From the IMG/VR virus record IMGVR_UViG_3300045241_000137: a stretch of DNA of 64,000 nt; one strand, given 5' to 3'. Shown here piece after piece: positions 1 through 64,000 of the stretch. The number at the start of each line of letters is the position of its first letter. The stretch's first letter is position 1. The position numbers were made by a program, and so were the translations under genes. The notes beneath the pieces are model-generated. The model was not told where the DNA came from, did no database searches, and saw nothing but the letters and a program-made list of their open reading frames with translations. The DNA comes from an uncultured virus (IMG/VR IMGVR_UViG_3300045241_000137). Lineage: Duplodnaviria > Heunggongvirae > Uroviricota > Caudoviricetes.

Positions 1-1126
1 AACCCTCAACGCACTCCCACACCGGCACCTGCTCGTCACCGTACACGGGCGCGTTCGGCTCAGAGTCACCGAGTTCGCTTCCGACGTCGGCGAAACCACC
101 AGGCCACGTTTCGTTACCCGTCTCGCGCTGATCACCAAGCAGGACCGTCGTTCCGACCTCGACGCAGTCCTCGTGGTGGACGAGCACAACATTCGCGGGC
201 CAGCGGCCACCGGAAGCCTGCTGAGCTTCAGACCCGTCTCCCTTCGGCTCTCCACGCTCCATGTGGTGTGGTTCGCTCCCGCCGGGGCCGTTCGGATACG
301 ACCAGCCAGCGTCGGCGCCGATCCTGCAACCGTCGATGTTCAGCCCGCCCGTCCCGTGCGCCAGCACGTTCTTCGCCACCGTCCCGGCGAGCGGCTTACG
401 CGCGACGATGATCGGCTCGTGCGCGGGCTTCAGCGCAGTTCCAAATCCAGACCAAGCCTTCGCCTCATCGGTCACGGCATCGTTAGACAACGGCGAGTTC
501 CCGTTCTCGTAGTACGCATCGTCGCGGTAGCCGTGTTCCCGGTTGCCCGCGTTGAGCGCGGCCATGCCGCCGGACGCACTACCTGCGACACGTTCGCGCT
601 CTGCGCCGAGAGACTTGTCGATCGCCTTCGAGATGTCGTGAGACTTCGGGAAGCCGGAGCCGAACATCCAGGCGAGGATCTCGTCGCGGATCTCGAATCC
701 CGCGTCCTCCAGCCCACAAGCCAGACGATGCGCCGTCCGCGTCCCGCCGAACACCAGCGCGAACCCGCCGGGCTTCAAGACGCGCAGGCACTCGCGCGCC
801 CACTGCTCAACCCACGCCTGGAACGCGCGGTTCCCCGTGACAGAGAAGTCGTACGCGCCCGCCTCGCCCGCGCGATTCTGGAACGCGCTGCCGCTCCGCT
901 CGATCAGCTTCCGCGACGTCGAATCAGGACTGCCCGTGAGGCGAAGATGCTGCCGCGTCTCGCGGCGCTTCTCCTCGGCCTGCTGCTGGATAGCGGCTCC
1001 GTCCCACGCCTTGCCCATGAAGTTGATCCCGTAGGGCGGGTCCGTCACCAGCGAGTCGATCGACGCGTCCGGCAGACCCGCCAGCTCGACGAAGCAGTCA
1101 CCGAGTATCAGCCGCGATTCGCTCAC
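1..1126 (-). CDS. Site-specific DNA methyltransferase (N6-adenine/N4-cytosine family), 3' end runs off the window
   Basis: Not in the ORF track. Read manually from GTG at 1126 (GTGA overlap with the helicase stop): MSESRLILGDCFVELAGLPDASIDSLVTDPPYGINFMGKAWD...VLKPGG...GSGFPKS...GTALKPAHEPIIVARKP. Catalytic DPPY motif present. Confidence 0.9.
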   Translation of the reverse strand, partial: MSESRLILGDCFVELAGLPDASIDSLVTDPPYGINFMGKAWDGAAIQQQAEEKRRETRQHLRLTGSPDSTSRKLIERSGSAFQNRAGEAGAYDFSVTGNRAFQAWVEQWARECLRVLKPGGFALVFGGTRTAHRLACGLEDAGFEIRDEILAWMFGSGFPKSHDISKAIDKSLGAERERVAGSASGGMAALNAGNREHGYRDDAYYENGNSPLSNDAVTDEAKAWSGFGTALKPAHEPIIVARKPLAGTVAKNVLAHGTGGLNIDGCRIGADAGWSYPNGPGGSEPHHMERGEPKGDGSEAQQASGGRWPANVVLVHHEDCVEVGTTVLLGDQRETGNETWPGGFADVGSELGDSEPNAPVYGDEQVPVWECVEG

Positions 1127-2739
1127 CGTGCCGCGAACGCCGTAGCGCCCGACTCCAGATCCTTCATCTCCACCACGTCCCCGTCCGCCAGCATCTTCTT
1201 CAACGTGTTCCGCACCTTCTGCTGCTCAGCCTTCGACGGCTCCGCCGACGCATAGAACATCCCGGCGATCTCCGCGATCGTCAACGGCCTGCCCGAGTCG
1301 ACCAGAATGTCCGCCATCGACCTGTGCTCGTACAAGAAGCTCGAGCCGGTGTCGTGCTGGTGCAGGATCTTGAACGGCCCCACCTCGCCCGCCGGCTGCT
1401 TCAGATGCTCCAACGACACGATCGGATCGCCGGCCTTCCCATAGAGCGAGATCACCGAGCCCATCCCGGCCACGAAGTTCCGGTCGCCGTATACGTCCTC
1501 CAACGTCTTCGCCCGAGCGGGCATCCCCGCCGGGTCCTTGCGCGGATGATGCAACACCAACAGCTCGACGCCGTTCGCCATCAGCCACTGGAACGAATGG
1601 TTCACCTTCAACGCCGTCTCCGGGTCGGTGAGCTGCACTGCCACGTCCTTCAGCGAGTCGACGATCACGTACCCGGCCTCGTGGAGTTGGGCGAACTCGA
1701 GGAGCGCCCGCGGGTTGCCCGACAGCGAGAACGGCAGAGGCCCCTCCCAGACCAGAAGCTTGCCGTTCAGCAGCTCATGCTTTTCCCGTGGAACCATCCG
1801 ATAGAGCGACCGGCGTGCCTGCCTCGGCCGGTCGCAGGCGAGGTAGAGCACCGGCCGGTCGGCGCGCGCGAACGGCAGGTCGAACAACGAGTCCATCCGT
1901 ATGCCGCACAGGTGCAGAACGATCTGCTGCGCCACCGACGTCTTGCCGACGCCGTCGGGCCCGTAGATCATCAGCGGCTCGCCCTGCGCCCACAACACCC
2001 GGTCAGTCGTCCCCCACACCGACGGGCACCCTTCAGGCTGGGTCGCCAGCCACTCCCCGCCGTCCAATGCGCGGCGTGGCCCGCCGACGACACGCTCGCG
2101 CGTGATCGCCGCCGCCGCCTCGGTGATCTCGTCGGTGTCGCGCGGGTTCGTGATCGCGATCGCCAACCGCCGCTCATACGCGACCTTCCTGACCTGCTGC
2201 GCGTACTGCCCGACGTTCGCCGACGTCAGCGCCAGACCGGCGATCTCATGGATCCGAGCCTTGCCTCCCTCACCGCCGTTCGCCCCCGAGATGTTCCCGA
2301 GCTGGCCGGTCTGGTCGAGCTGGCCGATCACCGTGATCGAGTCGACACCCATGCCTTGCTCGTCGAGCGCGAGGATCGCCTCGAAGATCAGGCGGTGCGA
2401 CTCACCGAAAAAATGTTCTGGCCGTACCTCTTGCGCTGCGGCTTTGATCGCCGCCGGCGCCAGCATCATCGCGCCGAGGACCGCTTCCTCCGCTTCGGCG
2501 GCCTGCGGCAGCGGCACGGTCTTGCCGTTCGTCGGGACTGCGGCGAGCGGGACGCGACCGTTCTGCTTGCCCTGGTCGTGCTCGGCCTCGGTGAGCTGTG
2601 CATGGATGCGGCCAATCGTGGCGTTCGCGCTGTCGAACATTCCTGCGTCGAGTGCGTTCCCGAGGTCGTCGAGCTCGGACTTCGCACGCTGGATGGGTGT
2701 GCGCAGGTCGTCTTTGCCCTTACGGTTCGGCACGGCCAC
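1123..2739 (-). CDS. Replicative helicase: DnaB-like N-terminal domain plus RecA-type (AAA_25/RepA-like) ATPase
   Basis: PQAAEAEEAVLGAMML...FFGESHRLIF (DnaB N-domain), Walker A GPDGVGKT, Walker B VIVDSL, LHHPRK. Confidence 0.85.
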   Translation of the reverse strand: MAVPNRKGKDDLRTPIQRAKSELDDLGNALDAGMFDSANATIGRIHAQLTEAEHDQGKQNGRVPLAAVPTNGKTVPLPQAAEAEEAVLGAMMLAPAAIKAAAQEVRPEHFFGESHRLIFEAILALDEQGMGVDSITVIGQLDQTGQLGNISGANGGEGGKARIHEIAGLALTSANVGQYAQQVRKVAYERRLAIAITNPRDTDEITEAAAAITRERVVGGPRRALDGGEWLATQPEGCPSVWGTTDRVLWAQGEPLMIYGPDGVGKTSVAQQIVLHLCGIRMDSLFDLPFARADRPVLYLACDRPRQARRSLYRMVPREKHELLNGKLLVWEGPLPFSLSGNPRALLEFAQLHEAGYVIVDSLKDVAVQLTDPETALKVNHSFQWLMANGVELLVLHHPRKDPAGMPARAKTLEDVYGDRNFVAGMGSVISLYGKAGDPIVSLEHLKQPAGEVGPFKILHQHDTGSSFLYEHRSMADILVDSGRPLTIAEIAGMFYASAEPSKAEQQKVRNTLKKMLADGDVVEMKDLESGATAFAAR

Positions 2740-2749
2740 CCTCAGTCCC

Positions 2750-2952
2750 GTCTATGTGATGCGCCGTTCAGCGCATCGTTACGAGCGGGCGCCTGCTCGC
2801 GGCTAGATGGGCAGAAGGTTCCGGCAAGGTCAAGGCCGCATAGCTCCACCCTGTCACGGAGACCTGTCCCCCGGTCCGCGCCCGCCTGCAACTCCGTGAC
2901 GAGCGTCGACAGGCGCGGGCCGAGAGACAGAAGGAGAGATGCTCGTCACGGC
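2750..2952 (-). promoter_or_regulatory. Structured leader upstream of the helicase gene
   Basis: Complementary blocks 2894-2904/2941-2951 and 2864-2874/2920-2930, plus two small hairpins near 2758-2800. Possible promoter TTGCGT-N18-TAGCGT just upstream. Confidence 0.4.
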
Positions 2953-3031
2953 AACGGACGCTACACCCAAACGCCTGTTAAACGCAAGCGGAAATCTGTC
3001 AACACCCTTGCGCTAATAACAGCGATAACGA

Positions 3032-3682
<651 letters not shown>

Positions 3683-3689
3683 CTAGTTT

Positions 3690-4154
3690 CTAGGGTTGGC
3701 GGAAGCCTAGACCAGAATCGTCCACAGTGCTAACAGCCAACTGTGGACGAGAGTCCCTGCGGCCGATCCCCGGAAGCCACATGCTCGCGGGGTAGAAGTC
3801 CGATCCCCGGTTCAGCAGATGCAGGTCACGGTCGTACACCCAGCGTGTCCCCAGGACGATTCCGGCCTCGTCGAGATCTGAAGGGCGCCACAGATACACC
3901 TCGCCGCCGGCGCGAGCGAGCCTGTCCAGCCAGTCGACCTGATCCGGCGTCGGCTTGGTCTTCTCACGTTTGAGCTCGACGAACAGGATGCGCTCGCGCA
4001 CGCACGTCCTGTCCGGGTAGCCGGACCGCGATCCCTTAGAGCGGAGCGTGTGGTAGGTGACCCAGCCGGTCGCGGTCGCGAGGGACTTGGGTCCGCGAAA
4101 GAGCTGCGCGTCCCAGGCGTCCTCAAGGATGTCGGCGAGCGGGGCGACCGTCAT
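3690..4154 (-). CDS. VRR-NUC family nuclease (putative Holliday junction resolvase)
   Basis: SGYPDRTCVRERILFVELKREKTKPTPDQVDWLDRL...VYLWRP, a PD-(D/E)xK motif. Confidence 0.85.
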   Translation of the reverse strand: MTVAPLADILEDAWDAQLFRGPKSLATATGWVTYHTLRSKGSRSGYPDRTCVRERILFVELKREKTKPTPDQVDWLDRLARAGGEVYLWRPSDLDEAGIVLGTRWVYDRDLHLLNRGSDFYPASMWLPGIGRRDSRPQLAVSTVDDSGLGFRQP

Positions 4155-4534
4155 GCTGCCGCCTCCCTGTCTTCGCTGGCTCTTGCCGTCTTCGCTCGCT
4201 GCTCGACCATTGGCATAGCGGCCGCACGCTGCCCGTTGTCGCGCAACCATCCTGTCGCGTTGCGCTTGCGTTTCTTCCCGACACGCTCAGGATGCACAGC
4301 AGCTAGGTGGGCGGCGAACTCGACGCGGGCCTCGCCTGCGCTGCCGTTGAACGACCATCCGCACAGACCGCACGAACTGGTGCACGGCTGCTGGTCGCGC
4401 CACGCGTCTGCGTCCTCGTTCATCTCGATGGCGGACTTGCCGATCTTCTCCCGGCCGGTCGATCGGATGCGTGGCACGACCGGGTTGGCGTCTCCGAGGT
4501 TGCGGGGTTCCATGCGGCGCGGCTCGATGGTCAT
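4151..4534 (-). CDS. Hypothetical protein, possible zinc finger
   Basis: MTIEPRRM... with CGLCGW...HLAAVH. ATGA overlaps with neighbouring genes. Confidence 0.55.
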   Translation of the reverse strand: MTIEPRRMEPRNLGDANPVVPRIRSTGREKIGKSAIEMNEDADAWRDQQPCTSSCGLCGWSFNGSAGEARVEFAAHLAAVHPERVGKKRKRNATGWLRDNGQRAAAMPMVEQRAKTARASEDREAAA

Positions 4535-4683
4535 GCGTTCGGTGTGACCCAGTCGTACGGCGCCGGCAGTAGCGACATCAGCGGTCCGGTGATCAGCCAG
4601 TAGGCGAGGACGGCGGTGAGTGTGAGGAACGCGATGGCGGCCCAGGTTTGGCGCCATGAGTGCGGCACGGTGGAGCGGTACAT
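4531..4683 (-). CDS. Small membrane protein
   Basis: MYRSTVPHSWRQTWAAIAFLTLTAVLAYWLITGPLMSLLPAPYDWVTPNA; translationally coupled on both sides. Confidence 0.55.
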   Translation of the reverse strand: MYRSTVPHSWRQTWAAIAFLTLTAVLAYWLITGPLMSLLPAPYDWVTPNA

Positions 4684-4871
4684 CACGCGGACGTCTTTCT
4701 GCCCGATGTGATCTCAGTGAACGTCCAGTCGCGGATCCGGTCGGCCTGCTGCTTCGTGATCGCAGGGCACATCCAGAACCAGCAGCCCGGACTGTGACAT
4801 TCGCCGCCGGCACCGCTTAGGCAGAGGTCGCAGATCGCGATCTCGACGCGCAGGATCGTAGGTTCGGTCAC
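4683..4871 (-). CDS. Small Cys-rich hypothetical protein
   Basis: ICDLC...ECHSPGC; start and stop coupled to neighbours. Confidence 0.6.
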   Translation of the reverse strand: MTEPTILRVEIAICDLCLSGAGGECHSPGCWFWMCPAITKQQADRIRDWTFTEITSGRKTSA

Positions 4872-5284
4872 GCCTGCTCCTGCTCCCAGTGGGCAAGGGC
4901 AGCGCCGAGTCGTAGTGACGGCACCCTGTCGGAGAGGCAGACACCGACGCTTTCGTCCATCTCGACCCGCTCGTAGAGATCCTTCGCCGCCTCATAGAAC
5001 TCGGCGCACTTCGCGCAATGCTTAGGCCCGTGAGGAAACGAGGCAATCACCCGCTCGGCCTGCTCCAACTCGACAAGCGCAGCGTTCGTCTTCGGGAAAT
5101 CGTCCCACGATGGCTCACGGCTACTGAGCCACTCATCGCAGGCCCAGTCGGATACTTCCCCCAACACCGCGTCCCGCCGTGTCTGCTCCCGGTGCCCTGG
5201 TAGCCCGTACCCCTTCTCCTGTAAGTCCTGTGCGATCAGGTCTGCGGCGGCTTCCTCCCGCCGTGTCTGCTCCCGGTCAGACAT
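4868..5284 (-). CDS. Hypothetical protein with two REQTRR motifs
   Basis: MSDREQTRREE...GHREQTRRDA...HCAKC; overlaps the upstream stop. Confidence 0.6.
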   Translation of the reverse strand: MSDREQTRREEAAADLIAQDLQEKGYGLPGHREQTRRDAVLGEVSDWACDEWLSSREPSWDDFPKTNAALVELEQAERVIASFPHGPKHCAKCAEFYEAAKDLYERVEMDESVGVCLSDRVPSLRLGAALAHWEQEQA

Positions 5285-5680
5285 TGGCGTTCTTTTGGGC
5301 TTGGATGGACAGACGCGCCTCGCAGCGGAACACGTCGGCGCAGTAGTAGACCATGTCGAGCTTGTGCCAGAACAAGTCGTCCCGTTCACGGCGGCAGTTC
5401 GCGCAGACTCCTGAGTGAGGAAACACTCGTGCGTCCCGCCGTGTCTGCTCCCGGTCAGCCATTGTCTAGCGGGAGCGCCCCGACGCCTCCTTCCTCGATA
5501 ACGATGCGCTCCAACTCCTCGATTCGGCGTTCGGCCTGCTTCAACTCGGCGCGAGCCTTCAACAGCCGCGAGGCGAGCGGAACGATGTAGTGGCCGTGCT
5601 CACGCTGGTACTGCTGGTTCGACGCAATAAGCCGTTCAAGCACGTCGTCAGCGAACTCGTCCCGCCGTGTCTGCTCCCGG
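5172..5680. repeat. Four identical 21-bp direct repeats TCCCGCCGTGTCTGCTCCCGG
   Basis: Copies at 5172-5192, 5256-5276, 5434-5454 and 5660-5680. Each encodes REQTRR on the minus strand. Confidence 0.95.
5277..5462 (-). CDS. Small hypothetical protein (REQTRR N-terminus, CxxC)
   Basis: MADREQTRRDARVFPHSGVCANC...YCADVFRC. Confidence 0.65.
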   Translation of the reverse strand: MADREQTRRDARVFPHSGVCANCRRERDDLFWHKLDMVYYCADVFRCEARLSIQAQKNANV

Positions 5681-5688
5681 CCGGTCAT
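5455..5688 (-). CDS. Small hypothetical protein (REQTRR N-terminus, coiled coil)
   Basis: MTGREQTRRDEFADD...LKQAERRIEELER. Confidence 0.65.
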   Translation of the reverse strand: MTGREQTRRDEFADDVLERLIASNQQYQREHGHYIVPLASRLLKARAELKQAERRIEELERIVIEEGGVGALPLDNG

Positions 5689-5861
5689 CAGAATCCGAAC
5701 GTGTCGCGGAGGTCGCGCTCAACGGGACATCCTTCAACGTGCTCATCCGCCTGCGCCGTGCACCCTTCGCTGTTCGTGCAGTTCATCCGCGGAAGATCCT
5801 CGGTCGGCGTTTCCACGTTGAAGATGTCGAGCTGCATGTCCTGACCGTCGGTCATCGGCAT
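5688..5861 (-). CDS. Small hypothetical protein
   Basis: MPMTDGQDMQLDIFNVETP...CTNSEGC...HVEGC...; TGATG coupling at both ends. Confidence 0.55.
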   Translation of the reverse strand: MPMTDGQDMQLDIFNVETPTEDLPRMNCTNSEGCTAQADEHVEGCPVERDLRDTFGF

Positions 5862-6067
5862 CACAACGCTGGCCGCTCATGCTCGTGCGCAAGCTCGTCC
5901 AGCACCGCGTCGACCTCGCACGCCGGCAGATCATCATGGTCGAGACAGACACTGCTGATCGCCTTTGTCAGTCTTCCGCAGTAGATGCACGGGCGGCGCG
6001 GCTTGTTCTCGGCGCGCGCGGTGTCGGCTAGCTCGGCGAGGAACATGTCCCAGGCCATCGCCTTCAT
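5861..6067 (-). CDS. Small zinc-finger-like protein
   Basis: MKAMAWDMF...CIYCGRLT...VCLDHDDL. Confidence 0.6.
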   Translation of the reverse strand: MKAMAWDMFLAELADTARAENKPRRPCIYCGRLTKAISSVCLDHDDLPACEVDAVLDELAHEHERPAL

Positions 6068-6183
6068 CGCTCGTCCCTCCAGCGACGATATGAAGGCGCG
6101 ACGATGTCGGCCCAGAGCGTCAGCCAAGCCCAAGCGAACGCGACGCAGACGACCAACAGGATGAGCATCAGCCACGGATTCAC
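6064..6183 (-). CDS. Small membrane protein
   Basis: VNPWLMLILLVVCVAFAWAWLTLWADIV...; overlaps both neighbours. Confidence 0.45.
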   Translation of the reverse strand: MNPWLMLILLVVCVAFAWAWLTLWADIVAPSYRRWRDER

Positions 6184-8333
6184 GCATGAACCTCGCTGAC
6201 GATCCGCGAACGCCCGTCTACCTGCTCCAGCATGATCGTGTTCTCGAAAGCATCACGCATCTCCGGATTGTGCGACACAACAATGATGCGAGGCACAGAC
6301 CGCTGCAAGTCCTCCAACACACCGACGAGCGCCGCGATCCCCTCCGCGTCCAAGCCTTCGAGCTCGTCGATGACCAGCAGACCCGTCGCCGATCCCTTCC
6401 GCGACGCGAGCAACTGCGCGAGCGCCAACCTAAGCGCGAACGAAACCCGCGCACGCTCGCCACCCGAGAACGTCTCGTAAGGCGCCTCCCCGGTCTCGGT
6501 GAGCAGCACGACATCAAGCGTGTCCGACAGGCCACCCGTTTTCTTCTCGCGCAGCGTCCTCAGTTCACACGCGTAGGCGGGACCTCCGAGCAGACCGAGG
6601 ATCCGAGTCGCTTCCGCTTCGACCTGCGGGATCGCCACCGTTTCGAGGATCAGCGCGGGCACGCCGTTCGGGCCACAGGCTTTCTCCATCGAGGAGAGCA
6701 GGTCGATCTCGGTGTGGAGTTGGTCGCGGCGGACGCCGGCGATTGAAACGTCCGCCGCGATCTTGTCGAGGCGTGCGAGCTGAGTGTCGGCCTGCGCGAT
6801 CGTCCTGTCATACGAAGCGACGCTCGCACGCAGATCAGCGATTTCTCGCTCGGCCTCTACGACCGAATGCTGCGAGTCGGCAACCCTGGAAGGATCATGC
6901 GGGCCGAGCTCTAGGAGGGCAGCGCGCGCGTCCGCGACAGACTGCTCGCGCTGCTGAAACCCGGCCCGCATCTCGTCTGCCTCGCGCACCGCCTGCCCCC
7001 TGCGCGTCTCAGCCTCGCCTATCGCGGCCAGCCGTTCCTTCGCGCTCTGCGCCGAAGCGATCGACCTGTCCAGCAGCGCCAGCCTAGACTCGTCAGGCTC
7101 ATCTTTCGGAAGCTCGCCTAGTTCATCAGCCAGGCCGCTGATCTGCTCATCAAGACGCGCCACGAGGCGCGCAGCCCCGGCAGCGTCCTGGCGATATGAC
7201 TCGGCCGCGCGCAACGCAGCGTCCTCGTGCAAAGTCTGCCCGCAACGGTCGCACTTCTCGGCGCCCATCCCGTCGAGCACGGCCTCGGCGCGGCGGGTGA
7301 GAGCGACCTCCTCGTCCTCGAGCCGAGCACGCTCAGCGACCTTCGCCGCGATCTCGCGCTCTACGCGCTGCCGCTCACGCCACTGCTGGATCTCCACGAC
7401 CAGCGCGTCCTTGCGCGCGGTAAGCGCCGGCAGTGACTCGGCGAGCGCAGCGAGTCCCTTCGCCGCCGCGACTTTGTGGTCGATCGTCTCGATCTCCGCC
7501 TCGCGCGCAGACAACGCAGCTTGCAACTCGGAAAGCTGACGCTCGGCGTCCTGTACGGCCTTCTGCGCCCCAGCACGTCTCTCCACCTGCCGCTCCGCCT
7601 CCGCGAGCGCCTCGCGTGCCGTGGCGAGCGCAGCCACGGTCTCCTGCAACTGCGCCTCCCGAACCTCTCGCTGCTGGACCGCCTGCGCGCGCTCCTCCTC
7701 GATCAGAGACCGCTCGGCCAGCTCCGCATCGGCGCGCTCTAGGCTGCCTGCGATCCGGTCGAGCTCCGACTCGGCCGTGCGCTTCTCGGTGCGCGCGCGC
7801 TCGAGCCAGACGTCCCACTGGCCCAGACCGACGACCTCTGCCATGACACGCTTCCTCTCACGTGGAGCGGCTTCGCAGAAGCGGCCGGCGTCGCCTTGCG
7901 CGAGGAACGACGAGGCGCGGAATGTCTCTCGGGTGATTCCGATCAGGTCGCTGATCTGCTCGTTCGTCGCGCTCTGCGCTTCCAATGTCATCGGAATCCA
8001 GCGAGATTCCGTCGGTCCCTCGAACTGCTGCTCAAGATCGGTTTTGGACTGGCCTCGTCCCTTCGGTGAGAATGACCTGCGCACCCTGTACGTCTCGCCA
8101 CCGTGATCGAACGTCAACGTGATCACCATCGGACCATCGGAGATCGCTCCCCTTGGATACCAGTCCGCGAGCGAGCGCGACTCGGGCCCGAATAGCGCGA
8201 CGTCGATCGCATTGATCAGCGTGCTCTTGCCGGCGCCGTTCGCGCCGATGATCGCGAGCAATCCTTCGGACAGGTCGAGGTCGATCTGCTGGAAGGTGCG
8301 GCAGTTGCGCAGGCTCAGATGCAGCGGGTTCAT
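6180..8333 (-). CDS. sbcC: SbcC/Rad50-like SMC ATPase
   Basis: Walker A GANGAGKST, Q-loop FLAQG, long coiled coil with central CDRC zinc hook, signature FSGGE, Walker B LVIDE, H-loop VVSH. Confidence 0.93.
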   Translation of the reverse strand: MNPLHLSLRNCRTFQQIDLDLSEGLLAIIGANGAGKSTLINAIDVALFGPESRSLADWYPRGAISDGPMVITLTFDHGGETYRVRRSFSPKGRGQSKTDLEQQFEGPTESRWIPMTLEAQSATNEQISDLIGITRETFRASSFLAQGDAGRFCEAAPRERKRVMAEVVGLGQWDVWLERARTEKRTAESELDRIAGSLERADAELAERSLIEEERAQAVQQREVREAQLQETVAALATAREALAEAERQVERRAGAQKAVQDAERQLSELQAALSAREAEIETIDHKVAAAKGLAALAESLPALTARKDALVVEIQQWRERQRVEREIAAKVAERARLEDEEVALTRRAEAVLDGMGAEKCDRCGQTLHEDAALRAAESYRQDAAGAARLVARLDEQISGLADELGELPKDEPDESRLALLDRSIASAQSAKERLAAIGEAETRRGQAVREADEMRAGFQQREQSVADARAALLELGPHDPSRVADSQHSVVEAEREIADLRASVASYDRTIAQADTQLARLDKIAADVSIAGVRRDQLHTEIDLLSSMEKACGPNGVPALILETVAIPQVEAEATRILGLLGGPAYACELRTLREKKTGGLSDTLDVVLLTETGEAPYETFSGGERARVSFALRLALAQLLASRKGSATGLLVIDELEGLDAEGIAALVGVLEDLQRSVPRIIVVSHNPEMRDAFENTIMLEQVDGRSRIVSEVHA

Positions 8334-8458
8334 TCCGGCCACCTCCGCATGAGTGCGTCGTATCGACCAATGAGGCCGTCAAGTTCACGAACCAAGTAGA
8401 CGATCGCGATGAACTCGATGAGAGCGACGGCGACCATAATCCAAAAACCGAAGGTCAC
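8330..8458 (-). CDS. Small membrane protein
   Basis: VTFGFWIMVAVALIEFIAIVYLVREL...; sits between sbcD and sbcC with overlaps. Confidence 0.45.
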   Translation of the reverse strand: MTFGFWIMVAVALIEFIAIVYLVRELDGLIGRYDALMRRWPE

Positions 8459-9681
8459 CCGTCCCCCCACTCCTTCAACCGTGCGAGCATCGCCAGCGTC
8501 CGAGCAGCCTCGACCTCGTTCGCCGCGCAATACTCCTCCAGCGCATCGACGGGGCTCAACTGCTCGCTGATCTGCTGGGCGCGCGCGCGTTCCTTGCGGA
8601 TGATCGTCGGCTCTACTTGGATCCTTGACGGAATCGCGCCGCGAAGCACACGTCGCTTCGTGTCCTCCAGATCGACCTTTCGCGACTCCTCCTCTGTCAC
8701 CCGGTAGCGGATGCGGACGCGGTCACCGTCGATCACCGCCGGGAGGTCGTCCATCGCGACGAGGTTGCCCTCGTCGTCCACTAGGTCCACGGTGACGAAC
8801 TGCGGTGCGGGAATCGGCACGAACTCCGCGCTCGCAGAGCCGGAAGACTTCGCAGCGAAAGGCTCGCCCTCCGGATCGAAGTCAAGGATCCAGCAGCCGT
8901 GCTCGCCATGCTCCCCGAAGTTCAACTGCTGCGGTGACCCGACCACGATCCCCAACGTCCGGTCGATCAGCGGCTGCGAAATCTGCTGCGGCTGATGGAT
9001 GTGCGCGCCCACGACGGCGTCGAATCCGATCGCGTCAAGGTCGGCCCAGGAGAGCACCGGCTCGCGCATCTCGTCGACGGGCAGGCCGGTCGGGAGCGCC
9101 GAGCCACTGATGGACCAGTGAGCGAGCAGCACCGTCGGTATGCGCCAGTCAGGATTGCCCGGACGCTGCCACGACGCGCGCATCGAGGACTCAGCCTTCT
9201 CGTACAGATGCTTCGCGATCCGAACCAGCATCTGCGAGATCGTCAAGTCCGCCTCGTCATGCGTCAGCGACCCGTTCGCCTGCGCGACCAACCGGCCCGG
9301 ATGCACCCACGGGAGCGCGCACACCGCGACCTTGCCGGCGAGGACAGCTACCGTCGGGCTGTCGGCGACCTGGATGCCATCGACCTCGCGCAGCACGTCG
9401 AGCGCGTGCACGCTGCGGACAGCGGCGTCATGCCGGCCGTTGCCCACGCAGATGAACAGCGGAATGTTCGCGTCGCGCAGAGGACGCACACCGTCGATGA
9501 ACGCGCGGTGCTGCTCGGGCGTGATGACGGGTCCCTCGAAGACGTCGCCGCCGTGCAGCACCGCATCGACGTTCCTGTCGAGCGCAACCTGGATGATCCG
9601 GTCGAGGACGTCGCGCTGGTCTTGCAGCGTCACGGTCTGGACGCCGAGCTGGGTGTCGGCGAAGGCGAGCAGTCTGGTCAC
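8455..9681 (-). CDS. sbcD: SbcD/Mre11-like metallophosphoesterase nuclease
   Basis: ADTQLG, HGGDVF, GNGRHD, LAH and GAHIH phosphoesterase motifs; adjacent to the SbcC-like gene. Confidence 0.88.
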   Translation of the reverse strand: MTRLLAFADTQLGVQTVTLQDQRDVLDRIIQVALDRNVDAVLHGGDVFEGPVITPEQHRAFIDGVRPLRDANIPLFICVGNGRHDAAVRSVHALDVLREVDGIQVADSPTVAVLAGKVAVCALPWVHPGRLVAQANGSLTHDEADLTISQMLVRIAKHLYEKAESSMRASWQRPGNPDWRIPTVLLAHWSISGSALPTGLPVDEMREPVLSWADLDAIGFDAVVGAHIHQPQQISQPLIDRTLGIVVGSPQQLNFGEHGEHGCWILDFDPEGEPFAAKSSGSASAEFVPIPAPQFVTVDLVDDEGNLVAMDDLPAVIDGDRVRIRYRVTEEESRKVDLEDTKRRVLRGAIPSRIQVEPTIIRKERARAQQISEQLSPVDALEEYCAANEVEAARTLAMLARLKEWGDG

Positions 9682-9872
9682 GAGAAGTTCGCCATCGCGC
9701 CCAGCCGGGTGCGAACGCTGTTGAACGTCTCGAGCGCGAGCGTGGCGAGCCTGTCCATCTCGTCTTTGGTCACGCCGTCGTACGCCTTGACTTCGGTCTG
9801 CGCAAGGCCTTTGCTGTTCATCGCGATCTTGACGGACGACTTCACCTCGCTGGTCTGCTCGGGCGTGCTCAC
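9678..9872 (-). CDS. Small hypothetical protein
   Basis: 64-aa ORF coupled to its neighbours. Confidence 0.6.
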   Translation of the reverse strand: MSTPEQTSEVKSSVKIAMNSKGLAQTEVKAYDGVTKDEMDRLATLALETFNSVRTRLGAMANFS

Positions 9873-10105
9873 TTTGCCGACCTCGCTAGCCGATCAGTTC
9901 TTTGCCGCTCAACAACCTCGCGCTTGGCGACGAACTGCTCCCCGTTGAGGAGTTGCACTGCCAACTTCCTGGGAGGCAGATCGACCAGGGTCAACCGCTC
10001 GATCTCCGACTGCGACCCAAAGTAGTGCCACAAGGCGACGCGCGCGTCGGCGAGCGTTTCGTAGTACGACGTTCCCCCGTCGTCGAAGATGCTGTAGACG
10101 ATCAC
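9869..10105 (-). CDS. Hypothetical protein
   Basis: GTG start overlapping the RecT stop: VIVYSIFDDGGTSYYETL... Confidence 0.55.
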   Translation of the reverse strand: MIVYSIFDDGGTSYYETLADARVALWHYFGSQSEIERLTLVDLPPRKLAVQLLNGEQFVAKREVVERQRTDRLARSAK

Positions 10106-11151
10106 GACTCGATCTCCGGGTGCTCCTGCGCGAACGCGGCGAGCGCAGACATCAGCGGCTCCGTCGTCCACTGCTTGCGCGCCCACTTCAGGTACAAGAC
10201 GCCCTTCTCGCCGAGCTCGAAGATCTCCTCGATCGACTTGCCCTGATACCGGCCTGCGCTGAACCGGGGCGCTTCCTCGGAGACGATCTCGCCTTCGACT
10301 TCCTCGGGCGGCTCCTCCCCCGCGAACGGCACGTCCGGCTCGATGATCTCGCCGGTCTCGCGGTTGACGTTGGGGGGCGGGGAGTCCAACTGCGGCGTGG
10401 TCTCACCCGCCCCATCGGCCGGCGCAGGGGTCGGCGCCGAGCGATCTCCGTAAAGTGCCTTGATCTCGTCGTCGCCGTTCAACTCGGCGCCCAAGATGCG
10501 CTGGACGCGCTCCGCGTCTTTCGGGTCGAGCGGCAGGCTCTTGAACAACTTGCGCGCGACGGTCTTCTCGGCCATCCGGTCGTACCAGTCCTTCCACGGG
10601 CCCGACCCCTTGGCGCGTGACACGTTCCTGATCCGGTCGATCTCTGTCTTGTCCATCACCTCGGGGCCGACCTTGCGTCCGTCGCGGTGTTCGGCGATCG
10701 CGTACGCGCCGATGATCGGGCCGCGGTCGGTGCCGAGGCGGGGAGGCTTGTGGCCGGTGGTGTGCGCCTCGAGGTCGGGATCGAACGCGTCCTGCTCGTG
10801 GACGACATGGGCGATCAGCGACCAGCCGTGCTCGGCGGCGAGCTTGCGCAGCCCGCCGATCATCGGCAGGTAGGCGGCGTCACGTCCGAAGACGACGATC
10901 GCGGATTCGCGCCCGTCGGGGACGAGTCCGTCCATCGCGGAGCGGAGGACGGCGCGGTAGAGGCTTGCGTGATCGGCCTTCAGGATGTCCGGGTTCGTCA
11001 GCGCGGCGTTCTTCAGTCCACGGATGAACACGGGAACGCTGATCTCGGGAGGGAGAACCTCGGCGAGTTCGCTGTGGAGGCGCTGGTCGTCTGCGAAAGC
11101 GACGAGTTCGCGCTGCTGCTGTACGAGTTCTTGGCCGGTCACGGCGGCCAC
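10102..11151 (-). CDS. recT: RecT-family single-strand annealing recombinase
   Basis: SAMDGLVPDGRESAIVVFG...YLPMIGGLRKLA...GAYAIA...GPWKDWYDRMAEKTVARKLFKSLP. Short C-terminal GRYQGKSI...YLKW domain. Confidence 0.92.
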   Translation of the reverse strand: MAAVTGQELVQQQRELVAFADDQRLHSELAEVLPPEISVPVFIRGLKNAALTNPDILKADHASLYRAVLRSAMDGLVPDGRESAIVVFGRDAAYLPMIGGLRKLAAEHGWSLIAHVVHEQDAFDPDLEAHTTGHKPPRLGTDRGPIIGAYAIAEHRDGRKVGPEVMDKTEIDRIRNVSRAKGSGPWKDWYDRMAEKTVARKLFKSLPLDPKDAERVQRILGAELNGDDEIKALYGDRSAPTPAPADGAGETTPQLDSPPPNVNRETGEIIEPDVPFAGEEPPEEVEGEIVSEEAPRFSAGRYQGKSIEEIFELGEKGVLYLKWARKQWTTEPLMSALAAFAQEHPEIES

Positions 11152-11303
11152 CCCTTTCGTTGTTGGTTAGGTGCTGCGGGGATTCACGACGGATCCGGTG
11201 CGCGCCCAAGCAGGGCTGCTGCTCTTGTCCGTCGCGGCCGCCGAGATGAGCATCTCGCCGTTAGTCGCGGCCAACTGGGTCCTCCCCGCAGTCTCCGTGC
11301 GCA

Positions 11304-11465
11304 TCACAGGATACGCCCGTCTTTCTTCAGATGGTTGTGAAGCGCGATCCGCATCTCGGCGGCCATCGAGCGCTCGTTGTCCTTTGCCATCTGCTTCAGC
11401 GCGCGCTCCTGGCTGACTGGCACCTTGGCGCTGACCTTCACTGTCTTGGCTCCGACCTGATGCAT
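11304..11465 (-). CDS. Arc/ribbon-helix-helix DNA-binding regulator
   Basis: Below the ORF-track cutoff. MHQVGAKTVKVSAKVPVSQERALKQMAKDNERSMAAEMRIALHNHLKKDGRIL; Arc-like A..N.RS...E pattern. Confidence 0.75.
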   Translation of the reverse strand: MHQVGAKTVKVSAKVPVSQERALKQMAKDNERSMAAEMRIALHNHLKKDGRIL

Positions 11466-11472
11466 GAGGGGC

Positions 11473-11502
11473 AGCATAAGGCAGCACCGGGGGTCATGTC
11501 AA
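11473..11502 (-). promoter_or_regulatory. SigA/sigma70-like promoter, probably leaderless
   Basis: TTGACA (11502-11497)-N18-TATGCT (11478-11473), 7 nt before the ATG at 11465. Confidence 0.8.
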
Positions 11503-11624
11503 ATCGGGGTTGAATCTCCAGCCGTTCGGGGTAAGAATCCTGCTCTTGCTGCGGAGCAGGGATCGTAAGAACACGATGGCCGGCGTCAAGGATTCCTCGT
11601 CGTTCAGGCGGTCCCTGCCGCGGC

Positions 11625-11670
11625 TGGAAAAGGGGAAAAGGGGGCGGGCCCGCCTGTGGAACGGGCCCGC
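11625..11670 (-). terminator. Intrinsic terminator ending the late/lysis operon
   Basis: GCGGGCCCG-N9-CGGGCCCGC hairpin followed by a pyrimidine run containing TTTT on the minus strand. Confidence 0.7.
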
Positions 11671-11763
11671 TTGAGCCGATTGTGCTCGCCAACGAAGCGG
11701 ATGCGGCGTGACCGCTCCATCAGCGAGCCACGAACGATACTCCACCTTTCGGCGGCCGGCGGG

Positions 11764-12543
11764 TCAGCGGCTGACGCGGATGAACGCCGGTGCGCCGTGG
11801 TAGCGCGCGACGTTCCCGAGCACCCGGTCTCGGTGCTGCACCTCGCCGCCGTTCGAGTCGTTCCCCGCGGCCGTGTTGCCCTCGATCGTCTGGAACGTCC
11901 CGTCCGCGTGGACGCCGGAGCGGAGCAGACCGGCATGATCGGCCAGTCCGCCCTGGTCCCAGTCGAAGCAGACGCAGTCTCCCGGCTGCGCCATCGACGC
12001 CGGGATCATCGCCAAGCCGTTCACGCCGAGCTCGGCGGCCTGCATGAACGCCGGGACGTACGCCCAGTTAGTGCCAAGCGTGAACGCCTTGCTGCCGGCG
12101 TCCAAGTACCAGAGCGAGACGGCCATGCAGCACCAGGGGCCGATGATGTTCCAGCGGTCGGTGAAGATGCAGCGGTTCGACCCTGCGGGGCTTTCTTTGA
12201 TGCCGAGGGTCTTCTCAGCGCGCTCGAGCGCTTTCAGTCTGAGCGGCTTCTCCTGCGCCGCTTTGAGCCGGGCGGCGCGGCGGCCGCGGTAGATGAGCGG
12301 AAGCGCGTCCTGCACGGTGAGGTAGTGGACGAGCTGGTCTCCGGCGAACGGTTTTTGCTCGTTGGTGGGATACCCGAGCCAGTATTTCGCTCGTATGCAG
12401 GCCCGCGATGTTTGGGGGCCGAACGCCCCGTCGATGTCACCGAGCAGGAAGTCTCGGTGCGTCCAGTTCGTTTTCAGGAGGCTCTGGATACGGCGCACGT
12501 CTGCGCCTTTGGTGGTCGGGCTGGTCAGGCCGATCGTGTGCAC
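11764..12543 (-). CDS. Endolysin: peptidoglycan-binding domain plus CHAP amidase/peptidase
   Basis: GADVRRIQSLL...DGAFGPQT (PG-binding_1); PWCCMAVS, PGDCVCFDW, DHAGL, TIEGNT (CHAP). Confidence 0.9.
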   Translation of the reverse strand: MHTIGLTSPTTKGADVRRIQSLLKTNWTHRDFLLGDIDGAFGPQTSRACIRAKYWLGYPTNEQKPFAGDQLVHYLTVQDALPLIYRGRRAARLKAAQEKPLRLKALERAEKTLGIKESPAGSNRCIFTDRWNIIGPWCCMAVSLWYLDAGSKAFTLGTNWAYVPAFMQAAELGVNGLAMIPASMAQPGDCVCFDWDQGGLADHAGLLRSGVHADGTFQTIEGNTAAGNDSNGGEVQHRDRVLGNVARYHGAPAFIRVSR

Positions 12544-12545
12544 GG

Positions 12546-12977
12546 CTAGTGCGTGATCCCGATCGCGGCGAGGATCCCGAGCACCATCCCGACGAGCGCG
12601 ATCACGAACAGCGCGGCCTTCTGCCAGGTCGTCCACTGCTGCCGCTTCGACTCTTTCACGGCCTCAAGTGCAGCAGACGCGGCGGTCGCCGCGATCTTCG
12701 CCGCCGCCTCATTGCTCTCTAACTGGTGGACGCGCTCGCGCAGGTTCGGACGCCCCGGCTGCCTGAACTTGTGGTCGGGCGCGTCCCCGACCTCGAGCAT
12801 CAGGTCCGCGATGTGGCCGTTCACCTCGCCGACTCCCGACTTCAGTTCCTTGAGCTCTGTCTTGGCGTGTTCGATGAACGCTCGCAGTTCGTCGTGGCCG
12901 ACCATGCCGTCGATCTTCCGGTTCAGTTCGGCGATCTGCCTCTCGAGGAGTTCCACTCTGGTCTTAGGGTCCGGCAC
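12546..12977 (-). CDS. Holin-like membrane protein with coiled coil
   Basis: Coiled-coil N-terminus, single C-terminal TM helix, directly upstream of the endolysin. Confidence 0.55.
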   Translation of the reverse strand: MPDPKTRVELLERQIAELNRKIDGMVGHDELRAFIEHAKTELKELKSGVGEVNGHIADLMLEVGDAPDHKFRQPGRPNLRERVHQLESNEAAAKIAATAASAALEAVKESKRQQWTTWQKAALFVIALVGMVLGILAAIGITH

Positions 12978-13070
12978 GCTGGGAACCTCCCATGGTTCCG
13001 CAGCGTGGGTGGGTCGAGTCCGCAGGGTGTGGCCGCATGCAGGGGATTGTGCCTTTCAGTTCGGACAGGC

Positions 13071-15947
<2,877 letters not shown>

Positions 15948-15955
<8 letters not shown>

Positions 15956-17873
15956 GCTGACTGTCCACCGACGTCGTCAACTCCGGAACCGTCGCGACGC
16001 CGTTGTCGTCGACGTCGATCGGGATCACGTAGATGCGCTGGTAGCCCCATGCCCCCGGGTCGTCTTCGGGATTGTCGAAGTACGCCTGGAAGTCGATGCC
16101 GATCGGCTCGCGCAGATTCCGCGATGCCCAGACCGGAACGTAGTCGCCCAACCCGTAGTCGCGCAACGGGAGCGGCGACCGCTCCGGTGCCGGGTTCACC
16201 TGCAAAGTCTTCTGGCCGCGCTTGCGAAGTTGCAACTGGGCGAACGCCAATCCGGCGACGTAGTTCCAGTCTTCCCCGGCAGGGAACGTTTGCTGCGCCC
16301 AGTATTGACCGAACTCGGCGATCGAAGCCAGGTCGGTCTGGTCCGCACCGGGGATGGCGAACCCCGTGATGTAGCGGATCACGTTCGCCAACCGTGTCCC
16401 GTCGACCATCCGCGAGATCGACGTCAGCGACCGCGGCCCGCTATCCCACGCCATCACCTGCCCGTACTGGTTGACCGCCTTCTTCTTGTAGATGTGCAGC
16501 ACGGCGACCTTGCCGGGATTCGTGACCGGCTCGTAGATCGGCTCCAGCCAGATGTCGATCGTCCCGGTGTCGCACAACGTCTGCCACGCCTCACCGACAG
16601 ACAGACCCTGCTCCAACGTCAGCCGTGCGAGCAGCGGATCGGTGTCCTCGAGCAGCCCACTGTCGGACGAGTCGATCAGCACGTCTCCGTCGAACAGCTC
16701 GGTCTGGGCGAGCAGGCCGATCGCGATGTCGGACGCGCGCGCGTTCTCGTCGAAGACCAGCCCGGTCTCGCCTGCAACCTCTCCGGTTTCGAAGTCCCTG
16801 ATCGGCCTCGACATCAGAAGCTGCCACGGGTCGTAGGCTGTGTAACGGGTGGTGGGAGCGTCGTCGCCGACGTCCTCAACGGTGAGCACGACACCGGCAA
16901 ACCTGCATACGTACGGTGGACCGTTGATCACGGTGCGCGGCTCGCGGCGGAACGCGAACAGCAGACGGCTGTTGTTCGTCAGCACCGCCGGCGAGTCCGG
17001 GTCTGGATACGGCAAATGGATCATCGGGTCGTCGGAGGCGACGAGTCCGGTGTGCGTGGCCGGCGCGTCGAGGGTGAACACGAACTGCTTGGACGCGGCC
17101 CGCTTGTCGAACAGCGAGATCGTCTGCTGGTCGCGGTCGGTGAGGATCACCCGCCACGGCTGCTCCGTAAATACTTGCGGCGGAGGGGGCGGTGGCGGGA
17201 GACTGAAAGCAATCGCGTCCAGTTTCCCCGATGGACCAGGAACAGGTCCGATGAGCCTCGCGATCCCCGTATCAAGGGGAACAGCCCAGAGAGCGCCGTC
17301 AACCTGCGCCCCGCAATACATCTCGACCCCGTTCCACGCCATCGCGTTCGGAGTATCGAATCCGCCCGTGTTCGGGATTGCCAGCACGAACGTGTCTACG
17401 CCCGTTGCTGGAACAACGTTGTGTCCGGAGGTTGGTTGACTGCCGGGGAACTTCCAGAGCGTCCCTTCAGCGAACTCAATGGGTCCGCTAGGAGACACTG
17501 CAGATCCGATGCTGGTCGTCGCGCCAGTGCCCTTGTTAATCGAAACGAGGCATCGCGGATTCGACGTATTGAAGCCGTAGAGCGTCCCGTCGTCAGCGAA
17601 CGCCAGATCCACGACTCCCGATGTTCCTGTGAGGTCCCCGATGAAAGTTCCCGCTCCGGTGGCGGGATCAAGCGTCACCAAACTATGAGGGTGCACGGCG
17701 CTGTTGTTGCTCGTGGCTCCGTAAAGAGTCCCATCTGTGGGATCGAACGCAAGCCCGGTCATCGCGAAGCCGATCGGACCGATCGCCGTCGGCGTACCGT
17801 CAACGATGCTGATCGTGTAAAGATCCGAGGTGGTGGCAGCAGCCCCGAAAGCTCCGTAGAGAGTCAGAGCCAT
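15948..17873 (-). CDS. Minor tail (baseplate hub/Tal-like) protein with N-terminal beta-propeller-like domain
   Basis: Follows the Dit-like gene. N-terminal GLAFDPTDGTLYG/DLAFADDGTLYG repeats, PPPPPPP linker, C-terminal DYGLGDYV hub-like motif. Confidence 0.7.
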
Positions 17874-18766
17874 CAGGCCCAGGCGCCGTTGCTCAGCACT
17901 AGCGCGCTCGCCCCGAAGATCTCCACCATGTTATCGCCCGGCACCAGCGGAAAGAAATCGCTGTAGCGGAAATCCAGTCCGGCGAGCCGGTTGGCGCCGG
18001 AGCCGTTCAGGAACGCGGTGCCGGTGAAGAACACGAACTCGACGTACTGCGGCGACACTGGGATCGCCACCGCACCGGGCAGCGCGGAGAAGTAGACGAG
18101 CTTCAACGGGTTCCCGTCCAGATCCTCGATCGAGTAGTTGACCAACTCGACGTAGGTGGACGGGTCGCCGTAGATCTTGACGGTCGGGTAGAACTCGGTG
18201 TTCCCGGCGTTGTTGATCACCTCGAGGCCCGTAGAGGCGAGCATCGTCTGCGTCTCCGTGAACTCCATGTAGTACGGATACGGGGTGTCGAGGTCGAACT
18301 CGTACTGGATCTCGTCCAACTCTCCACGCGCCAAAGTCGGTGTCCCCGAAAGCTGGCAGCGGTCGAGCATTCGGTCGTCGGACGTCCCGCTGGGTGTCCA
18401 GATGTAGCGGGCGTTCGGGTAGCCGGACACCAAGCCGGTGCGGATCATCTCGTTGACGAACAGGCCGAGCTCGTCCTCCATCGCCACGAGATCGGCGTCG
18501 CAGGCGGCCGAGAACTCGCCACCGCCCTCGTCGATGACCAACGAGATGGCGAGGTGGACGCCGTAGCCTGAGCGCCAGCGGCGGTGCGGGATCTTTCCGT
18601 CGCCTTGCGGGATGTCGTCGTCTGTTGTTCTGACCGGCAGCGCGGACGTGCACTTCAACGGGTCGAGCTGGAACCTGCGTCGCGTGTCAGGGTCGGTGTA
18701 GTTCAGGGTGAGCGTGCCGATGCCGGTGACGACGATCGACGCTGGCTTGTCCCACTCGCTGATCAC
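17873..18766 (-). CDS. Distal tail protein (Dit-like)
   Basis: Immediately after the tape measure gene; INNAGNTEFYPTVKIYG and FFPLVPGDN motifs. Confidence 0.75.
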   Translation of the reverse strand: MISEWDKPASIVVTGIGTLTLNYTDPDTRRRFQLDPLKCTSALPVRTTDDDIPQGDGKIPHRRWRSGYGVHLAISLVIDEGGGEFSAACDADLVAMEDELGLFVNEMIRTGLVSGYPNARYIWTPSGTSDDRMLDRCQLSGTPTLARGELDEIQYEFDLDTPYPYYMEFTETQTMLASTGLEVINNAGNTEFYPTVKIYGDPSTYVELVNYSIEDLDGNPLKLVYFSALPGAVAIPVSPQYVEFVFFTGTAFLNGSGANRLAGLDFRYSDFFPLVPGDNMVEIFGASALVLSNGAWA

Positions 18767-21700
18767 GGCGCCACGGCTCCCTGGTCGATCACTGCTGTCG
18801 CTGTCTCTGCCGACTTGCCCTTCGGCTTCGCCTTGTTCTGCGTCTGCTCGAACTTCGCCTTCGCGCCCAAGACCTTCGCGAGCTGGTTCGTCGCCTTCGT
18901 GTTCGCGCGCTGCGCCACCGTGTTCGCGTGCGTCTCGCGCACCTGGTCGTCTCGGAGCTTGCGGATCGCGTCGGCGAGGCTCCGTTCGGCCCTGACGACC
19001 TGCCTTTGCGCTGTCGTGATCCCGCGCGCGGCCGCTGCGACGCTTCGTGTCGCCTGCCCGATGTCCTTAGCAGCCTGTGTGCGGGCGGCGGCGATCGCCT
19101 TCGCACCCGCGGCGACGGCGTTCAGGGGATGGACGATGTCGAGCGGATCCGCCCCGCCAGGACGGCGTGGGCCGGCCGCGACCGCCCTACCCTGGCCGAA
19201 GATCGCTGCGAGCGCGTCCTTGAACTGGTTGCCGACCGCCGAGCCGAGCACCTTCGCAACCTCCGCGGGCGTGACGCCCTTCAGGATGCCGCGAAGCTGC
19301 CTCTCGAACTGGGCGGGAGTGATCAGTCCGCGCGCGAGCTTGTCGGTCAGGTCGTTGATCTTCTGAGTGACGTCCGCCGTTGGCGGCTTCTCGCCCTGCG
19401 CCCGGAACGCGAGTTGCTGCGCGATCCTCTGTGTCTCCGCGCCTCCGCCGCCGGCGAGGATCTGCTGCCGCAACTGCTGGAACTTCGCGCCGAGCTTGCC
19501 GCTCGAGCCGCCCCCGCCCGCCGCGTTCACCTGGTTCAAGATGTCGGCGATCGTCTGCCCGAGCGACGCCAGGTTCGACTTCGCGTCACGGACCGATTGC
19601 GTAACAGAGTTCCTGGCGTTCTTGATCGCTTCGGCGATCGCCTGGTTCGACTGGATTATCGTGTCCCGCAACGTCTGGACGGCGTCGCGGTAGGAGCGGC
19701 GGGCGTCGTCGAGGGACTGGCGTGCGCTCGTCAGCGCGTCCTGCGAGTTGGTGACGGCCTCGCGGTCGGCGCGCACGGTTGCCTTGATGGTGTCGAGGAT
19801 GTCCTGCTGCTTTGCCGCCGTCTCCTTCAATGTGCGCAGACGCTTCTGTTCGTGCGCGATCAGCGCCTGCGCCGCACGAACCTGCTCCTGCAAGTTGAAG
19901 TTCTCCTGCAACTGCGGCGAAACAGGACGCTGTACGTCGAGGCCTCCGAAGCCGAGCGCCGCCAGGATCTGCCTCGTCGACTGTCCCTCCGGCGCCAAGC
20001 GCAGCGCAACATTCAGTTCCTTCGTCGTCGGCAGCCGGTTCAACTGCAAGATCCGGAGCAGCACCCTGGCGAAGACCTTGTCGGTCTTGTTGCCGGTGTC
20101 GGCGAGCTTCTCGAACTCGCGGCGCGCTTCCTCGACTGCCTTCGCCGGCGCGGCCGCGCGCGCCCCGGCGAAAGCCGCGCCGAGCTGGCCCGGACCGGAG
20201 AGTTGCTGCGCTGGCGTCAGCTTGATCGAAGCGACCTTGCGCAAGGCGCTGAAGTGGTCGAGCCACGCCTTCGTTGACTGACTGAGCGGCGCGGCGACAC
20301 CGCGCTCGCTCGCGGCAACGTCGGCGTTCGTGTCGGCGTACTTTCCCTGCGCGGCTGTCAGCTCGCGGGTCGCTTTCGCCAAGTCGATCCTGGCCTTCGT
20401 GACCTGCTGTTCGAGCCCGAGTTTGGCGAGCGATCCCGGTGCGGCGTTCGACGCTCCAAGTGCTCGCTGCGCTGCATCGACGCGCCGCTGTGCGGCGGCC
20501 TGGTTGATCCGGGCGATGCTCACGTTCTCTGCGGCGGCCGCGCGGTCGCCGCGCGCGCCGGTCAGCGCGTTGATCGAGGCGCTCAGGTCGTCGAGCGCTC
20601 GCTTGGCGTTCGAGAAGCTGCCTGGGAGCCGGTCGGCTTCCTTGCGCAGCGCCTGTAGCCCGAAGATCGCGGCGGTGATCCCGATCGTGATCCCGAGCGG
20701 CCCCTTCAACGCGCCGAGCGCAGCCGTGCCGAGACTAATCCTCGTCGCTGTGGCCTGCGCCGCCGCCCCCTCCGCGACCGTCGCTGCCGCCGCCACGGTG
20801 GTCGCGCGCGTGTAGATCGCTTGCGCCGCAGATGCCGAGGCCAGCGAAAGCCGCAAAGCCCCGAACGCGATCGCCGCGGCCGTGAGAGCCTCGACCAGAG
20901 GCTTCAGCGCACCGATCCGCGCCAGCCCGGACACCGCCGCCCCGAGCGCAAGGAACAGCACCTTCAGCGGAGCGAGGACGACCGCCACGGTCTTGAAGCC
21001 GTCACGGATCCCGCCGAGCGACTGCGAGAACACCTTGGTCACCTGCTCCGACTCCGTGATCCGCTTGACGAACTCGCCCATCGAGTTCTTCGCCTCCTCA
21101 CGGAAGATCTGCAACCGTCCCGGCAACGTGCGGCCGAACGCCTCCGCCGTCCCGCCGACCTGATGCTCAACCTCCCCCAAGATCACCTTCTGCGCAGTCA
21201 GGATGCGCCCGGACTCGACGAGGTTCTTGATCAGGTCGCGCTGCGACTGCGACAGAGTGATCCCCGAACGACGCAGCGCGGTGACACCGCGGATCGGGTC
21301 CTGCAACGCCTTCCCCAACTGCACAGCCGAACCGCGCAGATCGGTCCCGAACACCGCCGAGATGTCCTGCACCGCCTTCACCGACCTGGTGAAGATCGCG
21401 TTCATCCCCGAGCCCTCGTTCCGGATCTGCCGGAACGTCAGCAGAACGTTCGCCGCCTGCTTCACCAGTTCGTCGTCGGTGCCGGTCAGCGCAAGCTGCG
21501 ACTGCGCCAGCGCGTCGATGCCCTTCGCCGTGATGTTCGCCGCGCCACCCGTCGCACGGAGCACAGCCTGCGTCTGCGCGGCCACGACGGTCATGTCGCG
21601 GAACTCCTGCACGGCCGAAGCGATCGCACCGCCGGCCAACGCTCCGACGAGGAACGCTCCGGAGGCGAACGAGACCGCCCGGAAGAAACCTGACGAGGCG

Positions 21701-22545
21701 GCTGTCGCGGCGAACAGACCGCGCGTGTAGCGGCCGGCGGCGGTCTCGGCCTTCTGTACGTCCTGCGAGAACGCGCGCGTCGCGGCGGCAGCCCTGCCCG
21801 AAGTCGGACTGATCTTTTCCAACTCCTCCGTGGTTGCCTTTGTTGTCCGCGCGGTCACGCTCTCTGCTGCTGCGAGTTCCTTCTGCGCTCGAGCCGCCTC
21901 TTTGTTCGCGACTGTTCCCTCGCGGAGAGTGGTAGGCAAGATCACCCCGCTTGGCAACACCCTCTCCGCGCTCGGCGCGGCAGCTACGGCTGCATTGATC
22001 CGCTGCTGCGCACTGAGTGACGCTAGTTCCGCTTTCGCGGCCTTAGCTGACTGCGCGAGTTTCGTTTGCGCAACCGCAGCCTGTTCGGTTTCTACGGTCA
22101 CGCTTCTGATCCCTGGCGGAAGCACAATCCCAGCCAGTTCGCCCTTGGTCACCTTCGCGGCCTGGGCGAGTTTCCTCTGCGCCTCGGCCGCGCTATTGGA
22201 AACCGATACGGCATCACGAACTCCCGCGGGAAGCACGATCCCGTTTATCTGAGTCTTCGTGTTCTTCGCTGCGACGGCCAATCTCTCCTGAGCGGCCGTA
22301 ACCCTGTCAGTAGCTGTGGAGACGTCGCCGAGGCGCGTGGTGACCGCAGAGGTTTCCTTCAATGCTTGGGCGGCGGCAGTCTTTCCGGGGACTGCCGCCG
22401 CCCGAACTGCGGCGACGTTCGCACGCACCGCAACGTCCGCTTTCAGCCCGGCCAGCGCTGATTTTAGTTGCGCCTGAAGCTCGGCCCTGAACCCGGCCAA
22501 CTGCGGCCGGATGAGGATGAACTCCTCTCCCAAAGGCTGAGTCAA
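18763..22545 (-). CDS. Tape measure protein
   Basis: 1260 aa, Ala-rich and helical; QLGKALQDPIRGVTALRRSGI motif; TTG start with an AGGAGG RBS. Confidence 0.93.
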   Translation of the reverse strand: MTQPLGEEFILIRPQLAGFRAELQAQLKSALAGLKADVAVRANVAAVRAAAVPGKTAAAQALKETSAVTTRLGDVSTATDRVTAAQERLAVAAKNTKTQINGIVLPAGVRDAVSVSNSAAEAQRKLAQAAKVTKGELAGIVLPPGIRSVTVETEQAAVAQTKLAQSAKAAKAELASLSAQQRINAAVAAAPSAERVLPSGVILPTTLREGTVANKEAARAQKELAAAESVTARTTKATTEELEKISPTSGRAAAATRAFSQDVQKAETAAGRYTRGLFAATAASSGFFRAVSFASGAFLVGALAGGAIASAVQEFRDMTVVAAQTQAVLRATGGAANITAKGIDALAQSQLALTGTDDELVKQAANVLLTFRQIRNEGSGMNAIFTRSVKAVQDISAVFGTDLRGSAVQLGKALQDPIRGVTALRRSGITLSQSQRDLIKNLVESGRILTAQKVILGEVEHQVGGTAEAFGRTLPGRLQIFREEAKNSMGEFVKRITESEQVTKVFSQSLGGIRDGFKTVAVVLAPLKVLFLALGAAVSGLARIGALKPLVEALTAAAIAFGALRLSLASASAAQAIYTRATTVAAAATVAEGAAAQATATRISLGTAALGALKGPLGITIGITAAIFGLQALRKEADRLPGSFSNAKRALDDLSASINALTGARGDRAAAAENVSIARINQAAAQRRVDAAQRALGASNAAPGSLAKLGLEQQVTKARIDLAKATRELTAAQGKYADTNADVAASERGVAAPLSQSTKAWLDHFSALRKVASIKLTPAQQLSGPGQLGAAFAGARAAAPAKAVEEARREFEKLADTGNKTDKVFARVLLRILQLNRLPTTKELNVALRLAPEGQSTRQILAALGFGGLDVQRPVSPQLQENFNLQEQVRAAQALIAHEQKRLRTLKETAAKQQDILDTIKATVRADREAVTNSQDALTSARQSLDDARRSYRDAVQTLRDTIIQSNQAIAEAIKNARNSVTQSVRDAKSNLASLGQTIADILNQVNAAGGGGSSGKLGAKFQQLRQQILAGGGGAETQRIAQQLAFRAQGEKPPTADVTQKINDLTDKLARGLITPAQFERQLRGILKGVTPAEVAKVLGSAVGNQFKDALAAIFGQGRAVAAGPRRPGGADPLDIVHPLNAVAAGAKAIAAARTQAAKDIGQATRSVAAAARGITTAQRQVVRAERSLADAIRKLRDDQVRETHANTVAQRANTKATNQLAKVLGAKAKFEQTQNKAKPKGKSAETATAVIDQGAVAP

Positions 22546-22558
22546 GGAGTCACCTCCT

Positions 22559-22828
22559 TCACTTCACGAACCTCATCGCCATGTTCACGGCCTCGCGCTC
22601 GCGGCTGGCCTGCGCGCCCTTGTCCGGTCCGCTCTGGCCTAGAGCAGCGTCGATTTTCTGCTTCTGGTCAGGCTCCAGACCATTGGTCAAGTCCGCGTAC
22701 ACAACGTTTAGGTAGGCACGGAGCGCGAGACCATCGAGGCCACTTCCTCCCGCGACTCGGACACGTCCGTCGATTTCGTTGAACCGTTCTCGCCCGTGCT
22801 CCCAGAGGGCGAGGACGGCTGTGTAGGG
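22559..22828 (-). CDS. Tail assembly chaperone, -1 frameshifted extension (gpGT-like)
   Basis: Open frame PYTAVLALWEHGRERFNEIDGR...RAYLNVVYAD...MRFVK with no good start of its own, entered at CGC-CCT-AC. Ends at the TMP RBS. Confidence 0.7.
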   Translation of the reverse strand, partial: PYTAVLALWEHGRERFNEIDGRVRVAGGSGLDGLALRAYLNVVYADLTNGLEPDQKQKIDAALGQSGPDKGAQASREREAVNMAMRFVK

Positions 22829-23157
22829 CGACCTGTGCGCTCCTCGAGCATCCGCGCTTCCTCGTTCGACAGTTCGGCGACGAGCTGCGCGAGCACCTCA
22901 AGCGTGATCGGCACTTCGCGTTCTGCTGCGAGTAGATCGTCCCAGCGCGAGCGGTACTCCGGGCGCAGGCTGCGACGAACGATGCTGACGATCGTGTCGT
23001 AGTAGTTGTCGGCGAGCCTGTCCATCTGGATCTCGGCCAAGTCGGCCGCAGCGTCCGCTGGCATCACCGGCTTGATCCGGAACTCAACCCCCGCGAAAGT
23101 GAAGGAGCGTTCGATCCCCGCGAGCTCCTCTGCCTTCGCAGCGTAAAAGTCTGTCAT
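22708..23157 (-). CDS. Tail assembly chaperone (gpG-like)
   Basis: Position before the tape measure gene; GRPT followed by a low-complexity Ser-rich tail. Confidence 0.75.
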   Translation of the reverse strand: MTDFYAAKAEELAGIERSFTFAGVEFRIKPVMPADAAADLAEIQMDRLADNYYDTIVSIVRRSLRPEYRSRWDDLLAAEREVPITLEVLAQLVAELSNEEARMLEERTGRPTQPSSPSGSTGENGSTKSTDVSESREEVASMVSRSVPT

Positions 23158-23591
23158 GCGAGTCCTCCTCTCAGCACGCGCAGGACTGCGCGCGCAAGAA
23201 CACGATACGGCCTGCTACCAGGATGGTCTACAGCAGATAGCGGACGGTCAGGCGTGTACCAACCCCTGCTTCCCGTGTTCGGCTTCGTCGTCCACCACAA
23301 CGCTTCCTTCGGATGACGCGGCAAGATCCGGTGTGGCGGCGAACCGCGCTCTAGGATCCGCGACTGCGGCGCCGACGCCTGGATGCGCAACACCAGACCG
23401 CCGCCGATGGAGAGCAGACGCCACCCGATCGACGCGCGGTAGCGGCCCGTGCGCACGAGGCCTTCCTCGGTCGCGATCTGCTTCGCCGCGGACTCGATCC
23501 GCACGCCCTGTCGCGCGAAGTGCTTACCGACGGGTCCGGACGGCGACTGGCTCATCTCGCGGAACCGCGTCTCGTTGATCCGCAGCGCCAT
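23154..23591 (-). CDS. HK97 gp10-like neck/tail-completion protein
   Basis: VRTGRYRASI...ERGSPPHRI...VDHPGSRP motifs. Confidence 0.7.
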   Translation of the reverse strand: MALRINETRFREMSQSPSGPVGKHFARQGVRIESAAKQIATEEGLVRTGRYRASIGWRLLSIGGGLVLRIQASAPQSRILERGSPPHRILPRHPKEALWWTTKPNTGSRGWYTPDRPLSAVDHPGSRPYRVLARAVLRVLRGGLA

Positions 23592-24124
23592 CAGGTGCCG
23601 AGAATCCCGCCCTCGATCGGGTAGCGGTACGTCAGGATCCAGCCTGCGCATCCGCCCTGCGGCTGCATCTTCTGACCGCCCAACCGCTCCGCACCCGAGC
23701 AGAGGTTGTGCAGCGCACCATGCTTCAGCGAGTCGCTGATCCCGAGCCATGTGCACCAGCCGTCCTCGTCGATCATCTGCGCCTCGGCCTGCTGCACCGC
23801 CGGCGGCGGATACATCAGACGGCCACCCACTTGTTTCGGTTCGGTGACGCAGCGGGTGATCTGCACGATCTGGGTGACGGTGATCGCGCCGCCGCGGTTG
23901 ATCTGCTTCGCCGCGCCGAGCGCGCCGAACTGGGTGCGGGTACGCAGGTCGACCTCTTGGATCGACTGCGTGTAGACAGTGAGTTGGCCGCAGCAGTCGA
24001 GGGCGGGTTCGCCGTAGGAGACGAACGCCCTGTCGGGCGGTCCTGCTTCTGCGAATGCGAGTCCTTCGAGCGCGGCGGCTAGGAACGCGACCGAGATGTC
24101 GTAGACGTCTGCGGCGGTCGCCAC
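23591..24124 (-). CDS. Putative tail terminator/head-tail completion protein
   Basis: Position; PALDCCGQL, ITRC and PQGGCAGW motifs of the kind seen in actinophage neck proteins. Confidence 0.6.
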   Translation of the reverse strand: MATAADVYDISVAFLAAALEGLAFAEAGPPDRAFVSYGEPALDCCGQLTVYTQSIQEVDLRTRTQFGALGAAKQINRGGAITVTQIVQITRCVTEPKQVGGRLMYPPPAVQQAEAQMIDEDGWCTWLGISDSLKHGALHNLCSGAERLGGQKMQPQGGCAGWILTYRYPIEGGILGT

Positions 24125-24154
24125 AGTCTCATACTCTCACGGCGTGGTCAGGAC

Positions 24155-24613
24155 TCATGTGATCTTCAGGGTGCCGCCGTCGTTCCAGACGGTGTTCGCG
24201 CTCGCGGGTTCCAATATAGGTAGCCCGACGATTTTGAGCGTCCCGGTGACGGTGATGACGGCGGGTGAGTGCGCTATCAAATCGATGCCGGAGTCCGCGC
24301 CAGCTTCGACGGAGACGTCCCCGAAGCCGCTCGTAAGCAAGACGATGCCGCCGTTACCGTCCGCGTTGATGTTGATGCCGTTGTCGCCGGTGACGTTGAC
24401 GCTATCGCTTGATACGAGACTGATGTCGTCACCGCCGGTTGTTTCCAGGGTGACGCTGCCGGTGGTGGTGGTGACCTCGAGGTAGCCGCCCTCCTGGGGT
24501 GAGGTGTCGAACTGGATGCCCCCACCGCCACCGCCGCCCCCTCCGCCGCCCTCGGACTGAACGTTGGTTTCCCAGACACCGTCGATCAGGCGCCTGCCGA
24601 CCTCCTGCGTCAT
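24155..24613 (-). CDS. Hypothetical virion protein with poly-Gly linker
   Basis: Run of 11 Gly, beta-rich repeats, VWNDGGTLKIT C-terminus. Confidence 0.6.
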   Translation of the reverse strand: MTQEVGRRLIDGVWETNVQSEGGGGGGGGGGGIQFDTSPQEGGYLEVTTTTGSVTLETTGGDDISLVSSDSVNVTGDNGININADGNGGIVLLTSGFGDVSVEAGADSGIDLIAHSPAVITVTGTLKIVGLPILEPASANTVWNDGGTLKIT

Positions 24614-24618
24614 CTAAC

Positions 24619-25443
24619 TCACACCCTCACAGGCCACGGGTCGAGCTCAGGCACAGCCAACGCCGTTCGCCGCTGCCGCCGCTGCCCCGCATACGTCGAG
24701 ATGAACGCATCGACCAGCGGCATCCCCGTGCGCATCGAGCCGATCAGCCACAACCCGAGCTGCTGCGTGTCGATCGTCAAACCTTGCCTGGTGATCCGCA
24801 CCGTGCCGGCGGGGATCTCGCACTCCGCGTCATCACCGGGGCAGGCGGCAGCGATCTGACAGGCGAGCTGAGCCGCCGCAAGTTGTCCGGCGAGCGGCGG
24901 CGCGAGGCCGTAGCGGTAGTGCACGAAGAACGTGCCGATGCCCTCGTCGATGTCCATCCGCTGACAGGAAGGCCAGCGCTGCGGGTTCCCTTCGGCGTCG
25001 GCCATCCGGATCAGGTAGCGGTCGGTGCGGAGCGCGTACTCGGCCGGGTCCAAGACGATCCCGTCGATCGACACCTCTTGGATCTCGCGTACGGGGTAGC
25101 CGGCAAGCCTGATCTTCGACAGCGGCTGGCAGGAGCAGTCGCGTCCCGCGTGCCACGCGAACGACGAGAGCCCCCACGGCCCGTCGAACCACTGGTAGGG
25201 CCAGTGCCACGGCGGCACCCAGTCGGCCCAACACGACGTCTTGCTCGCGCACGGCCTGACGGTTGTCTCGCAGATGCCGGGGAACCTATGCCCCGAGATC
25301 TCGTAGAGCAGATCGGAAGCGAGCTGCGCCGCTTGGTCGAGGTCGACGTCGGTGCCGAGGTTGACACTGCAGCAGCCGAGGATCGCCTCCGCATCGGTCC
25401 ACGGCTCGCAGGTTCCGGTGTTGATCTCGGTCGGGCCGGTCAC
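24619..25443 (-). CDS. Head-to-tail adaptor
   Basis: ASDLLYEISGHRF.G.C..TVRPC, WPSCQ, ITRQG and TGMPLVDAFI motifs typical of actinophage adaptors. Confidence 0.75.
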   Translation of the reverse strand: MTGPTEINTGTCEPWTDAEAILGCCSVNLGTDVDLDQAAQLASDLLYEISGHRFPGICETTVRPCASKTSCWADWVPPWHWPYQWFDGPWGLSSFAWHAGRDCSCQPLSKIRLAGYPVREIQEVSIDGIVLDPAEYALRTDRYLIRMADAEGNPQRWPSCQRMDIDEGIGTFFVHYRYGLAPPLAGQLAAAQLACQIAAACPGDDAECEIPAGTVRITRQGLTIDTQQLGLWLIGSMRTGMPLVDAFISTYAGQRRQRRTALAVPELDPWPVRV

Positions 25444-25538
25444 GGCAGCGGCGTCGATGTCGTGACGAGCATCGCGGTGAGGAAGATCGCCGTGAGCATC
25501 ACCAGGGTGGCGAGGACGGTCTGCTTATGGACGCGCAT
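25440..25538 (-). CDS. Very small membrane peptide
   Basis: MRVHKQTVLATLVMLTAIFLTAMLVTTSTPLP, with a GGGAGG RBS upstream. Confidence 0.4.
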   Translation of the reverse strand: MRVHKQTVLATLVMLTAIFLTAMLVTTSTPLP

Positions 25539-25570
25539 GACCGTCGTCGCCTCCCTGCGCCTATCTCGAC

Positions 25571-26224
25571 TTACGTTGCGACCGTTGAGTAATCGCACGT
25601 CCCGACCGGCAGGGCGCCGTCCTCGGCCCACACCATCACCTGATCGGCCTCGATGTTGGCCGGCTGGTCGCCGAACGGCCCGTCGCCCCATGCGGTGTTC
25701 GCGCGCGACTTGCCCGTGAGGACGATCGGCCCGAAGTCGGCCTGCAGCGTGTTCTGGCCGGGCACCCACGCGACAGACGGCCACAGCCAGTGCCACCACG
25801 GCCAGATCGGATCCTGCTCGTCATCGACTGTCCAGCGCTTCGACCAGGCCTCGAACGCCACGCGAGCGCGCGGCGTACCGCAGTCCTGCTTCGCGCCGTA
25901 GCGGAAGCCGAGCGGGCCGTTCGTGTTCTCGATCACCGTCGCGCCGATCAGCATCTCGACCAGGCCCGGCTCGAGCCGCCCGGCGTCGAGCTGGAGGTCG
26001 AAGCGGCGGAGCGAGTCCTCGTCGGACTTGGAGGCGATGACGCAACCGCCGCAGCCGCCGAGCAGCTCGCGGTCTTGGCCCTCGCGGATGTTCGGGGTGA
26101 ACTGCAACTGGATCACGTCCGACACGACGTAGACGTTGTCGAAATGGATGTCGACGGTTCCGTCGGAGGCGAGCCTCGTCGCCCGGACGGCGCAGATCTC
26201 GACTGTTGACGCGCATTCGAGCAT
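25571..26224 (-). CDS. Major tail protein
   Basis: RATRLASDG...VAFEAWSK...WWHWLWP...WGDGPF; lies directly after the capsid genes. Confidence 0.75.
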   Translation of the reverse strand: MLECASTVEICAVRATRLASDGTVDIHFDNVYVVSDVIQLQFTPNIREGQDRELLGGCGGCVIASKSDEDSLRRFDLQLDAGRLEPGLVEMLIGATVIENTNGPLGFRYGAKQDCGTPRARVAFEAWSKRWTVDDEQDPIWPWWHWLWPSVAWVPGQNTLQADFGPIVLTGKSRANTAWGDGPFGDQPANIEADQVMVWAEDGALPVGTCDYSTVAT

Positions 26225-26258
26225 TACGTTCTCACTCCTTTCCGAGTGACGAGCCTCA

Positions 26259-27134
26259 TCACGGGACCAGGTCGATCAGGACGCCGGCCTGGGTGTGGTT
26301 GTCGTCGGCCGAGGACTGGCGGCCGATCCAGTTGAACAGGTAGGGACGCTCCGCGATGAAGCGGAGGTCGTTGTTGGAGCGGTCGAGGGACTGGGCGTAG
26401 TCGCCGATGATCTGGATCTCGGGGTCGCGGTACACCTGGATCGGACCGGAGGCGAACGCCCATGCCTGGTCGGCCGCGGGTGCGCTCTCCCCGAACGGGT
26501 ACGCCCCGATGTAACCGGCACCGACCGCAACAGGGGTTCCGAGCACGGTCTGCGCCTGCCTGCTGCCGACCCTGACGGGAGTGACCAGATACTCCGATGC
26601 CCACTCCGCGTAGATGGCTGGAGTGGCGTGGATGATCCCTGTCCCGTTCAGCGCGATCGCGTCCTCGAGGAGTTGCAGCGCACGGTGGCCGCTGACGACG
26701 CCGCCGCCGAGAGTTTCCATGTTCACGTCGCCGAGGTATGGGCCTAGGGTGGAGTGGCCGTCACCCGTTGCGAGGACCCGTTCGACGGCCGCTGTCTCGT
26801 ACACCTGGAACGCGAGTTTCAGCCGGTCGGTCAGCCACGCTTGGTTCGAGCCGATACCGCTGGCGGTGCAGAACGCGTCCATGTAGACCGTGAAGCGGCC
26901 GGTGATGTTGTCGCCCATCGGTTCGTTCTGCGACTTGATCCGGTCGGTGCCCTGCGAGCACGGGTCCTGCGTGTGCGCAGGGCCGTTCGGGTAGTCCTCG
27001 ATCCACGCCCCGGCCAGCCAGCGGTTGCTGGTCGGGACGATGAGGTCTGCCGCGTCTAGCAGCGTGAACTGACGCGGGGAGGGGACTGGGGCTTGCAGGT
27101 TCACAAGCCCCGCCGGTGCCACGATCGTTGTCAC
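26259..27134 (-). CDS. Second capsid protein (pentamer/penton-type)
   Basis: 291 aa directly after the major capsid gene. FTVY...C...G...E..AVERVL, GIIHA, T.LGTPVAVGAGY and IAERPY resemble the 'major capsid pentamer' family of Rosebush-like actinophages (recalled, not searched). Confidence 0.7.
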   Translation of the reverse strand: MTTIVAPAGLVNLQAPVPSPRQFTLLDAADLIVPTSNRWLAGAWIEDYPNGPAHTQDPCSQGTDRIKSQNEPMGDNITGRFTVYMDAFCTASGIGSNQAWLTDRLKLAFQVYETAAVERVLATGDGHSTLGPYLGDVNMETLGGGVVSGHRALQLLEDAIALNGTGIIHATPAIYAEWASEYLVTPVRVGSRQAQTVLGTPVAVGAGYIGAYPFGESAPAADQAWAFASGPIQVYRDPEIQIIGDYAQSLDRSNNDLRFIAERPYLFNWIGRQSSADDNHTQAGVLIDLVP

Positions 27135-27176
27135 CGTTCAGTCCCCTCTCTCACGTCGGTTGTCAGCGTCCTTCCG

Positions 27177-28871
27177 TTAGCACTCGGTGTGCAGGTCGAC
27201 CGGGGCGGACAGCGCACCCGAGGCGCAGACGGCGCTGGAGACCCAGTCGGACTCGACTCCGGTGAAGGCGACGTTCTCCCAGGTCTCCGCGAAGATCTGG
27301 AAGTCGTTCGTCGCGTTCAGCGAACTGTCGCGGACGACGCCGAGGTTCAGCTCGCCGGCGTCGAGGTGGAGCCACGATCCGGAGGGGAAGATCGCCCATT
27401 GGAGCGTGGCCGGGAAGGTCAGGATCGCCCCGGCGGTCTGCGCCGCGAAGATCTGGCCGGTGCCCGTGCTCGGGCCGTCGAGGTAGAACGTCGGGATGAT
27501 CCCGGCGCCGCGGAGCTCGGACTCCATGCCTGCGCGGGTCGCCATCACGTCGCCGTAGGCGCGGCGGGTGGAGTCGAGCGCAAGCAGGTCGATCGTCCAG
27601 GCCGGGAACAGCGCCTGCAGCGTTGCGTCGGCGGGCATGCGGTTCCTCGACCTGATCCCGGCGGCGATCTTGTAGATGTCGCCGAACAGGTTGAAGTGCG
27701 CGCCGCCCGACGAAGCGTCGCCGACGACGTTCGTCGATCCGACCTTGATCGCCTGCAGCAGCTTGCTGTCTGCGAGGCGGGCCTGCTCGGCCATCACCAA
27801 GTCGGCGATCCGGGCCATCAGCTCCGGGTACGACTTCGCGGCGAGGTTGTCGGCCTCGATGCACTGGTAGATCGAGTCGACCTTCGTCGGGTTGAAGTCC
27901 GGGCATTCGATCCGCATGCAGCCCTTGACCGCGAACGTGCCGCCCTGGGCGTTCTCGGCGGCGGTGACGACGCCGACGGCGTCGGTGTAGTCGCCCATCG
28001 TCGGCGTGACGCCGATCTGGACGCCGCCGCGGGCGGCGACGAACGACTCGAGCGCGCCGCGAACGGGCCGTGCGGCGGTCTCGACGCCCGGCAGCTCGTA
28101 GCGGGGCGGGAGCGGTGCGCAGAGATCGCCGGAGGCGGTGAGCGCCTGGGCACCCATGATGTTCCGCACCCGGTCGGCATTCACGAGGTAGCCGTCCGGC
28201 CCCTCGGAGAGCACGCGCTCGGCCGGGAAGTCGAAGCGCGCGTGCGCGAGCACGACCTTCTGTCCCGGCTGGACGCGGTTCTTGTGGATGATGTCGTCCA
28301 TGAACTCGCCGACGCCGCGCCGGTCGAGCTGCGTCATCGACTCGTATGGGGCGCCGAGCCCGGCGGCGAACGGCGTGACCCGCAGTCCGGATCCGTCGTC
28401 GTGGTCGGACTGCTTCGGCCGGTGGCTCTTGGCCGCAGGGAGCGGCCGCGGCGCACGGGCAACGGGATTCGTCGCGGTGGTCGCGGCGGCGACCGTCGCC
28501 TCCTCGACCTCCTCGACCTCGGTCTCCTCGGCGTCGGCCTCGACCGGCTCGTCGTCCGCCTTGGCGGTGACTCCGGCGCGGCTGGCGAGCTCGTCGAGCT
28601 TCGTCTCGTAGCCGGTCTCGTCGGCTGCGCGCTCGGCGATCTCGGCGTCGATCTTCTCGATCGCGAGGACGGCCTCCTGCATCTGGTCGGCGACCTCGGT
28701 GCGGGTGCGGTCGCCCACGATCTCCGGGTCGGCTCGACCGGCCAGGACTTCTGCGACGCGCTCGCGCAGCCCTGCGGCGTGCGCTGCGAGGTCTCCGTCC
28801 TCGATCTCGGACAGGTCCCACTTCTCGACCGGTCCTTCCTGCGGCAGACTGAAAAGCGGTTCGTCGGGCAT
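27177..28871 (-). CDS. Major capsid protein (hexamer-type) with N-terminal scaffold-like region
   Basis: Acidic coiled-coil N-terminus, ALTASGDLCAP, RPVRGAL, RGG, LNLGVVRDSSLNATNDFQIFAETWE. Confidence 0.88.
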   Translation of the reverse strand: MPDEPLFSLPQEGPVEKWDLSEIEDGDLAAHAAGLRERVAEVLAGRADPEIVGDRTRTEVADQMQEAVLAIEKIDAEIAERAADETGYETKLDELASRAGVTAKADDEPVEADAEETEVEEVEEATVAAATTATNPVARAPRPLPAAKSHRPKQSDHDDGSGLRVTPFAAGLGAPYESMTQLDRRGVGEFMDDIIHKNRVQPGQKVVLAHARFDFPAERVLSEGPDGYLVNADRVRNIMGAQALTASGDLCAPLPPRYELPGVETAARPVRGALESFVAARGGVQIGVTPTMGDYTDAVGVVTAAENAQGGTFAVKGCMRIECPDFNPTKVDSIYQCIEADNLAAKSYPELMARIADLVMAEQARLADSKLLQAIKVGSTNVVGDASSGGAHFNLFGDIYKIAAGIRSRNRMPADATLQALFPAWTIDLLALDSTRRAYGDVMATRAGMESELRGAGIIPTFYLDGPSTGTGQIFAAQTAGAILTFPATLQWAIFPSGSWLHLDAGELNLGVVRDSSLNATNDFQIFAETWENVAFTGVESDWVSSAVCASGALSAPVDLHTEC

Positions 28872-29034
28872 GTGATCCTCCTGAACGCGAAGTTGAAGTT
28901 GTTTTCGCGTCGAGGACCTTTGGCCGCGACTGCCCACCGAGACCCAGGGCTCGATGTTCTGGAAGCGACCTTAGCGCAGGTTGCGGTCGGAGCGCTAGTG
29001 CGAGTTTGCGGACTGCGCTGTTTGGTCTACCTGG

Positions 29035-29328
29035 TTAGACCCCGGTGCCGGGAGTCTGCGGCGGCCCGAGCGTCTGCGACGCCGTCACCTGGTAGTTCGC
29101 TTTCGTGCCGGGGAAGTGGCGTGCCTCGACTGTGACCGTGGCGGTCCCGTCGTCGTTCGCGTACGGCCCGTTGATGGTGCCGTTCGTGCCCTTAGTGCCG
29201 TCCGTCCCGTCGTAGTGCCATTTGACGGTCTGGATGCCGTCGGGGTCGGCGCCCTGGATGTTGACGACGAGGTCTCCGGCTTCGTTCCAGTCGACGGTGA
29301 ACGATGAGGGGTTGAACTCCTGTGTCAT
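29035..29328 (-). CDS. Small beta-rich (Ig-like) protein
   Basis: MTQEFNPSSFTVDW...; GAAGGGAG RBS. Confidence 0.6.
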   Translation of the reverse strand: MTQEFNPSSFTVDWNEAGDLVVNIQGADPDGIQTVKWHYDGTDGTKGTNGTINGPYANDDGTATVTVEARHFPGTKANYQVTASQTLGPPQTPGTGV

Positions 29329-29405
29329 GGCGGTGTTGCTCCCTTCGGTGACCCCAGGGTTGTGGATTGGCCGGAGTTTAGGTATCGCTGTCGGACGGTG
29401 AGCGG

Positions 29406-30023
29406 CTAGAGCAGGGCGGCGCGACGGTGGGACCCGCTCCGGTTCGTCTTCCCGACCGAGGCCACTGACTCGTCGTGATCGCACGCGCACGGCACCATCT
29501 GAATCGGATGGATCCTCCGGATACGGCAGTAGTTAGCGACGATCCCGTCGTCAGCGCCGCGCATCGGCCGGCGGTGCCGGTCGCCTCTGGTGTCCGCCCA
29601 CGCGAGCAGCCCGTCGATGACGGCGCGCGGATAGATGATCGCTACGGTCGGGACGTAGGCGCCGACCGTGAACGGGGCGAACTCGTGTCGTGCCTTCCGA
29701 GCCAGCGCCTGCACACGTCGTTCGCGCGGGAAGCCAGGGACGAAGGCGAGCAGCACCGACTCGGGATGTTCTGCGAGGCCATGCGCGATCCTCGACGCGA
29801 AAACCCCGCCCGGAACCATGTCGTCCTGCGCGACCATCAGGTTCGTCGCTTCGTCAGGCATCGCCTCGAGACAGGCGCGGTGCGCGCGCCAAGGATTCGT
29901 CAGCCCATCCGGCTCCGGATCGGGCACGACCTGGACGTCGGAGAAATCGGTGAGCCGTTCGAGCAGCGGCGGAATCAGATGCGCACGCGACGGGTGGTGC
30001 TGCACGCGAACCGAGACCGTCAT
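29406..30023 (-). CDS. Putative glycosyltransferase (GT-A-like)
   Basis: VQHHPSR, VAQDD (DxD-like), ADD and CDHDE motifs; lies in the glycan gene cluster. Confidence 0.6.
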   Translation of the reverse strand: MTVSVRVQHHPSRAHLIPPLLERLTDFSDVQVVPDPEPDGLTNPWRAHRACLEAMPDEATNLMVAQDDMVPGGVFASRIAHGLAEHPESVLLAFVPGFPRERRVQALARKARHEFAPFTVGAYVPTVAIIYPRAVIDGLLAWADTRGDRHRRPMRGADDGIVANYCRIRRIHPIQMVPCACDHDESVASVGKTNRSGSHRRAALL

Positions 30024-30634
30024 TGGACGATCAGGCGGCAAACCTCGAACGCCTCCGCGTAGCGGCACCCCGCCTGGACACCGTGCGCGAGCGCGACCGC
30101 CTCCATGTAGGACGGGTTCGCGTAGGGCCGCGCGAACTGAGATTTGTAGTGCGCGAGCGCCAGGATCTTCTTGTGAAGGGACTCGTCTCGGAGCCTTACG
30201 AACGCCTGATAGTGGAAGTGGTAGTTGTTCCACGGCAGCTCGTATCCGAGCAGCGTCGACCGCTTGAACGCCCGCAGAGCTTCCATGTGTACGACCCCGT
30301 GGTCTTGATGGACATCGTGCTGTGATGGGCAGAGGACAACGTCGGGCTCGTAGTCGGCGGCCAACCGTACGAGCAGGTCGAGAATCTCCTGCCGTTGCGC
30401 GGGGAACTCGCGCTCCCTGAACGTGTGCAGATCGAGGTGGTCCGGCTGGATTCCGAGGACGGCGGTGGCCCTTTTCACTTCCTGCTCGAGCGTGTCGTGC
30501 GGCTGCGGAACGGAGAACGCGACGTAGCGCACCTCGGCGCCGGCATCACAGAGTCTGGCGATCGTCCCGCCGGCGCCGAACTCTCCGTCATCGGTGTGCG
30601 GTGCGAGAACGAGTACGCGCTTCCATCCGTTCAC
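30020..30634 (-). CDS. PIG-L/LmbE family N-acetyl-sugar deacetylase
   Basis: LAPHTDDGEFGAGGTI, DVHQDH, LAHYKSQ, YAEAF. Confidence 0.9.
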   Translation of the reverse strand: MNGWKRVLVLAPHTDDGEFGAGGTIARLCDAGAEVRYVAFSVPQPHDTLEQEVKRATAVLGIQPDHLDLHTFREREFPAQRQEILDLLVRLAADYEPDVVLCPSQHDVHQDHGVVHMEALRAFKRSTLLGYELPWNNYHFHYQAFVRLRDESLHKKILALAHYKSQFARPYANPSYMEAVALAHGVQAGCRYAEAFEVCRLIVQ

Positions 30635-31224
30635 GCTGCGACCAAGCCAACCGCGCAGGGGTTTTGGCTGTGCGTCCAGTCGAAGTAGCGAACTTCGATG
30701 TCGAGGTCGGCGAACTGTGTCTCGTCGAGGTAGCCGCGGCCGCTGGGGCCGCTCAGGTAGACGGTGCCGCCGATCTCTCTGACCATCCGGGCGAGCCGCT
30801 CGCTCGCGGAGCGGCAAGTTCCGCCGACGAGGTGCGACTGAAAATGCCAGGTGGCAGGGGTGTCTGCGAGGAGGACGCGGAGGCAGGCGAGGTTCAAACC
30901 GATCAGCAGCTCGTAGGGCTTGGAGATCTCCATCACGATGTCCATGACCTCGTCGCCGGCGCCGTAATGCTGGGTGAGCGTCCGCGTGTGCTTCTGCCTC
31001 CATGAAGGTTGGTCGGAAATCCGCACCTTGTTGAACATGTCCATGTCGGTTTCGCGGACGACAGGAACTGTGAGCCACGAGCCGTCAGGCATGCGGTTCC
31101 GGTTCGAGTAGCCGCCGTGGGTGTATTGGACGGTGTCGAGCCAGATGACCGCGTCGGCCTGCTGGATCTTGGAGATGACGCTCGCACCAGGAAGATAGTT
31201 GGCCTGGTGCGCTGTGACGATCAT
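30631..31224 (-). CDS. WbqC-like protein
   Basis: AHQANYLP...DTVQY...NRNR...WLTVPV...YLSGPSGRGYLD. Confidence 0.88.
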   Translation of the reverse strand: MIVTAHQANYLPGASVISKIQQADAVIWLDTVQYTHGGYSNRNRMPDGSWLTVPVVRETDMDMFNKVRISDQPSWRQKHTRTLTQHYGAGDEVMDIVMEISKPYELLIGLNLACLRVLLADTPATWHFQSHLVGGTCRSASERLARMVREIGGTVYLSGPSGRGYLDETQFADLDIEVRYFDWTHSQNPCAVGLVAA

Positions 31225-32756
31225 GCTGCGGCCTGATCGCGGTCGCGCAGTTCGCGGCACCGTTCGATCATCCGCCACTTCCGCTCAGTCTGTCCCGGCT
31301 GGGTATAGAGCCTGTCGGGATCGTCGGTGTACGGGAGCGTCTCGTAGCCGATGTCGATCACCTTGGACGGGGCGAGGACACCGAAGATGAAGTCGCCCTC
31401 GGTGCGGGCCTCCTCGTCCCACGGATACTCCGCGAAGTAGCGGGCGAACACCCGCTCAGGAAGGTCCCTGTCGCACAGCGATCCGGCGCCTTGCATGGCG
31501 ACGAGGCTGCGGTAGCCTGCCCCGTCGATCCACGCCTCGTCCATGTTCGCCACGAGCATTCCGGGCGTGTAGGCGGCGAGCAGGCGGTCGTGCTCGGTGA
31601 ATACGACGTCGTCGTCCTGCCAGTAGATGACCGGCTTTGTCGTCTCGGGGATCGCGGCGTAGCGGCCCATGACTTTCAGGTCGTGGTCGCGCTTCGAGTT
31701 GTCCCAGATCACGATCTCGTCGTAGGGGAGGGTGGCGAGGATCGGTTCCATGTCGACGTTGCCGCGGGTGACGAGTACGGCCGCGATGTCTTTGATCCGC
31801 AGTTTCTTCGCCCTGAGCCGCACGCGCTTCGCCTTCAGCGACGGGAGCGGCGGTAGCACCTCCGGTTGAACGAGAACCGCCGGCGGATCCAGTTGCTTGT
31901 AGTGGCGTGCAACGACGAACAGCTTGTCGTTCGACAGCGGGTACTTGTCGGCAACGCTGTTCGCGAGGTTCGCCAACACACGGAGCGGCTCGACCCGTGA
32001 GGGTCGCATCTGCCAAGCGGCGAGGAGCTCGCGTGCGCTCTCGAGGAAGTCGACGTGCTCGCCAAGAAGCACCCCGAGTCGGTAGCGGGCGAAGAAGTTC
32101 TCCTCGTCCCAGCCGTCCAGGTTCGCGCGGTAGCGGTACATGGCTATCGCCTCAGGGAACATGTCGAGGTCGTAGTAGGTCTGCGCCAAGTAGAACGCGG
32201 TACGCGCATCGAGTGGGTTGCGTGCGTGCTCGGCGGCGAGAAGGTCGAGGTCGCGCCTGAGCTTCTCGACGGTGGTGTGGCTGTGATCTTCGATCCAAAG
32301 ACCTTGGAGCGTCTCGCCGTCCCAGCCGCGGTCGGAGGCGAGGTAGGAGTGGGCTACGCCTTCGTAACGCCAGTTGCGGTCGCCTTTGACCAGCAGCGGC
32401 AGCTCGTAGTTCATCGAGGAGCGGATCGTGCCGTTGTAGACGTCGCTGGTGAGCTCGGGGAGTTGGTCGCCTTCGTAGTGGAGGATCATGTCGGCGTCGA
32501 GCAGCAGCAGGTAGTCGGCTGTGCCTTTGGCGAGCGCCATGAGTTCGGAGCGGTTGTGGCCGAACCCGACCCATTCGCTGTGCTTCAACGTCCCGGGCAG
32601 TTCACCGAGAATCTCCCCTACGACCGCCGGCGTCCCGTCGATGCTTCCGGTGTCGATGATCGTCCAGGTGTCGATGAACGGTTTGGCGGACTCGAGGCAG
32701 CGGCGGAAGATCGGGCCGCCGTCCCTGACGATCATCGCCAGCCCGATGGTGCTCAT
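31221..32756 (-). CDS. Two-domain glycosyltransferase (GT2 + TPR + second GT-A domain)
   Basis: LAMIVRD, IDTGSIDGT, LLLDAD, TPR-like FYLAQTY; C-terminal VTRG...IWDNS...YWQDDD. Confidence 0.88.
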   Translation of the reverse strand: MSTIGLAMIVRDGGPIFRRCLESAKPFIDTWTIIDTGSIDGTPAVVGEILGELPGTLKHSEWVGFGHNRSELMALAKGTADYLLLLDADMILHYEGDQLPELTSDVYNGTIRSSMNYELPLLVKGDRNWRYEGVAHSYLASDRGWDGETLQGLWIEDHSHTTVEKLRRDLDLLAAEHARNPLDARTAFYLAQTYYDLDMFPEAIAMYRYRANLDGWDEENFFARYRLGVLLGEHVDFLESARELLAAWQMRPSRVEPLRVLANLANSVADKYPLSNDKLFVVARHYKQLDPPAVLVQPEVLPPLPSLKAKRVRLRAKKLRIKDIAAVLVTRGNVDMEPILATLPYDEIVIWDNSKRDHDLKVMGRYAAIPETTKPVIYWQDDDVVFTEHDRLLAAYTPGMLVANMDEAWIDGAGYRSLVAMQGAGSLCDRDLPERVFARYFAEYPWDEEARTEGDFIFGVLAPSKVIDIGYETLPYTDDPDRLYTQPGQTERKWRMIERCRELRDRDQAAA

Positions 32757-33022
32757 GGTTCGCGGATCATCGGCTCGAGCGGATGGTCGTCCGTCCATGA
32801 CGGACCGGTGCAGGCCGGTGGCATCTCTTGATCCGAGCGCTCCACACGACCGCACAACTCGCAGCGGAACGTGAAGATCGCTTTCTTGAGGTTGGCCGTA
32901 CCAACGTGGATGTGCGCTTCGAGCGGGTCGCGTTCTTCGGGATAGAGACGGGAGAGGTCTACACCGCCGAGACGCTCGAAGCGGCGCAGCCTCTCTCCTG
33001 CGATCCTGAGTCCGTCGTTCAC
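32753..33022 (-). CDS. Small zinc-binding protein
   Basis: FRCELCG...PACTG...H...M. Confidence 0.55.
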   Translation of the reverse strand: MNDGLRIAGERLRRFERLGGVDLSRLYPEERDPLEAHIHVGTANLKKAIFTFRCELCGRVERSDQEMPPACTGPSWTDDHPLEPMIREP

Positions 33023-33327
33023 TAGGCGTACGTGTATCCGGCGACGTAGATCTGGGCCGTGGTCGAGTTCACGTCCGCGTCGCAACGGAGCGTGGTGACG
33101 TACCAGCCGTTGAAGATCAGCGGCTGCGGTGCCGGGATCGCGGCGGCGTCGAGGATCCTCGTTCCGGCCGCGTCCGCACCGATCGAGAAGTGGACGGTCT
33201 TCGCCGCGGACGAACTGAAGTGGATGGTGCGAATGACGTTCGTGGATGCTGCCGCGACTACCTGCGTTCCCGGGGTCGCAGTGAGTGCGGTAGGACCTGC
33301 GATCGAAGCTGGTGTGTAAGCGGCCAT
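33022..33327 (-). CDS. Small putative virion/decoration protein
   Basis: 101 aa, Ala/Thr-rich beta protein with an AGGAGG RBS. Confidence 0.65.
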   Translation of the reverse strand: MAAYTPASIAGPTALTATPGTQVVAAASTNVIRTIHFSSSAAKTVHFSIGADAAGTRILDAAAIPAPQPLIFNGWYVTTLRCDADVNSTTAQIYVAGYTYA

Positions 33328-33372
33328 TCGGTGTTCCTCCTTCGCTTGGAATGCATGGTAGGGCGTTCTGGG

Positions 33373-34149
33373 TCAGGTGCGGACTATCGGACGTTTCATG
33401 CCGATCGGACCGCGGAAGGGATTCGAGATTGCCGGCAGCGCTCCGAACGGCGGGTCGTCGTTGGTGACGACGCTGGTTCCGCCGATTGCTGTCTGGTCTG
33501 CTCCGCTGCCCGTGAGATCGGTGAGCGCCGTCGCCACAGACGCCTGGTCGAGCCGATACATGGTGCGGGGCGTCGTGGCAAGCCAGCCGGTCACCAACGC
33601 GCCGAAGTCAGCGAAGTTACGGGTCGAATACGCTTCGATGGCGGCATCGCTGAGAGCGGTGTTGAATGTTGCGACGGCCAGGATGTGCCCGTCGAAAGCG
33701 CCGGACGATGTGTGACCTGACGAGTTGCCGATGTTGCTGGTGCTTGGTGATCCAGCGGTGCTGTCCGCTCCGGTCGACGGACTGTCTTGGTGAGTCCAGA
33801 TCCCGGTGGACAGGACGCACTTGTGGAACCTGGGCGCGGTGGTGCCGGACGTCTTGGAGACGGCGACCACCAGCCAGTCTTCAGCGACCGTGATCGTGAA
33901 CGGCGCTTCTAGGTCGCTGACGCCCTGCCACAGAGAGAGCTTGTTGTCTCCACCAAGCCCAGCGTAGAACAGCCAGTTGTGCGGATCGGCGCTGCTCGAG
34001 TTGGCGGTGAAGATGAACTCGAAGTTCGAGGTGTCGCTCGATTTCTTGATCAGGGCGACGCAGGTAGCGGGCCCCATAGCCTGTGGCGTGTTCCCGACGT
34101 TGACAGCGATGAAGTCTCCGCTCGCGCGCGTGAAGTGCCGTACGTTCAT
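33373..34149 (-). CDS. LamG/ConA-like lectin-fold protein
   Basis: W..VAVS...FDGHILAVATFNTALSDAAI pattern. Confidence 0.65.
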   Translation of the reverse strand: MNVRHFTRASGDFIAVNVGNTPQAMGPATCVALIKKSSDTSNFEFIFTANSSSADPHNWLFYAGLGGDNKLSLWQGVSDLEAPFTITVAEDWLVVAVSKTSGTTAPRFHKCVLSTGIWTHQDSPSTGADSTAGSPSTSNIGNSSGHTSSGAFDGHILAVATFNTALSDAAIEAYSTRNFADFGALVTGWLATTPRTMYRLDQASVATALTDLTGSGADQTAIGGTSVVTNDDPPFGALPAISNPFRGPIGMKRPIVRT

Positions 34150-35399
34150 TTGGTCGCTCGTGTTCCGAGGATCGGGTCTGAGGGAATCGCGCAGCCGGAC
34201 TGCGACGTGTTCGAGCACAGCGTGTTGCCAGAGAGTTGGACGCCTCGTCCAGCGCAGCCGATGAGGTTCGGCTGGATGAAGTAGAAGCTGTTGCTGATCT
34301 TCAGCGTGGAGCAGAACGACCCGCCGGTGTCAGCGCCCAAGACGATGCTGTTGCAGCACGCCGTCTGTCCCAGGTATGTGCGATCCACGGTGAAGTTGCC
34401 GATCGTCGCTCCAGCGAACGGTGACGCTTGGATGTTGTTCGTCGGGCAGTGATCGAACACCGAGTCTTGGACCAAGATGTTCGCCCCTCCCGTCGTCTGC
34501 ATGCAGTCGGAGTGATAACCGGCATGAACCGTCCCTTGGCATGTAAACCCGGACCCAGACGTGACGTCGTGGACGCGCGAATGCAGGAGCTTGTCGTTCG
34601 TCGGCGTCGCGTTGACTCCCGGCCCGCGCCCCCAGAACCTGAAAGCGTCCTCGGGGTTGCTCGCCAGACAGGCGTCGAAGCCTCCGAACTCGGAGCGAAT
34701 GACGGTCACCCCGGAAGCCGCGATAAAAGCGTCCTTGCCGTGGAACCCGTCGATCACGATGTCCTGGTACTGGACTGCGGGACAGCCTCCGTCGCAGATG
34801 CCCAGACCGTGCCTCCCTTCGCCCGTGCCTGACGACACGACACCGACAACGTGGATGCGGTCGAGGTCGATCTCCAGCCCTGCCACTTTCGCCTGCCCAG
34901 CATGCGCGGCCTGGAAGGTGACCGGAGCACCTGACTTCTGCCCGGTACCCAACGTCTGGACGGGGTAGGTGCCGTCCGGAATGATGATGGTGGCTCCAGG
35001 TGACGCAGCGTCGTATGCCTGCTGCCAGGTCTGACCCGGCGGAGTCGTGGTCGTAGTGGTGGTGGTGACGGGATTCGTTGTCGTCACCGGGGATGTCGTT
35101 GTTCCCGGCACCGTTGTGGTGACGGTGGTGAAATCCGTAGTCGTCTGATCGGTCGCCGTCACGCACACGGTCTGTGTGTCGCTCGCGCCGGGGATCGTGC
35201 TTCCCGCGAAGGTGTAGACGGGCGAGCCATCAGCGCCGATCACATGGTCTGGCACCGTGGTTCCCGCAACCGTCGCGGACGCGGTCACGCAGGCGGAGTG
35301 CTCGGCGGCTGACGGGCCCCCGACAACCACTCCGGTTACAACACCGACAACAGCCAGTAGTGGGATGAGCGCCATGAGAAGTGTCTTCTTGCGCTTCAC
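34146..35399 (-). CDS. Exported pectin-lyase-like parallel beta-helix protein
   Basis: Signal/TM peptide MKRKKTLLMALIPLL, Thr-rich linker, QAYDAASPGATIIIPDGTY, HSDCMQ. Confidence 0.7.
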   Translation of the reverse strand: MKRKKTLLMALIPLLAVVGVVTGVVVGGPSAAEHSACVTASATVAGTTVPDHVIGADGSPVYTFAGSTIPGASDTQTVCVTATDQTTTDFTTVTTTVPGTTTSPVTTTNPVTTTTTTTTPPGQTWQQAYDAASPGATIIIPDGTYPVQTLGTGQKSGAPVTFQAAHAGQAKVAGLEIDLDRIHVVGVVSSGTGEGRHGLGICDGGCPAVQYQDIVIDGFHGKDAFIAASGVTVIRSEFGGFDACLASNPEDAFRFWGRGPGVNATPTNDKLLHSRVHDVTSGSGFTCQGTVHAGYHSDCMQTTGGANILVQDSVFDHCPTNNIQASPFAGATIGNFTVDRTYLGQTACCNSIVLGADTGGSFCSTLKISNSFYFIQPNLIGCAGRGVQLSGNTLCSNTSQSGCAIPSDPILGTRATK

Positions 35400-35922
35400 G
35401 ATTCAGACCTTCCGTGAGATTCCCTCAGGTCGGCTAGTTCGGCTTCAAGAGCGGCCAAGCGCTCCTCCAGCGATGGGGCTAGCGACCCCTGCACGAGCAT
35501 CTGCTGCTCGTGCTCCTCGCGTTCACGCTCACGGAACTCCCTCTCCGCTCGCGCCTCGTCGTCCTTGCGCTTCGCGAACTCCTCCGCGTGCGGTACCGAC
35601 CCCTCGTCCGCTAGATACTCCAGCACGGCCGCGTAGCCTTCGTTGCCACCAGCGACGGTCAGGATCGGGCCTTGCCGGTTCTCGCACGAACGGAAGTCAT
35701 GGCCGTCCTTCGTGTGCGGGTTCTTGCTGCCGCGCTTCGGAGAGCAGGCATCGCAGTTGTCGAGGTCGTAGCAGGGATAGAAGTGGATCTCGTAGCCGTG
35801 TGGATGATGCTCGACCACGACGACACCGGACGGTGTCTTCCAGTGGCCGAGCAGGCTGTCGTCCAGGCGCTTCGGGAAACCGTCCGGGTACTGGACGTGC
35901 GTCTTCGCCAAATGAGGATGTG

Positions 35923-35926
<4 letters not shown>
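35396..35926 (-). CDS. Hypothetical protein
   Basis: 176 aa with CDAC and a C-terminal coiled coil; coupled to neighbours. Confidence 0.65.
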
Positions 35927-41636
<5,710 letters not shown>

Positions 41637-41640
<4 letters not shown>

Positions 41641-44135
41641 TCGGCGAGCGCCGCCAGCGAGTCGAGGCCTTCCGCGCGCGCCGCGAGCGCCTTCATCCGC
41701 CGTTCGGCGACGAGATCCTCGTCGACCAATCCCTGATGCTCGAGGGCTGCGACCGCGGCCGGGTCAGGATCAATGTGGCCCGACGACGCGATCAGCGCGT
41801 CGCACAGTTCGATGCTGTCGCCGGCTGCGACCAGCGACATCACCGCGCGCGGAACCGGGAAACCAGGCACGGCGACAGCGAGGCCGCAGATCAGCTCGTA
41901 CTGGCCGTTGATGGGACGCCAGTCCCCCGACGGGGGGTTCAGACGGAGTTCGCGCCGCATCTGCTGGCGCTGCTTGTCGGTCAGGTCGGGGTTGAGCGCG
42001 CCGGCGGCCCAGATGCCGTGCTGGCCGTCGGTGACGCGGAGGTAGGCGGCGGCCATGCCGGTCTTGTCGTAGTGGGCGCTCGCCTTGCTGGCGGAGAGGC
42101 GACGGTCGGCGTGCCCGCCGTTGTCGGGCGAGAACATGAGCTTGCCGACCGTCAGTTCCCCACCGTCCTCGGAGTCGATCTCGCAAACATGGAAGTACGC
42201 GTAGTTCGAGGAGCTCTTGGGCGGCGGCACACACTGCGGCAGGAACGAGACGTGGCAGGAGTCCCAGGTGGCGAGGTGCCCGTAGACGCGGCCGTCCTCG
42301 GTGATCGTCAGAGGCATCTTGCCGGGCGGCTCTGCGGTCTCGAACCAGGAGCGCGGCGGATTCACCGGCGCCGGCGAAGCGACCAAGGCGTCGGTCTGCT
42401 CGGTGCCGAGTTCGATCTCGAAGATCAGGGTGGCCGTGTCGTCGTCTGCGCTCGCGGTCAACGCGACCATCGCGCCCTCCAATGCCTGCGTCGGGACGAG
42501 CGTGACGGCCTTGACCTTGCCGGACATGAGCGCGAGCGCGTAGGTGCCTGCGCTCAAGTCTTCGGGCGTCAGGTCTTCCATCGGCACCTCGGCGAGCGTG
42601 TCGCGGTTGACGATGCACCACTCGGTCGCTCCCAAGTCGGCCGAGACGTAGCGGAGCGTCTTGTCGTCGATCATCGGGGCGATCTCGTTGATCCCGAACG
42701 GTGTGGTGAGTTCGCCGGACATGGTGATGCTCCGTTTCTTGCCGGTGGAGCGCGAGCGGGCGAGCTCGTCGACGCGGCCTGCGACTTGTGCGCCGTCGTG
42801 GCCTTCGGCGGTCGCGGTCTGCGCCATGAACGACACGGGCATCTCGGGCCACTCCAGCGAGTCGGGCAGGAGGACGCGTGGCGTCAGCGAGTTGTCGTCG
42901 GCGATCTGGCCTTCGATGGCTGCTGTTCCGCTGAAGCGGATCGAGCGCGCGGCGGCGACGATACTGACGAGTCTGTCGTTGCCGTCTTCGCCGTACTCGA
43001 TCACCGGGACCATGTCGGACGGATAGCGAACGACCTGTGGCTCCGTAGCCAACTTGGTCTTGCCGTGCGCTGCGCGGCGCTCGTAGCGCTTTTGACGCTG
43101 TGCCTTCGTCGCCATGTTTCCCATGATGGAGTTCCTTTCGGATGTTGACAAGTCGATCGGCTCGGCCATCGCCTTGCGCAGCGCCACGATAAAGGGGTCC
43201 TCTGCCGCCGCGATCAGCCCTTGCGCCTCGGCGAGCGTGTCACCGTAGACCAGAGTGCACACGCAGTTGCAGGATTGGGCGTCGCTCAGGACGGGATCGC
43301 CGGGATAGTCGGCGCTCTCGCCGCCGACCAGGAACGTGTCGTTGATCGCAACGGTCTGGCCGTGAGCCTCGGCATGCTCGGGACGCGTGGTCGAGAGCAG
43401 CGCCGAGACCCAAGTCTTGAATCCGACCCCGGAGAGCTGCGCCGCCGCTTTGCTCGCCCCGTTCGACAGCGAGTTCAGATCCGACCGGGCGAGCATGTCC
43501 GCCTGGAACGGTGCGGCGCCGGCGATCTTCTGCTGGATCAGCTTCGACGTGTCGCTGGCGCTGAGCCCCTCCTGGTAGGCGTGCGCGAGCGTTTCGCGCA
43601 AGGTGAACTGGACAGCCTCGCCGAGCCGCTGCCCCGTCCGCTGCCCTGCCTGCTGCAAGAGGTTCTGCGCCAGCGGATGCTTGAGGGTCCAGTCGACCTC
43701 GATTCGTGCGAGTGGTGCGCGCGCGACGTCGATGATGATCTTCTCCCACACGGGAGCGAGGGTCTTGTTCAGCCGTTTGGCGATTGTGGCGACGCTGGCG
43801 GTGGTGATGATCGCTCCCTCGGCGGGTGGCTGCCAGTCGGTCGCGGCGGCGGTGAGCGCGAAGTGGTCGCTCGCCTGTCCGGCGATCTCAGTGATGCTCG
43901 TCTCGTAGCCGGTGACGAGCAGCGAAAGATAGGTGGCCTCCGCTTTCGCGGCGGTCTCGGCGAGTGTCGCGTTGAGCATGGCGGCGCGCGGCTCGTTCGC
44001 ATACAGGGCGCGCTGCTGCGCCTGCGCCTTCGCTTTCGTGGGGTGGCAGCCGTGCAGTGTGCCGGTGACGGTGTTGGTGACGCCCCACGGCCGCGAGGCG
44101 GGGCATGAGTCGTGCTTGGCGACTCCGTAGGGCAT
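41637..44135 (-). CDS. MuF-like minor head protein / capsid maturation protease fusion
   Basis: MuF motifs KTW...TRPEHAEAHGQ...F.VGG...YPGDP...NCVC. C-terminal half GHDGAQVAG, VYGHLATWDSCH, GIWAAG, SGDWR, AVPGFP as in actinophage proteases. Confidence 0.82.
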
Positions 44136-44281
44136 CAGCGGTTCCCTCTTTTGGTCTTCTTCTTTCGCTTCGTGGTGGTGACGTGGTAGTCGATGACCTG
44201 ATGGTTGGCCTCGGTCTCGGCCCATTCGTGATCGTCGATCTGGACGTACCAGCCGATCGGTTCGCCGAGCGGATGCGCCAT
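44135..44281 (-). CDS. Small hypothetical protein
   Basis: MAHPLGEPIGWYVQIDD...KRKKKTKRGNR; TGATG coupling. Confidence 0.45.
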   Translation of the reverse strand: MAHPLGEPIGWYVQIDDHEWAETEANHQVIDYHVTTTKRKKKTKRGNR

Positions 44282-44487
44282 CAGCTTGTCACCCGCCGCC
44301 AGTGTCGTTTCCACGCGCGCTCGATCCCGTCCTGCGTCATGTCCTGATGGCGCGCGCACTTCCCGTACTTCACCACGGGCGCCCCGCACGCTTGAAGGTG
44401 CGTGTGGTCCTGAGGCTCCCCGGTGTAGAGCAGAACCTGCGGTGTGCGCGCGACGATCTGGTAGCAGCGTGTGATCTTCGGGCTCAA
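44281..44487 (-). CDS. Small hypothetical protein
   Basis: 68 aa with Cys/His; overlaps the portal stop. Confidence 0.45.
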   Translation of the reverse strand: MSPKITRCYQIVARTPQVLLYTGEPQDHTHLQACGAPVVKYGKCARHQDMTQDGIERAWKRHWRRVTS

Positions 44488-46406
44488 CCGTCACCTCCGA
44501 CGGTCGCCATTCGGCAGGCAGCGACGAACCCTGGCGGCATCGCCGGCACCTCCCGCTCGTACAAGGTGCGCTGCGCGTGCTGCTCAACCATCTGGCCGAG
44601 CTGCTCGGGCCAGCCGCCGTTCACGTTCCAGCGGCGCACACGTTCCGCGAACGCCTCCGCGATCCCCTCGAACAGATCGGCCTCCGTCGCGTGCCCGGCG
44701 ATCACCGATCTGACCTGTTCCGCTCCGAGCGCTGCCGCGATCAGCGGAAGCGGCACCGCCTTGATCGTGTCCTGGCAGTCGCCGCAGGACTGCGCTCGGT
44801 TCGCCAAGCGTCGGCCTGCGAGCTCGCGCGCGCGGTCGATCTGCATCATCGCCGCCCCCTGGATCATCGCCGCGAGGTTCGGAGCTGGTGCGGGTGGTGT
44901 CTGGTCTCGTGTCCGCTGCGCCGGCTCGTTCGGCGGTGCCTGCTTCGCGTCCGCCCCGGTGCCACCCTGCGACGGTGGTGTTTCGCCCTGGCCCGAACGC
45001 GGGTCGGCACCGTCGCCGTAGGGGTCCTGCTTCAACAGGACTTCGGTGCGTCGCTTCAACTCTGCGGGCGGCGGAGCGGCGGTCTCGGGAGCACCGATCT
45101 TCTCGCGCGCGTATGCGTCGGAGACGATCAGTTGGCTGTGCGCCTTCAACGCGGTGCCGGACTCGTCGGGGTGCAGCACGGCGCGGGCGGCGTCGTAGCC
45201 GACGGTCACCCGGTCGGCGTCCGTGATCCCGGCTTCGATCGCCGCCGGCCGGAGATAGGCGGCGCCGATGTCGGAGCAGAAGCGGATCAACGTCGGACCC
45301 GTATGGGAGGCGAACCCTTCGGCGCCGAGGAAGAACACCGTCCAGTGGTTGACGTCGCCGACGCCGGTCATCAGTTCTTTCGGGATGTCGATCGAACCGG
45401 CGATCAGACCCAACGTCTGCTCGATCGCGTCGATCTCGTTGTAGCGGTCGTTCGGGCCGAGCATGATGTGACGGATCAGGTCGGCCATCGGCACCGAACC
45501 ACCAGACGTTTGCAGCACGCCGGGGCCGCGCATCACGAACGGGGCCATCGCCTCTGCGCTGCCAGGGTTCTGGATCGCCCTTGCCATCGCCTGCTGCAAC
45601 TCGGCGATCAGCGGGTCCTCGTCGGGGTTCTCCTCCTGCGTCGGGTCCGCCGGGCCGAAGGAGAGTTCGTCGGGGACGTAGAGCAGTCCACGCTGGGCAG
45701 CGCGTGACGAGGCCTCCGCCGCGACAGCGAGTTTTAGTCGCGCCAAAGTTTCGTAGTCCTCGATCACCGGCTTGACGGTCGAGAACGCCCACTGCGAATA
45801 GGAGATGTCTCGGCGCCAGAGCCGCCACACACGAGCCTGGTCGATCCCAGTCGCCTCGAAAGCGTTGTCAGGCGCCTCGACGAGCTGCTCGGGCATGATC
45901 CCCGGCGCCCGGATCCGCCGATACTCCTGCGGCCGCCCGTCCTGCTCCGGATTCAGACGCAGCTCGAGCGGCGACAGGTACTCCCAAACCTCCTCACCGA
46001 ACTGCTCGCTGACCGTCAGCAGACCGTCGCCGATCACGAACTGCAACCTGGCGTACGAACCCGCGAGCTCGGCGAGGTCGCCTGGCGCACCGTTCGGGGT
46101 TTTGATCCGGTTGAACAGCGCCCGCAACTCGGGGTCACTGGACTCCTCGGGGATCCCGTTGTCGTTGAGGACGGCGGGGTAGTAGCGGATCCGTTCCATC
46201 GCCCGCGCCTGATACTGGGCCGGGTTCGCGCACTCGCCCTGCGTGTCGTAGATCCTGAGCGCCCGGTACTGCCAAGGCTGGTTCAGCCTCAGCAGCGACC
46301 CTTTGGAGTCCTGGGCGCGTTCGGCCGAGGCGACGAGCGCGGTGTTTCGTCGCTTGATCGTGGCCCTGTGGCGGACCCGTTTGGTCTGCCGGCCGAGAAT
46401 GGGCAT
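44484..46406 (-). CDS. Portal protein
   Basis: 640 aa between terminase and protease; RVWR, GLLYVPDEL, DIPKELMTG.GDVNHW. Confidence 0.85.
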   Translation of the reverse strand: MPILGRQTKRVRHRATIKRRNTALVASAERAQDSKGSLLRLNQPWQYRALRIYDTQGECANPAQYQARAMERIRYYPAVLNDNGIPEESSDPELRALFNRIKTPNGAPGDLAELAGSYARLQFVIGDGLLTVSEQFGEEVWEYLSPLELRLNPEQDGRPQEYRRIRAPGIMPEQLVEAPDNAFEATGIDQARVWRLWRRDISYSQWAFSTVKPVIEDYETLARLKLAVAAEASSRAAQRGLLYVPDELSFGPADPTQEENPDEDPLIAELQQAMARAIQNPGSAEAMAPFVMRGPGVLQTSGGSVPMADLIRHIMLGPNDRYNEIDAIEQTLGLIAGSIDIPKELMTGVGDVNHWTVFFLGAEGFASHTGPTLIRFCSDIGAAYLRPAAIEAGITDADRVTVGYDAARAVLHPDESGTALKAHSQLIVSDAYAREKIGAPETAAPPPAELKRRTEVLLKQDPYGDGADPRSGQGETPPSQGGTGADAKQAPPNEPAQRTRDQTPPAPAPNLAAMIQGAAMMQIDRARELAGRRLANRAQSCGDCQDTIKAVPLPLIAAALGAEQVRSVIAGHATEADLFEGIAEAFAERVRRWNVNGGWPEQLGQMVEQHAQRTLYEREVPAMPPGFVAACRMATVGGDG

Positions 46407-46415
46407 GGGCTGTGT

Positions 46416-46763
46416 CTAGGCCTGCTCGGCGGGCTGGGGCGGCGTGTCGGCTTCGTCGGGGATCGGCTCGAGCGGCTGCTGCAGATCGACACCGGCATCG
46501 ACCGCGGGTGTCTGTTGCTCGGCGAGGTGGTTGGCGACGTCGTCTTTCGAGATGCGCCCGTCTTTGCCGGTTCCGGTGACGTCGGCGAGGTCGATCTGGT
46601 TCTCGGCCGCTAGTGCTTTCGCGGCGTCGGTGGCGTTCGGCCCGTCTTCGGTCTGTTCGAGCGTCACCTCGGCTTCCGGCGAAGCTGCTGGTGTGGTCGG
46701 TGAGGCCTGAACGGAGCGTTTTCCTCCGCCTGACCAGCGTGCGGGGCCGGTGAACTCGCGCAT
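46416..46763 (-). CDS. Small acidic protein with an E3-binding (PSBD-like) domain
   Basis: ATDAAKALAAENQIDLADVTGTGKDGRISKDDVANHL matches the peripheral subunit-binding domain pattern. Confidence 0.8.
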   Translation of the reverse strand: MREFTGPARWSGGGKRSVQASPTTPAASPEAEVTLEQTEDGPNATDAAKALAAENQIDLADVTGTGKDGRISKDDVANHLAEQQTPAVDAGVDLQQPLEPIPDEADTPPQPAEQA

Positions 46764-46907
46764 TCAGGCCTCCTTCGTGGTGAGCTTGCGCCCGGCCCAG
46801 CGCGCCGGTGTGAACGGCTTGGTCTCGGCGGGCTCGGTTTTGGCGCTGGCGGTGACGGCGCGCTTGGCGGCAGCGCGTTCCTTGTTCTTGCGGCATCCGC
46901 AGGCTAT
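46764..46907 (-). CDS. Small basic (M)ACGC protein with apparent ATA start
   Basis: GGAGG-N6-ATA GCC TGC GGA TGC CGC AAG...; ends 1 nt before the next ATG. Confidence 0.5.
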   Translation of the reverse strand: MACGCRKNKERAAAKRAVTASAKTEPAETKPFTPARWAGRKLTTKEA

Positions 46908-47011
46908 GACGCGCCTCCGTTCACCTGCGGAATGACGAAGGCCTGACGGTCTTCGTCCCAGTCGAGTAGGACGGCTTCCCCGTCCATGTAGGTCCAGATG
47001 AGGATGTTCAT
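46904..47011 (-). CDS. Small hypothetical protein
   Basis: MNILIWTYMDGEAVLLDWDEDRQAFVIPQVNGGAS. Confidence 0.45.
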   Translation of the reverse strand: MNILIWTYMDGEAVLLDWDEDRQAFVIPQVNGGAS

Positions 47012-47044
47012 GCGGCCGAGTGTAGGGATGCGAGCGGTCGGACG

Positions 47045-47215
47045 CTAGCCGGATGGCAACGGGGACGCCTGCGCCACAGTCTCGATCTCGTCCTTCAGGT
47101 ACGGGTAGCGCCGGTCGAACTCGGCGTGCTTGGCGAGCGATTCCTCGATCTGTTCGATCAGTTCGTCGGCCCAGCCGTCGATGTAGTCGCGGAGGCGTGG
47201 CTGCTCGTCAGCCAT
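47045..47215 (-). CDS. Small hypothetical protein
   Basis: MADEQPRLRDYIDGWADELIEQIEESL... Confidence 0.5.
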   Translation of the reverse strand: MADEQPRLRDYIDGWADELIEQIEESLAKHAEFDRRYPYLKDEIETVAQASPLPSG

Positions 47216-47246
47216 GCGTTGACGGTACGCCGAGGGGCGGTCGGTA

Positions 47247-47540
47247 TCAGTCCGGGTCGATGTTCGCGGCGATCAGGCCGACGACGGAGCTGATCGCGAA
47301 CGGCGTCGCAACGACGAGCGTCCAGTGGTGCGACCAGACCCACGCGAGCCACCAGCCGGTCGAGATCCATGCGCCCGCGCACCAGGGGCAGAGCAGCCAT
47401 TCCTCGCCCTTCGGAAACTTGCGAACGAACGCCGCGCGTGGCCGGTCGAGGATGGTGTCTTCTGCGAGGATCCGCCATGTTCGGAACGCGGCTGCAGCAA
47501 GGAGGAGGAGCCCGTAGAGCGAGGGAATCGTCCAGGTCAC
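47247..47540 (-). CDS. DUF1360-like membrane protein
   Basis: FRTWRILAEDTILDRPR...LLCPWCAGAW. Confidence 0.75.
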   Translation of the reverse strand: MTWTIPSLYGLLLLAAAAFRTWRILAEDTILDRPRAAFVRKFPKGEEWLLCPWCAGAWISTGWWLAWVWSHHWTLVVATPFAISSVVGLIAANIDPD

Positions 47541-47770
47541 TTCGGTGCCTCTGGGTCAGCGATCTCCATGATCCTCCAGCCCATTGCCCCGCCGAACATC
47601 GCGTAGATCTCTACTGTGCGTGCCGGATCAGTGACCTGCTCGCCGTTCTCCTCCGCGACGAGGTTGCCGTGCTCGTCGCGACCGATAGCGATCGAGCCAC
47701 TGTCGATCAGGATCGAGTCCCTGATGACGCCCTCCTCGCAGTCGGGCCCGGTCACATGCCATTCGCTCAC
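47537..47770 (-). CDS. Hypothetical protein
   Basis: 77-aa ORF coupled to its neighbours. Confidence 0.55.
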   Translation of the reverse strand: MSEWHVTGPDCEEGVIRDSILIDSGSIAIGRDEHGNLVAEENGEQVTDPARTVEIYAMFGGAMGWRIMEIADPEAPK

Positions 47771-48513
47771 GCCGTCACCATAAACCGTTCGCGCAGATCA
47801 TCGAACACCTCTCCTGCGGGCCACGGCCGCTGCGTGAACCGCATCCGCGACTCCGGCCAGACGATCGACTTCAGGTGCGCGCTCGCGTGGAAGCGCCCGC
47901 CGTCGTGCCGGGTGTACCGAGCGTAGCGGGAGGCGCGCTCGGCCGGGTTGGTCCAGCCGAAATGGAGCAGGTCGATGCCCGTCGGGCGTGGACGTTGTCC
48001 GAGTACCTGCGTCGGCACACGCCCGCACGCGAGCTTGCGGTCGCGCATCGTGAAGCGCGTCCCCGTCGGAGGTGCCTTCCAGAGCACCGGCAGCGGATGA
48101 CTTCTCCAACCACCGTCTTCGCGGACCGAGAGCTGCTCGCCGGCGTTCCAGACTTCTTCCATCACGAGTGACCAGACCGGAACATCTGGCTCGCGCTCGA
48201 TCGTCGCGCGGAGGGCGAGCCCGTGCGTCACGAACTCATCGGCATCCGTCGACAGGACGTGCGTCGGCTCATGCGCGAGCGTCCAGTCGATCAGCCGCTG
48301 CCTAGCCTTCCCTTCGTGCGCGAAGAACGTGTGCTCCGTGCGTTCGACGTGGATGCGCGGGTCGAGGCGCGCTTGCAGGTGACGGAGGGTCTTGTCGTTC
48401 GAGCCGTCGTCGATGATGCAGATCTGGTCGCAGAAGTCGAGCAGGTGGTCGACGCAGTCGTCGAGGTAACGATGGCGCTCGTCGTGCACGATCAGGCTGG
48501 CTGCGAGGTTCAT
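47767..48513 (-). CDS. Glycosyltransferase family 2
   Basis: IVHDE, IIDDGSND, STDADEF, LLHFGW. Confidence 0.88.
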   Translation of the reverse strand: MNLAASLIVHDERHRYLDDCVDHLLDFCDQICIIDDGSNDKTLRHLQARLDPRIHVERTEHTFFAHEGKARQRLIDWTLAHEPTHVLSTDADEFVTHGLALRATIEREPDVPVWSLVMEEVWNAGEQLSVREDGGWRSHPLPVLWKAPPTGTRFTMRDRKLACGRVPTQVLGQRPRPTGIDLLHFGWTNPAERASRYARYTRHDGGRFHASAHLKSIVWPESRMRFTQRPWPAGEVFDDLRERFMVTA

Positions 48514-48722
48514 CCGAACCTCTCGTATCTGTAGAAGTCCTCGGGCGTCCCGACCGGGGATGAATACCGCGAACCGCGCTGGTTCGTGCATATCTGCCAG
48601 ACCCGCTGCTTCGTGAGGTCGAACGCGCGCGCGATGTCCTCATAACTCCACTGTTGCCGTCGGCGTTCGCGAATCTCTGAGTTCCGAACGCGATGCTGCT
48701 CGATGCGTCCTTGGTACTTCAC
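48510..48722 (-). CDS. Small helix-turn-helix protein
   Basis: WSYEDIARAFDLTKQRVWQI. Confidence 0.7.
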   Translation of the reverse strand: MKYQGRIEQHRVRNSEIRERRRQQWSYEDIARAFDLTKQRVWQICTNQRGSRYSSPVGTPEDFYRYERFG

Positions 48723-49435
48723 GCGACCGCCGCCTTCTCCTGAATCCACCAGTCCCAGTACGCACTCATCCCCCGATCGTACGACGACCACGGCCGCGAG
48801 AAGCCCTGCGTTACGTACTCCTCGGCGAGCGAACGCCACGGCTCGAACGGGAGATGGTCGAGATTAAAAGCGGCGATGTCCGGGTCGATCCAGGCGCACT
48901 GCATCGTCTTGCGCATGAACTGCGTCATCCCGAAATAGCGCTCGTGCTGCGACGGGCGCCGGCGCGTGAAGCAGCGGGTCTTGAACAGGCCTTGCCCGCC
49001 GATGTGCGCGGCGACCTTGAACGCTCGTTTGACGCGAGCCGGCGCGACGGGTTCGGCGAAGCCGGGCTCGAACCCGAGCGCGTCGAGGTGCTGATGTTCG
49101 TCCATCACGGTGAGCATGATTCCGAGCCAGCCGGGCGGGACGATCGTGTCGGAGTCGATCTTGGCGAGGATCTCGGACTTGCAGTGACTGAGGGCGTCGT
49201 TCATGGAGGCGACGGGCCCGCCGAACTGGGCGCGGACGATCTTCGTCTTGACAGGAAGTCCCGCTTCGAGCTGCTCGAGCAGCCACTCGTAGCATCCGTC
49301 TGTCGAGTTGTCGTCGCGGATGTGGAGGGTGCCGACGAGGTTCCAGTCGGTGTTGGCGAGCAGCGTCGAGAACGAGGCCTCGGTGAAGGCTCTACGGTTG
49401 TGCGAGCAAAAGAGGATGTCGCAGGCGGTCATCAC
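48719..49435 (-). CDS. Glycosyltransferase family 2
   Basis: SHNR, DDNSTDG, KIDSD, VPPGWL. Confidence 0.85.
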   Translation of the reverse strand: MMTACDILFCSHNRRAFTEASFSTLLANTDWNLVGTLHIRDDNSTDGCYEWLLEQLEAGLPVKTKIVRAQFGGPVASMNDALSHCKSEILAKIDSDTIVPPGWLGIMLTVMDEHQHLDALGFEPGFAEPVAPARVKRAFKVAAHIGGQGLFKTRCFTRRRPSQHERYFGMTQFMRKTMQCAWIDPDIAAFNLDHLPFEPWRSLAEEYVTQGFSRPWSSYDRGMSAYWDWWIQEKAAVA

Positions 49436-49995
49436 TTCACCTGCTTCGCCAGTTCGAGCATCTGCCTGCGTTCAAGAGAGTGATTTTTCGCGCGGTACAT
49501 GCGGTTGTCGGCCCAGGTGTGCGGCAAATACGTGAACGGCAGATCCACCAGGGAGCGCGGCGTGAGCGCGGTGAAGACGACGTCGCAGGTGCGGCGGAAG
49601 AACTGCTCGTCGGTGTGCGGGTGGCGTGCGCGGAAGCGTGCGAACGCTTTGGCCGGCAGGTCGGCATCGAAGATGGCGCCGAAGCCGACCAAACAGTTGT
49701 CGGTGTAGCGGTCGCGGTATTCGCGCGGCATGTTGGCCGTGACGTGGCCGGGCACGTAGGCCTTGAGCAGAGATTGGATGGAGTCGACCGGAAGTTGCGC
49801 GTCGTCGTCGCAGACGAGCGCGACCGGAGTAACGATTCTCTCGATGGCCTCGTAGCGTCCGTAGACACTCAGGTCTTCTCCGACCGAGTTGTCCCAGATT
49901 CCGACTTCGTCGAACGGGAGGTGCCCGACGACCGGCTCTAGGTCGACGTCTCCTCTCGTCACGACGATCGCTGTCACGTCGCGTGCGTCGATCAT
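49432..49995 (-). CDS. GT-A glycosyltransferase, paralogue of the C-terminal domain of 31221-32756
   Basis: VTRGDVDLEP...LPFDEVGIWDNS...GRY.AI...CDDD. Confidence 0.75.
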   Translation of the reverse strand: MIDARDVTAIVVTRGDVDLEPVVGHLPFDEVGIWDNSVGEDLSVYGRYEAIERIVTPVALVCDDDAQLPVDSIQSLLKAYVPGHVTANMPREYRDRYTDNCLVGFGAIFDADLPAKAFARFRARHPHTDEQFFRRTCDVVFTALTPRSLVDLPFTYLPHTWADNRMYRAKNHSLERRQMLELAKQVK

Positions 49996-50252
49996 CTCTG
50001 CCCGCCGTACAGTCCGTGGGGCGCATAGCCCGTGGAGAGGTACGAGAGTCTTTCGTCGTCGGTCATCACAGGTGGCGCGTCCTCTTTCCGCGACCGATCT
50101 CCTACCTGCGGAACGTCTCCTTCGAGGACAAGCTCGCATTCTCCGCAGTAGCGGATGACCGGCCCGACGATCATGCCGACCTGGGGCTGAACGCAGAGGA
50201 CGTAGTCGAGCATCACGCGATGCCGGCCAAGCAGGCAGCGCAGACGCTTCAT
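49992..50252 (-). CDS. Small hypothetical protein
   Basis: MKRLRCLLGRH...YCGEC. Confidence 0.5.
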   Translation of the reverse strand: MKRLRCLLGRHRVMLDYVLCVQPQVGMIVGPVIRYCGECELVLEGDVPQVGDRSRKEDAPPVMTDDERLSYLSTGYAPHGLYGGQR

Positions 50253-50830
50253 CCGAGCAGCTCGCTCACGGTCACGAACCTGTAGTCGCCGCTCATCGTT
50301 TGGAGAATCTCCTCGACGGCGCGGACGGTGTTGTTCCGATGCGGCGTCTCCTGGTTCCCGTTCGATGCGACCCCGTCGTGCAGACCGACAATGCTCCCGT
50401 CCGCGACCTCGTCGTAGACGGTGTCGGCGATCATCCGGGCGGACCGGTTCACATCGTAGGTCTCGACGGTCGATCGGCAGTACGACAACCCGAGCGTTTC
50501 GGCGGCCTGCGCTGCCTGGCGGGTGACGCGATGCCACGGCGGCCGCCACCAGCGAATGATCGTGTGGCCGTTCAGCATGATCTGCTCGACGGTGTCGGCG
50601 AGCTGCTGCTGGATCTCGGTGGCGCCGAGTTCTTCGACGAGGCGGTGGTCCCAGCCGTGCACGCCGAGCTCGTGGCCTTCGTTGATCGTCCGGCGGATGA
50701 CGTGGTCGTAGCCGCAGTTGACGCCGAGGACGAAGAATGTGGCGTGCGCGTTGTGGACGGCGAGCGCGTCGAGGATCGGCGCTGTCCAGCGGCTAGGGCC
50801 GTCGTCCAGAGTTAACGCGATTCGTTTCAC
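50249..50830 (-). CDS. Polysaccharide deacetylase (NodB/CE4)
   Basis: LTLDDGP, ATFFVLG, HELGVHGWDH, WRPP, IVGLHD. Confidence 0.92.
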   Translation of the reverse strand: MKRIALTLDDGPSRWTAPILDALAVHNAHATFFVLGVNCGYDHVIRRTINEGHELGVHGWDHRLVEELGATEIQQQLADTVEQIMLNGHTIIRWWRPPWHRVTRQAAQAAETLGLSYCRSTVETYDVNRSARMIADTVYDEVADGSIVGLHDGVASNGNQETPHRNNTVRAVEEILQTMSGDYRFVTVSELLG

Positions 50831-51501
50831 GGGGCGCGCTCCGCGATGATCGCGCGCATCTCCGTCGCATTCCCCTGCGCTCCTAGATACCGGGCGGTCA
50901 GCTCGGGGTTGCAGTCTGTCGCGCTCTCGCGCTCGTGGTGCAGATGGAAAACGCTGCCGGGGAACCGTTCGTGCGGCCGGTACAGGGTGTCGAGGGCGGC
51001 GACGGTTGCCTTGTCGATCCAGCCCCATCCTTGCCAGCGCTCGTCGAAGCCGACGATCGTGTCGAGCGCCACCCGTGGCAGCACCCAGATCGGACTGAGC
51101 GAGGTGCGGTGAAAGAGCCGGTCGGGGGCGGCGGGCTGGCTGATCTCGACTTTCGGCGTGTCGACGCTTAACAGGTTCATGGTGTGCCTGGGGTTGAGTT
51201 GGTAGTAGCGGAGCGGGATGAACCATTGGCCGTACTGGGAGAGCTTGATCGCGTCCGCGACGGGCCGGTGGTTGAACGCGACCTCGCTCTCGGTGACGAC
51301 GATCGTGTCGCCGATCGCTTGCTCGAGACACAGGTTCCAGGCGCGTCCTTCGTTGAATGGCTCGCCGGTCTTGCCGCCGTCGTCTGAGACGACGATCTGG
51401 GCGTCGGGGAACGCGTGCGTCCAGCGCTGGCGCATCCACGCCCAGATGCGGTCGCGCTCGCCGCCGTCGGAGCGGAACGGGACGAGGATCGAGATGCTCA
51501 C
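50827..51501 (-). CDS. Glycosyltransferase (GT2/GT7-like)
   Basis: ILVPFRSDGGER, GFDERWQGWGWID, FHLHH. Confidence 0.85.
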   Translation of the reverse strand: MSISILVPFRSDGGERDRIWAWMRQRWTHAFPDAQIVVSDDGGKTGEPFNEGRAWNLCLEQAIGDTIVVTESEVAFNHRPVADAIKLSQYGQWFIPLRYYQLNPRHTMNLLSVDTPKVEISQPAAPDRLFHRTSLSPIWVLPRVALDTIVGFDERWQGWGWIDKATVAALDTLYRPHERFPGSVFHLHHERESATDCNPELTARYLGAQGNATEMRAIIAERAP

Positions 51502-51944
51502 AGCTTCAGCCCCTCGATCGCGAACACCTTTGGAGGCGCCCCGTGCCACTGCTGGATCAGGCTGTCGTCACGGAAATGCGAGAACCCCGGTGCGACATCC
51601 TCGACGGTTAGGTCGACCATTTCCAGGTGCACTCGGACGAGCGACCTTGACGTCAACGTGACCGCGTCGTGGAAGCCGCCGTAGCGGGAGCTGCGCCGGT
51701 CGTCGGTGGCGTCTTCGGTGATCCTGATCACGCCTCCCGGCTTGAGGACACGCGCGAACTCCTCGAACACGTCGGGCCAGTCGGGCAGCGGGACCATCAT
51801 CAGTGCGTGCGACACGGTGATCGCTTCGACAGTCGCGTCCGGCGCGAACGGCAGGCCGTCCGTGAACGTCCATCCGTCGTAGGTGGGGTCGAGGTTCTCG
51901 AACCCGTCCAACGGGTGCGCGCCGGCGCCGAGGTTGAGCTTCAC
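51498..51944 (-). CDS. Class I SAM-dependent methyltransferase
   Basis: KLNLGAG...NLD...LPF...SHAL...RVLKPGG. Confidence 0.85.
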   Translation of the reverse strand: MKLNLGAGAHPLDGFENLDPTYDGWTFTDGLPFAPDATVEAITVSHALMMVPLPDWPDVFEEFARVLKPGGVIRITEDATDDRRSSRYGGFHDAVTLTSRSLVRVHLEMVDLTVEDVAPGFSHFRDDSLIQQWHGAPPKVFAIEGLKL

Positions 51945-52014
51945 CTGAGCACCCAGGCCATGATGTGCCAGACAGCGACGATGTAGACCGCGGCCGCGAA
52001 CGAGGCCACAATGG

Positions 52015-52776
52015 TCACCTTCGCGGCCAGTTCCCGATCGGCCGCACCCGCGGCCGCGTCGCGCCCGGTGTCTCCTTCGCCAGAGGCCAGGCAGCGGTCG
52101 GGTTCCACATCCGGCGCCGCGACAAAAAAAGGTGCCGGTCGTGGCCGGCGTAGCGCATCCCTTTCTGGTAGGTGAGGTCGCGCTTGATGCTCCGGTCGAA
52201 CGTCGGATGACGGTGCTCGACGAGCGAGTCCGGTGCTGCGACGAACTGGCCGCGCGAGATCGCCGTCTCGCAGAACTCCACGTCGACCGAGTTGTGCATG
52301 TACGCGTGGTGCAGCACCTCGTTCGGGTTGTCGATCGTCCCGAACGGGACGTAGTTGCGGTGCAGCAGCGGGTGCGTGGCGTGCTTGCCCGCCTTCACAA
52401 GCGGGTTCACCATGTCGTTCGTTCCGACCACCAGACAGCCGGTGCGGATGTGGGCGTTCAGGGCGGCGCGGAACCAGCCGGGATGAAACGACAGGTCGTC
52501 TGCGGCCAGCAGGATCCAGTCGCTCGAGGTCGTGCGGATGCCGCGGTTCATCTTGCGGGTGTAGTCGCGCGGACTGTTCGGCCACGGAACGATCTCGTGC
52601 CAGAGGCCGCGCGCGGCCAGTTCCGCGATCTCGCCGGCGTCCTCGGGGTTAACCAGGAACAGCATCGACGCCTCCACGTTCTCGCCGGCCAGCGACGCCT
52701 CGAACGACGCGACCAAAGGCCCAATGTTCTGCGGACGGGCGAGGACCGGGACGAGCGCGACGAGCGTTGGTGTCAC
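52015..52776 (-). CDS. Glycosyltransferase family 2
   Basis: LVPVLARP, KMNRG, LAADDL.FHPGW, VGTND, HNSVDVEF, VEHRHP. Confidence 0.8.
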   Translation of the reverse strand: MTPTLVALVPVLARPQNIGPLVASFEASLAGENVEASMLFLVNPEDAGEIAELAARGLWHEIVPWPNSPRDYTRKMNRGIRTTSSDWILLAADDLSFHPGWFRAALNAHIRTGCLVVGTNDMVNPLVKAGKHATHPLLHRNYVPFGTIDNPNEVLHHAYMHNSVDVEFCETAISRGQFVAAPDSLVEHRHPTFDRSIKRDLTYQKGMRYAGHDRHLFLSRRRMWNPTAAWPLAKETPGATRPRVRPIGNWPRR

Positions 52777-52787
52777 GGACGGTGACG

Positions 52788-53846
52788 TTAGGAACTCGCT
52801 CGGACGAGCGGCAAACCGACAGGGACGAGAGCGTTGTGGCGGAACGGCGTGTAGTCGACGTGGTGTTGCGGGCGCCCCCACTTCTCACTGACGGTCACGA
52901 CATCCGGGTGCTGCGCGAGCAGCGACTCCGCCATCGCAAGGCGACCGTCATCGGCGTACAGCTCATCGGTGTTGCCGCCGCTCATGTGCATCGTCTCGAC
53001 CTTGTGGGCCTGATAGGCGTTGAGCAAGACGGTCACCCACCCGGCCTTCAACACTCGCAACGAAAGGTCGGTGTCCTCGTTGTAGCGTCCGCGCCAGCGG
53101 AATGGCAACGCGTGATTGATCAGGATGCACGAGTAGACCCGCGTGTTCAGACGATAGGGCGGAAGATCCGGGTGGGCACCATCCGCGAATCCCCGGTACT
53201 GCAAACCAGCCAATCCGACATTCTCATACCGATCGACGAAGTTCTCACAGGGAATGAAAGGGTTTTCGTCCTTGATGATGCTCGTGCGGTTGTGGTTCAA
53301 TCGAGCGAAGTCCTCGATGTTGTCGTCGAGAATCCAGTGGCGCGCTGCACCCGACTCGACCGCGTGGTCCCAGACCCAGTTCCGCGCCGGGATCGAACCT
53401 TGTCCGAGATCGCCGAACGGGAGTAAAAGAATCTTCTCCTCGTCCACGTGCTCCGCATACAGATCGCGCTCCTGCGGCTCGACAACAATCCGGTAAGCGA
53501 TCCCCAACTTGTCTAGGGCAACGTACGTCAGCCGATTCCAGAAACCAGCCGGCCTGCCCTTCGAGATGATGTAAATCGGGTAACGATTCGGCAAAACCTT
53601 CTCCGGTTCAAACTCACGAACCCACCCGTCCGTCGGTGTCTTCTTGAACGGATACCACAATCCACGCTGCCTGCCAGGGTTATGACAGCCAACGAGCTCA
53701 AGAAACGCGTGCCGATCCTCAACGGTCCGAAAATAGACGCGAAGCGAACCGCCATGCGGTCGCTCATCACCCTGAACGAACTCGGGCATGCCCTCCCAGT
53801 GCTCGACCCACGAAGGATCGACATCGAAAAGGCGACTCTCGCTCAC
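52788..53846 (-). CDS. GREB1-like / TET-associated glycosyltransferase (putative DNA-base glycosylase-transferase) with N-terminal partner domain
   Basis: YPIYIISKGR, VVEPQE, ARNWVWDH, HWILDDNI, VYSCILI, RGRYNEDTDLSLR, GGNT. N-terminal WEGMPEF...WYP module. Confidence 0.8.
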   Translation of the reverse strand: MSESRLFDVDPSWVEHWEGMPEFVQGDERPHGGSLRVYFRTVEDRHAFLELVGCHNPGRQRGLWYPFKKTPTDGWVREFEPEKVLPNRYPIYIISKGRPAGFWNRLTYVALDKLGIAYRIVVEPQERDLYAEHVDEEKILLLPFGDLGQGSIPARNWVWDHAVESGAARHWILDDNIEDFARLNHNRTSIIKDENPFIPCENFVDRYENVGLAGLQYRGFADGAHPDLPPYRLNTRVYSCILINHALPFRWRGRYNEDTDLSLRVLKAGWVTVLLNAYQAHKVETMHMSGGNTDELYADDGRLAMAESLLAQHPDVVTVSEKWGRPQHHVDYTPFRHNALVPVGLPLVRASS

Positions 53847-54058
53847 ACGTCCCCGTCAAGAACACGGCGTGCATACGCAGCCATCTGCTCCGCGTCCCGT
53901 CCGTTCGCGCGCGCCGAGCGATTCGGCGAGGCTAGATGTTCCAGGGCGTCACGCAACGCCAGGTAATCCTGGGCCATGAGCGAGACGGCGCCCGGCGCTT
54001 GCGTGTCGGCCCACTCCTCCGCGAGCTCGACGATCTGCTGCCTGGTCTTCTCGCTCAC
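53843..54058 (-). CDS. Small hypothetical protein
   Basis: 71-aa helical ORF coupled to the terminase stop. Confidence 0.55.
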   Translation of the reverse strand: MSEKTRQQIVELAEEWADTQAPGAVSLMAQDYLALRDALEHLASPNRSARANGRDAEQMAAYARRVLDGDV

Positions 54059-55686
54059 CGGATCGCCTGCAACGAGCCCTGCTCCACAGACCCGCCCCTT
54101 GCCCTGCCCAACCTGGCGTGTGCCTTCCGTCCGGCGCCGCGCGACCAGATCACCGCCTGCGTGAACGCATCGACGTCGTCGTCATGCTCCGCGTTCGGGA
54201 ACGCCGCCGCCTGGTCGATCAACTGCTGCGTGAAATCAGGGGTGCCCATCGGGTCGTAAAACGAAGGAAGCGACGGGTTCGCCATGCCCGGCACCCACAC
54301 GTTCTTCCCCTCCAGCGCCGGCTCCGCAGCCTCCGCGCGCGCGACCTTGGAGGCGTCGCTGTTGAACGGGATGATCCCCCTGAGTTCGCGTTGCAGTTCG
54401 AGGATGATGTCGGGGCCGTTCGTCTTGTTCTCGATCAGGATCGAGTGCGGAGTGTGCTGCCATTCCTTGTCGACCCATCCGGACAGGTCACGGATCGCCT
54501 GCTTCGTCTTCGACAGGCTCATCCGTTCTTTCCTGACCGCGAGCAGATACATGTTCGGTCCCGACAACCCCCAGAGCTGGCCGACGACGAAGTCGTTGAC
54601 CGACCGGTCCTTGAACGCCGTGTCCCACGACTGCACAAGCCGGTGAAACCTGGGCAGGTGCTGGCGTTGCCCATCATCAAGCCACCAGCGCGGAAAGAAC
54701 TGCCAGTGCGAGCGCTTCAGGATCGCGCCCTCCCGCGCCGAAGGCCGCTGCTGCAACTGTCCCGCAGCCCTGAACGACGCCAACGTCTTCGCCAACGCGT
54801 CCGACGACCGGGCCGACCGGCGTGCCGGACACAGCAGTTCGCCCTCCTGCTCGCGCGCGTCCCCCAGGATCACCCGTCCCGAAGGCAACCGCACCTTCGG
54901 CGGCGTGACCAACGGATGCCTGGCCTCGTACCGCTCCGGCAAACACAGCACCTCCCACTCGTCCGGCGACTTCTCCAACACATGCCCGATCAAGTCCTTT
55001 TCGTGCAAGCGCTGCGCGATGATCACCTCGCAACCCGCCTCCGGGTCCTTGTAACGGTGCGGCAGAGACCCGTCATGGAACTCGATCACCTGCTCACGAT
55101 CCTTGTTCGACAAAATCTCCGCCGCGTCGTGCGGATCGTCGATCACGATCACATCCGCATGCTGGCCCGTCGCGCCAGACATCGGGGTCGCCATCCGCGA
55201 CCCGCCCCGGTTGTTCGAGAAACGATTGCGCGCGTTCTCGTCCTCGCGCAACACAAACTTCTTGCCCCACCGCTGCTGAAACCACGACGACAAAATCAGC
55301 ATCCGCGACAGCGCCGCGAACTTCTCCGCCAGCTCCCGCTTGTACGAACACGTCAAATGCCCCCTAGACGGCCTGGACGTCCACTCCCACGCCGGAAAAC
55401 ACACCGACGCCACCGTCGACTTCGTCATCCCAGGCGGAAGACAGATCACCAGCCGTCGGATCTCGCCCGACGACACCGCCTCCAGATGCTCGCAGACAGC
55501 GTCGATATGCCAGCCCGCCGTCAGCGGCTTCCCATCGTCGTAGAGCGGCACCCCCGACCACGCGTTCTGCACGAACAACCGCAGCGACCCCGACCACTCC
55601 AGCGCCTGCTCCTCAAACGCCTGCCCACGCTGCATCCGCTCCACCGCCGCAACCGCCTCCGCAGCCGTCAAAATCCCCGCGGCCAT
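54055..55686 (-). CDS. terL: Terminase large subunit
   Basis: PPGMTKS (Walker A), VIVIDDPH (Walker B), AQRLHEKDL, LQQRP, SWDTAFK, IENKTNG, FPNAEHDDDVDAFTQA. Confidence 0.95.
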   Translation of the reverse strand: MAAGILTAAEAVAAVERMQRGQAFEEQALEWSGSLRLFVQNAWSGVPLYDDGKPLTAGWHIDAVCEHLEAVSSGEIRRLVICLPPGMTKSTVASVCFPAWEWTSRPSRGHLTCSYKRELAEKFAALSRMLILSSWFQQRWGKKFVLREDENARNRFSNNRGGSRMATPMSGATGQHADVIVIDDPHDAAEILSNKDREQVIEFHDGSLPHRYKDPEAGCEVIIAQRLHEKDLIGHVLEKSPDEWEVLCLPERYEARHPLVTPPKVRLPSGRVILGDAREQEGELLCPARRSARSSDALAKTLASFRAAGQLQQRPSAREGAILKRSHWQFFPRWWLDDGQRQHLPRFHRLVQSWDTAFKDRSVNDFVVGQLWGLSGPNMYLLAVRKERMSLSKTKQAIRDLSGWVDKEWQHTPHSILIENKTNGPDIILELQRELRGIIPFNSDASKVARAEAAEPALEGKNVWVPGMANPSLPSFYDPMGTPDFTQQLIDQAAAFPNAEHDDDVDAFTQAVIWSRGAGRKAHARLGRARGGSVEQGSLQAIR

Positions 55687-55997
55687 CAGCCGACCAGCCT
55701 CGAACAAGGGTTCGAGTCCGCGCGGCTCTCGTAGAACTCACGGACGTCTTCGTAGACCACCCACGGCGCGATCCAGATCGCCAGTCGTTCGCGCAGCCGC
55801 TCGACCCACCTCATGTCTTCGGCCTCGTAGACCAAGTTCGAGACCGGGCGACACAAAACGCCCGTTGCCGGTGCGGTACTAGATGTGAGAGTAGAACTCT
55901 CAAAGCGCGAGGTTCGTCTACTCGTCGCGGCACTCGAACAGCCGTCGTGTTGCGACCCGGCGGCGGCGAGGCTGTACGAGAAACTCGCCGCGCTCAT
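55686..55997 (-). CDS. Small hypothetical ORF, probably two cassettes fused (second start MRWVERL at 55814)
   Basis: One extra base in the internal repeat copy puts the two parts in frame. Confidence 0.45.
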   Translation of the reverse strand: MSAASFSYSLAAAGSQHDGCSSAATSRRTSRFESSTLTSSTAPATGVLCRPVSNLVYEAEDMRWVERLRERLAIWIAPWVVYEDVREFYESRADSNPCSRLVG

Positions 55998-56353
55998 CCG
56001 TTCGGCCTCGTAGACCAGTTCGAATCCGAACGGCTGGTCGACTCCGCCAGGAATCGGTGCTGCCACCATTCCGGCGAGTGGTAGTGCGTGAAGTCGCCCT
56101 GGGTCATGGCGCCACAGATCGGCCCCCACAAAGCGCGGGGCTGGCTGCACCCGTTACACCACTGCTGGGCGAGTGCCGCGTTCAACTGGTCGGCTGTCAC
56201 GCGTCACGCCTCGTAGACCAGATCGAAACCGGGCGGCGAGTCAGCGAGCCGGGCGAAACAGTCCGAAGGGGATCCGCTGTCCCGTCACCCGCCTCTGCCC
56301 GCATCCGCGGGTCACCCAGCTCGCTCACCCGCCTCGAAGACCAGTACGAGACC
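55697..56353. repeat. Five dispersed ~24-bp dyad repeats, core GCCTCGWA-GACCAG-TWCGAR
   Basis: Copies start at 55697, 55822, 56005, 56208 and 56331. Confidence 0.85.
55994..56200 (-). CDS. Small hypothetical protein (CxxC)
   Basis: VTADQLNAALAQQWCNGC...SNWSTRPNG; GTGA/ATGA overlaps. Confidence 0.5.
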   Translation of the reverse strand: MTADQLNAALAQQWCNGCSQPRALWGPICGAMTQGDFTHYHSPEWWQHRFLAESTSRSDSNWSTRPNG

Positions 56354-56364
56354 AAACAACTCAA
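56197..56364 (-). CDS. Small hypothetical ORF
   Basis: LSCLVSYWSSRR...RPVSIWSTRRDA; overlaps both neighbours. Confidence 0.35.
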   Translation of the reverse strand: MSCLVSYWSSRRVSELGDPRMRAEAGDGTADPLRTVSPGSLTRRPVSIWSTRRDA

Positions 56365-56546
56365 CGCTTCTCCGGCACAAACCGAAGCCCACCCACACGC
56401 ACCTCCGGCACCCCAAACGCCAACGACGCACGCTCCACCGCAACCTCCACCGCACCGCTACGAGACACACCCTCACTCCTGGCGAGCTTGTCCAACGACC
56501 TAATCGTCCGCTCACTCAACGACACACCAATCGAACGCTTCGTCAT
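56361..56546 (-). CDS. CopG/ribbon-helix-helix regulator
   Basis: SIGVSLSERTIRSLDKLARSEGVSRSGAVEVAV. Confidence 0.78.
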   Translation of the reverse strand: MTKRSIGVSLSERTIRSLDKLARSEGVSRSGAVEVAVERASLAFGVPEVRVGGLRFVPEKR

Positions 56547-56935
56547 ACCGGAGAGTCCTGCAAAGCCTTCAACCCCTGAACAATGTGCAGGCCCAACATC
56601 CGATACTCCGCCGCCTGCTCCTCCGACGGCGGATCGCCCTCATAACCGCCGATCGCCTGCAACGTATCGCAACCCGAACACGAGCCGTACCACACCTTCA
56701 CATACCAGTAATCAGACGGCTGATAGCCCGTCGCGCCGACCACGAACAGCAACGTCCCCTGATAGTGCCCATCGTCGATTGTATGGACACGCTGCGGATC
56801 CGGCCCATCACCCAAATCGGGATTGACAACCTCCGCCACCGTCCGCACAACCTCCTCATAGCTCACAGGATGCTTCTCCGCAAACAAAGACGCCTGCGCA
56901 GCGATGTACCGATCAACGAACTCCTGAATCACCAC
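56543..56935 (-). CDS. Hypothetical phage protein
   Basis: DDGHYQGTLLF...YGSCSGCDTLQ; first gene after the promoter. Confidence 0.7.
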   Translation of the reverse strand: MVIQEFVDRYIAAQASLFAEKHPVSYEEVVRTVAEVVNPDLGDGPDPQRVHTIDDGHYQGTLLFVVGATGYQPSDYWYVKVWYGSCSGCDTLQAIGGYEGDPPSEEQAAEYRMLGLHIVQGLKALQDSPV

Positions 56936-56938
56936 ACC

Positions 56939-56968
56939 ACCCTACACACCATCACAGAAACCTGTCAA
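56939..56968 (-). promoter_or_regulatory. SigA-like promoter for the terminase operon
   Basis: TTGACA (56968-56963)-N18-TAGGGT (56944-56939), with a T-tract upstream; GTG start a few nt downstream. Confidence 0.7.
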
Positions 56969-56994
56969 GCAAAAAACTGCTAGAAAAAGTTTGT

Positions 56995-57025
56995 GGCAGG
57001 AAGGGGGTCGCGCCCCCTTCCTGCC
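56995..57025. terminator. Perfect 13-bp inverted repeat (terminator or boundary element)
   Basis: GGCAGGAAGGGGG-TCGCG-CCCCCTTCCTGCC; T-rich tract about 7 nt downstream on the minus strand. Confidence 0.6.
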
Positions 57026-57197
57026 GCCTCCGGCGTCGAACGGCGCACGGTCTCGGGCGTCGACGTCGCGCCGGTCTCGCCGATCGCGCGGCGCCGGCCG
57101 TGCACGGCGCGCGCTCGAGCTGCTAGCGAAAGTAACCCGCACGGCCTAGCAGGTTTATGCTACGCTCGCGCGGTCAAGTGTTCCCAACCGTTAGGGG

Positions 57198-57449
57198 ATG
57201 AGTCATGTTCGGTTTGTGTTTGCTCGTGCTCGTGGTGTTGGCACCACTCGTGCTAGTGGTGTTCGGGATGTGGCGAGCGGTGTCGTCGTGAACTGCGCGC
57301 GTTGCGGCTATCCGCCCGATTGGCATTCTGAGGATAACGGCGCGTGCCCGGACGACGATTGCCCGCGTCCGGATAGTGCAGCGGCGCCGGTTAGGTGGTC
57401 GCCGATGGTAAAGCCGGACCTAGACGATTACGACGGATTCGTCCGATGA
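57198..57449 (+). CDS. Small Cys-rich hypothetical protein
   Basis: CARCGYPPDWH...ACPDDDC; true start may be GTG 57288. Confidence 0.45.
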   Translation: MSHVRFVFARARGVGTTRASGVRDVASGVVVNCARCGYPPDWHSEDNGACPDDDCPRPDSAAAPVRWSPMVKPDLDDYDGFVR

Positions 57450-59083
57450 GTGATTCCGTATATGAGCGGGACGCGCGCAGGATCGGCGATGCGATCGCGG
57501 CTATGCGCAGGGGTGAGACGTCAACGGCGGGTATCTACGATTACTCTCGCACGCTCGTGGACATCGATATGCGGCGCCGTGAAGCGTATAGCTACGGCCG
57601 GCATTTTCCTTTGTTTCGCTACGTGCCCGCGAGCGGGCGTCGTAAAGAGCTCTTTGTGGTCAATGGTGACGAGTCGCCGCGGTCCGGCCGCGGCTGGGGT
57701 GGTTCGCGGACACCGGACCATATGAGCGATACGCGCCGGCTTATCGCGGCAACGGGCGCCGATAGTGTCGTTATCCCGTTTAGCGCGCTCGAGGGGGCAG
57801 GCATTGACATTGACTCGGTTCGCCCGGTTCACGTTCGCCCGGATGAGAACTGGACAGAGACGCGCCGCGCGGCATCCATTGACGATTTGCCCGATAGCCT
57901 GCGCAGGTCTCTAGGAGAGTCTTGGTCTAGCGTCACAGGTCCGGATGCGAGCGGCGCGTATAGCTGGGATGTTCGGCGCCATCGGCTAGGCGATTGTTTG
58001 TTTTCGGCCGTGCGCGAGGGTAAGCGGTCCCGTTTTCTGTCCTCATTTGATTATGAGGAACCCGCGCCTATGTATTTTCTGGTTCAGGTCCCGCGCGGTG
58101 CAGGGGATACCGTTGAAACTGCGATTGACAGTTTGGCACCGCGCGCGGTTTGGGCCGCGCGGGCACGCAATATCCCGGTTTACCGTCAGGGCGACATCTT
58201 CTTTATAGAGACGCGTATGACGGACCTAGACCTAGAGCTGCGCGTGATAACTGCGCGTGCACGGTTGACGATGTTGGACCGCGATGCGCGGCCACGGAGG
58301 GGTGAGACAGGCTATGTTCGCCCGTTGACCGCGGCGGAAACGCGCCGGATGCGGGCGATGGTACGCGCCGAATATTTGCGTATCACTCGGGACGCGCGGA
58401 CCCAGCTCGAGCATAGAGACGCGCCGCGCGCCGGTCCTAAGACTGAGAAAGGTTCACGCGCGCGATGGGCAAAGGTTCGCGCCGGCGACGCGCGAGACCT
58501 AGAAGTAGCGCGGGCGAATCTTCGGCGCGCGACTCTAGGCGGACGGCCGGAACGGTATTCGCACTACGGAGAAATGGATCGATACGCGCCGGTGCAGCGC
58601 TACACGAGGATGAGTCCGCTGCAGTATGAGCGGGCTACGATTGCGGCGCGCGTGAAGCGTGCCCGCGAAGCGCTCGAGACCGTGCAGGATCGCGCGGCGC
58701 GTAATGCGATGGGACGCGCCGCGGCGCGCGACGTCTATAGGGCGCCGCTCACGGCGGGACCGGCCGCGATTGTTGCTATGCGTATGGCACGGTCCGCGGC
58801 GCGCGCAAAGTTCTACCCGCAAGAGACCGGCGCCGGCTATGACGCGCACCGGCGCGCCGTTCGCAACGTCCTATCCATTTACGGGACCGCTCATACCGCG
58901 CGTGAAGTTGCGCGCGTAAGAGGGGGCGCCGTTTATGTTCGCGGCAAGGTCTCGCACCGGCCCGAACTAGACGACGGCCGGCCCAGCCGTTGGGATACAC
59001 GGCCGGAACATAGGCCGCTCGAGTTGCGCGACGATTGTTGGTATCTCGCGGTTCGCAATCGTGTCCCGAGGTCCCGCGCGTGA
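57446..59083 (+). CDS. Large early-type hypothetical protein (YSYG-HFP and RQGD motifs)
   Basis: AYSYGRHFPL, YRQGDIFF, AHTA...VSH...PEHRPLEL; atypical codon usage. Confidence 0.7.
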   Translation: MSDSVYERDARRIGDAIAAMRRGETSTAGIYDYSRTLVDIDMRRREAYSYGRHFPLFRYVPASGRRKELFVVNGDESPRSGRGWGGSRTPDHMSDTRRLIAATGADSVVIPFSALEGAGIDIDSVRPVHVRPDENWTETRRAASIDDLPDSLRRSLGESWSSVTGPDASGAYSWDVRRHRLGDCLFSAVREGKRSRFLSSFDYEEPAPMYFLVQVPRGAGDTVETAIDSLAPRAVWAARARNIPVYRQGDIFFIETRMTDLDLELRVITARARLTMLDRDARPRRGETGYVRPLTAAETRRMRAMVRAEYLRITRDARTQLEHRDAPRAGPKTEKGSRARWAKVRAGDARDLEVARANLRRATLGGRPERYSHYGEMDRYAPVQRYTRMSPLQYERATIAARVKRAREALETVQDRAARNAMGRAAARDVYRAPLTAGPAAIVAMRMARSAARAKFYPQETGAGYDAHRRAVRNVLSIYGTAHTAREVARVRGGAVYVRGKVSHRPELDDGRPSRWDTRPEHRPLELRDDCWYLAVRNRVPRSRA

Positions 59084-59222
59084 GACTCGTGCTAGACGTT
59101 TTCGCGGCAGTTGTCGCGGTGTTGTATGCGCGCCGTGAGGTTTGCGGCGCGCTCGAGGTTTGGGCCGATCGGCCCAACGGTTGCGGGACCGTTGCCCGCG
59201 CGAAAGGAAAGGAAGGGTCCTA

Positions 59223-59441
59223 ATGGACACTTTCACGCTTACCATCGTCGACGAGGATGAGGTAATCCTGGCCGATACCGTTACGGCGCCGATGTGCACG
59301 AGCTGCGGCGCGATCGCTGCACCGGATGGGACCTGTCTCGAGATTGGCGCGTGCGAGCGGGCGGACCGCGCCGCAACGCGCGGCGCGACAGGACCGGCCG
59401 CGAAGTTTCGCGCGTGGACAGCTCGCGGGACCGTGGACTGA
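59223..59441 (+). CDS. Small zinc-finger-like protein
   Basis: MDTFTLTIVD...CTSCG...TC....C; purine-rich RBS. Confidence 0.6.
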   Translation: MDTFTLTIVDEDEVILADTVTAPMCTSCGAIAAPDGTCLEIGACERADRAATRGATGPAAKFRAWTARGTVD

Positions 59442-59520
59442 GCTAACCCGCTTCGGCGCGCGTAGGCGCGCATAACCGAGTCCTGCACGCGTCGACGGAC
59501 GCGGGAACATCGCAGGAAAC

Positions 59521-59549
59521 AAAGACCGGCGCCGGCCGGTCTTTTCTTT
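59521..59549 (+). terminator. Intrinsic terminator, possibly bidirectional
   Basis: AAAGACCGGC-GCCG-GCCGGTCTTT followed by TCTTT. Confidence 0.8.
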
Positions 59550-60085
59550 GCCCGCATACAGGCGCGCGCGTGAGCGCGCCAGGAGGGATAGCCGATTACC
59601 CTGCCCGATTGCCCGCACGACGTTAGAGCTGCTTACGCGCGGCCGGTCCCGCCCGGTTTAGGATCCTGCGCGCCGATTGGCGCCGCGCGCGCGCCGGCCG
59701 TGAACGTTGACGCGCCGGCGCCGGTCCCGTTCGGGCACGCGCGCGAGCTCGTGGCACGCGCCGTGCACGGCGCCGGCGCCGCGGTTAGACGTCTAGCCGG
59801 CGCCGTGCTCGAGCGCTGCAGCAGGCGCCGCGCGCCGGCCGGCGCGCCGTGGCACGAGCATTGCCGCGGCGCGCCGCGCGCGATCGGCGAGACCTGCCCG
59901 ATGCGAGCGGCCGCAGGCATCGATAGGTCCCCGTCTATCGCTCGGCCGATCGATAGGTCCGAGCCTCATAGTTGCGACCGCAAGCAACCCGGGCGCCGGG
60001 CGCCGGGCGCCGGGCATCCTGCCGCCGGGGCACCCCTGCCGGCGCCGGAGGGTGACGTCACCTAGTGCCGGTGCTTTCGGTCCCC

Positions 60086-60871
60086 CTAGTGCTCGGGCTT
60101 TTCATCTAGTGCCGGGGCTTCTAGTGCCGGGGCTTCTGCCTCAGTCCATTCGCCGTCATCGACCAGTTCGAGCACGTCCGCCGGCACCGCTTCGATCGCA
60201 GGCCGGGCCGTCCTCGTCACCGCCGGATCGTCGAGACCGGGCGAATACTCCTGTAGGAGCTGAGCTAGTAGCCGGGCTTTCTCCATCGGCATGCGCTCCC
60301 AGTCCACGAGCGGCTGGAACCGAACGGACACGTCGACCGTCGAACGGGCGACCGGCGCGAACTGCTCCGGATCCAGCATCTTCAGCAGCGTCTTGTAATC
60401 CCCTTTGCGCCGGGCTTCTTGAATCAGCTCGTGATTAAACTCCGCGCGCGCCTGCTCCAACGCCGCCACTAGATCCGCGTGCAGGCCGCCCTTGTCGGCG
60501 TCCCTGTCCTCGCGGCCGCGCTTCTCCCAGCGCTTCGCCGTAGCCTCCACGACTCCGCACCGCCGATACGCGTCCGCCTTCGTCATCCCCTCCCGCACCA
60601 GCGAAGCAACGTCGTCGACCAGCTCGCCGGTCAGCTTGCGAGCTCGGGCACGCTCGCGCGCGAACGGAATCGTCGGCTCCGCCATGACAGCCTCTAGAAC
60701 GGCGCCGGCGTGAAGATCGATCAGACGGCAGATAGCCGTGGAGCGGGTGACACCGAGACCGCGCGACATCTCCTCGAGCGCGTCGTAGCGGTCTCGGTCG
60801 ACCGTCGCTCCGATCGTGATGTTCCTGACCCCGCGATGACGCTCGGGAGGTTTGCGCTCGACGACTGACAT
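60086..60871 (-). CDS. terS: Probable terminase small subunit (RHH-like N-terminus plus HTH)
   Basis: KLTGELVDDVASLVREGMTKADAYRRCGVVEATAKRWEKRG...LEQARAE...PEQF; acidic EAPAL-repeat tail. Confidence 0.62.
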   Translation of the reverse strand: MSVVERKPPERHRGVRNITIGATVDRDRYDALEEMSRGLGVTRSTAICRLIDLHAGAVLEAVMAEPTIPFARERARARKLTGELVDDVASLVREGMTKADAYRRCGVVEATAKRWEKRGREDRDADKGGLHADLVAALEQARAEFNHELIQEARRKGDYKTLLKMLDPEQFAPVARSTVDVSVRFQPLVDWERMPMEKARLLAQLLQEYSPGLDDPAVTRTARPAIEAVPADVLELVDDGEWTEAEAPALEAPALDEKPEH

Positions 60872-61392
60872 CTCCGTGAAGCCTACGGGAGAGTCACGAC
60901 ATCCCCGAGATACAACGGAATCGGACTATCTCGGCCGAGACGCGGCGCGCGCCTCATCCGCCAAGTCATTCTGCCGCGTTCGCGTTATCGACCGTTTCGG
61001 CACCTTTCCCGTTGTTCGTTTAGGGCGGAAAACCGTGGCATTCGCGTTAGGTAGGAGCGGGTTGCGCGAGTTGCCGCCGGCTCAACGCGGCTTCGCGCAA
61101 TCCTACCCGCGCATACCCGCCCGGTCAAGGTATTGGGGCTGGTATAGGCTTGGTTTTGGCTCTATAGCTGGGTTTGCGGGGTGTTTTCTTAACAATCAGG
61201 TGCGGTTCGGCACGAGTATATTTGGTTCGTTCGTGAGTTGCAGGGGTTTTTCGGTGTCGGCGGCGGTTCTCACATTTGCGGTAGACGATGTTGTGTCGGC
61301 TGTTCCGGACGTGTGCTGTTCTATGACTTGGTTTGTGCTCGGTGTTCCGGTGGTGTTCCGGATATTGGGCGAGATGTCTTGTTCGTTTGTGC

Positions 61393-61407
61393 GCAAGTGA
61401 CACTTGC
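61393..61407. promoter_or_regulatory. Palindromic operator-like site in the divergent intergenic region
   Basis: GCAAGTG-A-CACTTGC. Confidence 0.4.
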
Positions 61408-61679
61408 AGCACACAAGGTTTGCATTCGGCTTGGTTGACCGGCACATTCTGAGCACACTCAGCACACGCTCGGGATCGTGTTGTCGGTCTAGGCGACGGT
61501 CGTGTTTCTATATCTGGCAACGCCGGCGGGGGTTGGTTGGGCCGTAGCGTGCGTGTTGTTTATGGCTCGGCTGCGTTGCATCAGTTTTTCTTTGGTCGTC
61601 CTGATGTCTACACAAACCGCTCTTTATCTGGTATGCTGCACAGTGACGCACAAGACTTCTACCGTTAGGAGGTCGTGAG

Positions 61680-62105
61680 ATGAGTGGTACGACTGGCAGC
61701 ATCGAGGCGGCGGGCGCGCATTTGGAGGCGGCTCGCGCTGAGTTCGAGGCGTATTCGGAGGATGGGCAGATGACGTCGCTCATCGCGGACGCGTGGGATT
61801 TGACGGCCGCGGCGCTCGGGAGGATCGCGGCGCTAGAGACTGAGCAGCAGGCGGGGGTGTCGGCCGCGTCCCGTGGTCAGGTGCACGTCGTCGCGTATGA
61901 CGACGTGGTAGTCGTTCGGCTTTACGACCAGACGAGGGACAATCCGGTTGAGCTGAACGTGGCGAAGCGCGGTGATGGTCTGGTGGCGGTCGGAATGGAG
62001 GATCGCGACTCGGGCAACGTCGAGCTTTGGACGGCCGTAAATGCGGACGCGTTGCGTGCAGCGCTCGCGCTCGTGTGTGTCGGTTCCGTCTCGGTGGAGG
62101 TGTAG
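61680..62105 (+). CDS. Hypothetical early protein
   Basis: AGGAGG RBS; 141 aa. Confidence 0.7.
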   Translation: MSGTTGSIEAAGAHLEAARAEFEAYSEDGQMTSLIADAWDLTAAALGRIAALETEQQAGVSAASRGQVHVVAYDDVVVVRLYDQTRDNPVELNVAKRGDGLVAVGMEDRDSGNVELWTAVNADALRAALALVCVGSVSVEV

Positions 62106-62107
62106 CG

Positions 62108-62773
62108 ATGGAGGCTTTCGAGACGTTCGAGCATGCGGGCTTCGTGTGCGAGCTGCACTACGACGAGGCTGCTCCGTCGCCGGCCGACTGGGACCAGCTT
62201 GGGACGGTCTACCAGTTCGGCCGCGCCTGGCTGCAGGGAGCGGAGAGCGCGTCCGGAGACATCGAGGAGGCGCACGAGCGCAACCGCCCCGGGCTTGTCG
62301 TTCGGGCTTTGCGCATGGCGGGCGAGACGGCGGTGTTGTTCCAGTTTCAGGACTACGGGTCGGGCGGTTCGCGGATCCTGGCGTTGGACGACGGCGAGGA
62401 CGATCGGGCGACGGGCTATATCTCGACGACGGATGCGCGCGGCCGGGAGCTCGGGATTCCCGAGAAGGATGGGGAGGCGGAGAGGCAGTTGCGCGGCGAG
62501 CTGAAGGACTGGGACGCGTGGGTGTGCGGCGAGGTTGTCGGCTATGTGGTGCGCGAGGACGTGAAGACGTCGAACGGAGCGGACGTCGGCGAGGTCGTTC
62601 ACTCGGTTTGGGGCTTCTACCCGGAGCGGGACGTCGACGGGAGCGACGGCTACGAGTACGTTCGTCAGGAGGCGCGGGACGCGGCCGAGTCGGAGCGGGA
62701 CTCGCGGGCGGAGCGTGCCAGGGTGGCGGCGGCGGGGTGGGCGATGGCGCACGGTCAGACGGTGACGGCATGA
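62108..62773 (+). CDS. Hypothetical early protein
   Basis: MEAFETFEH...SPADWDQLGT...GEVVGYVV...SVWGFY; GGAGG RBS. Confidence 0.75.
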   Translation: MEAFETFEHAGFVCELHYDEAAPSPADWDQLGTVYQFGRAWLQGAESASGDIEEAHERNRPGLVVRALRMAGETAVLFQFQDYGSGGSRILALDDGEDDRATGYISTTDARGRELGIPEKDGEAERQLRGELKDWDAWVCGEVVGYVVREDVKTSNGADVGEVVHSVWGFYPERDVDGSDGYEYVRQEARDAAESERDSRAERARVAAAGWAMAHGQTVTA

Positions 62774-62955
62774 CCGCCGGGTGGCCTTGGATCGTGCTCA
62801 AGGAGGACCCGCACGACCAGAGCATTACCGCGCACGGGCCTTTCGTTCGGGAGGCGGACGCGTGGGAGCGGGCGCAAGCGCTCGCGGACGAGTCGGGCGA
62901 CGATGACGTGCACGAGCATTTCGTGTGCGTGCAGCTTGTGCCGGTGACAGCATGA
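62770..62955 (+). CDS. Small hypothetical protein
   Basis: MTAGWPWIVL...HGPF...; ATGA coupling. Confidence 0.6.
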   Translation: MTAGWPWIVLKEDPHDQSITAHGPFVREADAWERAQALADESGDDDVHEHFVCVQLVPVTA

Positions 62956-63224
62956 TCGTCCAGGCCCGTCTATGCACGGTCGAGGGTAAGGGGATCGGTT
63001 GGTGGCGCAACTACTTCACGGATTGCGAGGACCTGCGCGATGCGTCCTGGTTCGCGCGCGATCTTGTGCCGAAGTGTCAGGTCCGCGTGAAGGACGGGCG
63101 CGAGGTTGTGTTCGGTCCGTGTCGTGCGGAGGAGCTGCAGGCCGTCCGCGGGGACTGGCCGAACGGTTCGCGGTCGACGGTCGGCGCCACTAACGGCGCG
63201 GACGGGGGTGGGCTCGACACCTAA
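62952..63224 (+). CDS. Small hypothetical protein
   Basis: MIVQARLCTVEG...; ATGA coupling. Confidence 0.55.
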   Translation: MIVQARLCTVEGKGIGWWRNYFTDCEDLRDASWFARDLVPKCQVRVKDGREVVFGPCRAEELQAVRGDWPNGSRSTVGATNGADGGGLDT

Positions 63225-63229
63225 CCCTG

Positions 63230-63305
63230 TTTCGCGGGTGCCGTCTGATGAGACCGCGACGAAACCCCCGCCCTGGCTTTACCCCCCTCGGGCGGGGGTC
63301 ACGGC
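63230..63305 (+). ncRNA. Type I hammerhead ribozyme
   Basis: GCCGU-CUGAUGA-G-ACCGCGA-C-GAAA-CCCCCGCCC-loop-GGGCGGGGG-UC/ACGGC. All core nucleotides are present and stems I and III pair perfectly. Confidence 0.9.
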
Positions 63306-63338
63306 TAAATGTTCACTCTCTACCGTTAGGAGCGTTCG

Positions 63339-63626
63339 ATGACTACCGCAACAACGCAGGTGCTTACACAAGTGGAATGGGAAGGGGAAGACTTCGCGAA
63401 AGGCGAAGCGATCGCGCGGGCGCTCGGATATGAGCAGTTCGCCTACACGTCGACGTCCGCGCTCTGGGGCCTGTTCTGTCTGCCGGAGAATCCGCGGACG
63501 TGGCGGGGGAATCGTCAGGCTTTGCAGGGCGGTTGCATCGTGAAGACGCGCGAGCTCGGATTCCTGTTTGTGCAGGACGGCGAGGACCGCGATCCCGAAT
63601 CAGTATGGGGCGAGGTTCAGCTATGA
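63339..63626 (+). CDS. Hypothetical protein
   Basis: AGGAG RBS; 95 aa. Confidence 0.7.
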   Translation: MTTATTQVLTQVEWEGEDFAKGEAIARALGYEQFAYTSTSALWGLFCLPENPRTWRGNRQALQGGCIVKTRELGFLFVQDGEDRDPESVWGEVQL

Positions 63627-64000
63627 CTTATCGCGAGCGGAGAGAAGCCCGCGCGGAACGGTTGCGCGAGTGGGCCGAGAAGCGCGAACGGGACGCCGGC
63701 GCGGTGCTCCAGTCGCACGAGCGCTACCGAGGCGACCACGCGTTCAACTTTCAGCCGGGCCATATTCCGGAGCGCGCACGCGTGATCGCGCAGGCCGACA
63801 GGGCGTTCGAGTCGCTGGACAAGGCCGCGGGGATGGCGAGCCGCGCGGCGGGGATCGAGGCGCAGGACGCGCACGCGATCTACTCCGACGACGACGACGC
63901 GATCGAACGGCTCGAGCAGCGGATCGCGGAGCTCGAAGCGGAGCGGTCTAGGTACAAGGTTTTCAATGCGTCGTGTCGCAAGGTCGACGGCGGCGACCCT
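63623..64000 (+). CDS. DUF3560-like protein, truncated by the window end
   Basis: MTYRERRKARAERLREWAEK...QPGHIPER...AIYSDDDDAIERLEQRIAELE. Confidence 0.7.
   Translation, partial: MTYRERREARAERLREWAEKRERDAGAVLQSHERYRGDHAFNFQPGHIPERARVIAQADRAFESLDKAAGMASRAAGIEAQDAHAIYSDDDDAIERLEQRIAELEAERSRYKVFNASCRKVDGGDP

What the first reader, a model, noticed from the sequence alone, without database searches (positions are those of the whole stretch)
63230..63305. Complete hammerhead ribozyme between two early genes
Seen: stem I GCCGU (63240-44)/ACGGC (63301-05); core CUGAUGA (63245-51); a one-bp stem II G63252-C63260 closing the loop ACCGCGA; GAAA (63261-64); a 10-bp stem III ACCCCCGCCC/GGGCGGGGGU; and the cleavage triplet GUC, cutting after C63300. 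The loop CCGCGA is complementary to UCGCGG (63232-37) just 5' of stem I, giving a pseudoknot that would compensate for the minimal stem II. It fills the gap between the stop at 63224 and the RBS of the gene at 63339. Established: hammerheads occur in phage intergenic regions, but their role is largely unknown. Inference: self-processing of the early polycistronic mRNA, giving the downstream genes a 5'-OH end 38 nt before their start codon.
Basis: partly seen in the sequence, partly recalled or inferred. Interest (0 to 1): 0.8.

Follow-up and report, generated by a model that had tools for sequence, protein, structure and literature searches.

The report
Compact hammerhead ribozyme in soil phage
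A self-cutting RNA of the well-known hammerhead type sits in a short gap between two small genes of an uncultured soil phage, where it probably cuts the shared messenger RNA in two; it is a real but fairly ordinary member of a known class.

Summary
The element has the full hammerhead core: CUGAUGA, GAAA, the A15.1-U16.1 pair and C17. [quoted passage not shown] Chance does not explain this: about 7e-4 exact cores are expected in the window, and the stems and pseudoknot lower that further.

It is not a new kind. Rfam's RAGATH-1 hammerhead model (RF03152) is the top RNA-family hit in the window, at 35.6 bits. That is below the 56.3-bit gathering score.

Among 65 hammerhead-shaped relatives sharing the same stem II design, 62 have an exactly complementary upstream pentamer. 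These cover 10 different loop triplets; the control gave 16 of 650.

The window's copy belongs to a rare compact, GC-rich layout shared with three other contigs. All four score below the Rfam threshold.

A contig from a second soil study carries the ribozyme with no listed change other than one inserted T just 5' of it. It shares the leader as far as the ribosome-binding site, then continues into a different gene.

Cleavage itself, and the label "early genes", remain untested.

The parts
62925..63224 (+). Upstream ORF (99 aa from GTG 62925; alternative ATG at 62952), function unknown, stop TAA 63222-24
   Evidence: no family found; coding-like codon-position GC
63224..63239 (+). Possible 4-bp 5' hairpin ACCC/GGGU with an 8-nt loop. 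It matches the 5' hairpin of the RAGATH-1 model. Its 3' arm overlaps two of the six pseudoknot pairs.
   Evidence: cmscan alignment; minimum-free-energy fold
63232..63237 (+). 5' arm of the pseudoknot, UCGCGG
63240..63244 (+). Stem I, 5' strand GCCGU
63245..63251 (+). Catalytic core C3-A9, CUGAUGA
63252..63260 (+). One-base-pair stem II (G10.1 63252 with C11.1 63260) and the 7-nt loop ACCGCGA. The 3' arm of the pseudoknot is 63254-59.
63261..63264 (+). G12 A13 A14 and A15.1 (GAAA)
63264..63299 (+). Stem III: 10 bp (63264-73 with 63290-99) around a 16-nt loop (63274-89)
63300..63300 (+). C17; the predicted cut is between C63300 and A63301
   Evidence: Position in the hammerhead consensus; cleavage was not tested
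63301..63305 (+). Stem I, 3' strand ACGGC; this would be the 5' end of the downstream product
63306..63338 (+). Rest of the 38-nt leader. It includes the 14-mer UCUACCGUUAGGAG (63319-32) with the Shine-Dalgarno AGGAG at 63328-32.
   Evidence: conserved up to 63332 in the contig of run X2
63339..63626 (+). Downstream ORF (95 aa), function unknown; relatives at 58% identity in two IMG/VR contigs
61658..61671 (+). Second exact copy of the 14-mer TCTACCGTTAGGAG, 8 nt before the ATG (61680) of the first gene of the + strand cluster

Best explanation
This is a functional type I hammerhead self-cleaving ribozyme of the RAGATH-1 design, in a compact GC-rich layout. It is transcribed as part of a + strand polycistronic phage mRNA. 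The RNA folds into stems I (5 bp) and III (10 bp) around the conserved core. The single G-C pair of stem II is held in place by a 5-6 bp pseudoknot between its loop (CCGCGA) and UCGCGG just 5' of stem I. The 2'-OH of C63300 then attacks the adjacent phosphate. The upstream RNA is left ending in the stable stem III hairpin with a 2',3'-cyclic phosphate. The downstream RNA is left with a 5'-OH and a 38-nt leader that carries a strong ribosome-binding site. The likely result is that the two cistrons are uncoupled in stability and translation. Shown here: the sequence anatomy, the family match, the pseudoknot covariation and the intergenic position. Inferred: the cleavage itself and its effects on expression.
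For: All core positions and helices are present. RF03152 is the best RNA-family hit of the window: 35.6 bits over model positions 1-77, with E=1.4e-4 on 251 nt and E=0.035 on the whole window across 4227 families. Chance expectation is far below one. The pattern CTGATGAGACNNNGACGAAAC and its S-limited form retrieved 74 loci: 44 viral, 14 genomic and 16 metagenomic. With the window that makes 75. Of these, 65 have stems I and III in the right place, and 62 of the 65 carry an exact 5-nt complement of the stem II loop upstream. Ten loop triplets are represented and the window's CGC is unique among them. A foreign complement was found in 16 of 650 controls. The window shares a 7-nt distance from pseudoknot to core with the GC-rich L005, L062 and L071. 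It differs from them by a two-sided change in one pseudoknot pair, G:C against C:G. A 180-nt contig from a second soil study covers 63185-63332. It has one inserted T after 63227 and 4 other differences, none of them listed for the ribozyme. After 63332 it runs into a different gene. A metagenome hammerhead with a one-bp stem II cleaved at more than 1.2 per min in 0.5 mM Mg2+. It lost about 20-fold when its pseudoknot was cut from 6 to 4 bp, and compensatory changes restored activity (PMC3088659, section 7). The same paper reports hammerheads flanking genes in prophages and suggests they process long phage transcripts (passages).
Against: The score is below Rfam's gathering threshold (35.6 against 56.3), so the default scan reports nothing. 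There is no covariation within the element's own lineage: for the ribozyme the only other copy (X2) shows just one listed change, a T inserted after 63227. The nearest-neighbour minimum-free-energy fold (-38.6 kcal/mol) pairs part of the core instead. The nested hammerhead fold scores -27.0 to -32.3, before adding a pseudoknot duplex of about -9.3. The two closest relatives of the downstream gene have no ribozyme upstream. No RNA data exist for this DNA. Stem I has only 5 bp and the stem III loop (16 nt) is longer than in most family members.
Confidence: 0.78

Rival explanations
1. It is a conditional ribozyme. The 5' hairpin ACCC/GGGU (63224-39) and the full 6-bp pseudoknot compete for G63236-37. 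Cleavage would then be tuned, for example by ribosomes terminating at UAA 63222-24, or by folding kinetics.
For: Both the cmscan alignment and the minimum-free-energy fold draw the hairpin. The hairpin overlaps two pseudoknot pairs. Shortening a pseudoknot from 6 to 4 bp cost about 20-fold in a related ribozyme.
Against: Classical RAGATH-1 members have both the hairpin and the pseudoknot without conflict. The compact relatives L005, L062 and L071 match only model positions 26-77, with no hairpin. The gap from stop codon to pseudoknot is not conserved among them: 8 nt here against roughly 17-20 nt.
Confidence: 0.1
2. It is an inactive or decaying hammerhead-like sequence kept only as a structured spacer, with no catalysis.
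For: The Rfam score is below threshold. A competing fold exists. There is no lineage-specific covariation.
Against: Every invariant core position is intact. The pseudoknot partner matches a loop sequence not seen in any other member. For the ribozyme, the second soil study's contig shows no listed change other than one inserted T after 63227, while the downstream gene is replaced.
Confidence: 0.08
3. The GC-rich stem III hairpin is an intrinsic terminator or attenuator between the two genes, and the hammerhead core is incidental.
For: The hairpin has 10 bp of G-C-rich stem. The region folds better than shuffles, with z = -2.45.
Against: No U-run follows; the next bases are CACGGCUAAAUG. The terminator scan of 60000-64000 lists nothing here. 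This reading does not explain the core, stem I or the pseudoknot.
Confidence: 0.03
4. It is a chance resemblance.
For: Five or six of the 74 loci retrieved by the patterns look like chance hits in coding DNA: L053, L055, L057, L059 and L061, and possibly L056.
Against: The joint expectation is about 7e-4 x 1e-4 x 0.06. Those chance hits lack stems, whereas the window has all of them.
Confidence: 0.01

Closest known systems
RAGATH-1 hammerhead ribozyme (Rfam RF03152)
   Same: Type I topology. One-base-pair stem II (G-C) closes a 7-nt loop A-C-NNN-G-A. The loop pairs with sequence 5' of stem I. The core is identical. The window aligns to model positions 1-77. The pseudoknot follows the family's covariation rule.
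   Different: The window scores 35.6 bits against a gathering score of 56.3. The 7-nt A-rich linker between the 5' hairpin and stem I is absent. The pseudoknot arm ends 7 nt before C3, not 18 nt as in most members. GC is 65-70% against 29-48% for classical members. The stem III loop is longer. I could not read the original description: the main text of PMC5737381 does not name the motif, the supplement was unreadable, and a whole-word search for the name found 0 papers. That RAGATH stands for RNAs associated with genes associated with twister and hammerhead is recalled.
[quoted passage not shown] 2011, PMC3088659, Fig. 4 legend and section 7)
   Same: It has a single-pair stem II. A 6-bp pseudoknot links the strand leaving G10.1 with the strand entering stem I. 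Activity was shown to depend on that pseudoknot.
   Different: That RNA is type II, with stem II open and stem I closed by a loop. The window's is type I, with stem II closed and stem I open, which makes it a circular permutation of the same contacts. The permutation argument is my inference from the text; the figure itself is not held.
Hammerheads in prophage and phage intergenic regions (Perreault et al. 2011, passages)
   Same: Intergenic position between co-directional small phage genes; proposed processing of long phage transcripts into shorter mRNAs.
   Different: Those often come in clusters flanking genes. Only one ribozyme is detectable in this 64-kb window at E up to 5.
Compact GC-rich relatives L005, L062 and L071 (IMG/VR and metagenome contigs)
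   Same: Same stem II design. Same 7-nt distance from pseudoknot to core. All score 33.7-36.2 bits, below the gathering score. All lie in short gaps between small ORFs.
   Different: Their stem I 3' strand is GGGAGG, which is itself the ribosome-binding site 5-8 nt before the ATG. In the window the binding site lies 27 nt downstream of the cut, and stem I is unrelated in sequence.

Membership tests
Hammerhead ribozyme (general) | Core C3 U4 G5 A6 N7 G8 A9 | tested here: met
   CUGAUGA at 63245-51
Hammerhead ribozyme (general) | G12 A13 A14 followed by the A15.1-U16.1 pair | tested here: met
   GAA 63261-63; A63264 pairs with U63299
Hammerhead ribozyme (general) | Cleavage-site nucleotide H17 (not G) | tested here: met
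   C63300
Hammerhead ribozyme (general) | Three helices around the core, with G10.1-C11.1 closing stem II | tested here: met
   Stem I has 5 bp and stem III has 10 bp. Stem II is the single pair G63252-C63260. Single-pair stems II are documented.
Hammerhead ribozyme (general) | Tertiary contact aligning stems I and II | tested here: met
   Pseudoknot 63232-37 with 63254-59. Family covariation: 62 of 65 loci, 10 triplets, control 16 of 650. Two-sided change against the compact relatives.
Hammerhead ribozyme (general) | Mg2+-dependent site-specific self-cleavage | not testable with these tools
   No RNA run is listed for this DNA
Rfam RF03152 RAGATH-1 hammerhead | Score at or above the curated gathering score (56.3 bits) | tested here: not met
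   35.6 bits
Rfam RF03152 RAGATH-1 hammerhead | One-bp stem II closing the loop A-C-NNN-G-A | tested here: met
   GACCGCGAC aligned to the model's GACUugGAC
Rfam RF03152 RAGATH-1 hammerhead | 5' hairpin whose loop carries the pseudoknot partner | tested here: inconclusive
   ACCC/GGGU can form. Only 4 of the 6 partner bases lie in its loop, and the other 2 are in its stem.
Rfam RF03152 RAGATH-1 hammerhead | A-rich linker of about 7 nt between the 5' hairpin and stem I | tested here: not met
   A 7-position deletion in the cmscan alignment; pseudoknot-to-core distance of 7 nt against 18
Intrinsic (rho-independent) terminator | GC-rich hairpin followed directly by a U-run | tested here: not met
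   No site at 63264-63310 in the scan of 60000-64000; the tail is CACGGCUAAAUG

The most novel reading that the evidence does not exclude
The ribozyme and its 38-nt leader may form a portable unit that starts a new cistron, a natural counterpart of synthetic ribozyme insulators. Cleavage would give an internal gene a defined 5' end and the same 14-nt translation-initiation sequence (UCUACCGUUAGGAG) that precedes the first gene of the cluster. Expression of the downstream gene would then be independent of what lies upstream. The unit would move between phages as one piece: in the second soil contig, ribozyme and leader are kept up to the ribosome-binding site and a different gene follows. The compact relatives push this further by placing the ribosome-binding site inside stem I, so that cleavage would unmask it.
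Probability: 0.2. Interest if true: 0.55.

Novelty: new member of a known kind. Interest (0 to 1): 0.3.

Why it matters
This adds a GC-rich soil-phage example to a hammerhead design otherwise seen here mostly in low-GC contigs. The named records among those low-GC contigs are mostly Bacteroidota or Lachnospiraceae. It also shows that a compact layout is missed by the curated Rfam threshold: 4 of 4 such copies scored 33.7-36.2 bits. Standard annotation therefore under-counts these ribozymes in high-GC viromes. The repeated initiation sequence and the mosaic junction at the ribosome-binding site suggest what phage hammerheads may be for. That question is still open in the literature I read (PMC3088659 discussion passages). 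The phage is uncultured, so this copy alone does not make the question easier to test.

Tried and rejected
- The Rfam gathering scan of the window returned 0 hits.
- No whole genome is held for this window.
- blastn of 62900-64000 against GenBank phages gave no match.
- tblastn of ORF95 against phages gave no match.
- The best terminase hit was only 37% identical, so no close cultured relative or host could be named.
- No relatives of ORF99 were found in IMG/VR.
- Relatives of ORF95 (L045, L046) carry no ribozyme upstream.
- The protein atlas gave no usable name for ORF95.
- No RNA holder was listed for this DNA. Only assembled DNA contigs could be laid, and these cannot show RNA ends.
- The supplement of PMC5737381 could not be read.
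- 'RAGATH-1' as a whole word appears in 0 papers of the searchable library. The earlier word-start hits were for RAGATH-18.
- A second weak hit, Hammerhead_1 at 15716-15748 on the minus strand (20.4 bits, E=3.5), was rejected. It has GGAA where GAAA is required and lies inside an ORF.
- L061 shares the window's 21-mer core but has no stem I and no Rfam hit, so I treat it as chance.
- MAFFT mis-registers stem III of L062 and L071 in alignment A1. I therefore did not run pair counts on A1 and counted pairs by script instead.

Full report
**Observation**

- Stem I is GCCGU (63240-44) with ACGGC (63301-05).
- The core CUGAUGA lies at 63245-51.
- A single pair, G63252-C63260, closes the loop ACCGCGA.
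- GAAA lies at 63261-64.
- Stem III has 10 bp (63264-73 with 63290-99) around a 16-nt loop.
- The triplet GUC ends at C63300.
- UCGCGG (63232-37) is complementary to CCGCGA (63254-59).

The upstream ORF stops at 63222-24 and the next ORF starts at 63339 behind AGGAG at 63328-32. Codon-position GC is coding-like on both sides and flat in the 114-nt gap.

**Chance**

- The core pattern with up to one mismatch occurs once in the window. The mean in 100 shuffles was 0.03, and 3 of 100 shuffles had a match.
- An exact core is expected about 7e-4 times in both strands.
- Flanks drawn from the window gave a stem I of at least 5 bp and a stem III of at least 10 bp in 1e-4 of 200,000 draws.
- A 5-nt pseudoknot partner lay within 30 nt in 5.7% of draws.

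The feature is not a chance match.

**What the window is**

The window is a phage of about 66% GC.
- On the minus strand it carries small and large terminase subunits, portal, a Mu F-like head protein, a tape measure and collagen-repeat tail fibres. A DnaB-like helicase and an SbcC-like protein lie at the far left.
- The best terminase match in GenBank phages is 37% identical. No DNA match exists for the region.
- The DNA is held by a soil metagenome run.
- The small-terminase gene ends at 60871 on the minus strand. An untranslated stretch of about 800 nt follows. A cluster of small + strand genes then starts at 61680.
- The ribozyme lies between the fourth and fifth ORFs of that cluster. Neither flanking ORF has a known family.
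- The next gene has a DUF3560 domain.

The label "early" is plausible from this layout but is not shown.

**Family assignment**

- The default Rfam scan reports nothing.
- With an E-value threshold, the RAGATH-1 hammerhead model RF03152 aligns to 63223-63305 over its full length. The score is 35.6 bits against a gathering score of 56.3, with E=1.4e-4 on 251 nt.
- On the whole window it is the best of only four hits at E up to 5, with E=0.035.
- The model's consensus has the same unusual stem II: one G-C pair closing A-C-NNN-G-A.
- The alignment also draws a 5' hairpin, ACCC/GGGU at 63224-39. It deletes the model's 7-nt A-rich linker.

**Relatives and the pseudoknot**

The pattern CTGATGAGACNNNGACGAAAC found 44 loci in IMG/VR and 14 in species genomes. 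A version limited to G or C in the three middle positions found 16 in JGI metagenomes.
- With the window that makes 75 sequences. A simple parser found stem I (at least 3 bp) and stem III (at least 4 bp) in the right register in 65 of them.
- Of the 10 that failed, L033, L034, L075 and L076 still carry the pseudoknot partner. L076 is cut off just after the core. L033 gave an RF03152 hit of 54.2 bits.
- The other six (L053, L055, L057, L059, L060, L061) look like chance or broken copies. About as many chance hits are expected for 18 fixed bases in collections of this size.
- Of the 65, 62 carry an exact complement of the five central loop bases within 60 nt upstream. Ten different loop triplets each have their own partner.
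- Complements of other loci's loops were found in 16 of 650 control trials.
- The three without a partner are L056 (probably chance), L065 (only 8 nt of upstream sequence held) and L069.

The window's triplet, CGC, occurs in no other true member, and its partner is present. The window therefore obeys the family's pairing rule with its own sequence.

**Layout**

The distance from the pseudoknot arm to C3 falls into classes.
- It is 18 nt in most members.
- It is 15, 17, 19 or 21 nt in some.
- It is 51-53 nt where an extra hairpin is inserted.
- It is 7 nt in four cases: the window, L005, L062 and L071.

These four are all GC-rich (58-65%). All score 33.7-36.2 bits, and the other three match only model positions 26-77. 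They form a compact layout that the curated threshold misses.

Against the other three, the window shows a two-sided change in one pseudoknot pair, G:C instead of C:G. Its stems I and III are wholly different but still paired.

In the other three, the 3' strand of stem I is GGGAGG, followed by ATG after 5-8 nt. There the ribosome-binding site is part of the ribozyme. In the window it lies 27 nt downstream of the cut.

**A second copy in nature**

A 180-nt contig of a soil run from another study covers 63185-63332, with 4 other letters and one inserted T after 63227.
- No difference is listed inside 63228-63305. Differences more than about 30 nt from a contig end are listed for the neighbouring contig, so the ribozyme appears to carry no other change.
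- After 63332, the last base of AGGAG, the contig continues with unrelated sequence that opens a different reading frame.
- This is an assembled contig at a depth of about 3. It is weak evidence and it gives no covariation.
- It does show the ribozyme and leader kept as one unit next to a different downstream gene.

**Published support for the mechanism**

I read these parts of Perreault et al. 2011 (PMC3088659): passages and section 7.
- Stem II can be as short as one pair.
- About 40% of hammerheads probably use a pseudoknot between stems I and II.
- A metagenome hammerhead with a one-pair stem II cleaves at more than 1.2 per min in 0.5 mM Mg2+.
- Trimming its pseudoknot from 6 to 4 bp costs about 20-fold, and compensatory changes restore activity.
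- Hammerheads often flank genes in prophages, which suggests processing of long phage transcripts.

That tested RNA is type II. The window's is type I with the same contacts, so by my reading it is a circular permutation.

**Mechanism proposed**

- Shown: the anatomy, the family match, the covariation and the position.
- Inferred: folding during transcription, and attack of the 2'-OH of C63300.
- Inferred: an upstream product that ends in the 10-bp stem III hairpin with a cyclic phosphate.
- Inferred: a downstream product with a 5'-OH and a 38-nt leader.
- From general knowledge of bacterial mRNA decay (recalled, not tested), a 3' hairpin slows 3' exonucleases. A 5'-OH end is handled differently from a 5' monophosphate by RNase E or RNase J.
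- The two halves would then decay and be translated independently. The direction of that effect depends on the host, which is unknown.

**Points against**

- The score is below threshold.
- The copy in X2 shows no listed change in the ribozyme other than the inserted T, so the element's own lineage gives no covariation.
- The nearest-neighbour optimum (-38.6 kcal/mol) pairs part of the core. The nested hammerhead fold scores -27.0 to -32.3, before a pseudoknot duplex of about -9.3.
- Relatives of the downstream gene at 58% identity have a TTGACA-like sequence upstream and no ribozyme.
- No RNA data exist.

**Rivals**

- A terminator is unlikely. No U-run follows, and the scan lists none here.
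- A dead relic is unlikely, because every invariant base and a private pseudoknot partner are intact.
- A conditional ribozyme remains open. In that reading the 5' hairpin and the full pseudoknot compete for G63236-37.

**Leader repeat**

The 14-mer TCTACCGTTAGGAG occurs exactly twice in the window.
- One copy lies at 63319-32, before the gene downstream of the ribozyme.
- The other lies at 61658-71, before the first gene of the cluster.
- The X2 contig diverges right after this 14-mer.

This suggests, without proving, that the ribozyme gives an internal gene the same start region as the first gene.

**Verdict**

This is a real hammerhead, very probably active, of a design already catalogued (RAGATH-1) and experimentally understood in a permuted form. 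It is a new, divergent, GC-rich member in a rare compact layout. Interest is modest.

Noticed in passing
window 61658-61671 and 63319-63332: An exact 14-nt repeat, TCTACCGTTAGGAG, holds the ribosome-binding site of both the first gene of the + strand cluster (ATG 61680) and the gene after the ribozyme (ATG 63339). There are no other copies with fewer than 2 mismatches in the window.
   Followed up: partly
L005 122-187 (-), L062 385-455, L071 385-455: Three compact GC-rich hammerheads have GGGAGG as the 3' strand of stem I, followed by ATG after 8, 6 and 5 nt. Cleavage would leave the ribosome-binding site at the very 5' end of the product.
   Followed up: partly
L004 125-201 (-) and 250-313 (-): A RAGATH-1 hammerhead (58.1 bits) and a type-P1 twister match (57.5 bits, below its gathering score of 67.2) lie about 50 nt apart on one IMG/VR contig.
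   Followed up: no
L009, L013, L015, L017, L024, L034, L036, L040, L042, L044: In these family members the pseudoknot partner lies 51-53 nt before the core. An extra AT-rich hairpin-like insert sits between the partner and stem I.
   Followed up: no
window 60872-61679: About 800 nt lack a convincing ORF between the minus-strand small-terminase gene and the + strand gene cluster. Only one weak promoter-like site (minus strand, 61128-61100) and three overlapping weak terminator-like sites (61479-61502) are found. By eye, TACACA-N17-TATGCT at 61609-37 could be a weak promoter for the cluster, but it did not pass the scan.
   Followed up: partly
window 15716-15748 (-): A weak Hammerhead_1 match (20.4 bits, E=3.5) lies inside an ORF and has GGAA in place of GAAA. 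I judge it a chance match.
   Followed up: yes
L045 1-120, L046 1380-1500: The two IMG/VR relatives of the 95-aa downstream protein (58% identity) have a TTGACA-containing AT-richer spacer upstream and no ribozyme.
   Followed up: partly
window 36444-41498 (-) and 13071-14894 (-): Two large collagen-repeat proteins (1684 and 607 aa) match tail-fibre families.
   Followed up: no
L061 401-421 (-): A GC-rich metagenome contig holds the same 21-nt core string as the window. It has no stem I and no Rfam match, so it is probably a chance match in coding DNA.
   Followed up: yes
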